A DNA stretch of 64,000 nucleotides from Cyanobacteria bacterium P01_C01_bin.120 (GTDB taxonomy: Bacteria; Cyanobacteriota; Cyanobacteriia; Phormidesmidales; Phormidesmidaceae), in assembly GCA_039027715.1 (NCBI GenBank), contig JBCCJU010000004.1, forward strand, positions 80 to 64,079. The letters run 5' to 3'. Position numbers and translations under genes: made by a program. Shown here one piece after another: positions 1 to 64,000 of the stretch. Each line of letters begins with the position of its first letter. Position 1 is the first letter of the stretch. The notes beneath the pieces are model-generated. The model did no database searches, was not told the DNA's origin, and was given only the letters and a program-made list of their open reading frames with translations.

Positions 1-596
1 CTTAGCTTTTCTATTTCTGGTACGTATCTTCTGAGCTCTCTTTCAACTCTATCAAAGAGATCGTCTCTGTCTCCTGCCTTTAGCGAATCTAGAACCTGTA
101 CAACCCCTCTCCCATCTGCCTTAACGCTTGGATTGGAAACTATTTCCTCTTCTTTACCTGCATTATCAGGCTCAATCTTGAAGATTTGAACCTCTTTTAG
201 CTCCGGAATCTTCTCAAAAGCTCTAATATCTCCTATTTCATTGTCAACTATTTTGAGAAAAGATTTGGAAGTGCCAAATACCTTTAACATCTGTTGATTT
301 TTAAGATGTGATCTATGTTTTGGAAAATCTTTTGTATACTCTCTATGAAATGATATAAATTCTGCGTTTTTCTCTATATATTCATAATCTTCCTCATTGT
401 TTATAGCTCCTTCAGAACCTTTTTCACCATAATGATCTATTGTTATCACGTTAGTCGGGCTAGAAATATATCTGAGCAGTCTCAGAAAGTTTGACTTTCC
501 AGTTCCGTTTGCGCCAATGAGCAGTGTGAAGGGAGACAGCTCAATGGTGGCGTTGCAGATGGATTTATAGTTTTGGATTTCCAGTTTGGTGAGCAT
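1..596 (-). CDS. AAA family (ABC-type, AAA_15/AAA_21-like) ATPase, 3'-partial (runs off the window start)
   Basis: Not in the ORF track. Manual translation from ATG at 596: MLTKLEIQNYKSICNATIELSPFTLLIGANGTGKSNFLRLL..., open to base 1. Walker A is GANGTGKS and the body is AT-rich. Confidence 0.85.
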   Translation of the reverse strand, partial: MLTKLEIQNYKSICNATIELSPFTLLIGANGTGKSNFLRLLRYISSPTNVITIDHYGEKGSEGAINNEEDYEYIEKNAEFISFHREYTKDFPKHRSHLKNQQMLKVFGTSKSFLKIVDNEIGDIRAFEKIPELKEVQIFKIEPDNAGKEEEIVSNPSVKADGRGVVQVLDSLKAGDRDDLFDRVERELRRYVPEIEKL

Positions 597-701
597 AGGC
601 GGCTCATTGGGAGGTGCGGCAGAACCTCGGTTTCTAACAATTCAGCTTTCAATTCTAATCATAAGCGAGAGAAGAAACCGGGGTTCTTTTTGGTGAGATA
701 T

Positions 702-2672
702 CTACGCGCCCTGGCGCAGTTTGTCGAGGACGCTTTGATCTTCCATGGTGGTGGCGTCGCCGACGATATCTTCACCGCTGGCGAGGTTGCGCAGGAAGCG
801 GCGAATGATTTTGCCCGATCGCGTTTTGGGCAGCGCATCGGCAAAGCGAATATCGGCAGGGCGGGCGATCGCGCCAATCTCCTGCACCACATGCTGCTTC
901 AGCTCACTGAGCAGGTCATCGCTGGGGGAATGAGTGCTCTCTAGGGTGACGAAAGCGAACACCTCTTCGCCGGTAATTTCATTCTTGCGCCCCACGACGG
1001 CCGCTTCCGCGACAGCGGGGTGAGACACTAGAGCCGACTCGATTTCCATCGTGCCGAGGCGGTGACCGGAGACACTGAGCACGTCATCGACGCGGCCCAT
1101 CACCCAAAAATAGCCGTCTTCGTCGCGACGGGCACCGTCTCCGGCAAAGTACAGATACTCGCCGTCTTGGGGGCGAATGTGTTCCCAATAGGTGCGGCGG
1201 AAGCGATCGTCATCACCGTAGACCGTGCGCATCATGCTGGGCCAGGGATGCTTAATCACCAGATAGCCGCCTTCGTTATCGCCAACGGAGTTGCCCTCTA
1301 GATCCACGATGTCAGCCAGAATGCCAGGAAAGGGTTTGGTGGCAGAACCGGGCTTAGTAGGTGTTGCCCCCGGCAGCGGCGTCAGCATAAAGCCGCCGGT
1401 TTCCGTTTGCCACCAGGTATCCACGATAGGGCAGTTGCCGCCGCCAATCACCTGTTGATACCACACCCAGGCTTCGGGATTGATCGGTTCGCCGACGGTG
1501 CCGAGAATGCGTAGAGAGGAAAGATCGCGGGCGTTGGGTTCCTGGTCGCCCATTTTCATAAAGGCGCGGATAGCCGTCGGCGCAGTGTAGAAAATATTGA
1601 CGCCGTACTTTTCCACCACATCCCAAAAGCAGCCGGGATTCGAGGGCCGGGGCACCCCTTCATACATCAGGCTAGTCGCGCCGTTCGACAGCGGGCCATA
1701 AACGATGTAGCTGTGGCCAGTGATCCAGCCGACGTCGGCGGTACACCAGTAGACGTCCGTATCCTTATGATCGAAAGTCCACTGAAAGGTCATGTGGGTA
1801 TAGAGGTTATAGCCGCCCGTGGTGTGGACGACGCCCTTGGGTTTGCCCGTGGTGCCGCTGGTGTAGAGGATAAACAGCATGTCCTCGGCGTCCATCTCCT
1901 CGGCAGGGCAGTCAGCGGAGGCAGTGGGCTGGAGGTCGTGCCACCAGCGATCACGCCCCTCCACCATGGGGATATCTTCTTTGGTGCGCTGCACGACGAG
2001 GACGTGTTGGACGCTGGGAGCGGCGTCATTTTCCAGCGCTTTATCCACTGCGGCCTTGAGAGGAATCACTTTGTCCTTGCGGAAGCCACCGTCCGCCGTA
2101 ATCACGACCTTGGCCTCGGCATCGTTGAGGCGATCGCGCAACGCCTCAGCACTAAAGCCGCCAAAGATCACAGTGTGGGGCGCGCCAATGCGGGCGCAGG
2201 CCAGCATGGCGATCGCCGCTTCGGGAATCATCGGCATATAGAGGCCAACGCGATCGCCCTTCTGCACGCCCAATTCTTTCAGCACGTTAGCCATTTGACA
2301 GACTTCGCGGTGCAGTTCACCGTAGGTTAGCGTCCGTGAATCGCCCGGTTCACCTTCCCAAATCAGCGCGGCCTTATTGCGTCGCCAGGTGGTCAAGTGC
2401 CGATCCAGGCAGTTGTAGGAAATATTGAGTTTGCCGCCGACAAACCATTTAGCAAACGGCGGCTGCCAGTCCAGTACCGTGTCCCACTTTTTGAACCAGT
2501 GCAGCTCCTGCTCTGCCAGCTCGGCCCAAAAGGCGGCCGGATCCGCTGCGGCTTTGTCATAAAGCTCCTGATAGGCTGCCATGCTTTGAATACGGGCAGC
2601 GGCAGAAAACTCTGCTGGGGGCTCAAACAAGCGCTTTTCTTGCAGGATGGATTCAATCGTTGGTTGAGACAT
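702..2672 (-). CDS. acs: Acetate--CoA ligase (acetyl-CoA synthetase)
   Basis: Motifs [26 protein letters not shown] and LPKTRSGKI. Start moved to [16 protein letters not shown] (ATG at 2672). Confidence 0.97.
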
Positions 2673-3548
2673 GACAATGGTGTGAGATTGCGAAATCTGG
2701 AGGCAGGACTGTCGCCGGCATCCGCCTCCCAAACCATACTGTGTTTTCCGACACAGCTAAATCAGTCTGTGCAATTTTTTAACGTCCGCTGCGACTGTCG
2801 GCGTCAATCAGCGCCACCTGTAGGGATCCGCAGCTTTGAAAGGCTAAGTCGGCTGTGCCACGGCGTTCGAACCGATGGGCGGTGGTCAGCGCCTGTCTAA
2901 GTTGACTTGGCAGCAGCACTCGCGTCTATTTAACATGCATTCCATTTTGCAATGATCAGCAAGTCGCTTTAGCGGTGCCTGATATCACCTCTCGCTCACG
3001 GGCAAGATGCAAGCAGGCTGGACCTCTGGCTACGCCAATTCGAGCGCATACTGCAGGCACGACAGCCTTTGAAAGGAGAAGTACTGCCGGCGGTGAGATT
3101 TGAACCAAGTGCTAAACAGCTTTACTAAAAATGTTCAAAAATTCTTGCCATGCATTATTGGCTGAAGAATTCAAAGCTAATATTGGCGAAAGTCCCCTAG
3201 CTACAATACTTTTATCCAAATCTTCTTTTGGCTAAAAAAATCTGCGAAGTTTTGCACAGACGTTCAGGGTGTTTCACCTAAAAGATGTAGTAAGGAAGCA
3301 AGCTATGTGGCAAAGGAGATTATTTATCCGCTTTTGTTGTCCCCGTTGCTCAAGCGATGGTGATTCTGTAGCCGTTAAAAGCTCCTTACGGTCACCAGAA
3401 TGATCGCTAGACTTAATGGCCACGGTAAAAACGCGGGTTTTGGCAAGCGATCGCCCACCGGTTTGTGAGTGACGTCTTGAGTCTGAGCATACTAAAAGAG
3501 CGTGATATCCAGAGCCGTGGTTTGCAGTCGAGAGAGTTAGCCGTACAC

Positions 3549-5162
3549 ATGCCTGATTTCGGTGCCAAGGTGGGAGTCATCCCAGTTGAGACTGATATTG
3601 TTGCCGTTACCGTCTATCCCGAACAAGCGCGGGTGACTCGTCAGGGGCAGATAGAAGTACATCAGCCGGAGGTCATTTTGGACATTGGGCCACTGCCCTC
3701 AACTTTGGCACCGCCGAGTGTGCAAGCCTATGCCCAGGGCACCGCCCGGGTATTGTTGCAAAGGCCAACGCTGGCGCCGGTGCCGCAGGCGGCTGAGTGG
3801 CAACGACAAGAAGAAGCCTTAGGCGATCGCCTGCGCCAGACCGAAGATCAGTTTCGTCGCTGTAAAGACAACCTGGCGGGGCTGAATCAACAGCAGGCTT
3901 TTCTCCAGTCCCTTTCCGACCGCATGGCCCATACCTTTGCGGAAGGGCTAGCCCAGCAGTCAATGGATTTGGCCCACGTAACGGCGTTTACAGACTTTTT
4001 TGAGCAGGCCCATCGGCGCCACAGTGAAGCGATCGCGGCTCAGGAACGGCAAAAGCAGGAACTTGACCAACAGCTGCAAGAAGCCCGCCAAGCTCTACAA
4101 CAGTTTCAGACCACCGGAAAGACGCCCAAATATCGCATTTTGCTTCCCGTCACCATAGAGCGATCGGGTGTTTTAGAGCTCAGTATTGTTTATGACGTCA
4201 TCAATGCCCAGTGGCAACCGGCCTATGACGTACGGTTGCAGGCCGATCACCATGGCTTGCAGATCGACTGCATTGCGGAAGTCCAGCAAAATACGGGAGA
4301 AAATTGGCATCAGGTCGATCTCAAAGTCTCGACGGCGGTCCCTGAAAAGACGCCCGCGATTCCAGATTCCAGCCTGCTAAACATTCAATCCGCTTTACAA
4401 CCGAAGCAAACCACTAACTCCACTACGAATAGCCCTCGCAAAGTCAAATCGCGTAGTCCGGTGCTAGACGAAACTTATCGCATGTTAGGAGCGCTGCCCG
4501 GCAGTGAAATTCCTGCCCAGGAGGAAGATAGCTGGGACGATGCGATGCTGCAGCCAGCCAACGCCATTATTTGTTTTGTCGCCACCCAGCCGGCGCAGGT
4601 GCCCAGTGACGGAGAAGTGCATCGAGTGCCCGTGGGACAACTGCAGTTGGATAGTCGCCTTGCCTATGTGGCGCTGCCGCAGCGCTGCAGTTCGGCCTAT
4701 CTGTGCGCAGCGCTCACCAATCCCCCAGAAAAATGGCCCTTGCTGCCGGGGACGGCCTATCTATTTCGGGATGGTGGCTATGTTGGGGCGGAAAAGTTTG
4801 ACTACGTGGCCCCAGGGGCGTCGTTTCAGCTGAGTCTGGGGTTGGACGAGCGGGTGCCGATTCAGCGGGAGTTGGTGACCCAAAAGACGGTTTCTGAAGA
4901 TGGCAGAGATTTACGGTCCTATCGGCTGACGATTCACAATCCATTCGACCAGGCAATTGACGTGACAGTGATTGAGCAAATTCCCACGGGGCGGGCGGGC
5001 GAAATTGAAGTGCAGATTATTAGCGCCAAGCCCGAGATAGATCTGCATCCAGAAGCTCAGTGTCAATGGGTCATGCAACTGGCGCCACAAGCGTCACAAC
5101 ATATTTTCTATCAGTATGAAATTCGGCATTCACCCAGCGATCGCTACGGCCCGCGATCGTAA
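3549..5162 (+). CDS. DUF4140/DUF4139 protein (MuiA-like)
   Basis: N-terminal IVAVTVYPEQARVTR, then a coiled coil, WQPAYDVRL, and C-terminal LLPGTAYLFRDGGYVG...LSLGLDERV. An alternative GTG start is at 3465. Confidence 0.85.
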   Translation: MPDFGAKVGVIPVETDIVAVTVYPEQARVTRQGQIEVHQPEVILDIGPLPSTLAPPSVQAYAQGTARVLLQRPTLAPVPQAAEWQRQEEALGDRLRQTEDQFRRCKDNLAGLNQQQAFLQSLSDRMAHTFAEGLAQQSMDLAHVTAFTDFFEQAHRRHSEAIAAQERQKQELDQQLQEARQALQQFQTTGKTPKYRILLPVTIERSGVLELSIVYDVINAQWQPAYDVRLQADHHGLQIDCIAEVQQNTGENWHQVDLKVSTAVPEKTPAIPDSSLLNIQSALQPKQTTNSTTNSPRKVKSRSPVLDETYRMLGALPGSEIPAQEEDSWDDAMLQPANAIICFVATQPAQVPSDGEVHRVPVGQLQLDSRLAYVALPQRCSSAYLCAALTNPPEKWPLLPGTAYLFRDGGYVGAEKFDYVAPGASFQLSLGLDERVPIQRELVTQKTVSEDGRDLRSYRLTIHNPFDQAIDVTVIEQIPTGRAGEIEVQIISAKPEIDLHPEAQCQWVMQLAPQASQHIFYQYEIRHSPSDRYGPRS

Positions 5163-5244
5163 AATGCCGCAAACGAAGGGCACCTGGAGCGGATGAGTGG
5201 CGATCGCGCTCAGAGATGCCCGGGCCAGTCATCAGACTTGGCCC

Positions 5245-6408
5245 TCAATTTGGCGAGGCGGCGGTTTCTAATGCCTGTGCCAAAGTGTTAGAGACCACCG
5301 CGTCATCCCAGTTATCGGGCTGTTCGCCCATGCGCACAATCACCAGTTCATAGGACGGCATCACAAAGACTCGCTGCAGGCCCCGCCCATCCAGATGAAA
5401 AGCCTGGGGATCGAGATAGGCATCGGTGGCTGTGGTTTCAACATTGGGATAAGCGGCTGTGCGGGCTTTGACCCAAATATGTTTGCCAAACGTGGCTTCC
5501 AGAGAGGAAGGCTGCAGCATTTGGGCAATCCAGTCCGGGGCAATGACCGACTGATTTTGCCAGCGACCTTGATTCCGCAGCAGTTCGCCGACCCGAGCCC
5601 AGTCACGGGCAGTGGCAAATAAACAGCAGAAGGTTTTAGGAAAACCGCCGGAGCGATCCAGCCAGAGGCTAGCAGCTTGAGCACCGATAGGCTGCCAGAG
5701 TCGGGTAGCGAGATAGTCAGCGTAATTGATCCCGGTAGCTCGCTGAATCACGATCGCCAATACCTGACTATTGACGTTGTTGTAGTCAAACTCTTCGCCC
5801 GGCGGTCGCACGCTAGGAATGCTGAGAGCCGTTTTCTCTACGTTGGAGCCGATGTAGAGATGCACTAAATCGGAAGCGGGGCTGGTGGTGCTGCGCTCGT
5901 TACGGAGTCCTGACTGCATGTACAGCAAATCCCGCAGGGTGATGCGAGCGCGTTCGCCACGTTGCCATTCCGGTAGATAATTGGCGGCGGGTTCTTCCAA
6001 AGAGGCGATCGCTCCTTCAGCGATCGCCTGCCCTATCAGCAGTCCCACGATGGTTTTCGACATCGACATCGCATTGAACTGAGACGTGCGATCGTAGCCT
6101 TGCCAGTATTCTTCCAGAGCGATCGTGCCTTTATGCATCACAATCAGCCCAGTCGAATGGCGCTCTGCCGCATAGTCAGCGACTGTGGCTAGGGCTGCCG
6201 CAAATTTTGCATTGGTGGGTGCCGCAACTGGGAGCTCTGGGGCAGGCTGACCCGTTACCTCTACTCTGGGTCGATACCAATTCACCGCCATAATGGGCTG
6301 CTCGGGGTACGTTGCTGCCCGACTAATAAATCGCCAGTCGGGCAGAATTATGGCCGCGACGAGAACCCCAGTGAGAATAATTAGACGGCGGCGTTTTGGC
6401 AAGGACAT
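5245..6408 (-). CDS. Serine hydrolase, class C beta-lactamase family, with N-terminal membrane anchor or signal
   Basis: SxxK motif (SMSK), FDYNNVNS, ATARDWARVG. Confidence 0.88.
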   Translation of the reverse strand: MSLPKRRRLIILTGVLVAAIILPDWRFISRAATYPEQPIMAVNWYRPRVEVTGQPAPELPVAAPTNAKFAAALATVADYAAERHSTGLIVMHKGTIALEEYWQGYDRTSQFNAMSMSKTIVGLLIGQAIAEGAIASLEEPAANYLPEWQRGERARITLRDLLYMQSGLRNERSTTSPASDLVHLYIGSNVEKTALSIPSVRPPGEEFDYNNVNSQVLAIVIQRATGINYADYLATRLWQPIGAQAASLWLDRSGGFPKTFCCLFATARDWARVGELLRNQGRWQNQSVIAPDWIAQMLQPSSLEATFGKHIWVKARTAAYPNVETTATDAYLDPQAFHLDGRGLQRVFVMPSYELVIVRMGEQPDNWDDAVVSNTLAQALETAASPN

Positions 6409-6493
6409 TGGGGGTGGAGGGATGATGGGGGGAGGAGCGAATGGCCGTTCGCTTGTACAGGTGGTGGAGTGAGAAATAAGTTTGAGTTTTTGC

Positions 6494-6528
6494 AGTTCTC
6501 AGTTTTGAGTTTTGAGTTTTAAGTTCTT
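6494..6528. repeat. Heptamer short tandem repeat (STRR-like)
   Basis: Five in-phase units AGTTCTC AGTTTTG AGTTTTG AGTTTTA AGTTCTT in an intergenic region. 7-nt tandem repeats are typical of filamentous cyanobacteria. Confidence 0.7.
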
Positions 6529-6828
6529 ATACCCGTTGTCTTTTCTAACGCTGCAGAGGTTAAGACTACAGGCATGGGGATGAAAACGGTTTCGCATCCA
6601 CAATTAAAAATCTGAAATCGAGAATGGGTATTGACCAAAGGGCTCGCCGGCTGAGTTTGCCGGCACTGGCGACGGCGACACACTTACTTTACCGAGTTAC
6701 CAATTTTCTGGATGAAAAGCCAGTAGCCAGAACCTCTTTTCTTGGCCGCGTGCTGATTTTCTTTTTAGCGATTTAAAGGTTGTCGCCATACACTGAATGA
6801 AGGAAACTGCCTGCTTTGTGCAAAAACG

Positions 6829-8034
6829 ATGACTCATCTTTCTTCCTCCCAAGCTCAGAGCTGGATTGCGCTTTGGTGGCGGTCTTTAGGGCCGTTTGCG
6901 CGGACGCTGGTGCTGTTGCTGGCGGCGCCGCTGGCGGTGCTAAATGTGTGGGCGTTGGCGCAAATCTTTGACTATTTTCGCGAAATTTTAGTAGCGGTGA
7001 TTGTGGCCTCGCTGTTAGCCTTTTTGCTGGGGTATCCAGTGCAGTGGCTGCGGCAGTTGGGCATTCGCCAGGGATTGGCTTCCATACTGGTCCTGTTAAG
7101 TGCGTTTTTGCTCTTGCTGACGGTGGGCATTACGATTTTGCCGCTGGTCATTGAGCAGGCTCAACAGTTAGTGAATAGGCTGCCAGATTGGTTTGACTCT
7201 GGCAAAGGGCAGCTGCTAGTGCTCGACAATCAGTTAGAAATTTGGGGGCTGCCTTTTAATCTGGATGGCGTTATCAGTCAGATTAACGATCGCCTAAAGT
7301 CACAATTTGAAGCGATCGCCGGTGAGGCCCTTAACCTGACATTGGGCTTAGCGGTATTCACAGTTAATAAACTGCTGGATGTCGTGCTGGCAATTGTGCT
7401 GTCCTTTTATCTATTGCAGCATGGCGACGAGGTTTGGGACGGCGTTATTGGTAGACTGCCCAACAAGATTCAGCAGCTATTTTCAGAAACGCTGCGGCTC
7501 AGCTTTCGCAATTACTTTTTGGGGCAGTTTGCCATCGCATCTTTGATGGGCATAGCACTGACAATCATTTACGTGCTCATGCAGGTGCCGTTTGGGCTAT
7601 TGTTCGGGATTACCATTGGCGTCGCCGCCCTGATTCCCTTTGGCGGCACCGTCAGTATTGTCGTTGTAACGCTGCTAGTTGGGCTGCAGGACATTAGCAT
7701 TGCCGTCAAAGTCCTGCTGGTGTCAGCGCTGGTGCAGCAGCTAATCGAAAATGTCTTGGCGCCTCGAGTGCTGGGCAGCTTTACGGGTCTCAATCCTTTT
7801 TGGGTGTTTATTGCCTTGCTGTCGGGAGCGCGGGTGGGAGGACTGCTGGGAGTGATTGTCGCCGTCCCTATTGCGGTGGTAATCAAAGAAGCCCTAGTCG
7901 CCATTCTGCAGGTCCAACAGCCCGCCGACAGTGCTGATAAATCGTCATCCGATGCCGCGATCGCGAACGGTAATAATGCCTCCAGTGGCCTGACTGAGGC
8001 CGAGGTGCCGGCGGCGTCAGCGGTCAAGGATTAG
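6829..8034 (+). CDS. AI-2E family transporter (PerM/UPF0118)
   Basis: Multi-TM protein with ALIPFGG and QQLIENVLAPRVLG...GGLLGVIVAVP. Confidence 0.92.
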   Translation: MTHLSSSQAQSWIALWWRSLGPFARTLVLLLAAPLAVLNVWALAQIFDYFREILVAVIVASLLAFLLGYPVQWLRQLGIRQGLASILVLLSAFLLLLTVGITILPLVIEQAQQLVNRLPDWFDSGKGQLLVLDNQLEIWGLPFNLDGVISQINDRLKSQFEAIAGEALNLTLGLAVFTVNKLLDVVLAIVLSFYLLQHGDEVWDGVIGRLPNKIQQLFSETLRLSFRNYFLGQFAIASLMGIALTIIYVLMQVPFGLLFGITIGVAALIPFGGTVSIVVVTLLVGLQDISIAVKVLLVSALVQQLIENVLAPRVLGSFTGLNPFWVFIALLSGARVGGLLGVIVAVPIAVVIKEALVAILQVQQPADSADKSSSDAAIANGNNASSGLTEAEVPAASAVKD

Positions 8035-8045
8035 CTTCAGACTCG

Positions 8046-8996
8046 ATGAACCAAGGCTGGACCTATCGCGATCGGGTGCCTGCAGCGGCAGCGGGACAGT
8101 CCGTGCTGGACTACTACGCTCAGCGCTACCGGCATTCCACCCGGCAGGCATGGCAACAGCGGATTCAGCAGGGACAGATCACCATTGAGGGACATCCTTG
8201 TCATCCGGCTCAACGGCTGCAAGCAGGACAGCAGCTAGCCTATCGTCGCCAGCCCTGGCAGGAGCCGGACGTGCCGTTAGAGTTCGAGGTGCTCTATGAA
8301 GACGACGATGTGCTGGCGATCGCTAAGCCATCGGGCTTACCGGTGCTGCCAGGCGGTCAGTTTTTAGAGCATACGCTGCTAAATCAGCTGCAGCGCCGCT
8401 ATCCGCAACGCCCGCCCGTTCCAGTGCATCGTCTGGGACGGGGCACTTCGGGCTTAATGTTGTTGGCGCGATCGAGCGCCGCCCGCGCTGAGCTGAGTCG
8501 CCAACTGCGACAAAACAGCCAGACTTCAGCGCCCGATTTCCAACTTACCAAGACCTATCGCGCCCTCATTGGCCCCCATAACTTGCCGGATTCCTTTGCC
8601 ATTACTGTGCCCATTGGCCCCGTAGCCTATCCTGGCCTAGGCACCGTTCATGCAGCTACGCCCCAAGGCAAGTGGGCCTACAGCCACGTTCGAGTTGTCG
8701 AGCGAGGAGAGACCCAATCCATTCTTGAGGTCACTATCAAAACGGGGCGCCCGCATCAGATTCGCATTCATCTGGCGGCAGCGGGCTATCCTCTACTAGG
8801 CGAACCGCTTTACCGGGTTGGGGGTGTCCCGCCGGCAGCGTCAGAGCAAGCAGATCTGCCAATTCCCAGTGATTTGGGCTATTGGCTGCACGCCTACCGG
8901 CTGCGATTTCGGCATCCCATAACTCAAGCTGCCATGACTTTGATCTGCTCGCCACCGTCATGTCTCCAGGTCGAGGCCTCACCCCAAGATGGTTGA
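8046..8996 (+). CDS. RluA-family pseudouridine synthase homolog with N-terminal S4 domain (catalytic Asp replaced by Gly)
   Basis: Motifs KPSGLPV, VHRLGRGTSG and TGRPHQIRIHLA. Confidence 0.9.
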   Translation: MNQGWTYRDRVPAAAAGQSVLDYYAQRYRHSTRQAWQQRIQQGQITIEGHPCHPAQRLQAGQQLAYRRQPWQEPDVPLEFEVLYEDDDVLAIAKPSGLPVLPGGQFLEHTLLNQLQRRYPQRPPVPVHRLGRGTSGLMLLARSSAARAELSRQLRQNSQTSAPDFQLTKTYRALIGPHNLPDSFAITVPIGPVAYPGLGTVHAATPQGKWAYSHVRVVERGETQSILEVTIKTGRPHQIRIHLAAAGYPLLGEPLYRVGGVPPAASEQADLPIPSDLGYWLHAYRLRFRHPITQAAMTLICSPPSCLQVEASPQDG

Positions 8997-9119
8997 ATGT
9001 CAGGTGCTTTGAAGCGCCTCTGGTGCAGCTTTCAGCCAGTGTCGGTAGGATTTTGGGCGATCGCCATACCACGGCTACCTACGCTGCTGCAGGGGAGTCC
9101 GGCTATGCTAAGGCAGCGC

Positions 9120-9692
9120 TTAAGCTAAGGTGCCAGCCGCTAAGATTTGCGCAACGGTAAGTGATAATTCCGGCAGGACCAGTGAGGCGATCGCCTGCTC
9201 ATTCACAAACACCGCTTCTTCGTATAAGCCTTCTTCCCACCGCAGCAGCGTTATTTGAGCCGTCAACGGATCAACAATCCAATATTCCGGGACTTCTAAA
9301 ACCGCATACTCCGATCGTTTGTAGCGATAGTCGCGAGTAATGGAGTCAGGACTCACGACTTCCACAATCAGCTTTGGCGGCGTTTGAAACACCGCCGATT
9401 GTCCCAACAGTTCTTTCGCCTGCTCAGTCGTGACGATACAAAGATCACTCAGGCGCGATCGATTAAACCCAGTTCTGACACCGGCTTCGCGAAGAGTTAA
9501 CCAAGATAAGTCAAGGCGCTGAATTTCCGTATCGAGCTGCTTTTCTAGAAATTTAGTGATGAGTAAATGTTCTGTACGCGGTGGATTCATTGGCAATAAC
9601 TGGCCATCCACCAATTCATAGCGACCATCGGTGCCGTCGTCATAGGCTAGATAATCCTTGAAGGTGAGTAGTTGAGTGGCAGTTTTGACCAT
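9120..9692 (-). CDS. Uma2 family endonuclease (DUF820)
   Basis: RYELVDG, PKLIVEVVSP, KRSEYAVLEVPEYWIVDP. Confidence 0.93.
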   Translation of the reverse strand: MVKTATQLLTFKDYLAYDDGTDGRYELVDGQLLPMNPPRTEHLLITKFLEKQLDTEIQRLDLSWLTLREAGVRTGFNRSRLSDLCIVTTEQAKELLGQSAVFQTPPKLIVEVVSPDSITRDYRYKRSEYAVLEVPEYWIVDPLTAQITLLRWEEGLYEEAVFVNEQAIASLVLPELSLTVAQILAAGTLA

Positions 9693-9905
9693 GAGTGAAG
9701 ATAAATGGAGCGACTAGCTTCCACAGTCGTCGACAATTCTGTCAGGTTCAAGATGGTGAGCCACTTAGCTATGGGCAGAGCATCCGAAGCTTGTTAAACA
9801 TATTATTCCAGATGGTTAAAGCTATAAATGCGGAAACTTCACCAAAAGGCATTGGGAAAGAATGACCGCATTCCTATGATAAGCATTGCGCTTTCAGCAG
9901 AATGA

Positions 9906-11882
9906 CTACTCCGTCGGAAACCCCGTGGGGGCGTTCTCGTCAGTCACCGCATCAGCAGCATCAGCGGCATCAGCAGCTTCAACACCCTGCAGGCGCGAAA
10001 TCTGAAACTGCGCATCTCTATAGCAGCCAGTACGGCCCAAATCGAGGCAGAGTCGAGAGGCCGTTTGCAGATCGGTTAAGGCAGCTTGGGTGTTGTCAAG
10101 TTGAGCATACAAGAGGCCGCGATCGTAAATGGCGAAAACATAGTTGGCATCAATGGCGATCGCTTGACTAAAGTCGGCTATGGCTCCGGATACATCCTGC
10201 AGCGCCTGCCGAGTCAGGCCGCGATTGTAATAGGGATCGGGACTGTTGGGCTCAATCTGAATCGCAATATTGTAATCCTGCAGGGAGCCTTGAAAATCAC
10301 CTAGGCGGCGCCGCACCAGCCCCCGATTTTGATAGGCCAGAGCATGGCTGGGACGGAGGTTGATTGCCGCCGAACAGTCTTCAAGTGCTAGCTGCTGTTC
10401 ATCGAGGTTGGAGTAGGACAGGCAGCGGTTGAGATAGGCCGCAGCTTCAATTTCCGGCTGAGTGGCTAGGGCGATCGCTTCCGTGTAATCGTCAATGCTG
10501 CCGCGATCGTCCCCCCAGGAGGCGCGAGCACTGCCTCGATTGGCATAAGCTTTGGCAAAAGTAGCATCTTTATTAATGGCTTGCGTATAGTCATCAATGG
10601 CTCCCTGCACGTCGCCCAGGTTGAAGCGGATATTAGCGCGTTCATACACGTAATCGGGCTGATCGGGGGCTTGGGAGATCGCCGCAGACATGTCGGCCAG
10701 AGCCGCTTCAGGATTGCCACTATCAAAATAAAGCTGACCTCGCTGCATCAAGGCTTCAGCATGATTGGGCAGCAGCGCGAGCGCTTTCGTATATTGGTCG
10801 ATGGCGGCTTGTGGATTATCGGTAGCCACGGTAACAGCCGTATTGAGATGACGCCGAGCCAGCAAACGCTGCGGCAGTTTAAAAGCCACCACAGCGGTGG
10901 CACCCACTAAAGCTGCCAGACTCAACGCTCCTACGATGGTCCAAGGCCATCGGCGGCGCGATGGTGGGGATACAGGACCCGGAGCAGCAGTCGGCCATTG
11001 AGCTGATGGAGGGATTTCTGTCGTTGGCGGAGCCGAATCTTGCCAGCGACCAAGCTCGGCTAGGATATCAGTCGCTTTTTGATAGCGGCGTTCGGGGATG
11101 GCATGCACCATGCGCAACAGCAAATTGCCCAGGGCCGGCTCAAGATCTGGCAAAGCTTGTAATCGTGAGGCCAGAATTTCTGGCTGCTCCGGATTCTGAG
11201 CTGTAGGTAATTCGTCCACTGGCAGCCCCGTCAGCGCTTGCACCAGCATCATGCCCAGGGCGTAGTGATCGCTATAAAATAAGGGTTGGCCATGCAGTTG
11301 CTCAGGCGCTAGGTAAATATGATGGGCCGATTCAGAAGCATCAGCGGCAGTAGTCTGACGCCGACTGGTAACCTTTTGACTAACGTTCTTAATTGACCCA
11401 AAATCCAGGATGACTAGCTGACCAGTGTCGGTATGACGAATCAACTTTGAGGGTTTAAGATTGCCATGAACCACTCTCTGCTCTTGGGCGAAACTCAGCA
11501 CTGGCAGCACCTCTCTCAGAAAACTCACGGCGGCTGCCGGACTCCACGGCTGCCCTGGTTGAAGCTCTTCGCTCAGCGATCGCCCAGGAATATATTCCTG
11601 CACGATGTAAAAATTCTGTTCGACGTCAAATGCAGCATAGGCGTTGGGAATCTGAGGATGCTGGCCCAAGTCCTCCAGCTTGGCGGCTTTTTGCTTAAGC
11701 AACCGCAAGATAAACTGCCGCGTCATCGGATTGCGAGTGGGCAAATGCAATTCTCTCACGACACAATGGGGCTGACCTGGATAATGAATATCGGCGGCGA
11801 GTATCGTTCGGCCGGATGGCTGCTCATTAAGAACGCTAACCAGCTGATAGCGTCCCCCCAGCAGATTTTGAGTGGTAGACAT
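9906..11882 (-). CDS. Ser/Thr kinase-like domain + TM helix + TPR repeats (likely pseudokinase)
   Basis: GGRYQLV at the start, YIVQEYIPG, HGNLKPS, LDFG, YLAPEQ. A central TM segment is followed by about 8 TPRs (AYANRG, AYLNR, AYQNRG, YYNRG). Confidence 0.9.
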   Translation of the reverse strand: MSTTQNLLGGRYQLVSVLNEQPSGRTILAADIHYPGQPHCVVRELHLPTRNPMTRQFILRLLKQKAAKLEDLGQHPQIPNAYAAFDVEQNFYIVQEYIPGRSLSEELQPGQPWSPAAAVSFLREVLPVLSFAQEQRVVHGNLKPSKLIRHTDTGQLVILDFGSIKNVSQKVTSRRQTTAADASESAHHIYLAPEQLHGQPLFYSDHYALGMMLVQALTGLPVDELPTAQNPEQPEILASRLQALPDLEPALGNLLLRMVHAIPERRYQKATDILAELGRWQDSAPPTTEIPPSAQWPTAAPGPVSPPSRRRWPWTIVGALSLAALVGATAVVAFKLPQRLLARRHLNTAVTVATDNPQAAIDQYTKALALLPNHAEALMQRGQLYFDSGNPEAALADMSAAISQAPDQPDYVYERANIRFNLGDVQGAIDDYTQAINKDATFAKAYANRGSARASWGDDRGSIDDYTEAIALATQPEIEAAAYLNRCLSYSNLDEQQLALEDCSAAINLRPSHALAYQNRGLVRRRLGDFQGSLQDYNIAIQIEPNSPDPYYNRGLTRQALQDVSGAIADFSQAIAIDANYVFAIYDRGLLYAQLDNTQAALTDLQTASRLCLDLGRTGCYRDAQFQISRLQGVEAADAADAADAVTDENAPTGFPTE

Positions 11883-12225
11883 AGTGGCAGATGGTTCCCG
11901 AGCTCTTCCCTGTGGTGGGCGACTAGTCGCTAAAAAGCATGTGCATACATGCGCGATCGCCCAGATGCGCCAACGACATCATTGTTCATTTTATTACTCC
12001 CAACAATAGCGGTAAGCTGCCGCCTTGGCTTGGCTATCGGCGGAGTTTTTGGCGCAAGAAGGAATGAAATAGATGAACAATGGCAGGGCGGCAGGAATAG
12101 AGGGGCAAAACATTTTGACAGCAGCTGATTGAATATGACCGCCGCATCAGCCCCAGAATTGCGAGCAAGGGGCCAAAATCCGGCTTCAACTGCGCAAGTC
12201 CTAACAAACGGTGTAGCTTGGAAAT

Positions 12226-13617
12226 ATGAAGTTGCCTCTGATACATTTTGATACCCGGGTCGAAATCCGCGAATTTTTGAAGCTGGCGCTGCCGTTGGCG
12301 AGTGCCCAAGTAGCGCAAGCGCTAACGGGATTTGTGGATACCTTGATGATGGGAAGACTGGGCCAAAATTCATTGGCGGCTGGGGGATTAGCCGTGATGA
12401 TTTTTATGGCCATGTTGATGACGGGCATTGGCACCGTCTCTAGCGTCAGTCCCTTAGCTGCAGAAGCCTATGGGGCGCAGCAGCCGCACCGAGTTGGACA
12501 GATTACTCGTCAAGGACTGTGGCTAGCGCTCATGATGGCGCTGCTGGGGGTGCCGATTATGGCCAATCTAAGCGATGGCCTGCGATCGCTAGGGCAGTCG
12601 CCAACCGTAATTGCCTTAGCCGATAATTACCTTGACATCATTCGCTGGGGCTTTTTACCAGCCCTCTGGTTTGCAGTGATGCGCTGCACGGCCACTGCCC
12701 TGGCTCGCACCCGACCGATTTTCATCATTATGCTCGGAGCCAACCTGTTCAACGTGGCCGGCAATTATCTGCTGGCTTTCGGCAAATTGGGCTTTCCAGC
12801 ACTGGGATTGAGGGGATTAGCGATCGCCAGCGTGCTGTCTCACCTAATCATGTGCCTATCGCTGCTGGGCTACCTGCTTTATCATCGGCGCGGATTTTTT
12901 CGACCCTACCAATTGTTCGAACCACCCTGGCAGCTGCGCCCCCGCTTATTGAAGCGACTGTTGGTGCTGGGTCTACCCATTGGGATTGTGACCATTCTAG
13001 AAAATGGCCTGTTTACCGTGATGACGCTGATGGTGGGGGCGATTGGCACCCATGTGTTGGCGGCACAGCAGTTGGCATTACAAACCGTCATCATTGTCTT
13101 TATGCTGCCCTTGGGCATGTCCTATGCGGCAACCGCGCGGGTGGGCCAATGGTACGGTCGCGGCGACTGGGATGGCGTTCAGCGGGCGGCGCTGGTGAGT
13201 GTGGGCCTAACCATCGCCGCCATGGTCATCTTTGGGGTGATTTTTGTCCTGTTCCCCACGCCGCTAATCGGCGTTTATTTGAACGTAAATGATCCTGACA
13301 ATCAGGCTGTCCTACAAGCTGGGGTGGCCATGCTGACGGTGGCAGGGTTTGGACAGGTGGTGGATGGGGTGCAGCGCACTGCCAATGGCGTGCTGCAGGG
13401 TCTGCAAGACACCCGCGTGCCCATGCTGCTCAGCTTTATTGCTTACTGGGTGGTGGGACTGGCATCCGGCTATTGGCTAGGCTTTCATACACCGCTGGGT
13501 GGAGTCGGTATTTGGATCGGTGCCTACTTGGGTTTGGCAGTCGCGGCGATCGCCTACATCTGGCGGTTCCGCCTGCTCTTAAAGCGTGCTGAGCCCGTCC
13601 GTCCCCAGCAGCTTTAG
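12226..13617 (+). CDS. MATE family efflux transporter (NorM-like)
   Basis: FLKLALPL, VDTLMMGRLG and GVLQGLQDTRVPM in a 12-TM pattern. Confidence 0.93.
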   Translation: MKLPLIHFDTRVEIREFLKLALPLASAQVAQALTGFVDTLMMGRLGQNSLAAGGLAVMIFMAMLMTGIGTVSSVSPLAAEAYGAQQPHRVGQITRQGLWLALMMALLGVPIMANLSDGLRSLGQSPTVIALADNYLDIIRWGFLPALWFAVMRCTATALARTRPIFIIMLGANLFNVAGNYLLAFGKLGFPALGLRGLAIASVLSHLIMCLSLLGYLLYHRRGFFRPYQLFEPPWQLRPRLLKRLLVLGLPIGIVTILENGLFTVMTLMVGAIGTHVLAAQQLALQTVIIVFMLPLGMSYAATARVGQWYGRGDWDGVQRAALVSVGLTIAAMVIFGVIFVLFPTPLIGVYLNVNDPDNQAVLQAGVAMLTVAGFGQVVDGVQRTANGVLQGLQDTRVPMLLSFIAYWVVGLASGYWLGFHTPLGGVGIWIGAYLGLAVAAIAYIWRFRLLLKRAEPVRPQQL

Positions 13618-13958
13618 CGAAAACGGCAAGGAAAGGTTGCGACTGGCAAACCATTCCTCAAGGTTGCCAATCAGGCGGCCTATGTCGCTGTAACAATCAG
13701 GATCTTGGCACACCTCAGCGGCATTGCGTCGGGTCAGTAGCGTAAATCATCCGGCAGCTTTGCTGGTCTGGGCGCTGACGGATAATGCCAGCCAACGTCC
13801 TTTTACAAAGTCCTAATTTGCGTTTGAATCCAGTTTTGAAACTGCCGCAATGTTTGAGTTTCCCTCAGACTCAGGCGGTCTGCTAGCTGAATGTTGCCGG
13901 CGTCATCTTCTGAAAGCCAAAATAAAGCAAGCTCAGTCAAAAAAGTCCGCAACCGCTT

Positions 13959-16900
13959 ATGTCAGCCGAGTCAGAACAGCGATCGCAGCGATTTGAACAA
14001 TTATCGGCATTCCCGCAGCCACAGTTTGAGCAGCTACTGTCTGCGCTGAATGTGCCTGCTGGCATCATTAGTGGCCCATCTGCGCCGCAGGGTACGCGCG
14101 TCGGTGATTTGCTGAATTGGGCAGAGGGAGGAACTGGCTGTGGATTGGAAGAGTTAGAAGCCGCCTACGATCAGGTGAAAAACGCTAATTTAATTGATTT
14201 TGCGCCGTATTTGCAATCAATTCTGGAAGACGAAGATTATCGCGAATGGCATGAGGTCTACACTCCCACGACAGTAGAAGGGCGCACGCCGTTATCTCAA
14301 CCCAAGTTTTCGCGGCTGTTAAAGCTGCAAGTGGAAACGGTGACGCAGCAGAAAGAGGAGCCGAAGCCAAAGGCAGAACAGAAAGATGAGCAGAAGCCAG
14401 AAGCAGAACGAGAAGACGAACAGAACCAGGAAAGCGCGCGCGAAAAAGTTGCGCAGTGGGATGCGCTAGCTGGATTGCGCAAATATGCCGCTGAACACAT
14501 GCTGTTAATCGGCAAGCCAGGGTCAGGCAAATCGACATCATTGGAGCGACTGCTGTGGGAAGAAGCCCAAAACGCCCTGCAAGACTCCGAAGCGAAAATT
14601 CCGGTACTAATAAAGCTGCGACGCTGTACGTCTACGATTGAGCATCTGATTCAAGACTTCTTAAGTCGCCATCAGTTACCGTTAGCGATTGCTGAGATTG
14701 AGCACTTGCTTCAACAGGGCAAGCTGTTGCTATTGTTGGATGGCCTAAACGAACTGCCGGAAATTTTTGTCACAGCGGCAAGGAACTTCCGAGATCGTTA
14801 CCACAAGACCACGCCGATGATCGTCTCCACTCGCGACTTGGCTGTGGGCGGCACTCTGGGTATCGACAAAGCTTTGAAGATGCTGCCTCTAACCGAAGCC
14901 CAAATGCAGGAGTTTGTACGAGGCTATTTGGGAGAAGCGGGCGATCGCTTGTTTCAGCAGCTCAGGGGCGATCGCCTGCGAAAGTTTGCCGAAACGCCTT
15001 TACTGCTCTGGATGCTCTGCCGCGTCTTTGCCCAAAACGGCCAGGTGCCCGACAACTTGGGATTAGCCTTTCGCGAATTCACCCAACTCTACGACGCAAA
15101 AATTCAGGAAGATGCACCCACCGAGTCACGAGAGCAATGGCCCAAGTTATTGCGTCATCTGGCATTTGCTCTGATGCACGGCGAGGAGTTGGTTGATTTT
15201 CGGCTGTCTATGCCACGGGAAGACGCCACGGATTTGTTGACAGCTTGCTTTCAACAAGAAGATAGAGCCAATGCCCGTGACTGTGCCGAACGCTGGCTGC
15301 AAGACCTGCTGGATTATCACTTGCTACAGCCTGTGAGACAGGCCAATTTTGCAGAGCATATCGAATTTCGCCACCAACTGATTCAGGAATATTACGCGGC
15401 GGAAGCGTTACAGCGACGCTTGCCTGACTTGCTTAAAGACGAGAACACATTCAAGCGCGACTATCTCAACCTATTGAAGTGGACAGAACCCATTGCTCTG
15501 ATGCTGGCGCTGGTTAATGAGGAAGAGCAGGCGCTGCGGGTGGTGAGGCTGGCGATCAATGTAGACGTAGTATTGGCTAGTCGTTTAACAAGCGAGATAG
15601 GCAGTAGGTTTCAGGAGAGAGCATTTGACTGGATTGTCAGTCTTGAATATTCAGCCAAGATTAGAATTTACTTGTTGATGTGGACTTTAGAAGTATCTGA
15701 TAATAAGTGTGCTTATTCTGCTCTATCAACTTTAGCCTGTAAACTATTTAAAGATTCAGTATCGAGAAATTCTCGATTTTCAGTAGAGGCACTTTTGTTC
15801 TCCGTTCAATTCTCTGGAAGGTCTTCATCTGAAATCGAGCTGATACTTGAAGCCTCCTGCGATCAGTCTGCTGATGTACGAGAAAGAGCCATTTACGGCT
15901 TAATAGAATTGATCGATCGCCACCAAAAAAAAATAACTGAACGAGAAATAGATGGTTGTATCGATAGATTATTAGAGGCAATTGAAAACGAAGATCTGCA
16001 AATACAAAGAAAAATCCTAAGAAGCCTAAATGTTTTCCGTACTGATACCTTAAGCGAGTTTATAGAAAAGATAGAAGCTAGAAACTTCTGTTTGTTTTGC
16101 CTAAAGGCCCTTGAGAAGTCAGATAAGGTTTCACTGGTAAAAAAATTAGTGTCTGGATCAAATAATATATTTGATCAGGTTTCCGAAGAAACCTGGTTGT
16201 TAGGATTGAAAGTCTTCGCCTCTAGTTCATCCGGCTTTCCACTTGAAAAATACTTCAACTTGTTCAACTTTAGCTTTGATGATGTTCTTTCTGGATTTGA
16301 TCGTATTTTTGAAATAGTTTTAGTTGTTGAATCCTTTAAATGCCTTAAGAAACTAAAAATCAGAAGCGCTACAAAGATGATAATGGTAGTATGTGAAGCT
16401 CTGAATAAAAAAACTCCTGATGAGTATTGGCTAGAATTTAGAAGGATAATCGATGATACTTTCTCTCCTGTTCATAAGAAAATAGAGGAAATTCTTGAGA
16501 ATGAAGAAGAATCGCATGGACTGCCTGAATTATCTAAAGTTTTAGAGGATTACCTTGTCGATTTCTTTTTGGATAGCTTAAACAGTCTACACTCTGAAGT
16601 GAGGGGCGAGGCAACAAAAGGTTTAGGGTTGATATTGCATGATTCCGTTATTTCTAATATTAAAGATGCCTTCTATGATTCAGACGACTTTGTTTGCGTC
16701 ATGGCTGTACAAACCCTTAGTAAAATTGGCAGTGAGCTAGCAATTCAAGAACTTACTAAAGCTCTAAATCATGAAAACCCTTATATACGTAGATATGCAG
16801 CCTATGAGCTAGGAGAAAAAGATAGTAGTGACTTAACGATTAAGCTCTTAAAAGCTTTGGAACCATATTACAGTATGGGAAACTTTGTATCGGTATCAAT

Positions 16901-17744
16901 ACCGGATCTTGATCCGGACTTCAGCGACCTAACTATTGAAAGAATTGTCCCTAGCATTTTGCGGGCGTGTAAGCATGGAGATCCAACGATTAGGCAGTTG
17001 GCTTTGAGAACATTGGAAGGCCTTGGCGGTGAGGGGCCAATCATCGAATTGATAAAAGCCATGGAGCATCCAAGTTATCAGATTTGTCAACTTGCCGAAT
17101 ATATTTTGAGTTTAGTAGGCGGAGATATTTTTCCAGCATTGCATCAGGCACTTAATCATCATTTTCCTGATGTGCGTAGTCATGCAGCTAAATTGATAGC
17201 AGCAAAATTCAGTAATCAAGCTGTCCCAGAATTACTTGACTTGCTTCATGATGTCGATGCTAAGGTTCGTTCTTCAGTCGTTAAAGCTCTTGGCGAAATT
17301 AAAGACAGCACAACTGTTTCAGAACTGCTATATATGCTTGGTGATTACGACTTTGAAGTATGTCGCTGTGCTATCGAAGCTCTCGGGAAGATTGGCAATG
17401 AGCGAGCTATTCCTGGCTTACTTTCTATACTTGAGGAACGTGATTATGACACTGTGGATGATTTAATCTACGCGCTTGAGCGTATCGGCGATGAGCGGGC
17501 TATTCCTGCACTGCTTAATCTACTTGAAGAAGATATTGATCCTGACACCTGCAGATCAATTGCACGAGCAATAGGGGAAATAGCAAATCCTTCGTTACTT
17601 ATAGATATTCGTGACTCATTCTTGGAGGGAGATAACACAGTCCAATTCGGTATGAGAGGTGAATTGGAGATCTTATGGTCGATTACAGAGCATCAAGAAG
17701 AATGTAAGTTTTACAACTACGAAATTTGGCAAGAAGCAATTTAA
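13959..17744 (+). CDS. NLR-like protein: N-terminal effector-associated domain (EAD9-like) + NACHT NTPase + HEAT repeats
   Basis: Walker A IGKPGSGKST, Walker B LLLLLDGLNE, AETPLLLWMLC, and HEAT/PBS repeats (VRSSVVKALGEI, AIEALGKIGNERAIPGL). Confidence 0.92.
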   Translation: MSAESEQRSQRFEQLSAFPQPQFEQLLSALNVPAGIISGPSAPQGTRVGDLLNWAEGGTGCGLEELEAAYDQVKNANLIDFAPYLQSILEDEDYREWHEVYTPTTVEGRTPLSQPKFSRLLKLQVETVTQQKEEPKPKAEQKDEQKPEAEREDEQNQESAREKVAQWDALAGLRKYAAEHMLLIGKPGSGKSTSLERLLWEEAQNALQDSEAKIPVLIKLRRCTSTIEHLIQDFLSRHQLPLAIAEIEHLLQQGKLLLLLDGLNELPEIFVTAARNFRDRYHKTTPMIVSTRDLAVGGTLGIDKALKMLPLTEAQMQEFVRGYLGEAGDRLFQQLRGDRLRKFAETPLLLWMLCRVFAQNGQVPDNLGLAFREFTQLYDAKIQEDAPTESREQWPKLLRHLAFALMHGEELVDFRLSMPREDATDLLTACFQQEDRANARDCAERWLQDLLDYHLLQPVRQANFAEHIEFRHQLIQEYYAAEALQRRLPDLLKDENTFKRDYLNLLKWTEPIALMLALVNEEEQALRVVRLAINVDVVLASRLTSEIGSRFQERAFDWIVSLEYSAKIRIYLLMWTLEVSDNKCAYSALSTLACKLFKDSVSRNSRFSVEALLFSVQFSGRSSSEIELILEASCDQSADVRERAIYGLIELIDRHQKKITEREIDGCIDRLLEAIENEDLQIQRKILRSLNVFRTDTLSEFIEKIEARNFCLFCLKALEKSDKVSLVKKLVSGSNNIFDQVSEETWLLGLKVFASSSSGFPLEKYFNLFNFSFDDVLSGFDRIFEIVLVVESFKCLKKLKIRSATKMIMVVCEALNKKTPDEYWLEFRRIIDDTFSPVHKKIEEILENEEESHGLPELSKVLEDYLVDFFLDSLNSLHSEVRGEATKGLGLILHDSVISNIKDAFYDSDDFVCVMAVQTLSKIGSELAIQELTKALNHENPYIRRYAAYELGEKDSSDLTIKLLKALEPYYSMGNFVSVSIPDLDPDFSDLTIERIVPSILRACKHGDPTIRQLALRTLEGLGGEGPIIELIKAMEHPSYQICQLAEYILSLVGGDIFPALHQALNHHFPDVRSHAAKLIAAKFSNQAVPELLDLLHDVDAKVRSSVVKALGEIKDSTTVSELLYMLGDYDFEVCRCAIEALGKIGNERAIPGLLSILEERDYDTVDDLIYALERIGDERAIPALLNLLEEDIDPDTCRSIARAIGEIANPSLLIDIRDSFLEGDNTVQFGMRGELEILWSITEHQEECKFYNYEIWQEAI

Positions 17745-17936
17745 AATATAGAATTAGCAAGTCAAAAGCAGGCGCAGACGGATGTAGCTGGGCAGGCGAC
17801 AACTATTTTCAATGTTGAAACGCTTCAGGCAAACAATTCTGCCATTAATCTGGGCGGCACGATTCACGGCGACCAGATCGGGACTCAGCACCCAAAACCA
17901 GACTCTTAAAATAAAATCACCACGCCGGAGAAGCCC

Positions 17937-18206
17937 ATGCAAATCACCCTCAACCTGCCTGACAGCCCAGATCCAACCGCAGTCTTCGACCAAAGCGACT
18001 GGTTACGCGAAATCGCCGTTGCCCTCTTTCAGCAAGAACTCGTCACCTTGGGCACGGCGAGCCAAATTGCGGGGATGCACCAAATGGAGTTTCAGCAGCT
18101 TATTGGTGGTCGCGGCATTTGCATCCACTACGACGTCGAAGAGTTTGAAGAAGGCATCCAAAGCTTGCGTGCCCGAGGCTGGACTGGATTCAAGTTCAGT
18201 CTTTGA
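17937..18206 (+). CDS. UPF0175 family protein (predicted HTH antitoxin)
   Basis: MQITLNLPD...LREIAVALFQQELVTLGTASQIAGM...FQQLIGGRGI...YDVEEFEE. Confidence 0.85.
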   Translation: MQITLNLPDSPDPTAVFDQSDWLREIAVALFQQELVTLGTASQIAGMHQMEFQQLIGGRGICIHYDVEEFEEGIQSLRARGWTGFKFSL

Positions 18207-18432
18207 GCGATGCGGAGATCGCCATTCAGCATCATAACTTACAGGTATTTTAACTTCGCTAGCATAACTGCTGACAGTGGACAAAAGCAGCATGATAATC
18301 TCGTTGTACAATGGCTGTCTCAAGTCTTTGAATTGGGTTTGAGGGGTGACTTGCGGCGGGTGAACAGGAGCGTCGACCGATCGCTCCCAACTCAGATTAT
18401 TGGCCCTTAAGGGTACGGATGATGGAATTGCC

Positions 18433-19794
18433 TCACGGCTTGCTGTTATCGTCGATCGCTTCAGCATCAGCTAGGCCCGCGTAGGTATAGCCAAGCTGAC
18501 GAAAATCTAAGACGTCTTGCGCGCGGACAATCTTGCTAGGGGCCGGGGCAATAAACAGGGCCGTCAGATTCGCGTCTTCAGGGCCGTAGCTGCCGGGCGA
18601 AGATAGCCCGCCATCCCAGGGCCACATTGGGTCCGATAAATTATGGCCAAAGGGCCGATCGCTGGCAGGATAAAAGCGATCACTGCTGTGCCCTTCGTCT
18701 TGCCACTGCGCCCAGAGCCGGTCCACATTGGCATGGTGGAGCCAGAAAATCGGATCGTAAGGCGAGCAGGGAATGCTATCCATCGTGCCTAAAATGTCGG
18801 TTTGGTGGGCAATGCCTTGAGTCCAATCCGTCCAGTCAACCTGACTGCCGCCGATAATCGAGTGGGCAAAGGCATGGAGTGCCCAGCCGGGAACATAGTC
18901 GGCGCGATCGCTGGTTTTATCCGGCACCAGCGCCCCTTCAAGCAGCGCATTGAATACCTCGTAGTTGTCAGTCTCAAAGAGGCTGGCGATTGCGCTTTGA
19001 GGTAAGGGATAGCGATCGAACGGTGGCAGCGTCGAAAATCTCAGCAGGTGAGGGCCGAGCGATTCTAGAGTCATTGCATCAAAGTGGAGCGTTTCGTTGA
19101 GCTGCCACGCGGCAAAGAGGCCCGTTTTCACCTCGCCGCCTTCAAAGCGACCGTGCTCAGGAACGTTCACAAAGGTGCCTTGCCCGGATGTGCCCAGGAA
19201 ATCTGCTTGCAGCATCACGTTCAGCGCCTCTGGATCGGTCCAGTCCCAGTAAGGCACGGTGACGCTTGCATCAACGGTCTGCAGCGCCTGCTCAAAATCG
19301 AGCAGAAACTGCCGATGCCAGGGTAAAAATGCCGGATAGCTGTGGGCCGGGTTGCCGCGAGCGGGCCCGGTAGCTCCCAGACGCTGTCGAAACCCCATGG
19401 TCAAAATGTGCTGCACCACAAACTGTTCATAGAGGCTGAGCTGCGAGCCTTCAGGGTAGGTTGATTGCAGAGCGTTGACGGCATTGACAAAAGCGGACTT
19501 CTCCGCTGGGGTAAGTGTGGTTACACTTTTGCGGATTTGGCGAGCCTGGGTCGGTGAAAGATTGGGAAAAACCAGCTCTGGCCCTGGAGCATCCGGTGGC
19601 GGCGGATAGTAAACGCTGGAGTTATCGCGCAGTTGAGAAAGGGCAATGATAGCGATCGCCACCAGCAAAATTACGCCGGCAAAAACCCGCAGTGTCAGCC
19701 TCTTGGAAAATGGAAATGTAGAACTCAGTTTTTGGAGCACAGTTAAAGTAGCTTCTCCACAAGACTTTTTACCGCCACTGTCTAGATGGCGCAA
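18433..19794 (-). CDS. Tyrosinase family (type-3 dicopper) protein with N-terminal membrane anchor
   Basis: CuA site AHSYPAFLPWHR, PYWDW, and CuB site HAFAH...DPIFWLHHANVDRLW. The start position is uncertain. Confidence 0.92.
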   Translation of the reverse strand: MRHLDSGGKKSCGEATLTVLQKLSSTFPFSKRLTLRVFAGVILLVAIAIIALSQLRDNSSVYYPPPPDAPGPELVFPNLSPTQARQIRKSVTTLTPAEKSAFVNAVNALQSTYPEGSQLSLYEQFVVQHILTMGFRQRLGATGPARGNPAHSYPAFLPWHRQFLLDFEQALQTVDASVTVPYWDWTDPEALNVMLQADFLGTSGQGTFVNVPEHGRFEGGEVKTGLFAAWQLNETLHFDAMTLESLGPHLLRFSTLPPFDRYPLPQSAIASLFETDNYEVFNALLEGALVPDKTSDRADYVPGWALHAFAHSIIGGSQVDWTDWTQGIAHQTDILGTMDSIPCSPYDPIFWLHHANVDRLWAQWQDEGHSSDRFYPASDRPFGHNLSDPMWPWDGGLSSPGSYGPEDANLTALFIAPAPSKIVRAQDVLDFRQLGYTYAGLADAEAIDDNSKP

Positions 19795-20198
19795 TCGGAG
19801 GTTAGGTTTGGGAAAAACAAGGTCACTTTCGTTTCACCCGATGATTTCACTGCCCAAGCAACTTCTAAGCTATCCAGAAGATTGTGATCGGAACGTCTAT
19901 GAAGTCCGAGCAAGGTGCGAGCAGCGACTCTTTCCATTAGAAGTCTTGCAGAACTACTCTGCCACCATCAAGCCTAAATCAGTCTTTTTTGCGGTTGATC
20001 GAGATGCTGAAGAAAAAATCACTGCATTCATTGAACAGGCGTTATGAGAGGACTGGCTGTAGATGAGCAGGAATGACCAGGGATTAAAGTTTATTCTGCT
20101 TGGGCTTGAAGATTTACGCAATGATCAATTCGCATTGGAATTATTGTTCATGCAAGCAGTCTAGATTTATCGGCTAGCGAGCATTTATCGACCATGAA

Positions 20199-20633
20199 TT
20201 ACTCTTCAATAGGGCTGGGAGCTTCGCGCTCAGTCACTTGTCCTTGACTGATGAAGGCTCCTTCCTTAAAGAGAAAGCATGGTAGAGAGTCATCGTTTAG
20301 CAAAAACAATGTCCATGTGGCCTCTGCCTCACTAAGAATGCCATCATCGTTACCGTCTTCAGGCAAATTGCGATAAACATACCCTGCTGGAATCACCGTG
20401 CGATCGACGGGTTGATCAACGAAGACAATTGCTTTTTCTCGCCAAAAAACGCGAATTTGATAGTCAGCGGCGGTGTTTGCCAATGAATTGTCACGATAGA
20501 CATTGACAGCGAATCCGGGCAACTCACAATAAGCGATGCTTTCTTCCGCCTGGGACGCCTCGATAAGTGGCGGTGTGGCTGTCCCTAACAACAAGCATCC
20601 AGAGAGTAAAGCAATTGTATGTTGTTTGTGCAT
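20199..20633 (-). CDS. Hypothetical secreted protein
   Basis: 144-aa ORF with a signal-peptide-like N-terminus and no recognised family. Confidence 0.7.
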   Translation of the reverse strand: MHKQHTIALLSGCLLLGTATPPLIEASQAEESIAYCELPGFAVNVYRDNSLANTAADYQIRVFWREKAIVFVDQPVDRTVIPAGYVYRNLPEDGNDDGILSEAEATWTLFLLNDDSLPCFLFKEGAFISQGQVTEREAPSPIEE

Positions 20634-20966
20634 GACAGGTCTCCATCAAATAGTGAAATAGTCCAAATCAAGCTCATTACGTAGCCCATACCCATTGCCG
20701 TCTGCCAATAACATTTGCACCGTCAAACCAACCGGACGATTAAGGTGCTTCCAACCGATAATGACTTATGGCTCCGAGTGGGACTAAAGTTCGCCAGTCA
20801 AGACGATTGAGAATGAAGCTATCTATCGGAAACTCAACACATTGACAGAAAAGCTTTTGACGGCCATGAACATATCGTCATGGGAGGCCGGATAGAGCTT
20901 GCTGGGCGGATCGCTGCTCTTGATTGCGTATTGCTGACTGCAACTTTCTAAAAAGAGAGAGCGCCA

Positions 20967-21893
20967 TTAGCGATCGGCGCCGCCCCAAGCCCCTTGCACG
21001 TTGATGAGCCCCGCCAGGCTGCCCAATCCCCGGTAAATATAAATAATTGATTTTGCTCGCCGATGCTGCCCCAAAAATAAGTTGGGTAATAGTGAAAGCA
21101 CTCCCATTAGAACCAATAGACAACCTTTAATGAATCTTTGACTCTGCACAAATAAGGAAGGGAAATGCTGCTTCTCTAGCAGACTGTGGGAACTCCAGCC
21201 ATAATAATTGCGATCGAGCAGCCATTTCAGACGAGTTCGAGACTCAGGAATAAACTCATATACTATCGCTTCGCTACACCAAATAATCTTGGCGCCTTGC
21301 TTAAATAAATTCATAAAGAGATGGGCGTCTTCGGAACCGCGGAACGCAAATCTATCATCGAAAGGCTTGTCGATTTTACGAATTTCTTTACTGCTGACTA
21401 ACGTATTATTGGTAAAAGCAACTTCCATTACTTTGCCAGTTTCATGTTCCCTAGGAGAAAAGAAGCCACCCTGAATAATCCAATCAGGAGCTGCTTGCTC
21501 AAACTTGGGAAATACTGGTCCCGTTACCACATCAGCTTGATAATTTATCTGGCACTCTAACAGCGCTTCCAACCATTGCGGAGACGGGACTTCATCGTCA
21601 TCAATAAAGACCAGGAATTCTGATTCCTTAGCCGCTAAACTGAGTGAGCAGTTGCGGGCAAAAGTGACGCCCTGCTGCGCTTCTATACCGTACACCAAAG
21701 ACCATTTAAAGCTAGGCTTAACGCTTTCATAAATTGCTTTTGCTGAACCTTCTTGATCATTATCGGCAATGACAACTTCAATTTTTGGTGGCTCCATGAC
21801 GCTAAAGCGCTGTTCGTTGAGCCCTTCTAGCAGTCGCAATAGTCCAGTTGGTCTTTTATAAGTGGCGATGCAGATAGAAATAGAAGTCGTCAT
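20967..21893 (-). CDS. Glycosyltransferase family 2 (ExoM-like)
   Basis: ISICIATYKRP, VIADND, FIDDDE (DxD motif), GSEDAHLF. Confidence 0.92.
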   Translation of the reverse strand: MTTSISICIATYKRPTGLLRLLEGLNEQRFSVMEPPKIEVVIADNDQEGSAKAIYESVKPSFKWSLVYGIEAQQGVTFARNCSLSLAAKESEFLVFIDDDEVPSPQWLEALLECQINYQADVVTGPVFPKFEQAAPDWIIQGGFFSPREHETGKVMEVAFTNNTLVSSKEIRKIDKPFDDRFAFRGSEDAHLFMNLFKQGAKIIWCSEAIVYEFIPESRTRLKWLLDRNYYGWSSHSLLEKQHFPSLFVQSQRFIKGCLLVLMGVLSLLPNLFLGQHRRAKSIIYIYRGLGSLAGLINVQGAWGGADR

Positions 21894-22028
21894 TGGTTAA
21901 ACATATGTGGTTGTCGATAGAGATAAAACGAGCTAAAAGCTGGGTATTTATGTTTTAGAAAGTGTTAGCTGAAGATTGGCAAAACTCTGGGGAGTAAACC
22001 GCGGATTGACTATACTCGGGTTTTTAAT

Positions 22029-23942
22029 TTAGCTCGAACTTTCTTGAAAGTTTGATAATAGTTGAAGATAGGGCGCTTGATAGGTAATTGAAGGTTCTGA
22101 AAGTTCCCAGGTAAAAAGGTCGGAATCATTTTTGTCTAAGTATGCCCGCATAGGTGGCAAGTCTGCCAATTCTTCCGCCGGGCCGGTGTAGTTGCCATTA
22201 GGACCGCCCGTTAAATATCCCGGTGCAGGACCACTGGGCGAAGTTTTGGCATTATCATAAATGCCGCCGCCAAACCACTCGTGAAACATTTCATTGGCCG
22301 AAAATTCTGCTTCATAGTCATACATATTAGTCAGGTAGACAATGCCCAAAGGATTGACGCCGTGCAAGTAATGAAGATATCCGAGGGCCTGGTCGAGATA
22401 CATCTGGGCAATCTGCTCGCCATTAGCAAAGGAGTGAAGCGCGTAGTTGATATTGCCAAAATTACTTTTCACCGCATTGCTGCCCCAGTGATACTGGTTC
22501 TCTGGCATAAATGCTCGATAGGGAGCGCGCGATAGAGTGTCATTGAAAAGTGGCGGTAACTGATCGAAAAAGAGCTGCGAAAGGGCTGCGGTGATTTCTT
22601 GCTTGAGGTCGGGAAGCGCCATTTCTGACTCGCTGTAGAACAGCAGCGCGTCTACGATCGCCGATCCATAGAGCACTCCAACGGAGTCGGAAAATGGCCG
22701 CGTTTCTCGAAAATGCTCGCGAATGTAGTCAGAAAACTGTGAATCAGAGGTCAATTCAGATAAGTAAATAGCCGCTAATACGGCCAGTTCAGTTTGCTCA
22801 GTCGGCGTGCGATCGGCATCCCCCGCCTTAATTTCTTGGCTATCGCACTCGGTTTGAATCGGGTTGTTGCGAAACCATTCCCAAGCCTGCAGTGATTCGC
22901 CTTTCAAGGTGTCAGCGAGCGATTGCAGCTGTGGAATATCGGCAAAAACCAGTGACGCATGGGCAAAGGTGCTAGCCACCGAAACCGTTGAGGAAGAGCA
23001 TTTTGGCGCATAAAATCGAGGCCGCTGATCGCGGCTGGGCTTGCTGGCCGCATTGTGATCTAAGGTGCCAACTTTGATAAAAACTCCACCGTCATCATCC
23101 TGCATGCGCTGAAACCATTCGAGCTCATAGCGAATCTCGTCAAGTAGATCCGGCACGCTATTGTCGGACTCCGGAATATTGAAATCGTCGGTCCAAACGG
23201 CAGGGTTGTGGCTGTAGGCAGTCAGTAATTGGTGAAGGGGCTGCGCCGCAAAGGTGACGTATTTGTTAGTGTCGCCCGCATCAAACCAGCCGCCGTGTAG
23301 ATCCCGGGCCAAACTGGCGTTGTCTTTATCGTTCACAAAGCGCGCTTCGGTGTCTTGGTCGGCTCCCATAAAGGCTGGTTTATCAGTCCACCGGGCGTCG
23401 GCATAGGGCGGCTGTTTTTCAAAGCCACTGCGCTGGTAATAATACATGCGAGTCGCCGTCGTCAAAATATCGTGGTAGACATCTTCAGCGATCGCGAACG
23501 GAACCGACACTTCTTTGGTACGAGCGTTACGGATAAAGTATTCGCCAGGCTCTTGCACGGCGGAAAAATCAAACCAGGCAACGCGATCGCCCGATAAATC
23601 ATCAATTTCACCATTCTCCCAGGGATGAGCAGCGACTTCAAAAATGACGGCTCTCGGGTTGTCAACGCTAAGCACCTGGAAGGTGTCGCTCAAGTGACGA
23701 TACCGCTCGGGCTCATCTTCCGCAGTGGCGTTGGGCTGATGAATCACGGCAACTTTGGCATCATTGGGCCGATAGCCAAACTGATCGACTAAAATCAGCG
23801 GCGGCGTATTTGATAGAGAATATTGATAGGCTCCACAGCCGCCAAAAACAACCACGGCGATCGCGCTGATGCTGCCCAGCAAGGCGAATATCCATCTATT
23901 TTCACGTCTTTTCATTGACCAGAAAATTTGCCCAAAATTCAT
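22029..23942 (-). CDS. Glycoside hydrolase family 9 (cellulase-type) with N-terminal Ig-like domain and lipoprotein/TM anchor
   Basis: VDQFGYRPND, DLHGGWFDAGDTNKY, HGVNP, and C-terminal WELSEPSITYQAP. Confidence 0.92.
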   Translation of the reverse strand: MNFGQIFWSMKRRENRWIFALLGSISAIAVVVFGGCGAYQYSLSNTPPLILVDQFGYRPNDAKVAVIHQPNATAEDEPERYRHLSDTFQVLSVDNPRAVIFEVAAHPWENGEIDDLSGDRVAWFDFSAVQEPGEYFIRNARTKEVSVPFAIAEDVYHDILTTATRMYYYQRSGFEKQPPYADARWTDKPAFMGADQDTEARFVNDKDNASLARDLHGGWFDAGDTNKYVTFAAQPLHQLLTAYSHNPAVWTDDFNIPESDNSVPDLLDEIRYELEWFQRMQDDDGGVFIKVGTLDHNAASKPSRDQRPRFYAPKCSSSTVSVASTFAHASLVFADIPQLQSLADTLKGESLQAWEWFRNNPIQTECDSQEIKAGDADRTPTEQTELAVLAAIYLSELTSDSQFSDYIREHFRETRPFSDSVGVLYGSAIVDALLFYSESEMALPDLKQEITAALSQLFFDQLPPLFNDTLSRAPYRAFMPENQYHWGSNAVKSNFGNINYALHSFANGEQIAQMYLDQALGYLHYLHGVNPLGIVYLTNMYDYEAEFSANEMFHEWFGGGIYDNAKTSPSGPAPGYLTGGPNGNYTGPAEELADLPPMRAYLDKNDSDLFTWELSEPSITYQAPYLQLLSNFQESSS

Positions 23943-24378
23943 AGTAAATAGAGCCGCATTGATTGAATTTAATTTAATAATGCAAATCTGCGATTGCCTT
24001 TAAATCACTGTTTTAGCCGAGTATTAATCGCAAATTTATCGACTCAAAAGCTCTGCCAGAGACCTGATTGCTGCCAAGTTCAACGGTAGTGTGGAAAATT
24101 TCAGGAGTTAATTTACCGCACAGAGCTAGCAGCGTTATTTCTAATAATTACCGAAGTTATTTTGCAATATCCTAAGACTTGGACAAGCCATTTTTGCTTT
24201 ACCGTCTAGAGTATACTTCAGGAATCTAAACCATTGACAGTCAGCTCTTTCGTGGTTTTCATTAAAAATACGGAGTCAAAAATAAAGCTTCAGTAAAGTT
24301 AGGCGTCATCCCTTGTCATAGGGCAACAGAACCTCCGCAATTATTTGACTCGATTCCTGTAAATGACGCGATCGCTCC

Positions 24379-26292
24379 CTAGGTTTCCAGCATTTGCAGC
24401 TTATACAAACTGGCATAAAGGCCATCTTGGGCCAAGAGGGATTCGTGATTCCCCTGTTCGATGAGCTCACCTTGTTTTAGAACCAAAATGCGATCCACGT
24501 TGCGAATCGTTGAAAGTCGGTGGGCAATGATGATGGCCGTGCGATCTACGAGCAACTTTTCGAGGGCATCTTGAATCAGAGCTTCAGTGCCGACATCAAG
24601 ATTTGCCGTAGCTTCATCCAAAATCAGAATACTGGGATTGCGAACTGCCGCCCGGGCGAAGGCCAATAGCTGCTTTTGTCCGCCGGAGAGGTTAGTCCCG
24701 CGTTCTCTCAGCCGCGTGTCATAGCCTTGGGGCAACTGTTCAATAAACGGGGCTACGTTAGTTTTTTCGGCGGCGGCGCGAATGGTGGCGAGAGAATAGT
24801 CTTCGCCTAAAGCAATGTTGCTTTTAATATCGCCAGCAAACAAAAAGCCGTCTTGCAGGATGACGGCCATCCGTTGTCGCAGTTCAGCCTGGGGCAGGTC
24901 ACGAATGTTGACGCCATCGAGCAAAATCTGTCCCTGGCTCACATCATAAAGGCGACAGAGCAGCCGAATAATCGAGCTTTTACCGGCGCCAGTGGGGCCG
25001 ACCAGCGCCACTTTCTCGCCGGGGCGAACGGTGAAATCTAAATCTTTGAGTACGTATTCATCAGATTTGTAGCCGAATAACACATGTTCAAAACGAATTT
25101 CGGCGGCTGCAACGGGAGCCTGAATGCTGTCGGCGATGGCTTGAGGCGCGATCGCGGCGTGGCTGGAGCCATTAAACCGAACTGAGGAGGGGATTGAGGC
25201 CACAGCCGGTTGGGAAGCTGGCTCTAGTTCCGGATCTTTGATTTCGATGGGGACGCTGAACAGATCGGTGATCCGCTCGACGGCGGTAAACCCCGCTTGG
25301 ATGGAGGTAAATTTATCGGCAAACTGCCGCAGCGGATCAAATAGTCGTTGGGCGTAAAGAATAAATGTGGTCAATACGCCGAAGGTCAGGGCGTCCTGCA
25401 TGACCAAGTAGCCGCCGAGCCAGAGCACACCGGCGATCGCCACTAGGGATATCCACTCCAGCGTTGAGGACACGGCAGAATCGTGAAAAATTGTGGCGTC
25501 AACGGCCCGCACATACTGATTGTTCGTATGGCGAAACGCTTCAGCGTTGTAACGTTCACGACGAAACATCTGCACCACTTCGATGCCCATGATGTTCTCT
25601 TGCAGAGTGGCATTGAGTTCAGACAGTTTTTCCCGAGCCCGATAGTTCGCTTTGCGATATTGCTGCTGAAAATAGATAGTCAGCCAAGTGACCGGCAGCA
25701 GCAGCGCCATCAACAACAGCGCTAGCTGCCACTGCCGCCAAAACATCGCCACTGCAATGACAACGATGGAAAAGATATCGCTAAAAATGCCCACTGCCCC
25801 CGTCGAAAAGACGTCGCCCAGCGCATCGACATCGCTGGTGAGGCGCGTAATTAGTTTGCCGATGGGGGTGCGATCAAAAAAGCGTACCGCCAGTGACGTG
25901 ACATGGGCAAATAGGTCATTGCGAATGTTTGCCGTGACTTGCTGTCCTACCTTTTGAACCAAAAAGCTTTGCCAACCATCCAGCGTCAAGCGCACCATCA
26001 CAGTCAGCAGCAGCAGCGCCACCAAAATATTCAGGCCCCCCTGCAGCGTTCGGTCTTCAAGGAACCAAGCCACTGGCTCTTGGCGAATCAGCGAAATCGC
26101 TTGACCGATCAGCAGCGGCTGCAGGGCATTGGCCAAAGACAGCGGTATCAGTAGTAGAAAGGGCAGCCACAAAGCCCGCCGCTGGGCGCGAATGTAGGGC
26201 CATAGACGCAAAAATAAGCGCCAGTCGTTATCCACACTCGCTGATTTCTGGCGATGGTCGGGGGGCGGAGAAGAAGTGGTCGCTACAGTCAT
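24379..26292 (-). CDS. ABC transporter, fused permease/ATP-binding protein (MsbA/MdlB-like)
   Basis: GPTGAGKS, LSGGQKQ, ILDEAT, IAHRLST. Start moved to ATG 26292. Confidence 0.95.
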   Translation of the reverse strand: MTVATTSSPPPDHRQKSASVDNDWRLFLRLWPYIRAQRRALWLPFLLLIPLSLANALQPLLIGQAISLIRQEPVAWFLEDRTLQGGLNILVALLLLTVMVRLTLDGWQSFLVQKVGQQVTANIRNDLFAHVTSLAVRFFDRTPIGKLITRLTSDVDALGDVFSTGAVGIFSDIFSIVVIAVAMFWRQWQLALLLMALLLPVTWLTIYFQQQYRKANYRAREKLSELNATLQENIMGIEVVQMFRRERYNAEAFRHTNNQYVRAVDATIFHDSAVSSTLEWISLVAIAGVLWLGGYLVMQDALTFGVLTTFILYAQRLFDPLRQFADKFTSIQAGFTAVERITDLFSVPIEIKDPELEPASQPAVASIPSSVRFNGSSHAAIAPQAIADSIQAPVAAAEIRFEHVLFGYKSDEYVLKDLDFTVRPGEKVALVGPTGAGKSSIIRLLCRLYDVSQGQILLDGVNIRDLPQAELRQRMAVILQDGFLFAGDIKSNIALGEDYSLATIRAAAEKTNVAPFIEQLPQGYDTRLRERGTNLSGGQKQLLAFARAAVRNPSILILDEATANLDVGTEALIQDALEKLLVDRTAIIIAHRLSTIRNVDRILVLKQGELIEQGNHESLLAQDGLYASLYKLQMLET

Positions 26293-26427
26293 AAACAGAG
26301 TCGGTGCGATCGCTCGCCCGGTTGCCAATATCAAAAAAATCACATATTCCGCCTAGGCGGCACTGTGCTCTGCTCACACTGTATCGCAGGTTACTAACCG
26401 ATGGCTGGCGTTGAGCGGCCACTGGCG

Positions 26428-27072
26428 TCAGGCGGTCACCAGAGAAGGCGATCGCAGCGCTTGAATCACCTCTGCCAGCCCGTCCGGATTAACGCGATAG
26501 CTGATGGGATGGGCAATCAGGCGGGCGGTGCTTTCATACAGCACATCCAGCTCGGTCAAGTTATTCTCCTGCAGAGTGCGCCCGGTCGAGACTAAATCGA
26601 CAATCGCCTCTGACATGCCCGTAATCGGCCCCAGTTCCACCGAGCCATAAAGCGGCACGATATCTACTGGCAAATCAATGCCTTGAAAAAACTCGCGGGC
26701 GCAGTTGACAAATTTTGAGGCTACGCGGCAGTGCGCCGGCAAATCAATGGCAGCGCGATAGGGACTGCTAGCTTTAACGGCAACCGACATGCGACAGTGC
26801 CCGAACGCTAAATCCGCTAGCTGGGCCACATCAGCCTGCTTTTCGCGCAAAACGTCGTAGCCTACGATGCCTAGCTGCGCTTGACCATATTCCACATAAA
26901 CTGGCACATCTTGCGCCCGCACCAGTAATCCCCGAGCCTGCCCGCCGGGTGCCGTAATTTGCAGTTGGCGATTTGATTTGTCGAGAAAGGCACTAAAGTC
27001 CAGGCCAATGGCTTGGAAGCGAGCGATGCTTTCGTTCAGGAGCGCCCCTTTGGGCAAGGCGATGGTCAGCAT
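26428..27072 (-). CDS. hisG: ATP phosphoribosyltransferase, short form
   Basis: [40 protein letters not shown]. Start moved to 27072. Confidence 0.96.
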
Positions 27073-27263
27073 GGCAACAGGTCGATAGGCTGAAAAGATC
27101 CTATAGCAGAATGCGAAGAATAAAGCGTGAAGAACCAGAAGCGAAAACCCCAAAATTAATAACGGCGTGCCATGATCTAATCCCGCAAAGCACGCGATTT
27201 CTCAGAAGGGAACGCAGGACTACCGTAGGATAAAGACAGTCTTGATCCCCATTTTGATGAACA

Positions 27264-27686
27264 ATGAACCAGCAGGCCGAAAAACTAATCCGCATGGCGG
27301 AAGATGAGCTAACGCAGTACAGCACCGATGCCCGCAAAATTGAAAAGCTGCGGCGCAAATTTGGCTTTGCGGTGCCTTACAGAGAGCAAAAGGCCATTCG
27401 CGAGCAGGTGGAGGAATCAATTCCCAGTAATTTTGTCGCCCAGCTGGTTCAACGCGATCGCCAACTGGTGGCCTTGCCGTTCTGGGGTATCGGTGGTTTG
27501 GGGCTGCTGATTGGCATTTCCTTTCGCCAACCCCTTGATATTATTGCCACCGGCATCGGCTTTTACGTAGCCTTTCAAGTGCAAAAGTGGGGCTGGGAAA
27601 TGCAGGCGAAGCGCCTAGTCATTCAGACGCTAGATGATATTGAAGCGGGAGTGCAAGCCGACCGAGCCCAGGCGGCGGACGCTTGA
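27264..27686 (+). CDS. Conserved cyanobacterial hypothetical membrane protein
   Basis: 140-aa ORF with two C-terminal hydrophobic helices. Confidence 0.75.
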   Translation: MNQQAEKLIRMAEDELTQYSTDARKIEKLRRKFGFAVPYREQKAIREQVEESIPSNFVAQLVQRDRQLVALPFWGIGGLGLLIGISFRQPLDIIATGIGFYVAFQVQKWGWEMQAKRLVIQTLDDIEAGVQADRAQAADA

Positions 27687-27941
27687 GAATTGGCCAACGT
27701 ACAGGTTATTCCGGACGCTGGAACCGAAGAACAGACTTGCGCTGAACGAAACAGTTAGCCCAAAGTTAGAAGCGGAATTTAGGGTTATCTGGGAAAATCG
27801 AAGAATGATGTAAATATTTAGTCATCTAGGCCAATCCCCTTAGCCCTCTTCGGAGGCTTAACTGTTTGCCAGATGGCTTGCCGGCTTAGCCTAACGGGCC
27901 TAGCGACGGCTTGGATTTTCAGCGACCAGTGTCATCAATTT

Positions 27942-28883
27942 ATGTCGGATTCCTCATCCAAAGTTTCAATTTACGCAGCCCTGCTGGCGAATGTGGCGAT
28001 CGCGATCGCTAAATTTGTGGGGGCGGGCATCAGCGGCAGCTCGGCCATGCTCTCAGAGGGCATTCACTCCGTGGTCGATTCCGTTAACGAAATTCTGCTG
28101 CTGTATGGTCTGAAACAAAGCGAAAAAGGCCCTGATGACCTGCATCCCCTAGGGCACGGACAGGAACTGTATTTTTGGTCGCTGGTTGTGGCCGTACTGA
28201 TTTTTTCTCTAGGCGGTGGCTTTTCAATTTATGAAGGCGTACAGGGCTTTCAAGCCGCTGAACCCTCTGCCAGTCCCGTGGTCAGCTACAGCGTGTTGGG
28301 CACAGCCGCCATTTTTGAAGCCGCAGCGCTAACGGTATCCATCCGCGAATTTAAGCATCAAAATCCGAATCGGCAGGGCAATCTCTGGACTGCAATGAAG
28401 CGCAGCAAAGATCCCAGTAGTTTTATTGTGATTTTTGAAGACGCGGCGGCGCTGTTGGGTCTGGGAGTGGCGTTTGGGGGCGTCTATCTCAGCCAAGTCA
28501 CTCAGAATACTACGTATGACGCTATTGCCTCCATCGTTATCGGTGTGATTTTGACGGTGGTGGCGATCGTTCTAGTTTCCGAAACCAAAGGGCTCTTAAT
28601 TGGCGAGAGTGCTTTGCCGGAAACTCAAGAAAGTCTGAAAGCGATTATCAAAGCGGATCAAGCGGTTGTCGGCATGGGCTCGCTGATTACCCTACATCTA
28701 GCTCCCAAAGATGTGATGTTAGCGCTCAATATTGAATTTGCCGACGATCTCTCTGCTGATGACATCGAAGCTGCCGTCTGTCGCATTGAAACTAGCATTC
28801 GCGATTCCCATGAAGAAGTGAAGCGAATTTTTATTGAAGCGGCTTCCATGCGGCTCACAGCCCAGAGCGCGGCAAAAGAATAG
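27942..28883 (+). CDS. Cation diffusion facilitator (CDF) metal exporter
   Basis: SAMLSEGIHSVVD, HPLGHGQELYFW, FEDAAALLG, and a C-terminal dimerisation domain. Start moved to 27942. Confidence 0.93.
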   Translation: MSDSSSKVSIYAALLANVAIAIAKFVGAGISGSSAMLSEGIHSVVDSVNEILLLYGLKQSEKGPDDLHPLGHGQELYFWSLVVAVLIFSLGGGFSIYEGVQGFQAAEPSASPVVSYSVLGTAAIFEAAALTVSIREFKHQNPNRQGNLWTAMKRSKDPSSFIVIFEDAAALLGLGVAFGGVYLSQVTQNTTYDAIASIVIGVILTVVAIVLVSETKGLLIGESALPETQESLKAIIKADQAVVGMGSLITLHLAPKDVMLALNIEFADDLSADDIEAAVCRIETSIRDSHEEVKRIFIEAASMRLTAQSAAKE

Positions 28884-28962
28884 TGTTGGCACACCACCAG
28901 AACGTTTCATCAATCAACCCTGAATGCCTTGTTGGCTATCATAGGCGTAGAGAACTGTACCG

Positions 28963-30237
28963 TTAGCCGACCAGAGAAAGGGTGACGACCCAGAAGCCGA
29001 CTAAAAAGCCAGCAATGGTTGAGTAGGTGACAGTCCCGCCGCCGAGTTCGTAGGCTTCGGGCATCATGGTGCTCGAAAGCATGGCCAGAATGGCGCCGCC
29101 GGCCAGCGCTTGGGCAGAGCCCAGTACCCAGCCACTGGCAACCGTGCTGAGGAAGTTGCCGAGCATGGCCGTTAAGCCACACAGCAGCACAGCGCCCGCC
29201 CATAAGGTGAGAATGCGGCGAGCGGCGGTGCCAGCCTGCTGCATGCCGACGGAACTAGACAGCGCCTCTGGAATATTGGAAATAAAGACCGCCATCAAAA
29301 AAGAGCCGCTGATACTGCCGTTGCCCACGTTAAAGCCAATCACTAGGGCTTCGGGAATATTGTCCATTAGCGTGCCCACCAGGATGGCTAGCGGCGCCGA
29401 ACTTTTGGCGAGCTGCTGAATCTGCTGCTCAGATAGCGGAAAATCGACCTCGACACTATCGAGGACCTGCTGTCGCCATTGTCCTTCGGAGCGCTCACGA
29501 GCTTTAGCGGTGGATTGAGTGGTCTCGCGTAGTCGCCGCGCCAAAATGCGGCTGAGGCCGCTGGCCAGATGGGGTGATCGCGTCAACATCCCGTCAAAGT
29601 CTGACTTATCTAGCTCATAGAGCTTCATCGGGGTACGGGCAACCACACTGGCAGACCGTTCTTCGCCAGTGAGCAGCGCCATTTCACCAAACATCTCACC
29701 GGCCCCAAGCTGCGCCATTAGCTGTGGTCCTTTATAAATATCGGCTTCACCCGCCAGGATAATGAACATGGCGTCTCCCGCTGAGCCTTCTTGACAGAGA
29801 GTAGTACCAGGTTCGACGGTTAGCGGCTTGAGGAGAGGAATCATCGCCTGCACCTCTGAAGGCGAGAGGTTATGAAGCATTTCGACGTGGGCGATTTCGT
29901 CCAGCACCTCTGAGGTTTCTTCTTGTCGGTGGTGATAGAAAAATCGCCGTGAGGAAGAAGGATGGCGAATGAAGCCACCGCGATCGTCAATATAGTTGAT
30001 GATTAGGGTGAATAAAGCGCCGCCAATGGTGAATCCCACCAGCAGGGGCCAAAAACCGGCTTGCTCATAAACCGGCTGCGTGATGTCGAAGGCGATCGCG
30101 GCTAGCAGAGTACCACTGCCGAAAGCCATAATAGCTGCCGTAACAACTCGGCCTGGCTTCCAGCAAATACCCAAAATAGCGCCGATCAGTAAACTAGAAG
30201 CTCCTAAGAACCCCTGTAGTAATGCGGATAAGGGCAT
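28963..30237 (-). CDS. ZIP-family metal transporter with an internal cyclic-nucleotide-binding domain
   Basis: ZIP N-terminus (IMAFGSGTLLAAIAFD), cNMP domain (GEMFGEMALLTGEERSASV), then ZIP TM4/TM5 (DNIPE, SNIPE) and AGGAILAMLSSTMMPEAY. Confidence 0.9.
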   Translation of the reverse strand: MPLSALLQGFLGASSLLIGAILGICWKPGRVVTAAIMAFGSGTLLAAIAFDITQPVYEQAGFWPLLVGFTIGGALFTLIINYIDDRGGFIRHPSSSRRFFYHHRQEETSEVLDEIAHVEMLHNLSPSEVQAMIPLLKPLTVEPGTTLCQEGSAGDAMFIILAGEADIYKGPQLMAQLGAGEMFGEMALLTGEERSASVVARTPMKLYELDKSDFDGMLTRSPHLASGLSRILARRLRETTQSTAKARERSEGQWRQQVLDSVEVDFPLSEQQIQQLAKSSAPLAILVGTLMDNIPEALVIGFNVGNGSISGSFLMAVFISNIPEALSSSVGMQQAGTAARRILTLWAGAVLLCGLTAMLGNFLSTVASGWVLGSAQALAGGAILAMLSSTMMPEAYELGGGTVTYSTIAGFLVGFWVVTLSLVG

Positions 30238-30304
30238 AGATCGGTAAGGCTCACAAGCTTAAGATAAACCCGCAAGCCGAAATTTAAACACCTTTTTTAC
30301 GAAT

Positions 30305-30772
30305 CTAAGGCGCCAGCGGCGAGTCACGGCTAGCAATGGGCAGTGCTGCACTGCGCCAACCGCGCATATCTCCTTCAAGGGTCAAAACTTGCTGAAAACC
30401 AGCCTGCTCTAACGTTCTTTCGGCAATGGCCGCTCGCACGCCAAGCTCGCAGTACACGACAACTTTTGCCTGATTGAAGGCAGCCAACTCAGCCAAACGG
30501 TCAGGAATTTCTCGATGGGGAAAATTGACGGCACCGGGAATATGACCAGCCGCATACTCTGCTGGCGATCGCACATCTAATACCAGCGGTGCTCCATCCG
30601 TCTCCAGCGCTGCCATTAGCGCCTGAGGAGCAATCGACTCGGGCGCGGACCAGCCCATTTGGCCAAGCCACAATAGCGTCACTGCGATCGCGCCAATCAG
30701 CGGTATCCACAGACGAGGTTTTTTCCCAAAGGCGCGAAGCGTTTGCGAACGTAATGGCATCACCATGGGCAC
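30305..30772 (-). CDS. Rhodanese-like domain protein with N-terminal anchor
   Basis: LDVRSPAEYAAGHIPGA, VYCELGVRA, LEGDMRGW. Confidence 0.9.
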   Translation of the reverse strand: MPMVMPLRSQTLRAFGKKPRLWIPLIGAIAVTLLWLGQMGWSAPESIAPQALMAALETDGAPLVLDVRSPAEYAAGHIPGAVNFPHREIPDRLAELAAFNQAKVVVYCELGVRAAIAERTLEQAGFQQVLTLEGDMRGWRSAALPIASRDSPLAP

Positions 30773-30877
30773 CAGACAGCTTGTATACTGTGTCTCAGTT
30801 TAAGGCGAGTTTATAAAACTAATGTGAATTCGCTGAGTGCCAAATTTTGTTCGCTTGGGTCATTGACCCGTTAAGGT

Positions 30878-31435
30878 ATGACTTCTTCTCCGCGTCGCCG
30901 CCGTCGCCGACCGTCGCTATGGCGGCGCTTTCGCCAGCGCCCCAGCAGCCCCGATCGCCTGCCGTGGGCATGGGTCGTAATTACGGCCCTGCTTTATCTA
31001 TCCATGGGGCTGCTACTGGCCGCTTTTCCAGTGCCCTATTGGATTTGGAATTTGGCATTGGTGGGCATTGCGGCCCAAGCGCTGGCCTTAGCAGGACCAC
31101 GAGCCCTAAGCCGCCGCCCTTGGCTAGCGGCAAATCTGTTGGCGCTGTTAGCAATCATCGGTACTGTCCTGCTAGCGATCGCCTTGGGTATTTCGTTGGG
31201 CTTTGTCGGCACCGCTCAGCTCGATGAAGTTGCCATGAGCGGCACCACCTTTGAGGTGATCAGGATTGGTCTACTGGCCATTTTGGTGCCAGCAATTGGT
31301 GCGGTCATCGGCGCAGAAACCGGCGATCGTCTCCTCTATCGATTGAACCGCTGGCAAACGACGCTGGTGCTGGCAGCAACCTGCTGCGCCGGGATTGGCC
31401 TCGGTGGCGCCTTTGGCCTATTGATTGCCGGATAA
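30878..31435 (+). CDS. Hypothetical membrane protein
   Basis: Arg-rich N-terminus followed by 4-5 hydrophobic helices. Confidence 0.75.
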   Translation: MTSSPRRRRRRPSLWRRFRQRPSSPDRLPWAWVVITALLYLSMGLLLAAFPVPYWIWNLALVGIAAQALALAGPRALSRRPWLAANLLALLAIIGTVLLAIALGISLGFVGTAQLDEVAMSGTTFEVIRIGLLAILVPAIGAVIGAETGDRLLYRLNRWQTTLVLAATCCAGIGLGGAFGLLIAG

Positions 31436-31681
31436 GCGATAGCGAATCGGCCCTTTGCTGGCTGCAGGATCAATCACTGCGCCCTTCTGAGTCACCACAA
31501 TTTCACCGGCTTTGGCTAAGGTTGTGCCAACGGCCCTCACCTGCGGCATCAGCGATCGCCAATTATCGGATTTTAGCGCTCGCGCTACCTCAGACGGACA
31601 AATACTTTTGGCGGGTCCGCGTTTCTCCACTAGCCGCAGCAGACAGGCTTGAATTTCCTGATTAGAAACCGTCATTGCCAT
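31418..31681 (-). CDS. DUF3253 family small protein
   Basis: RGPAKSICPSEVARAL...WRSLMPQVR...KGPIRYR. Confidence 0.85.
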   Translation of the reverse strand: MAMTVSNQEIQACLLRLVEKRGPAKSICPSEVARALKSDNWRSLMPQVRAVGTTLAKAGEIVVTQKGAVIDPAASKGPIRYRLSGNQ

Positions 31682-31758
31682 ATCTCATTTCTGGTGAGAG
31701 CCAAAGACCTTTTTTAAGCATTTGCTGTGACTATTCGGGATTTTTACGCTGACGACTG

Positions 31759-32640
31759 TCACGGCTCAAGATTTTGAACGCCCAAGAAATCAGCCATGTA
31801 GCGATTCACTAGCTCAGGATATTCCTGTGGCACCCAATGGCCGCAGTTGGGAATATATCGCAGGTGAAAGTCGCGCACGTAGTCTTCGGTCCCTTTGACA
31901 AGACTGTTTTCAAAGGCAGGATCATTTTCTCCCCATATCAGCAGTGTGGGCACTTCCAGCACGGGCCATTCAGTCTGAGCGAATGCCGCTGACCATAAAT
32001 TGCGATAGTAATTGAGTCCCGCCTGCAGCGCTCCGGGACGCGCGATCGCGTTTCTGAACGCTTGCACATCGGCTGGCGTGATGGCGCTGCGATTGACCGC
32101 CATAGCATCAAAGGCGCGATCGATAAACTGATAGTTGTTGGCCGACAGCACCCACTCTGGTAGCCACGGCAGTTGAAAAAATCCCATGTACGCACTGCGT
32201 AGCCACTGCATAGGCAGCCTAAAGCCCTCTAAAAACCGCTGTGGGTGCGGACAGTTGAGCACAATGAGCTTAGCAACCTGAGCTGGGTGCGCATAAGCCA
32301 TGCTCCACGCAATGCCACCGCCCCAGTCGTGACCCACCAGATAGCACTGCTCGTGCCCTAAAGTGGTGATCAATTCAGAAACATCTTTGACCACTGTGGG
32401 AATGGCGTAGTCACTGACGGCAGTCGGCTTGTCGCTGTCGTTATAGCCCCGCAGGTCAATGGCGACGACGGTGAAGTGTTCGGCAAATACCGGAATTTGA
32501 TGTCGCCAGGTGTACCAAAATTCTGGAAAGCCATGCAAAAACAGCAGCAGTGGCCCTTGACCTTGAGTCACATAATGCAGCCGCACGCCGTTACTGTGAA
32601 CAAATTGATGCTGTAGTGTAGCTGATCCGAAAGCCGCCAT
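31759..32640 (-). CDS. Alpha/beta hydrolase (epoxide hydrolase-like)
   Basis: LHGFPEFWYTWRHQ, GHDWGG, LIWGEND, GHWVPQE. Confidence 0.93.
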   Translation of the reverse strand: MAAFGSATLQHQFVHSNGVRLHYVTQGQGPLLLFLHGFPEFWYTWRHQIPVFAEHFTVVAIDLRGYNDSDKPTAVSDYAIPTVVKDVSELITTLGHEQCYLVGHDWGGGIAWSMAYAHPAQVAKLIVLNCPHPQRFLEGFRLPMQWLRSAYMGFFQLPWLPEWVLSANNYQFIDRAFDAMAVNRSAITPADVQAFRNAIARPGALQAGLNYYRNLWSAAFAQTEWPVLEVPTLLIWGENDPAFENSLVKGTEDYVRDFHLRYIPNCGHWVPQEYPELVNRYMADFLGVQNLEP

Positions 32641-32875
32641 GGGCGATCGCCAAACTCTATTCACACTATAGCGATCTATTTATGCTGCTATCTGAGCAGC
32701 GGTTTTTCCAGCGTCATCAGCGGGGATGGGTTAGGGCTGTGACTTTGCTCAGCACTCCATAGTCGAGAACTTCTGTCTACTTTGATCCCCATATGCTCTC
32801 TCTTGGGCGACTCGCCACGCTGTCCTGCCGCGTTTTTCCCTAATATTGAGAGAAGGCTATTAATAATCTCTCCGC

Positions 32876-33937
32876 ATGAACGATTTTGCTGCTTCCCTGT
32901 CGTCGACCAACCTCGCAGTCCATCGCATCTTAGATGCTAATCTCGATCGCGCCCGTGAAGGTCTGCGGATTTTGGAAGACTGGTGTCGTTTTGGCTTGAA
33001 TCACCATGACTGGACGGAAAAGTTCAAGCATTTACGCCAAAGCCTTGGTCAATGGCATACGGCAGAACTGCGAGCCGCACGAGACACCCCCAACGACACA
33101 GGCGTCACCTTAACCCATCCCCAAGAGACCGTTCGCCGAGATGTCACTCAAGTATTGCAGGCCAACTTTTGCCGTGTCCAAGAAGCGCTGCGATCGCTCG
33201 AGGAATATGGCAAAATTCATCGTCCAGAGATGGCTGCCGCCTGCAAACAGTGGCGCTACCAAGTTTATGGGCTGGAAAGCGAGATTATGGGCCACCAGCG
33301 GTTTCAGCAGCTATACAAGGCGCGACTTTATTTGGTGACGTCGCCGTCGCCTGACCTGTTGCCCATTGTGGAAGCGGCCTTGAAGGGAGGCTTGCCGTTG
33401 GTGCAATACCGCGAGAAACAGGGCGACGACTGCGATCGCATTTTGATTGCTCAGGCGCTTAAAGCGCTGTGCCAAAAATATGGCGCGCTGTTTTTGATTA
33501 ATGATCGCGTTGATTTAGCCCTAGCTGTAGATGCTGATGGCGTGCATTTGGGTCAGCAGGATTTGCCTATTGCGACCGCGCGACAGCTGTTGGGCCGCCA
33601 CCGGATTATTGGTCGCTCAACCACGAATCCGGAGGAAATGGCTAAAGCTCTGGCAGAAGGCGCCGACTATATCGGCGTTGGTCCGGTTTATGCGACACCG
33701 ACCAAGCCCGATAAAGCCGCTGCTGGGCTCGACTACGTACGCTATGCGGCGGCTAATTCTCCTGTGCCCTTCTTTGCCATTGGGGGTATCGATGAGCAAA
33801 ACCTAGCGGCAGTCATGGCGGCGGGCGGCGATCGCGTGGCCGTAGTCCGAGCACTCATGCAGGCAGATGATCCCACCGTCAAGAGTCGGCAGCTCAGGGC
33901 TCAGCTAGAAGCAATCAACACCCCAATTACTGCCTGA
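32876..33937 (+). CDS. thiE: Thiamine-phosphate synthase (cyanobacterial long form)
   Basis: RILDANLDRAREGLR N-terminal domain, INDRVDLA, GVHLGQ, TPTK, FAIGGI. Confidence 0.96.
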   Translation: MNDFAASLSSTNLAVHRILDANLDRAREGLRILEDWCRFGLNHHDWTEKFKHLRQSLGQWHTAELRAARDTPNDTGVTLTHPQETVRRDVTQVLQANFCRVQEALRSLEEYGKIHRPEMAAACKQWRYQVYGLESEIMGHQRFQQLYKARLYLVTSPSPDLLPIVEAALKGGLPLVQYREKQGDDCDRILIAQALKALCQKYGALFLINDRVDLALAVDADGVHLGQQDLPIATARQLLGRHRIIGRSTTNPEEMAKALAEGADYIGVGPVYATPTKPDKAAAGLDYVRYAAANSPVPFFAIGGIDEQNLAAVMAAGGDRVAVVRALMQADDPTVKSRQLRAQLEAINTPITA

Positions 33938-33975
33938 ATTAATTCGACTAGAATTTTTCCCATTTTGGCGTGAGT

Positions 33976-34188
33976 ATGACTATCCCCATCCAACTACAAG
34001 TGAACGGCGAAGCTGCTCAATGTGCGCCGCAAACGCTGCTGCCTGATTATTTACAGCAGCGAGGCTTAAATCCACGGCTAGTAGCAGTGGAATATAATGG
34101 CGAAATTTTGCATCGCCAATTCTGGGAAAAAACCTATTTGCAAGCGGGCGATCGCCTGGAAATTGTCACCATTGTTGGTGGTGGCTAA
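33976..34188 (+). CDS. thiS: Sulfur carrier protein ThiS
   Basis: VAVEYNGEIL...LEIVTIVGGG C-terminus, located directly after thiE. Confidence 0.95.
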   Translation: MTIPIQLQVNGEAAQCAPQTLLPDYLQQRGLNPRLVAVEYNGEILHRQFWEKTYLQAGDRLEIVTIVGGG

Positions 34189-34268
34189 ATTTAGTCAGAA
34201 GGCCATCTCTGAGTTGTGAGATGAATCGACCCGTTACTAGACATCAGGATGAGGCTGGGACGTAACCG

Positions 34269-34604
34269 CTAGCTTTTGGTAAAGCCCAATCCATTTTGCT
34301 CTGCATAACGATTCATAAAACGCATAAAGCGATCCCATTCAACCTGATTCTTCATGACGAAGAGTGCTTCGATGCCCGCCGGCTTGCCGTCAACAAACTT
34401 GCCCTTAACCTCGCGGGTAGAAAGCTCGCCTTCTTCGTCCACCATATACATGCCCGTGATTTCGACCCCTTCGTCTTCCGACAAGGCTTTGGGTTTGTCG
34501 AAGTAAAAGGTGGCGGTACCGTCGAGACCATCCGGCGATCGCGTCAACCGAACGTCAGGAATAATTTCTTCGACAACACCGCGAGCAAATTCGATATGAG
34601 CCAT
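34269..34604 (-). CDS. psb28: Photosystem II assembly protein Psb28
   Basis: [39 protein letters not shown]. Confidence 0.97.
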
Positions 34605-34870
34605 AAGTCGGGTCGAACCTTATGCAAACGTTAAACTTTTACTATCTCATTCAGCGGTGAGATTTTGATCCGCCAATGGAACGAAAATTTCAAGAAATGG
34701 CTACAGGCTTAGTTACGCTTGATCCCCTGGATAACCTATCGGTCTTTTGTCAGTTTAAAGCATTGCTTCGCCGCAGTCGTCATAGAACCGACGCTTTAGC
34801 CGCGGGGCATGTCATCAATTAAAACTGGAAGCGCTAAAAATGGGCGATCGCCTCAACCAGTGGCGCCCAT

Positions 34871-35881
34871 CTATCGGACAAACGAAGGCATCACTTCAGC
34901 GGCGGTATAAAGTCCCGTTTGGCCGCGCTGATGCAGTGCCACACCAGCTTTGAGATAGCCAAAAGCCGGGCCGCAAACGTTAGCTGCCATGCTGGTCTCA
35001 TCACCTAGGGTAAACGTATGGGTAGACAGTTTGCCCTCAAACGTACGTCCCGTTACTTTTACGTTAGTGCTCAGCGGTTTCTTAGGATTGCGAGTGTCCA
35101 CAATGCCACCCACCGTGACCTGATCGCGATCGCAAATACCCGCTAGTTCCAGCATCAAATCATCGGCGTGCTCCATATTTTCAAGCTGCAGAATACCGCC
35201 AGTGCGATCAAGCAGCGCTGCAACCTCAGCGTCGGTCATCGCCCGAGCCGCATCGACATCATACTCAGGCATATGGGCAATATCTTCGCGGATGGTGGCG
35301 CGATAAGCCTCCCAGTTGGCAATGCCGACGCCAAATGTGATCTTGACGCTGTGGATTTTGGTGTAGCTCTGCGCTGCGATGGCAGCGGCGGCGGTCAATA
35401 GTCCCGGCGTGGCACCACAGCCAGTCATATAAGTGATCCCCGCTGCCTGTAGGGCGACTCGCAGTTCCCAAATTTGCGCCATGGCGCTGGTGCGCTTAAG
35501 CGCATCTACCAGCACGCCTTTCCACCCAGACTCAATAAACTGCTGGACGACCGATGCCATGAAGGTGTTAGGCAAATTGGGCAGCGCTAAAAAATAGCCC
35601 TGTACGCCAGGGGCGGCTGTAATCAGGTCGTGGATGCTTTGCTGGCTCAGGACACCACCTGGCTCGACATAACCTACCGACCCGCGATCGCGATAGGTCT
35701 CAATACAGTGCTGCGGGACCAATCCGCGATCGTCATAGACATAGCCTTGTTTATCCGCCGCCGCCACTAAAATCATTTCGGTTTTGGGCATCAGCACCCG
35801 CGTTGCGGCTTGTCCCAAGCCTCCAAACCCAAGAACTCCAACAGCAATAGCAGACATAGACGACGGCTTTTGAACATTCAT
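34871..35881 (-). CDS. bioU: (S)-8-amino-7-oxononanoate synthase BioU (biotin synthesis)
   Basis: [38 protein letters not shown] and [18 protein letters not shown] match cyanobacterial BioU as I recall it. The start is uncertain. Confidence 0.88.
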
Positions 35882-36272
35882 GGTGACATCCCTAACGACT
35901 TCACAGTCCAACATTATGAGGCGATTCAGCAGACTTCACTCAAGCAATTCATCACTTCAGCCAATCTGCAAAGCAACTTGACCGACTGCATCTCATTTTG
36001 TGAAGAACTGCAAAGTTTTTTGGACGAAAACCTTGCAAATTCGTGAGTCGCATTCTACGAATTACCATTTGTTGGTTGACGCTTTCTGGCATATTGCGTA
36101 ACACTTACGCTAGTTTGGAGTAAGTACTCTCGCCGTCAATAATTTGCATAAACTTTTGCTATGAGATGGTTCACTGTTGCTTCGGGATGCTTAGTAAAAT
36201 AAAGTTGCATAATGGCTTTTGGCTAGCATTAGGCTTTCAGGTTTATACAGTTTTTCATTCCTCAAGTGCTAT

Positions 36273-36491
36273 ATGGAAACCTTGGAATTCATCATCTACC
36301 CCGACGGTCGCGTCAAGGAGATGGTGACTGGTGTTGTCGGCAAGTCTTGCGAGGAAATTACTCACAGGATTGAGCAACAGCTTGGAAATGTGGTTAGTCG
36401 TGAAAACACGTCTGACTATTATGGTCAGGTAATTCAACAAGCTTCGTCGGAAGATGTGCAGGCTCAAGAAGCCTATAGTGATTGGGGATAG
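36273..36491 (+). CDS. DUF2997 family protein
   Basis: METLEFIIYPDGRVKEMVTGVVGKSC...IEQQLG. Confidence 0.88.
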   Translation: METLEFIIYPDGRVKEMVTGVVGKSCEEITHRIEQQLGNVVSRENTSDYYGQVIQQASSEDVQAQEAYSDWG

Positions 36492-36521
36492 TTCAATAAA
36501 ATTCGTTTAATTGCGGTTAAC

Positions 36522-36911
36522 ATGTCACACTTTAGCCAAATTCGGACCAAGATTCGTAATCTTTCTTCTCTCCAGGCAGCCTTAACTGATCTTGGAATTG
36601 ATTGGAAGTCCGGTCCTGCGCCGATTCGTGGATATCAAGGCAAGACTGAAGCTGCTGAAATCGTGATAGAGCAGTCTAATGGCTTTGACATTGGTTTTCG
36701 GTTGAATCCTGAAACTCAGAGTTATGAGTTGGTTGGTGATTTGCAGTACTGGCAGCAATCGCTTTCGGTTGATGGTTTCATCAATCAGGTCAGCCAGCGC
36801 TATGCTTTTCGCACGGTGATGGAAGCCACTTCCGAGCAGGGATTTCAGGTGTCTGAGCAGGCGACTACTGAAGATGGCGCAATCCGTCTGGTTGTTCAGC
36901 GCTGGTCTTAG
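36522..36911 (+). CDS. ycf35: DUF1257 family protein (Ycf35)
   Basis: MSHFSQIRTKIRNL, DIGFR, YELVGDLQYW, QRYA. Confidence 0.9.
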   Translation: MSHFSQIRTKIRNLSSLQAALTDLGIDWKSGPAPIRGYQGKTEAAEIVIEQSNGFDIGFRLNPETQSYELVGDLQYWQQSLSVDGFINQVSQRYAFRTVMEATSEQGFQVSEQATTEDGAIRLVVQRWS

Positions 36912-36932
36912 GTTGTATCAACAAGGAATCCC

Positions 36933-37430
36933 ATGCCTCAATATTTTGATGAGGCCTTTTCAGACGACGTTGACGAGAATTTGGAATCCTCTCCCAGTGG
37001 GTTTGAGCCTGAGTTAGGTGGTGATCTGGGTGGCTCTTCTGAAGAACGCACTGGACTGGAGCCAGAGTTAGGAGGGACTGCGCGTCAGAAGGGCGTCTAT
37101 GTCGACGAGTTGACCTGTGTGGGCTGCTGGAACTGTGCCTTAGTTGCCCGCAACACTTTTTATATGGAACCTGATCACGGTCGTGCTCGGGTCATTCGGC
37201 AGGATGGTGATCCTGAAGAGGTGATTCAAGAAGCGATCGATACCTGTCCGGTTGATTGTATTCACTGGACTGACTACACAGAAATTAAAAATTTAGAGAG
37301 AGAGAGACAGGAACAAGTTGTTCCAGTTGTCGGTTTTCCGGTAGAAAAGGCGATAATCAATGCGGAACGGCGTCGACAGCAGCGCCGTCGCGCCCGTGAA
37401 AAATCTAGGAGGCGCTCCAACAAATATTGA
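36933..37430 (+). CDS. Ferredoxin-domain protein (single 4Fe-4S/3Fe-4S)
   Basis: VYVDELTCVGCWNC...AIDTCPVDCI, with an acidic N-terminus containing a duplicated EPELGG. Confidence 0.9.
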   Translation: MPQYFDEAFSDDVDENLESSPSGFEPELGGDLGGSSEERTGLEPELGGTARQKGVYVDELTCVGCWNCALVARNTFYMEPDHGRARVIRQDGDPEEVIQEAIDTCPVDCIHWTDYTEIKNLERERQEQVVPVVGFPVEKAIINAERRRQQRRRAREKSRRRSNKY

Positions 37431-37789
37431 TGGCTGAACATTTCTGATTCCTGAGTTAAATCAGCAGTCAAGCGTTGGTATCCGCGAAGGCACTGTAATA
37501 AAAGCCAGGGCATGGGCGGTTTGCTTCTTTGCACCTTTCTTAATTGCTTGACACTGACAGTAAACAGTTTGATGGCTGCAGTATTTCTTTAAGTTTGCAC
37601 AGTGATCTGCTTAAGAGGCGTCCTAATTTGAAACAGGTGTTTTTGAGATAGGCATTATCGTGTCTACTTGAGGGGCGTAAATAAAGGCTGGAATTCTGCA
37701 TTGCCATAGCATTAGAGATCTGACTGATGGCTGCTGTTTGCGCTTTAGGTGGGTTATTTAAGTGCAGATCCCTCAAGTTGAGCGGTTGC

Positions 37790-38572
37790 CTATCTGGAGG
37801 TTGTGGACTCTAAGGGATACAGGCTGACACCCTGACGAATATAGCCCTCGGCTTCAGGCTCCGTCAATTTGCTGGCGAGCAGCAAAGAACGCTCCGTTTT
37901 GAGCTGATGGCAAGCCTGGCGCAACCCAGTCAAGATTTCACCAAAGCGACCGCTGCTGTGGCTGATCATCAGAGGGACTTGCTGCCAGATTCCATGAAAA
38001 CAGCGAGGCGCATCTTGGGGATAGTGGTCGGTATATTGCAGCGTGTAGGTGCCATCGCTGTAGCACCGTGTACGAAACCAACGCTGGAACGGCAGCCCAA
38101 GATGCCCCTGCGGCTCTAATGTATCCCACCAGGAGCGATGCCAAGCCTCCCACGGCAGTTGCAAAATTCGCTGAATTTGCTCTTCATCGAAGCCTCCATG
38201 TTGTAGCAGCGCGATCGCTTCAGATAAATTGACGCGCCACGCCAAAGTTTTTAAGTCAGATTGACAGCGAGTCAGCGCTTGCAGATCCCGCATCGCAAAA
38301 TCGCTACCGGAGGGGGCGCCAGCAGCCGGCATACACCAAATCTGCTCATATTCAATCACTGCATCAATGTGCTCTAGCCCGGTTATCCCAGCCGGTGGCC
38401 CAATCGCAATCCGAACTTGCCCAATTTGGTGAGGGCGAGCGATCGCTGATGAGCAGTCAGCTAATAAAGACTTCAGCATATCTTCGTTCGCCAGTGCGAG
38501 ATTCAACTGCACCTGATTGCGATCGAACCTTGAAATACTTGCGTCGAGATGCATAAGGTCAGAAGAAATCAT
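37790..38572 (-). CDS. Hypothetical protein
   Basis: 260-aa ORF filling the gap, with typical composition and HIP1 sites. No family recognised. Confidence 0.75.
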   Translation of the reverse strand: MISSDLMHLDASISRFDRNQVQLNLALANEDMLKSLLADCSSAIARPHQIGQVRIAIGPPAGITGLEHIDAVIEYEQIWCMPAAGAPSGSDFAMRDLQALTRCQSDLKTLAWRVNLSEAIALLQHGGFDEEQIQRILQLPWEAWHRSWWDTLEPQGHLGLPFQRWFRTRCYSDGTYTLQYTDHYPQDAPRCFHGIWQQVPLMISHSSGRFGEILTGLRQACHQLKTERSLLLASKLTEPEAEGYIRQGVSLYPLESTTSR

Positions 38573-39006
38573 CTTGCTACCTGATGTAACGACTGCTTAA
38601 AGCAAAGCCGCCGAGTCAACGAATCTCATCATCATCTGGCGGCTATGGAGCTAAATTAACCGTGCCATGACTCTACAAAGAGCGCCATCTTACGTCTCCT
38701 ACCAGTTAACGCCAAGCATGGAGAAATGTCGTGGCTGGCTCAACAAACTTTGCGCTTGTTCTAAAAACGCAACAACTCTATGGCAAGCATTGAGCAGATG
38801 AGGGTATTAGTGATATGCGGCAAATGTCCGTTTGCCTATACGGCACAATCGCTAAGGATCTCTGTTCCCGGTTCTGCGCTAGCCATTTTGACCTTTCCCC
38901 TGCCTGCTGGCGCCATCTCTGCCCGACAGGAGATGACGGCAATGGGAGCAAAGCTTAACTTGCGAGAGATAAGCGAGCGAGGCTCGTTCAAGTAAAGGTA
39001 AGCTCC

Positions 39007-39810
39007 ATGAAAGGATTGCAGGGAAAAACCGCTGTTATAACTGGCGCTAGTTCAGGCATTGGCCAGGCGATCGCAATTCGCCTCGGGGCAGAAGGCTGTA
39101 ACGTCGTTATTAATTATCGTAGTGACGAGGAAGGCGCGGCAAAAACTGCCGAGACGGCCCAGCAACAGGCTCAATCAGCTGGATATGAGATCAAAACGCT
39201 AATAGTGCAGGCCGATGTTTCTCAGGAAGATGACATTTTGAAACTCTTTCAAAAGTCAAACGACGCCTTTGGTACCGTTCATTTTTTTATTAATAATGCG
39301 GGTATTCAGATTGAAGCAGCCTCTCACGAGGTGGAAACGGATGCCTTTGATAAGGTCATCAACGTCAATTTACGCGGCGCTTATCTATGTTCGCGAGAGG
39401 CCATTCAGCAGTTTCTTGAGCAGCAGCAGCCTGGAGTTATCATCAATGTCTCCAGCGTGCATGAAATAATCCCTCGACCCCAGTATGTCAGCTATTCCAT
39501 GAGCAAGGGAGGCATGGGGAACCTGACAAAAACCCTGGCGTTGGACTATGCGCGGCAGGGCATTCGGGTCAATGCGATCGCCCCTGGCGCTACCGCAACA
39601 CCGATTAACTCTGACTGGGTAGATAACCCTGAAAAAGAAGCCGAAGTGAATAGCCATATTCCTTTAGGGCGTCCCGGCACGCCGGAAGAGATGGCCGCTG
39701 CCACAGCTTTTCTAGTTTCTGACGAGGCTACTTACATTACTGGACAAACACTTTATATTGACGGCGGTTTAACGCTCTACGCTGACTTCCGCGAGCCTTG
39801 GTCGGCTTAG
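39007..39810 (+). CDS. Short-chain dehydrogenase, glucose 1-dehydrogenase type
   Basis: TGASSGIG, NNAG, SSVHE, YSMSK (YxxxK). Confidence 0.93.
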   Translation: MKGLQGKTAVITGASSGIGQAIAIRLGAEGCNVVINYRSDEEGAAKTAETAQQQAQSAGYEIKTLIVQADVSQEDDILKLFQKSNDAFGTVHFFINNAGIQIEAASHEVETDAFDKVINVNLRGAYLCSREAIQQFLEQQQPGVIINVSSVHEIIPRPQYVSYSMSKGGMGNLTKTLALDYARQGIRVNAIAPGATATPINSDWVDNPEKEAEVNSHIPLGRPGTPEEMAAATAFLVSDEATYITGQTLYIDGGLTLYADFREPWSA

Positions 39811-40022
39811 GCCTTAACAGCAGGAGAGGCCGCCAGTGGGCTCATCAGTGAGGCAATCGTTTTAGATTCTCCGCTTTGTTGTTGAAGCTCCCTAATCTTA
39901 TGCCGGGGCAGTAAAGGAAGGGATTTCCCAGCATTCGATGGCGGAAACTGCCAAAAGTCTGCAAGCTGAAACTATGTTTCGCGAGCAGTGTCCAGACTGG
40001 ATTGGAAAAGCCGCCGGGATTG

Positions 40023-40697
40023 TCAGAGTGGAGCTACTTCAACCGTCATTGGCGAGTCTCCACGGGGCGCGGGAGTAAACGTAATCTGCTGCCCCACGAT
40101 CGCGATGTCGCCAGAGTAGCCCATCTCAAGAAATAATTCGCCGCGTCGCGTCAGGGTCAGCCGCGAGCGGGGCGCGCCATCCCGCCACATTTCGCTGTCG
40201 AGACCACAGCTCACCAGCATCACCGACGGAAAGGTAGCACTGCCGCCAGTATTGATGAACGTTCGCAAGACATAGGTGCCGTCACTGAGTTGGCCAAGTG
40301 GAAGATAGCCGGCAAAGCGGCGATCGCCTTGCTGCTCCCACTCAGCAATTACCCGTCCAGCTTCGTTTACTGAGACGTCAGCATAAAACTGGTTAGTGTC
40401 AGCAGTTGATCCTTCGACATCCACAGCGATCGCGCCCGGCAACTGATCCGAAAGCCATGGCTCCAGCGCCATCACCGCTCTGGGATTTATCGGTTCTCCT
40501 CGAAACGTGAACGATGTTTGCAACTCTGTCAAAGCAGCCGCGTAATCGATGCTGACAGTCTCGGCTGGCGGCAGATCGACTTCTTCAGCTGTCGAATGCA
40601 GCGACAAATTTCCCAGCCCGTATAGCAGGACTAAACTCACGAGCAGCAGCCCCAGCGATCGCAATTGCCGCGACCATTCAATCTTTTTCTTGGCCAT
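40023..40697 (-). CDS. Hypothetical exported protein
   Basis: 224-aa ORF with an N-terminal TM helix and no recognised family. Confidence 0.75.
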   Translation of the reverse strand: MAKKKIEWSRQLRSLGLLLVSLVLLYGLGNLSLHSTAEEVDLPPAETVSIDYAAALTELQTSFTFRGEPINPRAVMALEPWLSDQLPGAIAVDVEGSTADTNQFYADVSVNEAGRVIAEWEQQGDRRFAGYLPLGQLSDGTYVLRTFINTGGSATFPSVMLVSCGLDSEMWRDGAPRSRLTLTRRGELFLEMGYSGDIAIVGQQITFTPAPRGDSPMTVEVAPL

Positions 40698-40960
40698 AAA
40701 AACACTTTTTCTTAAGATTTAGCCGACTCGATTTTATAGTCCCCAAAACGTTAATCAAATACCTTAAATATGTTCACTTTTCTCAATAAAGACATAAGCT
40801 TCTTAGCTGAATAAATTTTCTTGTGCAAGCGAATCGCAAAGTTTGGGGGGAGGTTAATGTGAATATAAGCCAGAGATTAACTGGTAATTAATTCACCTGA
40901 TTTTCCATTCGCTGCGGGAATTTAGGTGGAAACTGTCACACCTAAATGGAAGGGGTAATT

Positions 40961-42991
40961 ATGACCCGGAAAGTCTTATCGGGGCTGCGCAATATTGCGA
41001 TTGTTGGCCCCTACTCTAGTGGTAAAACTACTCTATTAGAAAGCCTGCTATACGTTAGTAAAACGATCGCTCGTAAAGGCAAAATTGAAGACGGCAATAC
41101 CTTAGGCGATGCCGCCCCAGAAGCCCGCGATCGCACGATGACTGTTGAATTAAACGCCGCCAGCGCAGAGTATGGCGGCGTTTGTTTTAATTTTTTAGAT
41201 TGTCCAGGATCGGTGGAACTACAGCAAGAAACGGATAATGCTCTGTTGGGAGTAGATGCCGCTATTATCGTTTGCGAAGCTGATCCCCATCGCGTATTGA
41301 CGTTGGCTCCTTTGTTGCAATTTCTTGACAGTTGGGAAATTCCTCATCTGATCTGGATTAACAAAATGGATCGAGCCACGGCTCCTTTTCCGGAAATACT
41401 GGCAGCGCTAAAAACCGTTTCGAGTCGGCCTATTCTGCCCCAACAATATCCCATCCGTGAAGAACAGAAACTAGTTGGCTTTATTGATCTGATTACGGAA
41501 CAGGCCTACCACTATCACGAGGATGCTCCCGCCGATCCGGTGCCGCTGCCGGCTGCCCTTAAATCAGCAGAACAGGTCACCCGTGAAGAAATGCTCGAGG
41601 CACTGGCGGACTTTGACGATCATCTGCTTGAGGAGCTTTTGGAAGACGTCGAGCCGCCTCAGGCAGAAATCCTACAGGACTTCAAGCAAGATTTGGGGGC
41701 CGACCTGATTGTGCCGGTCTTGTTTGGCATGGCCGCCAAAGACTACGGCACTCGTCCGCTGTGGGAGGCCCTGGTGAAAGAAGCGCCCGATGCGGCGATT
41801 ACTGCGACTAATCGCGGCCTGGAAGGTGACGCGGACGAAACGTTGGCGCAGGTGCTCAAAACCTTTTATACCCCCCAGGGAGGCAAGCTGTCGCTGGTGA
41901 GAGTGTGGCAGGGCAGCCTAGCCAACGGCGATAGCCTAAATGGCGATCGCATGGGCGGCCTGTATCAGCTGATGGGGACACAGCAGCAGAGCGTAACTCA
42001 GGCTCAAGCTGGTGACATTGTGGCCATCTCCCGTCTAGAGTCTGCTACCACTGGCACCACCCTGTCGTCCCTGACGGCTCCTAGCGTGGAGTTGCCAAAG
42101 GCTGCCGTGCTAACGCCGGTTTACGCATTGGCGATCGCACCCGAAAAGCGCAGTGACGAAGTGAAGCTTACTGACGCCCTCAATAAACTCAGGGAAGAGG
42201 ATCCGTCATTGCGGTGGGAGCAGCATGGCGACACCCATGAGGTCATTTTGTGGGGCCAAGGCGAAGTACATCTCAAGATTTCGCTAGATCGCCTACGTCG
42301 CAAGTACAATTTGCCTATGTCTACGCACCTGCCCCGCATTTCCTACAAAGAAACCATTCGCCGCACAGGAAAAGAAATTCGTGGTCGCTATAAGCATCAA
42401 ACTGGCGGGCACGGTCAGTTTGGCGATGTCTATCTCGACATCCAACCTCTGGAACGTGGCCAAGGCTTTAATTTTGCTCAAAAAATTGTGGGTGGCGTAG
42501 TGCCCCGGCAATATATTCCCAGCGTGGAGACTGGCGTGCGGGAATACCTCAGTCAGGGTCCTCTGGGCTTTCCCGTGGTGGATGTCGCCGTCACCCTGAC
42601 ACACGGGTCTTACCACGCCGTAGACAGCTCTGATCAGGCCTTCAAACAGGCGGCCCGCATTGCAATGCAGGAGGGGCTCCCTAAATGTGAACCGGTTTTG
42701 CTGGAGCCCGTGGATGCGGTGCAAATTTTAGTGCCCAACAGCTTCACTGCTAACGTGCTGAAGCTGATTAGCGGTCGTCGTGGCCAAATCCTGGGCTATG
42801 AAGCCAAAACTGGCTGGCAGGGCTGGGATATGGTTGCCGCTTACCTTCCCGAATCAGAAATGCAGAGTCTGATTCTCGAGTTGCGATCGCTCTCGATGGG
42901 CGTTGGCACTTTTAGCTGGCAGTACGATCATCTCGACCCCGTGCCAAATGAATTACGCGATCGTATTTTGGTTCAGACCAAAGATCGCTAA
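40961..42991 (+). CDS. Elongation factor G paralogue (EF-G2/FusA-like, divergent G domain)
   Basis: GPYSSGKTT, DCPG, NKMD, KHQTGGHGQFG, GSYHAVDSS, SLSMGVGTF. Confidence 0.93.
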   Translation: MTRKVLSGLRNIAIVGPYSSGKTTLLESLLYVSKTIARKGKIEDGNTLGDAAPEARDRTMTVELNAASAEYGGVCFNFLDCPGSVELQQETDNALLGVDAAIIVCEADPHRVLTLAPLLQFLDSWEIPHLIWINKMDRATAPFPEILAALKTVSSRPILPQQYPIREEQKLVGFIDLITEQAYHYHEDAPADPVPLPAALKSAEQVTREEMLEALADFDDHLLEELLEDVEPPQAEILQDFKQDLGADLIVPVLFGMAAKDYGTRPLWEALVKEAPDAAITATNRGLEGDADETLAQVLKTFYTPQGGKLSLVRVWQGSLANGDSLNGDRMGGLYQLMGTQQQSVTQAQAGDIVAISRLESATTGTTLSSLTAPSVELPKAAVLTPVYALAIAPEKRSDEVKLTDALNKLREEDPSLRWEQHGDTHEVILWGQGEVHLKISLDRLRRKYNLPMSTHLPRISYKETIRRTGKEIRGRYKHQTGGHGQFGDVYLDIQPLERGQGFNFAQKIVGGVVPRQYIPSVETGVREYLSQGPLGFPVVDVAVTLTHGSYHAVDSSDQAFKQAARIAMQEGLPKCEPVLLEPVDAVQILVPNSFTANVLKLISGRRGQILGYEAKTGWQGWDMVAAYLPESEMQSLILELRSLSMGVGTFSWQYDHLDPVPNELRDRILVQTKDR

Positions 42992-43034
42992 AGCCGTCTG
43001 AACTCGCTTTTTCGATGCGGCCAAAGCCACATTG

Positions 43035-43070
43035 CCCCCTTCAGCTCCGGTGAGTCAGAAGGGGGTTTTT
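43035..43070 (+). terminator. Probable intrinsic terminator after the EF-G paralogue
   Basis: CCCCCTTC...GAAGGGGG stem followed by TTTTT, between convergent genes. Confidence 0.65.
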
Positions 43071-43110
43071 GCATCCACTCAGCCTCGGGCTGATTCGCAT
43101 GATGGCAGAG

Positions 43111-43650
43111 TTATTCTTGAGCCGCTGGTGCCATCCGTTTGCGCAAAGACTCGGCTCGTCGCTTGGCCGTTTTGTTATCAGGGTCATAGCTCAAAGCCGC
43201 CTCATAGGACTCGATTGATTGGGCAATTAGCTGCTTGCGCTCATAGCTGTGGCCGAGATTATTTAAGGCAGTGACGTAACCTGGCGCAATTTCAAGCGCT
43301 TCCTTGTATTGGCGAATCGCTAAATCGTACTGATTTTGCGCAAAGTAGGCAAATCCCAAAGCATTATAAATTATGGCCGCCTGTTCTGATTCATCTTCCG
43401 ACAATAGCTTGAGAGCCTGCTTAAGCTGAATGACGGCTTGAGAATACAGCTTTTTATCCAGCATTAGACTGCCCAATTCGTAATATTCCTGGGCAGCTCC
43501 CTGCTCTTTACTCAATTTGTTTTGTAACCGGTTCAGGGTACCTTCTACGCGCCGCGTCTTATACACTTGGCGGATCACGAGCACTGCTGCCACACTCAGT
43601 AGAGCCAGCAGCGTCACCAGGTAAGTCAACAGCAGATTGGTATCTTCCAT
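43111..43650 (-). CDS. ycf37: TPR protein Ycf37 (PSI assembly)
   Basis: N-terminal TM helix, YYELGSLMLDKKLY, NALGFAY, NNLGHSYE, DPDNKTAK. Confidence 0.85.
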   Translation of the reverse strand: MEDTNLLLTYLVTLLALLSVAAVLVIRQVYKTRRVEGTLNRLQNKLSKEQGAAQEYYELGSLMLDKKLYSQAVIQLKQALKLLSEDESEQAAIIYNALGFAYFAQNQYDLAIRQYKEALEIAPGYVTALNNLGHSYERKQLIAQSIESYEAALSYDPDNKTAKRRAESLRKRMAPAAQE

Positions 43651-43864
43651 ATCACCGCTTCACAACATCAAATTCAAAGCTTGTCTCTTATACAAATATC
43701 TTGACACGCTAAGGGATTAGCTGGAATATTTGCGGCCTGAGGTAGGGTGATTGAGTAAGAGGAGAGATGGGCGAGGGTAAAAATGCTCAGTCAAACGGCC
43801 GTTCATGCACACCGGGACCTATTCTCTGCTACTGGTCACCTAATCCGCACCCTGCACTCCGCAG

Positions 43865-44662
43865 CTAAGGCAATCCCCAGGCGCTGGAGCGTTCTTCCAA
43901 CCAGCCGTCAGCGTGCCATTCTGCGATCGCCTCATTAACAAATTGCCGCAGTTCAATGTGCTGGTTTCCTTTGGGCATTACGATCGCTAGTGGCTCGGCA
44001 GTGAGCACGCTGGGCAACAACCGATAATCTGGATACTCCTGCAGCCAACCGCTAAGTATGGTTAAATCTGCCGCGATCGCGGCTGCTTGTCCAGCCTCTA
44101 AAGCTTCGTAGGCCGCCATGTAAGAGGGAACGCCAATCAACTCGGCAGTGGGCAGCGCGTAATCAACGTGGGCAATCGCTTCTGAACCTTCGATTAGAGC
44201 AATCGCCTGCTGCTGTAGGTCGTCCAACTGTCGAATTTGTGGATTGCGGGTTAAAAAGGCCGTACCGTCTAGGTAGTAAGGGCTGCTGAAGTCTACCAAG
44301 CGCTGCCGCATCGGGGTAATCCCCACGCCCGCGATCGCCAGATCCACTTCATCGTTCAGCACCAGCGCCAGGCGATCTCGATTAGTCACCGGCACCAGTT
44401 CAATGGCCGTGGGATCGTCAAAAAGTTCCACCGCTAGGCGCACGGCAATATCAATTTCTAGACCTGTTAGTTCGCCAGTCTCATCTATAAAACCGAGAGG
44501 CCGCCAGTTGTCTTTGACCGCAACAATAAGATAGCCGCGTTCTTGAATTGTTTCTAACTCTGCCGCAAAAGCAACTGGGGACGCAACGACCTGCATCCCC
44601 AGCAATGTGCCAAAAATAGTCAACGGTAAGCGCATGCCGTTAATAGACAGGATTACCTTCAA
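43865..44662 (-). CDS. Amino-acid ABC transporter substrate-binding protein (family 3)
   Basis: GYLIVAVKDNWRPLGF, GLEIDIA, RLVDFSSPYYLDG. Confidence 0.9.
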   Translation of the reverse strand: MKVILSINGMRLPLTIFGTLLGMQVVASPVAFAAELETIQERGYLIVAVKDNWRPLGFIDETGELTGLEIDIAVRLAVELFDDPTAIELVPVTNRDRLALVLNDEVDLAIAGVGITPMRQRLVDFSSPYYLDGTAFLTRNPQIRQLDDLQQQAIALIEGSEAIAHVDYALPTAELIGVPSYMAAYEALEAGQAAAIAADLTILSGWLQEYPDYRLLPSVLTAEPLAIVMPKGNQHIELRQFVNEAIAEWHADGWLEERSSAWGLP

Positions 44663-44665
44663 AGT

Positions 44666-45016
44666 TTAGGCTTTAGTGGCAATTTCGACGACTTTGCTAA
44701 AGCCATCGGGATCGAGAACTGCCATTTGAGCCAGCATTTTTCGGTTAATTTCAATGTCAGCCTTTTTGAGCTGGCCAATTAAGCGGCTGTAGCTAATGCC
44801 ATGCAAACGAGCAGCCGCATTAATCCGCGTGATCCACAGCCGACGAAAATCGCGTTTCCGCCGTCGGCGATCGCGATAGGCATATCGCAACGCCTTCATC
44901 ACCTGCTGATTAGCCGTGCGAAAGAGCTTGGAATGCGATCCTCGAAAGCCTTTCGCCAGCTTTAATACCTTTTTGCGGCGTTTGCGGGCGACATTACCGC
45001 GCTTAACCCGTGCCAT
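44666..45016 (-). CDS. rplT: 50S ribosomal protein L20
   Basis: [26 protein letters not shown]...[12 protein letters not shown]. Confidence 0.99.
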
Positions 45017-45120
45017 TGTGTCTAATCCTTACTACTTACAACTATTAACTTTGTGGAACTGACTTGTGCAGAGTGAAGCCAACATCTGAAACATGCATGA
45101 CACACTCTTCTATTGGCCGC

Positions 45121-45318
45121 TTAAGAATACGGCAGCATCAGCTCAACATTGGGAGCATCGGCATCCACCACAACGGCCTTATGGCTAAGGCGCACCTTGC
45201 GCTTAGTTTTTTTCTTATCGAGCAGGTGATTGCGGAAAGCCTTGCGGCGCATAAACTTGCCGCTGCCCGTACGCTTAAAGCGCTTGGCAGCCGCTCGACG
45301 GGTTTTTAGCTTCGGCAT
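45121..45318 (-). CDS. rpmI: 50S ribosomal protein L35
   Basis: [21 protein letters not shown], upstream of rplT. Confidence 0.99.
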
Positions 45319-45562
45319 GACGGCGGTTTTCTATTTTCGACACAGTCTTACATGGTACACCGGCCATCTTAATTGAGGCAAGAGGTGTAATGAGTCATTT
45401 GGCTGCAGCTGTCCCTACCGGCCCCATCAATGGCTTTGCAAGTAAATAAAGTACCTGATTGGTAGCAGAGTGGTTGGGTGGCAGGGTAAGAGAGCGTGAT
45501 TGAGATGTTGTTAATTTGCACATCCCTAAGTTCAGAGCCGTTGATGAGTCGGCTGAATCCAA

Positions 45563-46456
45563 TTACGAGGACCCCAATAAAGCACGATCGCTCGGCATTC
45601 CCTCAATATCCGTTGCTAAGCGGAACAGATCACCCGCCTGATAATGCGTCTTGAGCTCTGCTTGGGTCATTCCCGCCGAGGCAGTGGTGATGTAGAGGTC
45701 GGTCAAATTAGGGCCGCCAAAAGTACAGGAAGTGACCAAGGGTACGGGTAGCGGCACCCGCAGCATTTCTTGGCCATCGGGATCGAACCGGATAACACAC
45801 CCGCCATTCCACATTGCCGACCAAATGCAGCCGGCGGCATCAATGGTGAGCCCGTCAGGGTAAAACGATTCATGGGTTAAATCGACCAGGGGGCGGCGAT
45901 CGCTAATCTCGCCGCTAGCGGCATCAAACCGATAAGCATAAATCGTCTGACGCGGACTGTCCGTCAAATAAAACATGGCTTGATCGGGACTCCAGCCCAA
46001 ACCATTGGCGATGGACAGCCCGGTTTCCATTTGTTTAAGGGCGCCATCGGCATCGTAGCGATAGAGACTGGCTTGAGGCTGCTCATTGTTGTTCATCGTG
46101 CCCACCCAAAGGCGGCCCTGGCGATCGCAGCGCACATCGTTGAGACGATTGTCGGGTCGATTGGCTTCAATTTCGACCATCGACACTAGCTCGTGAGTAG
46201 CAAGATTCAACCGGCCCAACCCATTTTCTTGAGCCACGATTAGGTGCTCTCCATCCATTAGGAACAGACCACTCACAACGGTATCAATTTCGATGAAAGA
46301 GGCCATTTTAGCTGCGGGATCAAATGTATGCACCCGGCGATTGTAAATGTCAACCCAGTGGAGCCGCTGATGTTGAGCATCCCAAAGCGGACCTTCCCCC
46401 AGGCGAGCGCGCACTGGCAGCACGTTTTCAATGGAGTCAAGCATATTTTGCAGCAT
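45563..46456 (-). CDS. SMP-30/gluconolactonase/LRE family protein
   Basis: LGEGPLW, RLNDVRCD, NGLGWSPD, PDGLTID, SCTFGG. Confidence 0.94.
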   Translation of the reverse strand: MLQNMLDSIENVLPVRARLGEGPLWDAQHQRLHWVDIYNRRVHTFDPAAKMASFIEIDTVVSGLFLMDGEHLIVAQENGLGRLNLATHELVSMVEIEANRPDNRLNDVRCDRQGRLWVGTMNNNEQPQASLYRYDADGALKQMETGLSIANGLGWSPDQAMFYLTDSPRQTIYAYRFDAASGEISDRRPLVDLTHESFYPDGLTIDAAGCIWSAMWNGGCVIRFDPDGQEMLRVPLPVPLVTSCTFGGPNLTDLYITTASAGMTQAELKTHYQAGDLFRLATDIEGMPSDRALLGSS

Positions 46457-46677
46457 AGAACCCTCAGTTAAGAGCGGAGTATACGGAAGGTAGATTCGAA
46501 ATAGGACATCGTTATGAGTCGCCTTCCGTACAGTTTCTAGTGTTAATAGTTAATAGGCGACAACGAACTTCAAACTATAGGCTCCACAATTTTTCTTATT
46601 CTTACAGCCGACCGCAAAAACGCGGCGCTAATGAAAAAACTGGCTATAGTGTTTGGTTGAAAGTTGAGCGATCGCCT

Positions 46678-47487
46678 ATGAATGCTTCTGCGACTACTGC
46701 CAGCCCTTTAAAGGTGTTTGTCTCTTATTCGCATAAAGATGAGCCGCTCAAAGACGAGCTCGTCGTCTTTTTGAAGGCGCTGCAAAATCTCGGGAAGATC
46801 AGCATCTGGCAAGATCGGGCGATCGATGCCGGTTCTGAATGGAATCAGGCAATTCTACAAGCGTTTGATAGTGCTGACATCATTCTGCTACTAATCACAG
46901 CTCGCTTTATTGGCTCTGACTTTTGCTTCAGCAAAGAAATGTCTCGGGCCCTGATGCACCATGAGGAGAAGACAGCGCGCGTGATTCCCATTATTATGAC
47001 GCCTTGTGCCTGGCAGCAGATGCCGTTTGCCAAGCTACAAATCCTCCCCACTGACGGCAAGCCAGTAGTCGAATGGCGCAGTCAAGATGCCGGGCTTGAT
47101 GATGTCATGAGAGGTATCACCCGTGTGGTGGATAAGCTACATGGAGCACAGCCAGCAGTTGATGATGGCTGGGGAGCACCGTTATCGCCCCCCCCAAATA
47201 TTCAAATGGCTGAGAGGGCAGCGGAGCCTTTAGCCGAAAAACCAACTGCAGACCCATCAGAATCGCTTAGCGCGGCGCAAAAGCGACTGGCGCTGTTCCA
47301 ACTGCTGTCAAGCTTGCCAGGACCAACTTTTGATGCTGTAGTTTATGCTCTCAATGTTCCACCACCACTAATGCCCCCATCAATAGCGCCCCAAGGGCAA
47401 AGGGTATCAGCGCTGCTAAATTGGGCAAAGAGTCCGGTTGGTTGCGGCCTGCAAGAACTAGAAGCGGTGATTAAAGCAGTTTGCTGA
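46678..47487 (+). CDS. TIR domain protein with C-terminal effector-associated domain (EAD9-like)
   Basis: KVFVSYSHKDE, IWQDRAIDAGSEW, SDFCFSKEM (the Glu sits at the catalytic position), RVIPII, then a Pro-rich linker and a 67-aa helical domain. Start moved to ATG 46678. Confidence 0.92.
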   Translation: MNASATTASPLKVFVSYSHKDEPLKDELVVFLKALQNLGKISIWQDRAIDAGSEWNQAILQAFDSADIILLLITARFIGSDFCFSKEMSRALMHHEEKTARVIPIIMTPCAWQQMPFAKLQILPTDGKPVVEWRSQDAGLDDVMRGITRVVDKLHGAQPAVDDGWGAPLSPPPNIQMAERAAEPLAEKPTADPSESLSAAQKRLALFQLLSSLPGPTFDAVVYALNVPPPLMPPSIAPQGQRVSALLNWAKSPVGCGLQELEAVIKAVC

Positions 47488-47577
47488 TTATTGGTTGATG
47501 TTTTCGCCGGTGGCTGACAATTTTGAGATTGCTGGGCTGCTGCCGAGCTACTGCGGTGGAGGCACCTTTTGCCATTC

Positions 47578-47970
47578 CTAGGCTGGCACCTTCTGTGTGG
47601 CTAAAAAACGCTGTAAACGCATCAAATTTAAGCTCTGCCCCAAATTAATTGGCAACACAGAGATGCCTTCTATACGCGACTGTACCCATCCATCGCCCCA
47701 CCGCCATTCATGAAAACCGTCAACCCCTTCCCAGAGCAAAAACCGCATGCTTTGAGGCGTTAAATCAGTGACCTGGTGCTGTACTTTGAGAGGACCAAGA
47801 TAGCTGGTAAAGGTGGTATCCACTTCTAAGACATCCGGCAAACCGACAGAAAAAGTTTGGGGCCACAACCACTGCGTAAATTGACGCGGTTGCAGCAAAC
47901 TGTCACGGATAATTGCAGCTGGAGCGTCGACTTCAACCCGCAGGGTTGTTTGCTGGAAGGTGCCAAACAT
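47578..47970 (-). CDS. Conserved cyanobacterial hypothetical protein (possible SRPBCC fold)
   Basis: MFGTFQQ...LWEGVDGFHEWRWGDGWVQSRIEG. Confidence 0.8.
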   Translation of the reverse strand: MFGTFQQTTLRVEVDAPAAIIRDSLLQPRQFTQWLWPQTFSVGLPDVLEVDTTFTSYLGPLKVQHQVTDLTPQSMRFLLWEGVDGFHEWRWGDGWVQSRIEGISVLPINLGQSLNLMRLQRFLATQKVPA

Positions 47971-48202
47971 AAACCGTTATCTGCTGTTACTTCTTTATTG
48001 TGACTTAGTGTGACCGATTTAGCGCTGCAATCGCGATGAAACACAGCCAAAATGCGTTTTGGGTATGGAATCCGGCATTGAGCGCATTTTCGAGACGGGA
48101 ATTTTCAGCGCTAAATCAACTCAAAAGTTCCCTCTTGCTATCTTTATCTCTTTGCAAGGGCAACCGGTCGTTCACCTCACCATCACTCTATTACCTGCCA
48201 CT

Positions 48203-48637
48203 ATGACGAGTTTTCCAAAAATCAAACTGCTGGCCGTCGGCAAAATCAAAAAAGGTTGGATTCGTGAGGGGCTTGAGGTTTATCAGAAGCGGCTGCCAGA
48301 ACTGGAGATTTTGGAAATCAAAGATTCGACCTTAGAAAAAGAAGGCGAGCAGCTGTTAGCTCAGTTGAAGGGACGCGATCGCCTCATAGCCTTGACGGAA
48401 ATCGGGCAATGCTACAGCTCTGTAGAATTTGCCCAGTTTCTGAGCCGAGCCGAATCCGGCAGCTTGGCGTTTGTCATTGGCAGCGCGGCAGGCTTAAGTG
48501 AGGCCGTCAAGCGCTCTGCCGTTCAACAGCTCAGCCTTTCCCCTATGACCTTTCCCCATGAACTAGCTCGACTCTTGTTGTTGGAGCAGCTCTATCGAGC
48601 CAAGTCGATTCTTCAGGGCAGCAATTACCATAAATAA
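48203..48637 (+). CDS. rlmH: 23S rRNA (pseudouridine-1915-N3) methyltransferase
   Basis: IKLLAVGK, FVIGSAAGL, LSLSPMTFPHELARLLLLEQLYRA, YHK. Start moved to 48203. Confidence 0.96.
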   Translation: MTSFPKIKLLAVGKIKKGWIREGLEVYQKRLPELEILEIKDSTLEKEGEQLLAQLKGRDRLIALTEIGQCYSSVEFAQFLSRAESGSLAFVIGSAAGLSEAVKRSAVQQLSLSPMTFPHELARLLLLEQLYRAKSILQGSNYHK

Positions 48638-48862
48638 GCTTCATGCTTAAGTTCAATCAGCGGTTTTTTTGGGGGCTCAAGGTTGAGGGTCGATCTAAAA
48701 ATTTCGCGATTCCCCAGATCTCAAGCACAGCTAGAGAACGTAGAAGTCTTCAGCATCATCGCTGAGCAATGGAGCGGCATCGAAGCTCAACGAATCGATC
48801 AGACAATTTGGTACGCTACTGGAGCTCACGTGGTTTTTCATCAAACATTCTTCGGCAGCGCT

Positions 48863-49219
48863 ATGACACTCCGGGTTTACGGTATTCCCAATTGTGGCAC
48901 CTGCAAAAAGGCTTTCAGTTGGTTAGAAAACAACGGCATCAGCTATGAGTTTATTGACACCAAAACCGCGCCGCCCAGTCGCGACATGATTGCTGACTGG
49001 GTGGCAGCGCTAGGTTCGAAGCCTATGCGCAATACTTCAGGACAGGCTTATCGGGCCATTGGTGAAGAGAAAAAGTCTTGGAGCGATGAGCAATGGACTG
49101 ATGCGTTCGCCGAAAATGTCATGCTGTTGAAGCGTCCCTTGTTCGTCAAAAACGGCAGCGCAGTGCTTGTTGGCTTTCGCGCTAAAGAAGACGTTTTGCA
49201 AACCACCCTAAATGATTGA
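48863..49219 (+). CDS. ArsC/Spx/MgsR family protein
   Basis: VYGIPNCGTCKKA (CxxC) and MLLKRP...VLVGF. Start moved to 48863. Confidence 0.92.
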   Translation: MTLRVYGIPNCGTCKKAFSWLENNGISYEFIDTKTAPPSRDMIADWVAALGSKPMRNTSGQAYRAIGEEKKSWSDEQWTDAFAENVMLLKRPLFVKNGSAVLVGFRAKEDVLQTTLND

Positions 49220-49389
49220 CAGACAGTGGCTAGTGAATGCCATAAAGCATCGTCAAAAAGAATTCTGGCCGCAGGCATTGGCTTTACGTCCAATCAGCAA
49301 ACAGCCTCAATGGCACAAATGTTGCAGTGGAAAAGCGTAAGCCATGCCAAATGGTCGAGAGATTGCCGAAAGCATTGACTGACGGTATG

Positions 49390-49473
49390 TTAACCGCCTA
49401 GCTGACCTAACATAATAGAAATCGACCAGGCAAAAATCGCAAGTGTTAATAGCGTTGGCAAAATCGTCGTCAT
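49390..49473 (-). CDS. Candidate 27-aa single-TM small protein
   Basis: MTTILPTLLTLAIFAWSISIMLGQLGG, preceded by AAGGAG 10 nt upstream of the ATG. Confidence 0.5.
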   Translation of the reverse strand: MTTILPTLLTLAIFAWSISIMLGQLGG

Positions 49474-49789
49474 AACTTTGCTACTCCTTTTCTCTATTTC
49501 TTTACCAATAGAATAGAAAATCTTTGGCTGCAGGCATACAGCTGTTTCAATCGGAAATCCGCACTCTACAGTGAAGACCAAAATCGCCGCCGATAGCGAT
49601 CGCTCACATCACCAAAGAACCGCCTTTGTATATTGCTGTCCGGCTAATAGCTGACAATCCATCAAAATATTTGAATGTGAAATGCATCTATCGTCAGAGC
49701 CAGAATCAGCCTTTGGAATGAGATCGCTGGCATGCAGCTGAATTTAGGTTTTAACCTGTAAACAAAATAGGCAGTGTCAAAATTTATTA

Positions 49790-50191
49790 ATGGTTTTAAC
49801 TCAGGTGCAAGTAGCGCAATTAGATGCCAGTCCAGTTATTGAGCGCTATTTTGAAAGCTTCAATGCCGGTAAGTTTGAAGTGACGGCGGCGCTTTTTGCG
49901 CCTGATGGTCTGCTTCATGCTCCATTCGAGGAGCCCATTGTTGGCAATGCGGCAATTGTTCGCTATCTGCAGTCGGAAGCGGCGGGCATGGAGGCTTATC
50001 CAAAGTCTTTGGAACAGGCAGAGCAGGCAGATGGGGCTAACCGCTTCATCGTGCGGGGACGAGTCAAAGCCATTGTTTTCAAAGTCAACGTGGCTTGGAT
50101 TTTTGACCTGAATGAGGCGGAGCAAATTCAAAAGCTACGGGTGAAGCTGCTGGCTTCTATGGAAGATTTGTTGAAGCTGCGCTCAGAGTGA
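49790..50191 (+). CDS. NTF2-like orange carotenoid protein C-terminal domain homolog (CTDH/CCP)
   Basis: YFESFNAG...AALFAPDG...PFEEPIVG...FKVNVAW...KLLASMEDLL. Confidence 0.85.
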   Translation: MVLTQVQVAQLDASPVIERYFESFNAGKFEVTAALFAPDGLLHAPFEEPIVGNAAIVRYLQSEAAGMEAYPKSLEQAEQADGANRFIVRGRVKAIVFKVNVAWIFDLNEAEQIQKLRVKLLASMEDLLKLRSE

Positions 50192-50389
50192 TGGCGATCG
50201 CCTGATCGCTTGTGCACAGCGTTTATGCGTTGACTCCGCTGGATCTGAGGCTGAAAAGGCTGACAGCCGCACATATAAAGCCACATGAGAGATTTTGGGG
50301 TAGCGATATGAGGAGCTTTACGCAAAGGGCCGAGTGCGATCGCACCAGGTATACTCCAATCAGTCAGGATTTCCGCTCAACAGACTCCT

Positions 50390-50956
50390 ATGATTGCTCT
50401 GGAACCGTTCGTCTCACCTTCTGTTTTCGGTCTCACTTTTCTGCTCTTTATTGGCCTATTCTTTTTTATTCGGGCTTCCACCAAAGATCGAACTGAAACT
50501 GCGCTTTACACGACGTCCCTAACGGACGTGACGCTGCTGGAAAAGCTGCAAATGTATTTCTCAAATCGCGCTTATCGCGTTACTGCCGTTGATGCTGATT
50601 CCGGCAAAATTTCGCTAGAGGGCAAAGTGGGAGCCAGCCTATTTCTGGCTATTTTTCTGGGAAGTCTGGCCGCCATTGGTCTGTTCTGTTTGGCGTTAGT
50701 CATGACGATATCAACCCCACAGCTTGGCGTCGTTCCCTATGGTTTGTTGCTATTATCGCCGCTGGCTTCCTGGTTTTATTGGCAAGGGGCGGCTCGCTTT
50801 GAGCAGGTTTCTTTCCAGGTGTTGCCCCCTATCACTAAAACCGATATGGATACAATCGCCGCGGCAGCGGGCTCCCGATTGCGGGTAACTGCCCACCGTG
50901 ATGAATTGATTGCTCTGGCAGCGCAGCTTCCTTTAAAGCGGCAAGAGACGGAGTGA
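50390..50956 (+). CDS. ccb1: Cofactor assembly of complex C subunit B (CCB1, DUF3529)
   Basis: LLFIGLFFFIRASTKDR, YFSNRAY, SWFYWQGA, HRDEL. Confidence 0.88.
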   Translation: MIALEPFVSPSVFGLTFLLFIGLFFFIRASTKDRTETALYTTSLTDVTLLEKLQMYFSNRAYRVTAVDADSGKISLEGKVGASLFLAIFLGSLAAIGLFCLALVMTISTPQLGVVPYGLLLLSPLASWFYWQGAARFEQVSFQVLPPITKTDMDTIAAAAGSRLRVTAHRDELIALAAQLPLKRQETE

Positions 50957-50972
50957 ATTCACTCCGTCTCTT
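50943..50972. repeat. Perfect 30-bp palindrome overlapping the ccb1 stop codon (possible bidirectional terminator)
   Basis: AAGAGACGGAGTGAA/TTCACTCCGTCTCTT, with no spacer, between convergent genes. Confidence 0.9.
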
Positions 50973-51057
50973 ATCCTGGTTCAAATCTTGTATGCTTCCT
51001 TGGAAAGCTGAACTCATTAAAAACGTACCGTTGAAGCCTAAAATATAGGCGATCGCC

Positions 51058-51372
51058 TTATTTTGAAAGGCTCACAACTTCTTCGTCGTCTTCGTTCAGC
51101 AGGGCTCTCAAACTAGGAAACAAAAAGTGATTCTCTTCGACATATTGAGCACCAAAGAGTCCCTTCTCGGCCCAAAAATATCGATCAGTGGTGTGCTCAT
51201 TACGTTTCACTAGCAACAGTGCGGGGGGAGCAATGTTTTCGCTATGAATAAAGTTTCGAGCTGCGGTAACGGGCTTATCTGTGCCGCTTTCGATACTATA
51301 CTGAGGAACACTCTCTAAAATACGCCGACCTTCTAGACGACGGCGGCTTTTGCGTTTGCGTCTTCTTGCCAA
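51058..51372 (-). CDS. DUF3155 family protein
   Basis: MARRRKRKSRRR...NEHTTDRYFWAEKGLFGAQY, with GGAGG upstream of a TTG start. Confidence 0.9.
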   Translation of the reverse strand: MARRRKRKSRRRLEGRRILESVPQYSIESGTDKPVTAARNFIHSENIAPPALLLVKRNEHTTDRYFWAEKGLFGAQYVEENHFLFPSLRALLNEDDEEVVSLSK

Positions 51373-51418
51373 CCTGCCTACCTCCTAACTCTCTGGTGTA
51401 ATCAAAGCATGCGAGGTA

Positions 51419-51434
51419 TGTAGTTTGTGTTACA
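51419..51434. promoter_or_regulatory. NtcA-type box TGTA-N8-TACA
   Basis: TGTAGTTTGTGTTACA, 47 nt upstream of the DUF3155 start. Confidence 0.45.
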
Positions 51435-52030
51435 AAACCCCGATGCAGCAAAGTATATCCGGTAAAAACTAAAATTTCAACTTCTCTGAATGTAGGACGG
51501 GGGAATTGCGTGGTTAAATGAAGAGTTGCTTTATCTTGGTTAAATAGGTTTTTGAATAAGTAATCGCTACTACTCGAGGGGCTTTTAAGCATTTTGCAGA
51601 GGTAGCTCGCACTAAACAGATCTGCGCTTATTAAATCTGTTCACATAGCTAAACTATTCGTAAAACTTCTATGGAATTCTCGAGTTTATTCTTTATAGAT
51701 TGCAATCACATTTAATAAGCTGCCTGCGGAGCGTCGGTTGCCCAGCGATGGGGCCGCTTTTGGAATTATCTGGAGTGCGGAAACACTGAAGGCGATTTCC
51801 AGTCAGTAAACTGCAAACAGCCCAGTGAGTTTAGTGGGATCGGCAAGGCTGCTATAGCGACTCTGGTTAACTTCTATTTCCCTTATCCGGCGTGAGCAGT
51901 TAAGCAATGTGTCCTGGCAGAATAGCCGATTTAGACGTCAAGATATTTTTAATTTGGTTGTTCTTATTGGCCCTGTTACTCGCCTAAGATTTAGGCTGAT
52001 CCTAAAACAAAGGATTTTCGGCGATTTTTG

Positions 52031-53443
52031 ATGATGTTAATGCCCGCAAGTGCTGAATTTGCCGCCCTTTGTCAGTCACAACTGGCGATGATAACTAAGC
52101 TCATAGGAGCTGAGTCGGCGGCAATCTATTTAGCCGAAAGCTGGTCCGATCAGCAAATGCCCAATTTGTTGCCGATCGCAATTTATCCCGGAGGTCGGCC
52201 TGAACGCGCGACATTGGCTGCTGAGAAGGGGCTACCGGAAGCCGTGAAGCCAACGACAGCCTTATTAAACGAGGCGACGACAGCGACCACTCCTGTTTCT
52301 CCTGCTGTCCTCCCGGAGCCGGCTTTGTCACCCGCTCCCGAAACCGATTCTGAACCGGCTTCGGCGCAGCGATTGGCCATCCCCATGATGCATGAGGGAG
52401 GCGTCTTTGGCGTACTCGTGGGCTGGCGCTCTGACCATCCGTGGCGCGATGGCGAGCGCGATCGCATGGAGGAATGTGCTCGTTCCCTCACCCTTGCCTG
52501 TGTCCTAGACCAGCGTGGACAGTGGCTCAAAACTCAGCGGTCTTCCCTGGATCAGGTACAAACTCAGCAGTCTGATCGATTTCATGAGCTACTGCATCAG
52601 CTGCGCAGTCCGCTGACAGCGCTCAAAACCTTCGGTAAATTACTTACCAAACGCCTGTCCGCAGTGGATCCTAATCGCTCTCTAGTACTCAATATGCTGC
52701 AAGAAGGCGATCGCCTACAGGAGCTATTAGGTTATTTTGACGACACGCTGCAGGCGGCCGACGATACCCGTGAAGAGGCGGCAACGACGCTCCCGCTGCT
52801 ATTACCAGCATCGGATGCTGATGCGGTACCGACAGCATCAACGGTAGAGTCTGGCTCTTTGGCTCACTTTGGCGGAGCGCTTACCGCTGAACCGATGCCG
52901 CTAGCTGAGGTGGTGACGCCGCTGGTAAACCTGACTCAGCCTCTGGTCGAAGAGGCTGGCATGACCCTACAGGCAATCTCTCCTGCAATGGACAGTTGGG
53001 TGCAGGCCGATGTCAGAGCCTTAGCCGAAATTTTGAATATTCTCATTGATAATGCGCTGAAATATGCCTTTCCAGGCAGCCAAATTTGGCTACAGTGGGC
53101 ATTATCGAGTCCGGCGCAGCCGCACTGGGTGGGACTGCTGCTGGGGGATACGGGGCCTGGCATTCCCGCAGTTGATCAAGCACACATTTTTGAGCGCCAC
53201 TATCGTGGACTACAGGCTGCGGGAGAATTAGCAGGAACTGGCCTAGGGTTGGCGATCGCGGCGGATTTGGCCGAAGAAATGCATGGACAGATTGACGTTA
53301 TCAGCCCCTTGGCGAAACTGTCTCATCCATTACCGGCAATTATCGAGCCCGATAGTGAGCAGCAGGGTACCGCTTTTATCATTTGGCTGCCTCGGGCCGA
53401 GCCTCCTGATGCCCATGGCGATACTCCGGTAATGGCGACATAG
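52031..53443 (+). CDS. Sensor histidine kinase with degenerate GAF-like N-terminus
   Basis: H-box LLHQLRSPLT, N-box NILIDNALKY, G1 DTGPGI, F-box IFERHYRG, G2 GTGLGLAI. Confidence 0.93.
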   Translation: MMLMPASAEFAALCQSQLAMITKLIGAESAAIYLAESWSDQQMPNLLPIAIYPGGRPERATLAAEKGLPEAVKPTTALLNEATTATTPVSPAVLPEPALSPAPETDSEPASAQRLAIPMMHEGGVFGVLVGWRSDHPWRDGERDRMEECARSLTLACVLDQRGQWLKTQRSSLDQVQTQQSDRFHELLHQLRSPLTALKTFGKLLTKRLSAVDPNRSLVLNMLQEGDRLQELLGYFDDTLQAADDTREEAATTLPLLLPASDADAVPTASTVESGSLAHFGGALTAEPMPLAEVVTPLVNLTQPLVEEAGMTLQAISPAMDSWVQADVRALAEILNILIDNALKYAFPGSQIWLQWALSSPAQPHWVGLLLGDTGPGIPAVDQAHIFERHYRGLQAAGELAGTGLGLAIAADLAEEMHGQIDVISPLAKLSHPLPAIIEPDSEQQGTAFIIWLPRAEPPDAHGDTPVMAT

Positions 53444-53555
53444 CCTGGCCTTTCATAGCAGCATCAGCCAAACATGTCTCGCCTCGCCGGCGATATCTGC
53501 CAATCAGCAGTTAGGCTTTTTTGGCTAGATTTTAATCAATGGAAAACAATTTTTG

Positions 53556-53571
53556 ATAGCATAATATCTAT
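53556..53571. promoter_or_regulatory. NdhR/CcmR-type operator ATAG-N8-CTAT overlapping a -10-like hexamer of the mrp operon
   Basis: ATAGCATAATATCTAT, 27 nt before the first mrp start. It contains CATAAT/TAATAT. Confidence 0.6.
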
Positions 53572-53598
53572 GGATGACGTTCAGTTGATATTGCTACC

Positions 53599-54018
53599 AT
53601 GCTTTTCCTGCTTGCTCTGGGGTGCGGTCTTCAGCCATCAATTTATTTGGCTGCGGCAGCGCCCGTCCAGCTGCCACAGTCAATACTGGAAGCGTGCGTC
53701 TTTGCTACGGTGCTGATCGGTTTTGTCGGCATCATCTGGAAGCGTAATTTGCTTATGAAAACTTTGGCAATGGACGTTATGAGCACCGGAGTAATCGCAT
53801 TCTATGTGCTGGTAGCGGCTCGCGGCGGCATCTTCACGCCCATTGCTACCGAGAAAGCCAATGTAGCCTATGCGGACCCGGTACCTCAGGCTGTCATTTT
53901 AACCGCGATTGTAATCGGTTTTTCAATCCAGGCCCTAATGCTGGTGGGGGTGATGAAGCTTTCTCGCAACAACCCAACGCTGGATACCCATGAGATTGAG
54001 CGGAGCCACACGCCATGA
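53599..54018 (+). CDS. mrpC: Mrp/Mnh cation:proton antiporter subunit C
   Basis: KRNLLMK...ADPVPQAVILTAIVIGFS. The start is uncertain. Confidence 0.92.
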   Translation: MLFLLALGCGLQPSIYLAAAAPVQLPQSILEACVFATVLIGFVGIIWKRNLLMKTLAMDVMSTGVIAFYVLVAARGGIFTPIATEKANVAYADPVPQAVILTAIVIGFSIQALMLVGVMKLSRNNPTLDTHEIERSHTP

Positions 54019-55448
54019 CTCTGCTGACGATCGCCTGGTTGACCCTGCCGCTTTTCATCGGTTTTAGCAGCTATTTGTTGCCTCGTGCGGGTCGCTTTTT
54101 GGCCTTGGGTGTGGCACTAGTCTCGTTTACTTACAGTTTGTGGACCTTGTTGGCGACTCCCTCGTTAACCCTCAGCCTACTGGATAACTTTGGCGTGACG
54201 TTGATGGTGGATGCCTTCAGCGGCTTCTTTATTCTGACAAATGCCCTGGTGACCGCAGCGGTCGTTTTTTATTGCTGGCAGCAAAATCGTTCCAAGTTCT
54301 TTTACACTCCGGCCATTATTTTGCACGGGTGTGTGAATGCGATTTTTGTTTGTGCCGATCTAATCAGTCTCTACGTCGCCTTGGAGGTGATTGGGATTGC
54401 CGCATTTTTGCTGATTGCCTACCCGCGTAGCGATCGCACCATCTGGGTGGGGCTGCGTTATCTATTTGTCAGCAACACGGCCATGCTGTTTTACCTGCTG
54501 GGAGCCGCGCTGGTTTATCAACAAACCCAGTCCTTTGCCTTTACTGCCTTACAAGGTGTCTCCTCGAACGCGCTAGGCCTGCTCTTTATTGGACTCTTGA
54601 CGAAAGGCGGCATTTTCGTTTCTGGACTGTGGCTGCCGCTAACCCATTCTGAGTCTGAGGCTCCCGTCTCCGCCATGCTGTCGGGGGTCGTTGTCAAAAC
54701 CGGCATTTTTCCGCTGGCCCGCTGGGCTCTGATGTTTCCAGAAATCGATCCCATTGTGCGCCTGTTTGGCGTTGGCACGGCTCTCCTTGGCGTTGGCTAC
54801 GCCGTATTTGAAAAAGACGCTAAACGCATGCTGGCCTTTCATACCGTGTCGCAGTTGGGCTTCGTATTGGCGGCTCCCGAAGTGGGTGGATTCTATGCCC
54901 TAACCCACGGCCTAGTGAAATCAGCGCTATTTCTCATCACTGGTAATTTATCCAGTCGCAATCTCAAGGTTCTGCGCCATGAGCCCTTGCCGAGGTCGCT
55001 ATGGATTGCCCTGGCGATCGCCAGTTTTTCGATTTCCGGATTTCCCCTGCTGTCCGGATTTGGCGCCAAAGTACTGACCATGAAAAACTTGCTGCCGTGG
55101 CAGGTGATTGGGATGAATATTGCCGCTTTAGGTACGGCAATTTCTTTCGCTAAATTTATCTTCTTACCCAGTCGCTCCGAGGTAAAAGCCTCAGTTAAAC
55201 CTGGATTTTGGGTGGCGATGGCGCTGCTAATAGGCGGGCTATTTTTAGCTAATGTTGTCTACTACGAAGCCTACTCGCTAACTAATATTGTTAAGCCCTT
55301 AGCCACAATTGCTTTGGGTTGGTTGGCTTATGTCTTGATATTCCGCCAAGTGAAGCTCAAAATTTCACATTTAGTGGAACAGTTTGATCACCTGATTGGG
55401 GCCATGAGTCTCATCTTATTGTTGCTCTTTGGGATGGTGTTGGCATGA
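54015..55448 (+). CDS. mrpD: Mrp/Mnh antiporter subunit D (NuoN/ND2-like)
   Basis: DLISLYVALEV, LWLPLTHSESEAPVSAMLSGVVVK, LAFHTVSQLG. It overlaps the mrpC stop. Confidence 0.93.
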   Translation: MTLLTIAWLTLPLFIGFSSYLLPRAGRFLALGVALVSFTYSLWTLLATPSLTLSLLDNFGVTLMVDAFSGFFILTNALVTAAVVFYCWQQNRSKFFYTPAIILHGCVNAIFVCADLISLYVALEVIGIAAFLLIAYPRSDRTIWVGLRYLFVSNTAMLFYLLGAALVYQQTQSFAFTALQGVSSNALGLLFIGLLTKGGIFVSGLWLPLTHSESEAPVSAMLSGVVVKTGIFPLARWALMFPEIDPIVRLFGVGTALLGVGYAVFEKDAKRMLAFHTVSQLGFVLAAPEVGGFYALTHGLVKSALFLITGNLSSRNLKVLRHEPLPRSLWIALAIASFSISGFPLLSGFGAKVLTMKNLLPWQVIGMNIAALGTAISFAKFIFLPSRSEVKASVKPGFWVAMALLIGGLFLANVVYYEAYSLTNIVKPLATIALGWLAYVLIFRQVKLKISHLVEQFDHLIGAMSLILLLLFGMVLA

Positions 55449-55885
55449 TTGGCTATCTTGATTTGGCCCTACGTCTAATTATCTGGTTTCTACTAACCGC
55501 TGACCTTAGTCTCGCCAACATTGCTATTGGCGTTTGTATTGCGCTGATATTACCTCGCAACCGGACCCTGACTGCTGTCCTGCGGGATTGGTTAAACGTG
55601 CTTTGGGAAATCATTGTGGCAATTCCTACTGCCTACGCCGAGGCGATTGAAATTATCTTTCGACCGCACACCAAAGAAGACACTGTCATGGAAAGAGTGC
55701 GGCCTAATCGCACCCCCGGTCTGATATTTTTAGACATCTTTCTAATCACCTTTACGCCTAAGACCATTGTGCTTAAGTATCACGAAGATGGCTGGTATGA
55801 AGTCCATCGTATTCGGCGGCGATCGCGCACAAAATCTCAGTCGGCTATCGCCGCCTCCGAGTCCGCTAAAAACGTTGAAGTTTAA
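55445..55885 (+). CDS. mrpE: Mrp/Mnh subunit E
   Basis: IIWFLLTAD...LITFTPKT, plus operon position. Confidence 0.88.
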   Translation: MIGYLDLALRLIIWFLLTADLSLANIAIGVCIALILPRNRTLTAVLRDWLNVLWEIIVAIPTAYAEAIEIIFRPHTKEDTVMERVRPNRTPGLIFLDIFLITFTPKTIVLKYHEDGWYEVHRIRRRSRTKSQSAIAASESAKNVEV

Positions 55886-55934
55886 TCTTCCTTTTGCATT
55901 CTTACAGACGTGATATATCGCGTTTTTTTAAGCC

Positions 55935-56186
55935 ATGAATGGTATTCTCATCGCCATGATTTTAGCTCTGCTAATTCCTATTTATGAAGCCTGGCAAGAC
56001 GAAGATATTTGGCAAAAAATGCTGGCATTTGCCAGTATTGCCACCAAAACATCCATCATGATTTTGGTCGTTTCAGTATTACGAGATGACTGGATGATTG
56101 GCCTGGTGGGCGTTTTGATTTTGAGTGTTGGCAACGCAGCTTTGATGTTATTGGCCCACGTGATGCGGCGGTTAAACGAACTATGA
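55935..56186 (+). CDS. mrpF: Mrp/Mnh subunit F
   Basis: 83-aa protein with 3 TM helices, plus operon position. Confidence 0.8.
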   Translation: MNGILIAMILALLIPIYEAWQDEDIWQKMLAFASIATKTSIMILVVSVLRDDWMIGLVGVLILSVGNAALMLLAHVMRRLNEL

Positions 56187-56461
56187 TTGATGTTTTTAGC
56201 TATGGCCTGATGGTGCTCGGCGTCATCTTCTGGTTTTGGGGCACGTTCCCGCTGTTGGGGCGACGGTCGGTGCTCTATAAACTGCACAGCCTATCGGTGG
56301 CCGACACCCTGGGATCTATGAGTATCATTGTGGGCCTGCTGCTCAAAATTCCCAGTGAGTGGCCGCTGCTGATACTAGCCATTATTTCTTTAGCCATTTG
56401 GAACACAGTGCTGGGATATGTGTTGGCCTACTGTTCGAGTACGGGAGGGGAAAATGTCTGA
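56183..56461 (+). CDS. mrpG: Mrp/Mnh subunit G
   Basis: KLHSLSVADTLGS motif. Confidence 0.9.
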   Translation: MIDVFSYGLMVLGVIFWFWGTFPLLGRRSVLYKLHSLSVADTLGSMSIIVGLLLKIPSEWPLLILAIISLAIWNTVLGYVLAYCSSTGGENV

Positions 56462-57083
56462 AAATTTGTATATTGTGGCGATCGCGGCCCTGCTGCCCCT
56501 GACGGCTGGCATGCTAGTCACGCAGGCTAATCCTTATCATGCGCTGGTGATTCGTGGCATTTTGGGCGCGGTGGCGGCCCTCGTCTATGCGCTGTTTGGC
56601 GCGGCCGATGTAGCCCTTACTGAAGCGCTTGTTGGCACCATGCTGTCAATTACGCTGTATGCGATCGCGGTACGCTCTTCCATGAGCCTGCGTTTGGGAG
56701 TTTTAGCGACGTCCCTTGCCGAAACCCATTCCTCTCCATCGCAACAGCTCTTTCCCGCCCTGCGAACGGTGCTTAAACCCCATCAGTTGCGTTTGGAAGT
56801 CGTGTCCTTTGACAATCCGCAGGCGCTGCAGCGGGCTTTAGAGGGTCAGGAAATCCACGCGGTTTATCTACCAACGAGCCTAATTATTGATGAGCCAGTA
56901 GTCGCGACCAATCAGGCTGCCCACACCCTAAATATTCGACTACCGCAACTTTATGACTTAGTTGCTGCGGCTTTGCCCCCCGAATTGGCCGACGTCAACT
57001 TTTCGCGAGCGCTGCGGTTAGAGCCCGCGACTCCATCACCGGATAAAGTCGATCTGCGCAATGCCTTGGAGGGCCAATCATGA
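56454..57083 (+). CDS. DUF4040 (MrpB N-terminal/MrpA C-part-like) subunit
   Basis: ALFGAADVALTEALVGT. Start moved to ATG 56454, behind GGAGG. Confidence 0.88.
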   Translation: MSENLYIVAIAALLPLTAGMLVTQANPYHALVIRGILGAVAALVYALFGAADVALTEALVGTMLSITLYAIAVRSSMSLRLGVLATSLAETHSSPSQQLFPALRTVLKPHQLRLEVVSFDNPQALQRALEGQEIHAVYLPTSLIIDEPVVATNQAAHTLNIRLPQLYDLVAAALPPELADVNFSRALRLEPATPSPDKVDLRNALEGQS

Positions 57084-57742
57084 AGTGGATCTACGTAGCG
57101 GCGGCGATCGCCCTTTACTTCAAAATGCTGGTATTTCCCAACCCCGCCGTTGATGTCGCTGAGTTTTCCGCCGTGGAGATGGTGATTGACGACAGTGGCG
57201 TGGTGAACGCAGTTTCCGGCATCATTTTTCGTAACCGCCTGTATGACACCATTTTTGAGGTGGTCGTTTTTACCTTGGCCATCATGGGAGTGCGGTTTCT
57301 CCTGGCCGATGAGCAGCCTTCCTGCAATATTTATCAATTTACAGACGAGCCCTCCATCGTTTTGGCTCGCTTGGGAGCCACCATCGCTGCCCTAGTCAGC
57401 ATTGAACTGGCGATTCGTGGTCACTTGAGTCCGGGGGGTGGCTTTGCGGCTGGCGTGGCCGGCGGCACGGCCATCGGGCTGGTAGCGATTACGACTTCTG
57501 CTAGGTGGATGGAGGGTATCTACAAGCGCTGGCGCGCCGCCACCCTCGAAAAAGTGTCAGTGTTGATTTTTATCGCGATCGCCACCCTATCGCTCGTTGG
57601 CGTCGAACTTTCTCACGGAGTTCCCGGTACCCTCATCAGCGGCGGCTGGATTCCGATATTAAATGTGCTGGTGGCGCTAAAAGTCTCCTTGGGAGCCTGG
57701 GCAGCCATCCTAGTGTTTATTCGCTATCGCGGTCTCCTGTAG
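57080..57742 (+). CDS. mrpB: Mrp/Mnh subunit B
   Basis: NRLYDTIFEV and GHLSPGGGFAAG. Confidence 0.92.
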   Translation: MKWIYVAAAIALYFKMLVFPNPAVDVAEFSAVEMVIDDSGVVNAVSGIIFRNRLYDTIFEVVVFTLAIMGVRFLLADEQPSCNIYQFTDEPSIVLARLGATIAALVSIELAIRGHLSPGGGFAAGVAGGTAIGLVAITTSARWMEGIYKRWRAATLEKVSVLIFIAIATLSLVGVELSHGVPGTLISGGWIPILNVLVALKVSLGAWAAILVFIRYRGLL

Positions 57743-57872
57743 GGCGAAAAGACTGTGATATGGGATCTTTAGCGATCACCAGCTGTTGCGATGCCGCAAT
57801 AGTCAAGGCCCCTCTGGAGAGCGACTTCGAAAAGCGGGTTCTAACGGTTTATCGCGCCACAGTTTATCGCGC

Positions 57873-59378
57873 CTACTTGGTCACCCGTGCTCTGAACTCA
57901 TCAGCAGCGCCGTAGATCCGTGTTTTCTTCTCGGCACTCATTCGATCCAAGTTGCTGATAATCGCACTCATGCGATAGTTCTGCTTAAAGAATGGGCGGT
58001 GAGCATCGATAAATTGCCAATAGAGTCCGTCAATGGCATCACACCACGGCCCTTTTTTGTAGTCGCTCATTTTAAGCAAATAGTTGGAGCCGCAGATGTA
58101 AGGTTTGGTGGCAAAAATTCCGCCATCGCTGAACTGTCCCATGCCGTATACATTAGGCCCCATGACCCAATCGGATGAGTCCACATACATTTCCATGAAC
58201 CAGCGGTGCACGGCGCGTGGGTGCACCGCGCACATCAGCATAATATTGCCGACAATCATCAGCCGTTCGATGTGGTGGTTGTAGCCTAAACGCACCGCTT
58301 TTTGAATAGCGTCATCTAGAGGTGGGATTCCCGTTGAGGCATCATACCAGCAGGGTTTAAGTTGACGCTGGTGATCAAAAAAGTTTTCAGTTTCTTGGCG
58401 ATCGCTATAGTGCCGGTAAATGCCTCGCATAAATTCCCGCCAGCCGATAATTTGTCGCACAAATCCTTCGAGGGAATTCAGCGGAATATTGTGGTTCTCA
58501 GCAAAAGCCATAGCGTGGTCAATCACTTCCGTCGGCGTCACCAAACCCATATTGAGCATTGGGCTCAGCACTGAATGGTAGACAATATCTGAACGTGAGG
58601 TAATGGCATCTTCATAGGTACCAAAATGTTGAAAGCGCTGCTTTAAAAATCGTTCTAGCCAGGCTAGCGACTGTTCGCGTGTCGTCGGTAGCCAGAAAGC
58701 AGCGCTGTCGCCTGGATGATCGGCAAAAAGTGCATCAACCAGCTCGGCAACGTCACTTACATGGGCAGGATGGTTTAATGCTTCAAGTTTGGGCGGTTCA
58801 AGCTGTTTGGGCAGTTTTTTACGGTTGGCTGCATCCAGGCTGTATTTACCGCCCACAGGACTGCCATCCTCGGTCATCAGAATGTCACGAGATTTCCGCA
58901 ACTGCTCATAAAACGTTTTCATAAACGGCTTCTTAGACGCCGCCAGGTAGTCAGAAAACTCCTCTCGGGAAACGAAAAACATGGGACTGGGGAGCAGCTC
59001 CAGCTCAACATCAAGCGCCGCACACAAATCTGTCAGACGCGATTCAAAGAATTTATCTTCAACTTCAAATGCCGTCAGGGTGCCCACTTGGTGCTCCGTC
59101 AAAAAAACTTCCAGTTTTTGTTCATACGTCTGATCCACCGTGGCTTCAGTAAGCCGGTGATAGGTGACCTGTGCCCCGGCTGCCGCCAGCGCATCGGCGT
59201 AGGAACGCATCGCCGCGAGAAAGAGAATGAGTTTATGTTTGTGATAGCGATAGTGGGTACACAGGCTGTAATCCTCGGCCATAAACACGGGCAGTGAGGT
59301 CAGCGTGGGTAAGCAGCTTTTGGGAAAGAGTTGATTGCCAAGGAGGAGGAGGGCTTGAGGAGAAGCTGCATCAGTCAT
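57873..59378 (-). CDS. Cryptochrome/photolyase, PhrB/(6-4) bacterial type (DPRP domain + FAD-binding)
   Basis: LGNQLFP, HKHKLILFLAAMR, RQIIGWREF, YNHHIERLM, FATKPY. Start moved to 59378. Confidence 0.93.
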   Translation of the reverse strand: MTDAASPQALLLLGNQLFPKSCLPTLTSLPVFMAEDYSLCTHYRYHKHKLILFLAAMRSYADALAAAGAQVTYHRLTEATVDQTYEQKLEVFLTEHQVGTLTAFEVEDKFFESRLTDLCAALDVELELLPSPMFFVSREEFSDYLAASKKPFMKTFYEQLRKSRDILMTEDGSPVGGKYSLDAANRKKLPKQLEPPKLEALNHPAHVSDVAELVDALFADHPGDSAAFWLPTTREQSLAWLERFLKQRFQHFGTYEDAITSRSDIVYHSVLSPMLNMGLVTPTEVIDHAMAFAENHNIPLNSLEGFVRQIIGWREFMRGIYRHYSDRQETENFFDHQRQLKPCWYDASTGIPPLDDAIQKAVRLGYNHHIERLMIVGNIMLMCAVHPRAVHRWFMEMYVDSSDWVMGPNVYGMGQFSDGGIFATKPYICGSNYLLKMSDYKKGPWCDAIDGLYWQFIDAHRPFFKQNYRMSAIISNLDRMSAEKKTRIYGAADEFRARVTK

Positions 59379-59661
59379 AAATCTGCGCTTAGAGCAATGA
59401 AGGATAGAAAGTAAGGGCTGACCGAGTTGTTGACCAAAGCATCGACCCCGCACACAATTTCCCATATGCCGAGCAGCCTAAAGAGCGATCGCCCTTATGT
59501 TGACCTCACTTTGATTCGATCAACAACTGTGGTGTTCCGCTATTCACCATAACGCTGATTGTTCCAAGCCTGAGCGATCGCACCAGGTCACAGCCATCGC
59601 TTATCGGCAATAGACAGCTCGCATGATCGTGGCAATTTGCCCTCTCGGTAATCGACCTTCT

Positions 59662-60243
59662 TCAACGAGTACCTGACGCTCGCTGATTTTGAGCCGCGAG
59701 CGTGGCGGTTTTCTGAATGCGTTTGGCTCGCGTTTCGGGCTGCTTGGCTAGCTTGATCCATCGCAGAATATCGCGCTTGGCAGAGTCCGGAAAGGCTTCG
59801 TAGTTGTCCAGTGCCGGGGGGTGCTGTTCCAGCGCCGCCACCAAATCATCCGGCTTAATCAAAGCATCCACGTCATTCAAAAAGTCCCAGGCGCCGCTCC
59901 GCTGTGCTGCGGATACCGCCTCAAGACCAGCCTGATGCATGCGCCCCGTTTGGGTAAGTTTGGCCACCCGATCTTTGTAGGTTTTCGACCAGTGCTCGGT
60001 TTTGCGCGGCGACAACAGCTGCATCGTGCGATCGCCATCCAGCTTCATGCGCCGCCCATCCATCCACCCAAAGCACAACACCTCGTCCAATACTGCTTGA
60101 ATGGAGACATACTTGGCCGGTACGGTCTTCTTATACGTCACTAGCCAAATGGATTCTGCTTGCTTGTGATTCGCCTCAAACCACTGCCGCAATTCCTCTA
60201 CCGAGGCCACTTCTACTCTTTCGAGATCTTGTACTTTGGCCAC
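59662..60243 (-). CDS. YdeI/OmpD-associated family protein
   Basis: LCFGWMDG, WSKTYK, GRMHQAG, PDDLVAAL, AKQPETRAKRI. Confidence 0.92.
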   Translation of the reverse strand: MAKVQDLERVEVASVEELRQWFEANHKQAESIWLVTYKKTVPAKYVSIQAVLDEVLCFGWMDGRRMKLDGDRTMQLLSPRKTEHWSKTYKDRVAKLTQTGRMHQAGLEAVSAAQRSGAWDFLNDVDALIKPDDLVAALEQHPPALDNYEAFPDSAKRDILRWIKLAKQPETRAKRIQKTATLAAQNQRASGTR

Positions 60244-60514
60244 CGTTCAGTTCACTCTCAAAAAAGTGCATTCTTTATAATCAACGGCAAAGGTTTTCTA
60301 GGCCAAACGTCTGCCAGTTTTAGAGGTGCCGGAAAGCTGACAGTAGATGCCAGGTCTATTAGTGTAGCTCCTTGATGCCTGGCAATCATCCTGAAACGCC
60401 GCCATTTCCGCTCCCTAAACTTTTGTAGGAGTACTCCTATTCAGCTACCCATCGTCCTTTCGTCCGTCCCTCCTGCTACTCTATTAACAACCAACCGCAC
60501 TGGAACCAGCCGCT

Positions 60515-60736
60515 GTGTTTGAACAACTGCTCCGACGATACGAGCCTAGCCCTCAAGAGGTTTTGGAAGTGCTAGAGCTGCATCAGCTCACGATGGAATT
60601 TCGGCAAGAGCAGCACTATCGCGAGGCATTAGAAGCGCACTGTCAGACCCATTCTCAACTCGTTCAGCAGCATCAAGCAGAGCATGCAGCCATGCAAGAT
60701 GAGCCAAATTTTTTCGCTTTTTTCTGGCGAAAGTAG
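60515..60736 (+). CDS. Hypothetical small protein
   Basis: 73-aa helical ORF ending in NFFAFFWRK. Confidence 0.65.
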   Translation: MFEQLLRRYEPSPQEVLEVLELHQLTMEFRQEQHYREALEAHCQTHSQLVQQHQAEHAAMQDEPNFFAFFWRK

Positions 60737-60757
60737 GCGGTGAATTATGGCAACGGG

Positions 60758-61045
60758 TCAATGGCGAAGTTTTTGACGTAGACGCAGACTGTTTTGATTC
60801 GCGGTGAAACAGCTCTGTGGGTCTCGCAGGTATTGCTGGCCCAGTGCGATCGCCATCCGCAACTGTTCTACAGTCATATTTTTGTAGGCGGGCTTCTCCA
60901 AATGTCGATACCAAACATCTTGAAACAGGTTATCGAGGATGATGCGGGCAAAACAGTGATTGGCCCGGACTGGATAGGGCTGCTGTTTGGCTGCATGGGG
61001 CAACTGGTGATTGACTAAGTTCAGATACTGAGCGGTTAAAGTCAC
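60758..61045 (-). CDS. Conserved hypothetical protein
   Basis: PVRANHCFARIILDN...W...PAY...NSLRLR, a motif set I recognise from small bacterial hypothetical proteins. Function unknown. Confidence 0.75.
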   Translation of the reverse strand: MTLTAQYLNLVNHQLPHAAKQQPYPVRANHCFARIILDNLFQDVWYRHLEKPAYKNMTVEQLRMAIALGQQYLRDPQSCFTANQNSLRLRQKLRH

Positions 61046-61313
61046 AAAATTATGGTCGGTTTTAGAATGTGATGCAGTCTACTTTGCCTTCTTAGTCTAT
61101 GTAGAAAAGTCAGAGTAACTTTTAGCGAAAGTAGAGTTTTAGAGAACTATTTTGGGTAGATTAAGCACGTAAGACCTGGATCATTTGATGTGATAGGCCT
61201 GCAACAATAAGCTACCTTGTGGAAAGTAGTCAAGCTCAAGAATTCTCAAGACTTTTTCTAATTAACACACTACTGAAAAGATTATCACCTATCAAAACGC
61301 ATCGAGATTAGCC

Positions 61314-62414
61314 ATGAAAGTTCTCATACAGCATCGTCATGGAGATGAGATCAGCGGAGTGACAACTTATGTAAGTACCATATTGCCAGAGTTAAGAAGC
61401 TTAGATATTGATGCTGATATTGTTTCAACGCAGAAAGACAGGTTAATTGTTTGGCTTAGAAAAATCAAACAGTGCGATATAGTTCACATGAATTCAAATC
61501 ATCTGGGCTTTGCTGCTATTTGCAAGCTGCTTGGGAAGAAGATTGTTATTAAGTACCACTTCCCTTTTTACAAGACCACACATTCAGAATATTTTCCCTC
61601 CTCTTATTCTAAACGGATATGGGAAGAGATTAAAGCACTCCAGCCTAAATCTAACTATCCCTTGAAGTGGAAGCTTTTCGCTGCAATTAACTATGTCCGT
61701 TTAGGGATTCGCATGTCTACTGCGCACCTTGCAGATCTACATATTGCTTGTAGTGAGTTCATGGCTAAATCTCTCGATTTCCCGTGGCCAGTAGAAACAG
61801 TTTATAATCCAATTTCTTTGCATCATATTAACTCTAAAAAACTGTCAGATTTAGAGGGTCCACTAACTTTTACTTTTGTTGGTCGCATTGAAAAAGATAA
61901 AGGAGTTGACCTTTTACTAAATGCTGCTGCTCATATCGCCCCTTCATCGCCAAAATTTAAAATTTACATTATCGGCAATGGGACATTTCTAGAACCACTC
62001 AAGGAATTATCAAAAAAGCTTGACCTGGAGGATAAGGTCATCTTTAAAGGTAAGCTTCCTCCGGAAGAATTATTGCCTATTGTCCAAAAATCACTCGCTT
62101 TAGTTGTGCCATCAAGAATCCAAGATCCTGCTCCCTATGTAGTAATGGAAGCATCTAGTGTCGCAACCTGCTCGATTACTTCAGAGGCAGGTGGTTTACC
62201 GGAAATAGCGACTCCTGTAGGGCTTTCATTTGAGAGAGAAGACTTTAAAACCCTCACAAACTTATTGCAGTACGCGCTAGAGAATCCGGAGGAAATGCTG
62301 CAGCGAGGACAACAAGCATACGAATATACGGGCAAGAATTTTTCGCCAATGCGGACAGCATGCCAACTCGCCGAACTGTGTAGCCGTCTAAATCAGGCTA
62401 AAAGTGAGGTGTAG
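61314..62414 (+). CDS. Glycosyltransferase family 4
   Basis: FVGRIEKDKG, VVPSRIQDPAPYVVMEA, GGLPEI. The gene is AT-rich. Confidence 0.92.
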   Translation: MKVLIQHRHGDEISGVTTYVSTILPELRSLDIDADIVSTQKDRLIVWLRKIKQCDIVHMNSNHLGFAAICKLLGKKIVIKYHFPFYKTTHSEYFPSSYSKRIWEEIKALQPKSNYPLKWKLFAAINYVRLGIRMSTAHLADLHIACSEFMAKSLDFPWPVETVYNPISLHHINSKKLSDLEGPLTFTFVGRIEKDKGVDLLLNAAAHIAPSSPKFKIYIIGNGTFLEPLKELSKKLDLEDKVIFKGKLPPEELLPIVQKSLALVVPSRIQDPAPYVVMEASSVATCSITSEAGGLPEIATPVGLSFEREDFKTLTNLLQYALENPEEMLQRGQQAYEYTGKNFSPMRTACQLAELCSRLNQAKSEV

Positions 62415-62699
62415 CAATCCGGTTTGAATATTGACAGAATATTGAGTCTAAACTCTTTCTGGACTTTAATTTTAGGAATTAAATAATCAGGCATGAATAA
62501 CTAATTCGAGATAGAGATGAGAGCAAAGGTGAAATTCCTGCCCACTTTTATCTCATTTATTTGCCGCAATTTGCTTAAGGCTGTTGTGGATATTGCCTAA
62601 CATTTTGTTGATGCGGTGGCCTAACGGCTCAGCTCGTGGAGTCAGCTAAATACCACCGCACAACTTGATAGTCAGTCGTAACGTTGTTCAGGATGACGC

Positions 62700-63476
62700 T
62701 TAAATCTCACCCACAATAATGGGTTCTCCTACGGGCTCCAGAGGAGCTGACGTATCTGCCTGGGTGACAAAGACTGTTTGAGCTTTAACGCCTTCAGGAA
62801 TACTCTCGGGGGGATTTAAGGTGACATACACGGAGCCGTTTTCATCCGTCGTAAACTCTCCGCAGAGGAACGGCTGGCCATTATCGAGCGATAGCCACAT
62901 CCGATAAATCTGGTCGGGGGGCAGCGGCGGCAAGTCGGCAATGGAGACAATGACTTGCTCCCACTGACCGGGCGTAAACAGCAGCGTTCCGGCTGAATTG
63001 TCGCCTTGGAGCGCCACCAAACGGCTCTGGGGCTGCTGCAAAATTGAGGCGACTTCAGGGTTGCGATCGCCCTGAGCCAGGCTAAACTGCCGCCTGAGCC
63101 GAAAATTATCAAAAGCCAGCAGCAACAGCGCTGGAATCGATAAGGCGGCAGCGAGCTTGGCCCAAGACCGTGAGCGGGGAGGCGGGGTGAACTGGCGACG
63201 AGTGACCTCACTCGCTGCGCTGGTGGCGCTAGTTTCGCTCACCTCGCTAGCCTCGAAGGCTGCCATAATCTGGTTTTCTAAGTAGGCGGGTGGCGTGACC
63301 ATATCCGAGCCGTGAGGAATCAGCCGCAAGCTAACGCGAAGCGCATCCACTTCTTGCTGCATGGCTGGATTCGTGCTCAGCAGTTGCGCGACCTGCACTT
63401 CTTCTTCAGAAGTCAGATCCCCTAGGACATACCCGGCTGCTAATGCTTGTTCTTCGTTTGATAATGACTGTGTCAT
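62700..63476 (-). CDS. Anti-sigma factor (RskA-like)
   Basis: LAAGYVLGDL, a TM segment, LPPLPPDQIYRMW. It lies directly downstream of the ECF sigma gene. Confidence 0.92.
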   Translation of the reverse strand: MTQSLSNEEQALAAGYVLGDLTSEEEVQVAQLLSTNPAMQQEVDALRVSLRLIPHGSDMVTPPAYLENQIMAAFEASEVSETSATSAASEVTRRQFTPPPRSRSWAKLAAALSIPALLLLAFDNFRLRRQFSLAQGDRNPEVASILQQPQSRLVALQGDNSAGTLLFTPGQWEQVIVSIADLPPLPPDQIYRMWLSLDNGQPFLCGEFTTDENGSVYVTLNPPESIPEGVKAQTVFVTQADTSAPLEPVGEPIIVGEI

Positions 63477-63488
63477 GTTCTTATCCCT

Positions 63489-64000
63489 TCACTCGACCGC
63501 GCTGCCTAGCAGTCGTCTCAGGGCTATCAATCCCTGACGAGCATTTGTCTTTACTGTACCCAATGGTAAATCGAGCTGTTGGGCAATATTGGACTGGCTT
63601 ACACCCTGATAGAAGTTCATTTCTAGAATTTGCCGTTGCCGATCTGGTAGTTCGGCTAGGACTCGCTTAAGGGTCTGCTGCTGTTCTTCTAGTGAGGCAT
63701 TTTCTAGCGGCGTCGAGGCTGTCAACTCTGGTGGGGGCATGGCCTTGAGTTTCTCTAGCGATCGCTGCTGGCTGCCACGGCTCTTTAGTCGGTTTAAGGC
63801 CCGACTCCGAGTCACAACGCCGAGATAAGTGCTGAGTGCAGCCCGGTTAGGGTCAAATCTTTCTTGTTTCCAGAAGTTCAGAAACACCTCTTGAGTCAAG
63901 TCTTCTGCCTCACTGGCACTGTTCAGCATTTTGAAGGCAATGGTATAGACTAAACCGCTGTAGCGCCTGTATAACAGCCTCAAGGCATCTTGATAGCCAT
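63489..64000 (-). CDS. ECF-type sigma-70 factor, 5'-partial
   Basis: LYRRYSGLVY, AEDLTQEVFL, LDLPLGTVKT. The frame is open to the window end. Confidence 0.94.
   Translation of the reverse strand, partial: GYQDALRLLYRRYSGLVYTIAFKMLNSASEAEDLTQEVFLNFWKQERFDPNRAALSTYLGVVTRSRALNRLKSRGSQQRSLEKLKAMPPPELTASTPLENASLEEQQQTLKRVLAELPDRQRQILEMNFYQGVSQSNIAQQLDLPLGTVKTNARQGLIALRRLLGSAVE

Follow-up and report, generated by a model that had tools for sequence, protein, structure and literature searches.

ZIP transporters are central to keeping zinc, iron and manganese in balance, from bacteria to humans. Their post-translational regulation is poorly understood, and the known regulatory loops, located between transmembrane helices TM3 and TM4, are disordered and hard to study. 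Two proteins of this type are used as a reference in this work, BbZIP (the ZIPB protein of Bordetella bronchiseptica) and ZupT of Escherichia coli, both of them GufA-type prokaryotic ZIPs.

In BbZIP, helices TM2, TM3, TM7 and TM8 are described as a static scaffold, while TM1, TM4, TM5 and TM6 form a sliding transport domain; the part which moves most during the transport cycle is the cytoplasmic end of TM4 (PMC9278863, PMC9873690). The TM3–TM4 loop, also called IL2, has been associated with regulation in several cases. Histidine clusters in this loop are reported to slow transport in BbZIP and ZIP4 (PMC13192868), and the variable region of IRT1 is described as a regulatory platform (PMC10152663). 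Here we analyze a cyanobacterial gene in which this loop is occupied by a cyclic-nucleotide-binding (CNB) domain.

Gene and Membrane Layout

The window we have analyzed is a stretch of 64,000 nt from contig JBCCJU010000004.1 of Cyanobacteria bacterium P01_C01_bin.120. The gene is found on its minus strand, at 28963..30237, as an open reading frame coding for 424 amino acids. The Pfam matches and the homologs of this protein point to a transporter of the ZIP fold whose TM3–TM4 loop contains a CNB domain, and we will call it the ZIP-CNB protein. Its first three TM helices are separated from the last five by an insert of about 170 residues. Hydropathy places TM1–TM3 at residues ~4–24, 30–50 and 62–82, with a soluble stretch after them, and TM4–TM8 at residues ~281–301, 310–330, 340–360, 366–388 and 405–424. 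The same 3 + 5 layout is found in the helices of the AF2 model and in the two-piece profile match described below. An earlier note on this DNA had listed three TMs, a CNB domain and five TMs, which agrees with both the reading frame and the hydropathy. The TM1–2, TM3–4 and TM5–6 loops are rich in Lys and Arg, a pattern which, as read from the sequence, fits a topology with the N-terminus outside. From this positive-inside pattern and the topology of BbZIP, the TM3–TM4 loop is predicted to be cytoplasmic.

The first membrane piece, TM1–TM3 (residues 1–85; 29983..30237, minus strand), includes the helices equivalent to the scaffold helices TM2 and TM3. The sequence MAFGSGTL in TM2 is invariant, and position D51, which in our residue mapping corresponds to the BbZIP entry residue S106, is always acidic. 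The second piece, TM4–TM8 (residues 281–424; 28966..29397, minus strand), contains the metal-site helices.

Homologs which match the ZIP-CNB protein over its full length show 51–97% identity. There are hundreds of them, with invariant motif residues: the feature is well beyond chance. The public sequencing runs in which the sequence is present are all marine-metagenome DNA, and none of them is an RNA run.

Homology with ZIP Transporters

The direct match to the Pfam Zip family (PF02535) is weak, 25.6 bits against a gathering score of 35.1, and it only spans TM4–TM8. An intermediate profile is therefore needed, and ZIP homology was established by means of one made from 32 compact relatives which have no CNB domain. 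The Pfam Zip family is matched at E ≤ 0.01 by 28 of these 32 relatives, with a best E-value of 3e-13. Their profile matches the BbZIP structures 5tsa, 8j1m, 7z6m, 8ght and 6pgi over all eight TMs, with E-values from 6e-19 to 1e-17.

The ZIP-CNB protein aligns to this profile in two pieces, with a summed score of 237 bits. Residues 4–102 correspond to profile positions 3–96 (70.8 bits) and residues 274–419 to positions 96–242 (167 bits). Both pieces meet at position 96, so the insert is located exactly at the TM3/TM4 junction. In all complete CNB-carrying representatives (56 of 56) the CNB domain is found between both ZIP halves.

These alignments place the protein among the ZIP-fold transporters, as a relative of BbZIP and ZupT. 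The earlier note had read it as a ZIP transporter whose cytoplasmic TM3–TM4 loop carries a complete CNB domain, and the two-piece match to a profile linked with BbZIP gives the same picture. The nearest curated model is ZupT, for which the equivalog scores are 24–53 bits, compared with a cut-off of 252. The assignment of the membrane domain to the ZIP fold rests on sequence profiles: The Foldseek matches listed for the full-length model are CNB domains, and the AF2 model of a loop-deleted construct, made without an alignment, has a pLDDT of 45, which is too low for use. Residues were mapped to BbZIP with hmmalign, aligning the protein to the compact profile with the insert taken out; when the full-length protein was used, only its C-terminal half was placed.

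The Inserted Domain and Its Linkers

The CNB domain covers residues 119–238 (29524..29883, minus strand) and includes N-terminal helices, a beta-roll, the phosphate-binding cassette and helices alphaB and alphaC. Residues 140–220 match Pfam PF00027 (cNMP_binding) with 72.6 bits, compared with a cut-off of 27.5. Sequence matches in the PDB include PKG, PKA-R and MloK1, with E-values from 1e-29 to 1e-16. Foldseek finds the CNB domains of HCN2, MloK1, PKA and SthK with probability 1.0 and target-normalised TM-scores of 0.6–0.83; the HCN2, MloK1 and PKA matches are ligand-bound structures. The AF2 model of the domain has a pLDDT of ~79–89 over residues 131–210, and shows seven or eight strands followed by helices.

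The phosphate-binding cassette, FGEMALLTGEERSASV, is found in the translation at 29644..29691 (minus strand). No variation is seen at G184, E185, R194, S195 or A196 among 37 sequences, which are the window protein and 36 homologs down to 60% identity. Gly184-Glu185 and Arg194-Ser-Ala are the cassette residues which contact the cyclic nucleotide in PKA, PKG and MloK1. Among 31 single-CNB representatives of diverse origin, 24 have the canonical G-E..R cassette as well. A Ser after the cassette Arg (RSAS) is likewise present in MloK1 and HCN, and it does not tell cAMP from cGMP. The earlier note had placed a CNB domain with an intact cassette at about 29530–29910, very close to the limits we find, and the strings it quoted are present. 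Judging from its sequence, the domain is a canonical CNB domain with an intact cassette, and it would be expected to bind cAMP or cGMP.

Some database names suggest other kinds of protein, which we have discarded. Several sources give homologs the name "CRP-like cAMP-binding protein", that of a CRP/FNR-type regulator. There is no HTH, and CRP aligns over the CNB domain only (35 bits, compared with a cut-off of 266). Some sources call homologs protein kinases; no Pkinase match is found, and the similarity with PKA-R and PKG is confined to the CNB domains. A channel of the CNG/HCN/MloK1 type was rejected as well: The protein has no ion-channel Pfam domain and its membrane part is ZIP-like.

The linkers at both sides of the domain are as conserved as the core (0.82 and 0.78, compared with 0.76–0.83). 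The first one is formed by the segment after TM3 and a linker helix (residues 86–118; 29884..29982, minus strand), with the pattern GGFIRH..SSRR....RQ..S..L. It has a mean conservation of 0.82, with 10 of its 33 positions invariant, and AF2 predicts a helix at residues 93–115. The C-terminal linker (residues 239–280; 29398..29523, minus strand) was delimited by its conservation and by the AF2 secondary structure. Residues 239–250 are variable, then comes a conserved helix (251–263), in which W254, R255, L259, S261 and E263 are invariant, and finally a cytoplasmic extension of TM4. The "His-containing stretch" pointed out in the earlier note, RHPSSSRRFFYHHRQ, corresponds to residues 91–105, inside the segment after TM3. 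The sequence is indeed there, but its His residues are not conserved as a group: 35 of 37 sequences have H92, while H102 and H103 are found in only 23–24 of 37. Since these two residues are variable, we have dropped the idea of a conserved His-rich metal-sensing loop.

The Metal Site

Three motifs can be mapped to BbZIP, all of them on the minus strand. DNIPE in TM4 (29350..29364) corresponds to H177-N178-L-P-E181, SNIPE in TM5 (29266..29280) corresponds to Q207-D208-V-P-E211, and STMMPEAYE at the cytoplasmic end of TM7 (29047..29073), which is invariant, corresponds to H275-E276-V-I-P-E-T-H. Residues D292, N293, P295 and E296 in TM4 are invariant, as are S320, N321, P323 and E324 in TM5. The Pro and Glu of both motifs are kept, while the canonical ZIP motifs H-N-x-P-E-G and [HQ]-[ND]-x-P-E-G are absent: their first positions are Asp292 and Ser320 and their final Gly is Ala or Ser, and these changes are fixed. 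DNIPE and SNIPE had already been singled out as departures from the usual HN-x-PE, and we find that they are both present and fixed.

The ligands His177 and Gln207 of BbZIP are replaced by Asp292 and Ser320, both fixed in the family. Among the M2 ligands (Asn178, Asp208 and Glu240), Asn178 is kept as Asn293, Asp208 is replaced by Asn321, and Glu240 by Cys353, which is Ser in 32 of 37 homologs. The release residues are also changed: Asp144 to Ile or Val, His275 to Ser and Glu276 to Thr. The binuclear metal centre is not found in this protein: neither the second metal site of BbZIP nor its cytoplasmic His/Glu release site seems to have been preserved. The fixed replacement of these ligands points to an oxygen-only, probably mononuclear site.

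The Asp/Ser replacement is also present in the compact relatives with no CNB domain. It is therefore a trait of the subfamily and is not tied to the CNB fusion. DNIPE/SNIPE would be the mark of a divergent, uncharacterised ZIP subfamily, with a central site predicted to contain Asp, Glu, Ser and Asn instead of the usual His-containing set. Possible non-zinc selectivity had been suggested for this protein. The suggestion is reasonable in view of the replacements of His177/Gln207 and Asp208/Glu240, but the signature is not specific to the fusion. Instead of classical Zn2+, the substrate is probably a harder cation (Mn2+, Fe2+, Mg2+ or Ca2+), and import would be expected by analogy with most ZIPs. 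With neither classical His ligands nor the release residues of BbZIP present, the substrate, and even metal transport itself, cannot be taken for granted.

Gene neighborhoods and riboswitch searches gave no pointer to the substrate. When scanned for Rfam families and tRNAs, the window and ten related loci showed no riboswitches and a single tRNA, in locus L090, and no recurrent partner gene was found around four compact relatives lacking the CNB domain.

Neighboring Genes

Next to the ZIP-CNB gene, on the plus strand, there is a CDF transporter gene (27873..28883), which matches Cation_efflux with 123 bits and TIGR01297 with 119 bits. The two genes are convergent, with their stop codons 79 bp apart, so the convergent CDF exporter gene reported in the earlier note is really there. 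Out of 80 related loci, no more than 2 show such adjacency, L001 and L007, which are both close relatives, and the conserved neighbors of ZIP-CNB loci include no CDF cluster.

On the other side, 67 bp from the transporter start and on the same strand, is a gene for a rhodanese-domain protein with a hydrophobic N-terminus (30305..30772, minus strand; Pfam Rhodanese, 79 bits). It lies next to the transporter gene in 13 of the 80 related loci. The gap between both genes has no terminator-like site, and they are possibly co-transcribed. Further upstream, a divergent gene (30878..31435, plus strand) codes for a multi-TM protein of 185 amino acids with no Pfam or NCBIfam match. This is the most conserved neighbor within the clade: 46 of the 49 closest loci have it upstream, on the opposite strand. 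Promoter and terminator scans around the ZIP-CNB gene yielded nothing informative.

Distribution

The ZIP-CNB architecture is widespread: species-representative genomes contain at least 560 matches. Other phyla have relatives of ~605–613 amino acids with two CNB domains in tandem, whose cassettes are not canonical: the cassette Glu and Arg are lost, and in CNB-B 129 of 146 sequences have His in place of the Arg, while the Glu is mostly replaced by Gly. Sensing cAMP or cGMP is therefore not a universal property of the loop module.

A homolog with 52% identity is found in Synechocystis salina (locus L079), beside recA, a Fur-family gene, a creatininase-like gene and purH. We take this to be the same neighborhood as the slr0593–slr0597 / sll0567–sll0569 region, and on this basis slr0593 is probably the ortholog of the ZIP-CNB gene. 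In Synechocystis sp. PCC 6803, slr0593 is labeled "cAMP binding membrane protein" and is transiently down-regulated on iron deprivation, with log2 values of about −1.3 at 3–12 h (PMC3516471). This annotation misses the ZIP fold, and our literature search found no functional study of slr0593; as for the ZIP-CNB fusion, it found no description other than this CyanoBase-style label.

Discussion

The insert joins TM3, which belongs to the scaffold, to TM4, which is mobile, so the sensor would be tethered across a moving interface. Since conserved linkers tie the insert to both helices, gating by cyclic nucleotides is a well-founded hypothesis. In the mechanism we consider most likely, cAMP or cGMP would bind to the sensor and rearrange its cassette, hinge and alphaC lid. 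The rearranged sensor would then alter the length or geometry of the linkers, and these would restrain or release the elevator movement, placing cation flux under second-messenger control. We infer both ligand binding and its coupling to transport, the sign of which might be either activation or inhibition. We would give a probability of about 0.55 to the reading of this protein as a divergent ZIP-fold cation transporter gated by cAMP or cGMP through its loop sensor. A wider proposal is that ligand-gated ZIP-type elevators of this kind are a large class which has gone unrecognised, in which a cAMP/cGMP sensor placed between scaffold and transport domain directly switches the flux of hard cations (Mn2+, Fe2+, Mg2+ or Ca2+, not classical Zn2+) via an oxygen-only mononuclear site. 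This is a tentative suggestion, which we consider possible but somewhat doubtful.

The loop domain might be regulatory and respond to something else: another nucleotide or a nucleoside, or no ligand at all, acting by dimerisation or as an autoinhibitory plug. The tandem-CNB relatives, which keep the module once the canonical contacts with the cyclic nucleotide (cassette Glu and Arg) are gone, are in favor of this, and there is a precedent in CNB domains described as binding nucleosides instead of cAMP (PMC10959531). Nevertheless, we find it unlikely for the window protein, given that Gly-Glu...Arg-Ser-Ala is invariant in it and its 36 homologs and is kept in most single-CNB representatives, and that the nearest matches in both sequence and fold are true binders of cyclic nucleotides. 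A reading which we consider rather improbable is an ordinary ZupT-like zinc importer, in which the change to Asp and Ser has no effect on selectivity. In databases, "ZIP family zinc transporter" and "ZIP family metal transporter" are the names given to the compact relatives, ZupT is the nearest curated model, and both Glu ligands and both Pro are kept in the TM4 and TM5 motifs. On the other hand, these names are automatic and not experimental, the ZupT scores are well below the cut-off, and the replacements of His177, Gln207, Asp208, Glu240 (by Ser or Cys), His275 and Glu276 are all fixed.

Two further readings have very little probability in our opinion. The earlier note had seen an import/export pair in the ZIP-CNB and CDF genes, which are adjacent and convergent and belong to divalent-cation transporter superfamilies. 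The rarity of this arrangement in related loci and the missing CDF among the conserved neighbors go against it, and convergent genes share no promoter: A functional pair is most improbable. It is just as hard to believe that the membrane domain no longer transports, and only anchors a receptor for cyclic nucleotides or signals to partners. Several functional residues of BbZIP have been lost (the M2 site and the release site), and the divergent partner gene with no family match is strongly conserved, as such a role might suggest. Yet the four positions equivalent to M1, both Pro-Glu motifs and the TM7 sequence MMPEAYE are invariant, and the compact relatives without CNB domain have these same residues, a pattern which is expected of a working substrate site.

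If gating by cAMP or cGMP is confirmed, a ZIP with a folded sensor for a well-understood ligand in its loop would be a switchable elevator, whose defined states might be trapped with and without cAMP. Most of what is known about cAMP/cGMP signaling in cyanobacteria comes from CRP-type regulators, and the ZIP-CNB protein would provide this signaling with a direct, non-transcriptional output. In the wider proposal, cyanobacteria and, by means of altered sensors, other phyla would have a post-translational route from second messengers to cation homeostasis. A function would also be available for a gene which hundreds of species have, with slr0593 as its probable representative in the model strain Synechocystis 6803. 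The Asp/Ser site, in turn, marks a whole ZIP subfamily whose members are currently annotated as zinc transporters.

Comparison with Known Systems

The ZIP-CNB protein shares with BbZIP and ZupT the eight TMs in a 3 + 5 arrangement, the x-N-x-P-E motifs on TM4 and TM5, a Pro-Glu on TM7 and a TM3–TM4 loop which is predicted to be cytoplasmic. Its elevator architecture is presumed from homology to BbZIP. The main difference is the folded CNB insert of about 170 residues, found where BbZIP and ZupT have a short loop. The loops of ZIP4, BbZIP and IRT1 occupy the same regulatory position, but they are largely disordered and act as His-rich metal sensors or modification sites, whereas the loop of the ZIP-CNB protein is a folded domain, predicted to sense a small molecule, and has no conserved His cluster.

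The combination of a membrane cation pathway and a canonical CNB domain is also found in MloK1, SthK, HCN and CNG channels. The CNB domain of the ZIP-CNB protein is about 30–34% identical to those of MloK1 and HCN2, and the folds match. Nevertheless, these channels are tetrameric, with 6-TM pores and a C-terminal CNB domain attached by a C-linker, while in our case the domain is internal, in the loop of a putative carrier. Other transporters with a CNB-type module are the sperm Na+/H+ exchanger SLC9C1 and CNNM/CorC, which has a CNB-homology domain. Bacterial MFS-CNBD fusions are noted in a review which mentions no ZIP fusion (PMC10710835). In all of them the domain is terminal and the fold is not that of a ZIP; in the ZIP-CNB protein, the domain is found between two TM helices.

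Gene structure and ZIP homology

The ZIP-CNB gene is a 424 amino acid ORF on the minus strand (28963..30237). A hydropathy scan places hydrophobic segments at about residues 4–24, 30–50 and 62–82, followed by a soluble region of about 200 residues and by five more segments within residues 281–424. By translation, the phosphate-binding cassette (FGEMALLTGEERSASV) lies at 29644–29691, the DNIPE motif at 29350–29364 and the SNIPE motif at 29266–29280, all on the minus strand. The ORF, the three plus five TM layout and the strings quoted in the earlier note are thus all found as described.

The protein matches the Pfam cNMP_binding family with 72.6 bits (cut-off 27.5). The Pfam Zip match is weak, 25.6 bits (cut-off 35.1), and spans TM4–8 only; when the whole protein is searched against PDB sequences, only CNB domains match. 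Because of these two results, the TM4–8 half alone was used as query against 1.84 billion cluster representatives. At E<=0.001 this half has 1806 relatives, which fall into length classes of about 245, 420–450 and 605–613 amino acids. A compact-ZIP profile (A2), made of 32 CNB-free members, matches the structures of the Bordetella bronchiseptica ZIP, BbZIP (5tsa, 8j1m, 7z6m, 8ght and 6pgi), at E 6e-19 to 1e-17. Profile positions 4–241 align with BbZIP residues 59–305, including all eight TMs. The window protein matches the same profile with 237 bits in two pieces, residues 4–102 with positions 3–96 and residues 274–419 with positions 96–242. Since this profile links both proteins, the membrane domain is, judged by sequence, a true ZIP homolog, interrupted precisely where TM3 meets TM4 by an insert of about 170 residues.

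The TM3–TM4 loop of ZIPs is known as IL2. The claim that a ZIP carries a CNB domain inserted in this loop agrees with the two-piece match and the BbZIP homology, and we regard the ZIP-CNB architecture of this gene as practically certain. The TM1–2, TM3–4 and TM5–6 loops are rich in Lys/Arg and fit the established ZIP topology, with the N-terminus outside, so the sensor domain would be cytoplasmic.

Metal site

BbZIP residues were mapped to the window protein via the profile, and their conservation was followed among 37 homologs. At metal site M1, His177, Glu181, Gln207 and Glu211 of BbZIP correspond to Asp292, Glu296, Ser320 and Glu324, and Met99, which takes part in some states, to Leu44; all five are invariant. 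At M2, Asn178 and Asp208 correspond to Asn293 and Asn321, also invariant, and Glu240 to Cys353, a position with Ser in 32 of the 37 homologs. Along the release path, Asp144 becomes Ile80 (variable), and His275 and Glu276 become Ser389 and Thr390 (both invariant). At the entry, Ser106 is replaced by Asp51, which is Asp or Glu in all 37. An S-T-M-M-P-E-A-Y-E segment at the cytoplasmic end of TM7 is also fixed in the family. The site looks oxygen-only and is probably mononuclear, and a preference for a harder, non-zinc cation is a fair inference from this ligand chemistry.

The earlier note had described the DNIPE and SNIPE motifs and suggested a possibly non-zinc selectivity. This is plausible on chemical grounds, but these motifs are not specific to the fusion: The signature LD[GN]IPE, SN[LF]PE, TMMPEAY is also found in the compact, CNB-free relatives, so it is a trait of the whole ZIP subfamily. 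NCBIfam has no model for this subfamily, whose members match the ZupT equivalog alone, with 24–53 bits against a cut-off of 252. Database names for the compact relatives are generic, "ZIP family metal/zinc transporter".

Distribution and evolution

With one genome scanned per species, at least 560 stretches encode relatives. The window itself stems from an organism of a marine metagenome that is close to Leptolyngbya/Halomicronema. In the best 80 of these, 409–424 of the 424 query residues are matched with 51–97% identity, and nearly all are cyanobacterial, including Leptolyngbya, Nodosilinea, Halomicronema, Moorena, Crocosphaera, Coleofasciculus and Synechocystis salina. One of them, L060, is a full-length homolog (57% identity) on a 74.6-kb contig of a MAG named Candidatus Gracilibacteria bacterium SU_1_2 (CPR). 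Since the rest of these best 80 are cyanobacterial or have no assignment ("uncultured bacterium"), the contig is probably mis-binned and cyanobacterial.

Of the 99 complete representatives closest to the TM4–8 domain, 43 are without a CNB domain, 30 carry a single one and 26 carry two. The proposed ZIP plus cNMP architecture is therefore carried by 56 of the 99, with the CNB between the two ZIP halves in 56/56 fusions. Single-CNB forms are also present in Deltaproteobacteria MAGs, and tandem forms in Gammaproteobacteria (Candidatus Thiodiazotropha, Thiocapsa), Desulfobacterales and Brocadiaceae. The TM cores were also placed in a neighbour-joining tree with BbZIP as root; the tree is without support values and was read by tip order only. 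In the ladderized tree, compact forms come first and CNB-bearing forms follow together, an order which suggests one ancient CNB insertion and a later duplication.

By our own count, a canonical G-E...R cassette is present in 24 of 31 single-CNB representatives. It is also found in both CNB domains of the tandem protein P0181 (576 amino acids). In the tandem clade of about 605–613 amino acids, the Glu of the first domain (CNB-A) is mostly Trp, Arg or His and its Arg is His, Thr or Tyr; in the second (CNB-B), the Arg is His in 129/146 sequences and the Glu mostly Gly. Tandem proteins with non-canonical cassettes include P0137, P0143 and P0285–P0402. The tandem proteins of about 610 amino acids probably sense something other than cAMP/cGMP, or nothing. 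The loop module is thus general in the subfamily; since cassettes are canonical in some forms and diverged in this clade, we predict classical cNMP sensing in only a part of it, which includes the window gene.

Some members of the deltaproteobacterial, single-CNB P0125 cluster, with up to 862 amino acids, carry permease annotations (APC-family or amino-acid). This suggests that ZIP-CNB was fused to a neighbouring amino-acid permease gene, or that gene calling merged the two.

Nothing in the literature searched in full text describes a ZIP-CNB fusion. A 2023 review on transporter regulation lists CNBD fusions for MFS transporters only (PMC10710835). The gene order in S. salina is ZIP-CNB, recA, an FtsX-like permease (our own sequence reading), a Fur-family gene, a creatininase-like gene and purH. 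From this order and the CyanoBase gene numbering, we take slr0593 to be the likely Synechocystis 6803 ortholog. An iron-deprivation transcriptome labels slr0593 a "cAMP binding membrane protein", which falls transiently by about 2.5-fold with an antisense RNA alongside (PMC3516471). Precomputed Pfam annotations contain the PF00027 + PF02535 architecture. As far as we have found, this architecture is undescribed and uncharacterised in the literature searched, though latent in databases.

Gene neighbourhood

A downstream CDF transporter gene (27873..28883, plus strand, supported by a family match) is convergent with ZIP-CNB, as the earlier note had reported; 79 bp separate the stop codons. The import/export pair proposed from this arrangement is not supported: CDF adjoins ZIP-CNB in only two of the best 80 of at least 560 loci (L001 and L007), and none of the recurrent neighbour clusters of related loci contains it. 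A rhodanese-domain gene (30305–30772, minus) lies 67 bp upstream of ZIP-CNB on the same strand, an arrangement found in 13 of the same 80 loci. Its protein has a hydrophobic N-terminal segment and a CELGVR active-site loop, and is probably exported or membrane-anchored. Eighteen more distant loci have an ATP sulfurylase (our own reading) upstream in its place, a loose sulfur theme.

The best-conserved neighbour is a 185 amino acid multi-TM protein (30878–31435, plus), divergent from the rhodanese/ZIP-CNB unit and without Pfam or NCBIfam match. Its N-terminus is rich in Arg, and it has about five TM helices. Of the 49 closest loci, 46 have a homolog upstream on the opposite strand, which is missing in more distant cyanobacteria, so the association may be mere clade-level synteny.

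Elsewhere the window is a normal chromosomal region, with genes for an acetyl-CoA synthetase, a TPR-repeat Ser/Thr kinase, a NACHT-HEAT protein, a tyrosinase, a GH9 cellulase, EF-G and a photolyase-related protein. The NACHT NTPase (1261 amino acids, C-terminal HEAT repeats, 13959–17744, plus) overlaps a low-GC stretch (0.40 at 16–18 kb, well below the window average of about 0.52), and is followed by the tyrosinase-domain gene (18433–19794, minus). The window ORFs that were scanned include no cyclase, and Rfam and tRNA scans of the window gave no matches.

Tandem-CNB genes lie at about 6001–7830 in loci L081–L085 and at 5056–6897 in L086. Phosphate-acquisition genes adjoin them in four of seven sampled lineages, a pattern noticed after the fact: L081/L082 (Ca. 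Thiodiazotropha), L083 (Brocadiaceae), L084/L085 (Thiocapsa) and L086 (Desulfobacterales). One context has a Na/Pi cotransporter and Endonuclease_1, another PhoX and PhoH, another pstC, pstA, pstB and two PstS-like genes, and another pstB and PstS, with PPK2 next to the tandem gene (42 bp upstream, same strand). Phosphate genes are absent from the three other sampled contexts, L087–L089. This hints at a link of the tandem branch to phosphate or polyphosphate physiology. An EAL/CBS/GGDEF protein of about 606–608 amino acids is encoded immediately upstream of the tandem gene in L081 (3577–5397, minus) and L083 (3461–5287, plus), accompanied by a small ORF of 94–127 amino acids. It is divergent in L081, a gammaproteobacterium, and co-directional in L083, an anammox planctomycete. 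It may be a conserved c-di-GMP-linked partner.

Sensor domain and possible mechanism

The CNB domain covers about residues 119–238. In the PDB search, its nearest sequences are CNB domains of PKG, PKA regulatory subunits and MloK1 (E 1e-29 to 1e-16). An AlphaFold2 model on 37 homologs has a mean pLDDT of 73, with 79–89 over most of the beta-roll, and the modelled domain matches ligand-bound HCN2, MloK1, PKA and SthK CNBDs with a Foldseek probability of 1.0. G184, E185, R194, S195 and A196 are invariant in the 37-sequence alignment, down to 60% identity. The Pfam score, the fold and these residues agree with a CNB domain with intact cassette, and competence for ligand binding is a sound prediction from sequence and model.

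The linkers which flank the sensor have conservation values of 0.82 (residues 86–118) and 0.78 (residues 251–263), against 0.76–0.83 in the transporter core; residues 239–250 are the sole variable part. Linkers as conserved as the core argue for a sensor coupled mechanically to the transporter, not one tethered passively. R97, R98, R104 and Q105 are invariant in the 37 homologs and H92 is kept in 35. On the other hand, H102 and H103 are kept in only 23–24, so the "His-containing stretch" of the earlier note does not form a conserved cluster of His.

Published BbZIP work describes a static scaffold (TM2/3/7/8) and a sliding transport domain (TM1/4/5/6), with the largest rearrangement in the cytoplasmic part of TM4 (PMC9278863). 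His clusters in IL2 make BbZIP and ZIP4 transport slower, according to another study (PMC13192868). In ZIP-CNB, the sensor N-terminus would be suspended from TM3, and its C-terminal alphaC helix and linker would run into TM4. Joined in this way, the sensor would be wired across the moving interface. Motion of cassette and lid driven by cNMP might then alter the tether between TM3 and TM4 and gate the elevator. As most ZIPs are importers, import is assumed here too.

As a whole, a cNMP-regulated cation transporter is slightly favoured, with a probability of about 0.55. What had been observed in the gene is confirmed, and its interpretation is partly supported. ZIP-CNB appears to be a ZIP transporter whose regulatory loop contains a folded sensor for a second messenger. 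Its RSAS context is like that of MloK1 and HCN, and does not discriminate between cAMP and cGMP. In CNB domains of the HCN2, MloK1, PKA and SthK type, the ribose and phosphate contacts correspond to the same five window residues, G184, E185, R194, S195 and A196, and all of them are retained.

Follow-up and report, generated by a model that had tools for sequence, protein, structure and literature searches.

A TIR protein of 269 amino acids (TIR-X) and a NACHT-HEAT protein of 1261 amino acids (X-NACHT-HEAT), which share a small helical domain, here referred to as X, probably work together as a split immune receptor, as judged from sequence comparisons and structural models. The two genes are located 29 kb apart in the stretch of 64,000 nucleotides that was analyzed here (the 64-kb window) and do not share an operon. 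The coupling of effectors and sensors through homotypic contacts between effector-associated domains (EADs) was predicted by Kaur, Burroughs, Iyer and Aravind (eLife 2020, PMC7159879; eLife 2021, PMC8195603), as was the split type of receptor, and the main new result is the matching copy of the uncatalogued domain X on the NACHT protein. Should the two proteins indeed be paired, signalling in trans by a bacterial NLR would extend over tens of kilobases, an adaptor family that is widespread but absent from both Pfam and NCBIfam would join the catalogue, and defence-gene finders that are based on gene neighbourhoods would overlook split systems of this kind.

In animals, CARD and Death domains recruit effectors homotypically. 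For the EADs, the principle that sensors recruit separate effectors via homotypic adaptors is, to our knowledge, based almost wholly on comparative genomics, and the only adaptors that we know to have been tested so far are CARD-like ones in operon-encoded systems. The features of the two genes and their products are listed in Table 1.

Table 1. Positions in the 64-kb window of the genes for the TIR-X and X-NACHT-HEAT proteins and of the features that they encode.
Feature	Position	Strand	Basis
X-NACHT-HEAT protein, 1261 aa, predicted partner	13959..17744	+	phmmer, profile search, Pfam NACHT and HEAT_2
N-terminal X copy of the NACHT protein, residues 5-76	13971..14186	+	45.7% identical to X of the TIR protein
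NACHT NTPase core	14499..14933	+	Pfam NACHT, residues 181-325, 44.8 bits (cut-off 26.7)
Walker A, GKPGSGKST, from residue 185	14511-14537	+	Read from the sequence
Walker B, LLLLLDGLNE, from residue 256	14724-14753	+	Read from the sequence
HEAT/ARM repeat region, divergent, presumed ligand-sensing part	15681..17744	+	Pfam HEAT_2, 167 bits
Monocistronic gene for TIR-linker-X, 269 aa and stop codon	46678..47487	+	Open reading frame and starts of homologs
TIR domain, residues 10-155	46705..47142	+	Pfam TIR_2, PADLOC ThsB-type model, AF2, Foldseek
Glu87 codon (GAA), putative catalytic glutamate, motif SDFCFSKEM	46936..46938	+	Invariance and alignment
Pro/acidic disordered linker, residues 156-198	47143..47271	+	Low pLDDT; cluster of substitutions relative to P0001
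Domain X, uncurated EAD-like module of four helices (about 70 aa), putative adaptor	47272..47484	+	AF2 model; family search

The TIR-X gene and its protein

The longest version of the open reading frame corresponds to 315 amino acids and extends from a GTG codon at position 46540 to position 47487 on the forward strand, while the start at ATG 46678, which yields 269 amino acids, agrees with both the length and the start of a 97% identical NCBI protein (P0001) and with about 60 other homologs. The upstream gene, which codes for an SMP-30/SGL protein (45563..46456 on the reverse strand, 285.6 bits in Pfam), is divergent, and the downstream gene, an open reading frame of 130 aa for which no Pfam match was obtained (47578..47970 on the reverse strand), is convergent. 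Placed between these two, the TIR-X gene is monocistronic. A scan for promoters and terminators around the gene gave matches at the chance level only, and the sequencing runs that contain the locus were exclusively of marine metagenome DNA.

The original prediction, which was made from the letters of the DNA, had described a TIR domain, a linker and a C-terminal domain in a protein of 269 aa, with no sensor domain and with an SMP-30 protein and a hypothetical protein encoded on its two sides. This description was borne out, and the two strings quoted in it were recovered at residues 80-88 (SDFCFSKEM) and 162-174 (DDGWGAPLSPPPN).

The TIR domain was matched by the Pfam model TIR_2 over residues 13-121 (52.9 bits, cut-off 28), and its best match in PADLOC was the ThsB1 model PDLC00420 (1e-46, residues 12-160). 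The AlphaFold model of the whole protein of 269 aa has a mean pLDDT of 86.5, with AF2 values above 90 for most of the TIR domain, and Foldseek recovered the TIR domains of MAL, SPARTA, SARM1, AbTir and RPP1 from the PDB with a probability of 1.0, in agreement with a flavodoxin-like TIR fold. The putative catalytic residue, Glu87, was unchanged in an alignment of 61 homologs and aligned with the glutamate of the W-C-x-x-E-L motif in Cat1 (SDWCWD-EL), L6 (SKWCLM-EL) and AtTIR (SSWCLD-EL). The glutamate of this motif is catalytic in Cat1, L6 and AtTIR. The alignment agrees with the earlier claim of an intact catalytic glutamate, and the TIR domain of TIR-X is predicted to be of the NADase-competent class, that is of the type that cleaves NAD+ or makes a signal.

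The linker starts with a DDGW-x-PP motif, which is present in 33 of the 61 homologs, and has pLDDT values below 50 at residues 166-194. A comparison of the gene with that of P0001 identified 11 synonymous and 7 non-synonymous codon changes. Four of the seven resulting amino acid differences are located in the linker (residues 181-189) and none in X, and the comparison suggests purifying selection on both domains.

Domain X as a putative adaptor module

Domain X comprises residues 199-269 and consists of four helices, with a pLDDT of approximately 96 in the full-length model and a pLDDT of 96.5 and a pTM of 0.85 when modelled alone with AF2. It has a conserved PPxGNxPP / APQGQR loop and a W-A-x-S-P-x-G-C-G-L surface. 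It had been labelled an EAD in the original prediction. With respect to architecture the label holds, since X fits the definition of an effector-associated domain (PMC7159879) in being small, non-enzymatic and terminal, but it does not hold with respect to family, since X is outside all curated EAD families; the term EAD thus denotes a functional class here and not a family assignment. Pfam hmmscan searches with E-values up to 10 gave no match to an EAD, Death or HTH family for the C-terminal 74-113 aa, and no EAD, Death, HTH or sigma-70 match for a set of 30 X sequences. NCBIfam models did not match X, and hhalign comparisons to the profiles of EAD1, EAD5, EAD9 and EAD10 yielded probabilities below 1%, which is a weak test as these profiles are thin (1-4 sequences).

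Searches of the PDB and BFVD with the model of X in Foldseek gave no significant match, and a sequence-profile search of the PDB gave no genuine match. The weak PDB matches were mostly to domains with the Death fold (RAIDD DD, NLRP3 PYD, TRADD DD and cPOP1), with E-values of 2.5-9.6 and TM scores of 0.44-0.57. Membership of X in the Death fold (Death/DED/CARD/Pyrin, bDLD1-3) was considered and rejected, since X has four helices and not six and these structural matches are non-significant. Also, bDLD3 is characterized by a Trp in both helix 2 and helix 4 and by RxD in helix 6 (PMC8195603), and these signatures were not found in X.

In total, X was identified in 1202 representative proteins in an exhaustive search of clusters at the 50% identity level, from which the domain architectures were taken; the X profile retrieved just 24 short proteins when used in a word-indexed search. 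A narrower alignment of X, when searched against genome contigs, recovered 18 loci, most of which are TIR-X orthologs. Among the best 150 of the 1202 proteins, X is N-terminal in 65, C-terminal in 42 and internal in 14, while 11 have multiple copies and 18 are stand-alone proteins of at most 140 aa. The fusion partners in 86 long matches were pentapeptide (19), TIR (15), TRADD-like_N (14), NB-ARC (6), NACHT (6), CHAT (6), GUN4 (4) and FGE-sulfatase (3). X is located after the TIR domain in about 60 homologs and before it in two (P0045, P0088), and tandem arrays of two to seven X copies occur, some of which adjoin further X genes. In close relatives of the TIR protein, the slot of X is occupied by Pfam EAD1, EAD5 or EAD9, by CHAT or by AAA_16.

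These architectures suggest that X is an independent, mobile module, which, like an EAD, appears to be exchangeable in orthologs with other EADs or with direct effector fusions. We regard X as a putative new and previously uncatalogued addition to the EAD class predicted by Kaur et al. in 2020 and 2021.

Proposed pairing with the X-NACHT-HEAT protein

It had been predicted that the TIR protein needs an external scaffold, and a candidate for this role is encoded in the same window. In a phmmer search with X of the TIR protein against the six-frame translation of the window, the X-NACHT-HEAT protein was recovered with an E-value of 6.6e-15, and an hmmsearch with the X profile identified its N-terminus with an E-value of 2e-30 (46% identity). 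Within the 64-kb window, the NACHT protein carries the sole second copy of X. The earlier description of the TIR protein as stand-alone is accurate for the immediate surroundings of its gene, which are not a defence locus (SGL, L35, L20, SBP, hypothetical, SPOUT, ArsC, SnoaL and CCB1), but not for the wider region, in which the likely partner is encoded 29 kb away. No defence island was found at either of the two genes.

The Walker A and Walker B motifs are both intact in the X-NACHT-HEAT protein, of which the single PADLOC match was to a HEAT-ARM model, with no match to a bNACHT or Avs model. Residues 700-850 of the protein have a match in just 8-13 of 120 NACHT homologs, and the GC content is 0.38 in the HEAT/ARM region as compared to 0.51 in the N-terminal half. 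NACHT orthologs, in which the modules are 55-70% identical, have as their N-terminal domain X, Pfam EAD10, Trypsin_2 or Metallophos. Fusions in cis with a TIR domain of the TIR-X family were also identified, with the domain order X-NACHT-TIR in P0352, in which Pfam detected no HEAT repeats, and NACHT-HEAT-TIR in P0316.

For an EAD, the same domain is expected on both the core NTPase and the effector of one genome, and X was found on both in this one genome. X of the TIR protein is 45.7% identical to X of its own NACHT protein, as compared to 29.6-40.9% for X of 11 other X-NACHT orthologs. X of the NACHT protein, on the other hand, is 47-54% identical to the TIR-X proteins of other genomes versus 45.7% to its own, and since it is equally similar to these, there is no clear signal of co-evolution within the genome. 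No TIR-X gene was found within 4 kb of the X-NACHT orthologs in L023 and L025, and no X-NACHT gene within 5-10 kb of the TIR-X loci of other genomes. A search for both proteins in a second assembly, using exact-protein look-ups, recovered proteins from different assemblies.

Proposed mechanism, alternatives and related systems

We lean slightly towards a mechanism in which TIR-X provides the effector of a two-part, NLR-like module for immunity or cell suicide and is recruited by the X-NACHT protein via X-X contacts. In the sequence of events that we infer, the TIR domain would be inactive as a monomer, tethered to X by the flexible linker, and the trigger would be the binding of an invader-derived ligand to the HEAT/ARM repeats of the NACHT protein. 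Nucleotide exchange by the NACHT module would then lead to oligomerization and thereby to a cluster of X domains, which would capture TIR-X by physical binding to its X domain. Activation would be by proximity, with the high local concentration of TIR domains giving rise to composite active sites around Glu87. As the chemical output, NAD+ would be hydrolysed or turned into a cADPR-type signal, upon which the infected cell would stop growing. Other X-bearing proteins may use the same effector.

More tentatively, X could be an adaptor family that wires an unlinked, genome-wide network in filamentous cyanobacteria. One vertically inherited TIR-X would in that case serve X-NACHT, X-NB-ARC and X-TRADD-N-pentapeptide sensors in trans, while the role of ASC- or FADD-like hubs would fall to proteins with two to seven tandem copies of X and that of regulators to X-only proteins. 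A network of this kind would represent an institutionalized inflammasome-like bacterial pathway rather than a self-contained defence island.

It is fairly unlikely that TIR-X is recruited not, or not mainly, by this NACHT protein but by other X hubs, such as X-TRADD-N-pentapeptide proteins, multi-X scaffolds or X-NB-ARC proteins, or that X self-polymerizes TIR-X into filaments. The NACHT protein carries the only other X copy within 64 kb, and this TIR family is joined in cis to this NACHT family, both of which argue for the NACHT protein; the tandem arrays of X, some of them beside further X genes, the X-only proteins (18 of the 150 best matches) and the lack of linkage between the NACHT and TIR genes are points in favour of other hubs. 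So is the combination of TRADD-N and pentapeptide, which is the most frequent context of X and makes such proteins possible real or additional partners. Recruitment by other hubs would widen rather than exclude the mechanism with the X-NACHT protein, and corresponds to the suggestion in the original prediction of an effector that is shared by several sensors.

It is improbable that X is a nucleic-acid-binding helix-turn-helix (HTH) domain, and that TIR-X, as a sensor and effector in one, acts autonomously by binding to DNA or RNA or is linked to transcription. Cyanobacterial TRADD-N-pentapeptide proteins that are X-like have an N-terminal domain which is labelled “TRADD-N-aHTH1” or “ECF-HTH” in the source data of Kaur et al. 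2021 (PMC8195603), and the architecture of the commonest X proteins, with a small helical N-terminal domain followed by TRADD-N and pentapeptide in proteins of 350-480 aa from filamentous cyanobacteria, is that of the TRADD-N-aHTH1 entries (Figure 3-source data 1). Also, the helix-LPxP-helix start of X looks by eye like sigma-70 region 4. However, the identity of X with “aHTH1” is unproven, as there is no overlap in accessions and all accessions of the X clusters are newer than that study, which contains no “aHTH1+TIR” or “aHTH1+STAND” entries. The structure of X does not favour an HTH domain, and in addition to the Pfam result for the 30 X sequences, the Foldseek search of the PDB with the X model (pLDDT 96.5) gave no match to a sigma factor or HTH domain, with YdaT, at a probability of 0.08, as the lone HTH protein. 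The charge of X is near-neutral, with five K/R versus four D/E in the copy on TIR-X, and arrays of up to seven copies, as well as the presence of X on effectors and STAND NTPases, are more in keeping with an adaptor than with a DNA-binding domain.

There is very little probability that TIR-X has been domesticated by a filamentous cyanobacterium for a role other than defence, for example in NAD+ homeostasis or in cell death during development or under stress. Domestication would account for vertical inheritance and for the fixed chromosomal position among housekeeping genes. A comparison of synteny, which had been proposed as a check along with the original prediction, showed that, in five or more species-level genomes (protein identity 60-74%), TIR-X is found beside the same gene pair, which consists of an EF-G paralog and a 224-aa gene, and that a genome with 98% identity has the identical synteny. 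Plasmids contained no full-length copy of TIR-X, and phage-encoded X decoys were not found in IMG/VR patterns, in tblastn searches of INPHARED or in BFVD. The multicellular habit has also been tied to EAD-type systems (PMC7159879). Immunity is nevertheless compatible with vertical inheritance, the known fusion partners of X are all conflict-system domains, and the sensor region of the partner NACHT protein is divergent and compositionally foreign, as in immune receptors. The 224-aa gene was itself considered as a functional partner and rejected, as its product has a signal anchor and the gene is located about 0.9 kb upstream in other genomes and 6 kb away and inverted in the window.

Least probable is that TIR-X is a Thoeris-like ThsB, which senses infection itself and makes a cADPR-isomer signal for a ThsA-like effector elsewhere, with X as a sensing or regulatory appendage: although ThsB1 is the closest PADLOC model and there is a weak NCBIfam match to Thoeris type III ThcB4 (E = 0.04), the ThsB match spans the TIR part alone of a model with 319 positions, the NCBIfam matches do not come near the cut-offs (12.8 bits versus 220), no SIR2, Macro or SLOG gene and no ThsA partner was found among the identified neighbours, and TIR-X has an extra adaptor domain. 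We know of no ThsB proteins with shuffled adaptor domains that are common to STAND NTPases.

Among the known systems, the EAD-coupled pairs of effectors and STAND NTPases (PMC7159879, PMC8195603) resemble the split receptor proposed here in having a small, non-catalytic helical domain in a terminal position on both the core NTPase and the TIR effector of one genome, in the occupation of the slots of X by EAD1, 5, 9 or 10 or by direct effector fusions in orthologs, and in the filamentous cyanobacterial host. They differ in that X is outside the Pfam EAD models, with no profile-profile similarity to the thin profiles of EAD1, 5, 9 and 10, in that their genes are adjacent rather than 29 kb apart, and in that the core is here a plain NACHT-HEAT protein instead of a ternary system of the vWA-MoxR or GTPase type. 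The type II gasdermin or CARD-NLR systems likewise combine an NLR-like ATPase with a separate effector via a small helical adaptor, and in these bacterial systems the CARD-like adaptor has been shown by experiment to be essential for activation of the effector (PMC10312443, PMC13236601). Their adaptor is a six-helix CARD, their effectors are proteases and their genes form one operon, whereas X has four helices, a TIR protein is the effector and the two genes are not linked.

Single-chain TIR-STAND receptors, such as those of the bNACHT/Avs type, the plant TNLs and the logic of SARM1, have the catalytic glutamate in the same helix and share the activation of a TIR NADase on an oligomeric scaffold, as proposed here. 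Unlike in these receptors, the TIR domain and the NTPase are separate polypeptides with a common adaptor in the window, and the NACHT protein lacks a PADLOC match to the bNACHT or Avs models. The cis fusions P0352 and P0316 bring these same TIR and NACHT families together in single chains. The window offers a compact and tractable pair, in which Glu87 and Lys191 of Walker A can be mutated and X deleted, and for which the cis-fused relatives can serve as positive controls.

A second copy of domain X and its proposed link to TIR-X

TIR-X carries, behind a TIR domain and a linker, a four-helix C-terminal domain, here referred to as X. A six-frame search of the window with X recovered one further copy (phmmer E = 6.6e-15; profile E = 2e-30), located at the N-terminus of a 1261-aa protein, X-NACHT-HEAT, which contains a NACHT module (Pfam, 44.8 bits) with Walker A (GKPGSGKST) and Walker B (LLLLLDGLNE) motifs, followed by HEAT/ARM repeats (HEAT_2, 167 bits). 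The X domains of the two proteins share 45.7% identity. The best-supported reading is that the two proteins constitute a split NLR, in which the HEAT/ARM region would sense a ligand as the trigger, NACHT oligomerization would cluster the N-terminal X domains, and the clustered domains would recruit TIR-X through X-X contacts, so that TIR domains brought into proximity would start Glu87-dependent NAD+ chemistry, leading to either NAD+ depletion or a cADPR-type signal.

When residues 1-543 of X-NACHT-HEAT were used as the query, a large cyanobacterial NACHT-HEAT family emerged with a variable N-terminal slot, which is occupied by X in 11 of the 120 best matches, by Pfam EAD10 in the database protein P0298, and by Trypsin_2 or Metallophos in further members. 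The same variable-slot pattern was seen on the TIR side, where the X slot of close TIR relatives holds the curated domains EAD1 (P0087), EAD5 (P0078) or EAD9 (P0084), or else CHAT or AAA_16. Two proteins are fusions in cis, P0352 (X-NACHT-TIR, with no HEAT repeats according to Pfam) and P0316 (NACHT-HEAT-TIR), and their TIR domains have the motifs of the TIR-X family (ARVIPI...PxDW...PF..L..LP...PVT.W). These fusions provide Rosetta-stone evidence that places both window proteins in one pathway.

The distance of 29 kb between the two genes counts against the pairing, and co-occurrence of TIR-X and X-NACHT, observed in the genome of the window, was sought but not documented in a second genome. 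The X copy of X-NACHT-HEAT is at least as similar to TIR-X of other genomes (47-54%) as to its own TIR-X, so that the signal of co-evolution that EAD pairs should show within a genome is not evident; the X domain of TIR-X is nearer to its own NACHT partner than to any of 11 other NACHT-associated copies. TIR-X might also work for other X-bearing hubs, as in the "shared effector" idea of the original prediction, or self-polymerize, which would add to the split-NLR model rather than contradict it.

The C-terminal half of the X-NACHT-HEAT gene has a GC content of 0.38 (minimum 0.33), the value being 0.51 for the N-terminal half and the whole window alike, and residues about 700-850 were matched by just 8-13 of 120 NACHT homologs. 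The HEAT half looks like a sensor cassette of foreign composition or fast evolution that has been added to a conserved NACHT module. The adjoining genes code for a MatE transporter and a tyrosinase, with no defence island there. The window copy differs in its surroundings from the orthologs at loci L023 and L025 of other genomes, which are followed by small toxin-antitoxin-like genes. A gene for a Ser/Thr kinase and TPR protein located just 2 kb from X-NACHT-HEAT matches PADLOC PD-T4-6 models (up to 2e-57), probably due to generic kinase similarity.

Inheritance of TIR-X

The window comes from a marine cyanobacterium of the Leptolyngbyaceae type that was seen in metagenomic DNA runs only. Gene order around TIR-X is unchanged across 19 kb in a 98%-identical genome. 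At greater distance (60-74% protein identity), TIR-X is adjoined in at least five genomes, among them Oscillatoria sp. CS-180 and a Halomicronema MAG as well as other MAGs, by genes for an EF-G paralog and a 224-aa protein with a signal anchor. The same pair is inverted in the window, where SBP, L20, L35 and SGL genes part it from TIR-X, which indicates a local rearrangement. The synteny across genomes argues that TIR-X is vertically inherited and keeps a stable place on the chromosome. Defence genes seldom behave in this way, and the vertical inheritance suggests, as a rival reading, a domesticated, non-defence role. No full-length TIR-X was found on PLSDB plasmids, only TIR-only relatives (e.g., Acaryochloris), and X was not found in the phage collections searched (IMG/VR patterns, INPHARED by tblastn, BFVD). 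The rest of the window contains housekeeping genes, such as those for acetyl-CoA synthetase, pseudouridine synthase, EF-G, ribosomal proteins L20 and L35, the Mnh antiporter, and a photolyase-related protein. The ATPase domain of an ABC transporter (ABC_membrane and ABC_tran) matches PADLOC mad3 and mad8, and we judged these matches to be generic.

Positions of features in the window and in loci from other genomes
Feature	Position	Strand	Remark
Ser/Thr kinase and TPR protein	9906-11882	-	
X-NACHT-HEAT	13959..17744	+	
X-NACHT-HEAT, C-terminal half	15681-17744		
ABC transporter	24379-26343	-	
EF-G paralog and 224-aa protein	40023-42991		Few kb from TIR-X
SMP-30/gluconolactonase (SGL)	45563..46456	-	285.6 bits
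ORF listed at TIR-X	46540..47487	+	GTG start, 315 aa
TIR-X	46678..47487	+	ATG start, 269 aa
DUF4062 match	46711-46965		TIR residues 12-96
DDGWGAPL	47161-47184		DDGW motif, residues 162-169
130-aa ORF	47578..47970	-	No Pfam match
TIR-X beside EF-G paralog and 224-aa protein			Loci L003, L006-L009
Toxin-antitoxin-like genes (UPF0175; DUF2281 plus PIN)	L023, 6804-7497; L025, 6551-7164		After X-NACHT-HEAT orthologs
7xX ORF, then X-bearing ORF	L015, 2034-4502 and 4662-5213		Nodosilinea sp. AN01ver1

The TIR domain and the linker

The original prediction, which chose the ATG start, was essentially right in its reading of TIR-X. The ORF is real according to the ORF listing of the window, the strings SDFCFSKEM and DDGWGAPLSPPPN were located at residues 80-88 and 162-174, and the predicted SMP-30 and hypothetical neighbors agree with the Pfam results at both sides. 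As judged from the positions and strands of these flanking genes, TIR-X is monocistronic, with SGL in divergent and the hypothetical gene in convergent orientation to it.

Pfam TIR_2 covers residues 13-121 (52.9 bits, cut-off 28). In an AlphaFold2 model from an alignment of 61 homologs (mean pLDDT 86.5), residues 10-155 form a beta-alpha TIR core, residues 166-194 a linker with pLDDT below 50, and residues 199-268 the four-helix module with pLDDT about 96. Foldseek matched the model with probability 1.0 to the solved TIR domains of MAL, SPARTA TIR-APAZ, TIR-1/SARM1, AbTir, RPP1 and RPS4. Glu87, predicted to be an intact catalytic residue, is invariant in all 61 sequences and is placed by HMMER opposite the Glu of SDWCWD-EL (Cat1), SKWCLM-EL (L6) and SSWCLD-EL (AtTIR), which is the position of the catalytic glutamate in TIR NADases. 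A PADLOC ThsB-type TIR model covers residues 12-160 (1e-46), as would be expected if TIR-X were a Thoeris-like ThsB, but the match is limited to the TIR domain and there is no ThsA nearby.

Codon changes relative to the 98%-identical genome comprise 11 synonymous and 7 non-synonymous changes, of which four of the latter fall in linker residues 181-189 and none in the C-terminal domain, indicating purifying selection on both folded domains. The linker is variable and disordered except for a DDGW-x-(T)PP motif just past the TIR domain, kept in 33 of the 61 homologs, which may be a candidate docking motif. A weak, sub-threshold match to Pfam DUF4062 (17.9 bits, cut-off 24.7), renamed NADase domain (NIR) in a 2026 preprint (10.64898/2026.09.04.749371), most likely reflects cross-talk between related folds.

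Fold, family membership and distribution of domain X

As a 73-aa construct, X is predicted by AlphaFold2 to fold confidently (pLDDT 96.5, pTM 0.85) into helices 3-15, 19-28, 43-55 and 62-72, with a conserved Pro-rich loop joining helices 2 and 3. Neither the window copy nor 30 diverse members matched a Pfam family at E up to 10, and X gave no match to NCBIfam models or PDB sequences. Comparisons by hhalign to collected EAD1, EAD5, EAD9 and EAD10 sequences, which are thin templates, gave probabilities below 1%. Foldseek produced no significant match in the PDB; 5 of its 11 weak matches are Death-fold (RAIDD DD, NLRP3 PYD, TRADD DD, cPOP1 and pyrin-like CENP-N; TM 0.44-0.59, E = 2.5-9.6). Based on these profile and fold searches, X is placed outside the curated EAD families and the six-helix Death superfamily. 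The profile and fold searches likewise give no support for X as an HTH domain, although in the source tables published by Kaur et al. 2021 (PMC8195603) very similar TRADD-N-pentapeptide proteins from cyanobacteria have an N-terminal domain labelled "TRADD-N-aHTH1" or "ECF-HTH"; X is a candidate rather than a proven counterpart of this domain.

The prediction that X is an EAD holds for the architecture of the window pair, which conforms to the EAD class, but not for membership, which failed in every curated EAD/Death family tested. We therefore file X as an uncatalogued adaptor family within a known, largely predicted kind, through which a NACHT-HEAT sensor and a TIR effector would be coupled in trans. 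The pair is not categorically new: it follows the same logic as the "EAD principle" (PMC7159879, PMC8195603) and resembles the bacterial CARD-like adaptor systems that have been studied by experiment (PMC10312443, PMC13236601). It offers a small, clean experimental system to test EAD-type trans recruitment, and points to a widespread domain that is absent from Pfam and NCBIfam.

When 1.84 billion representative sequences were searched exhaustively by HMM, X was identified in 1202 proteins with E values up to 1e-3, of which 605 had E values up to 1e-10. The best 150 of the 1202 comprise 65 proteins with an N-terminal X, 42 with a C-terminal X, 18 in which X is essentially stand-alone (140 aa or less), 14 with an internal X and 11 multi-copy proteins. 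Arrays contain as many as seven copies. The Pfam domains in 86 longer X proteins include pentapeptide repeats (19), TIR (15), TRADD-like_N (14), NB-ARC, NACHT, CHAT and AAA_16 (6 each), GUN4 (4) and FGE-sulfatase (3), a typical conflict-system domain set in a family-wide network of fusions. Nine of ten sampled N-terminal-X proteins are X-TRADD-N-pentapeptide proteins. X is a mobile module, located N-terminal rather than C-terminal of TIR in P0045 and P0088.

In the TIR-X ortholog P0063 (Nodosilinea sp. MAG), unrelated sequence replaces X after "...QANR" in a frameshift-like manner, a possible sign of a pseudogene or of an error in assembly. Proteins with 4-7 tandem X copies include P0145, P0146 (TIR+TIR+CHAT+TIR+5xX+STAND), P0149 and P0151, and in Nodosilinea sp. 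AN01ver1 a 7xX ORF is directly followed by another X-bearing ORF; such multi-X proteins may be candidate multivalent adaptor hubs.
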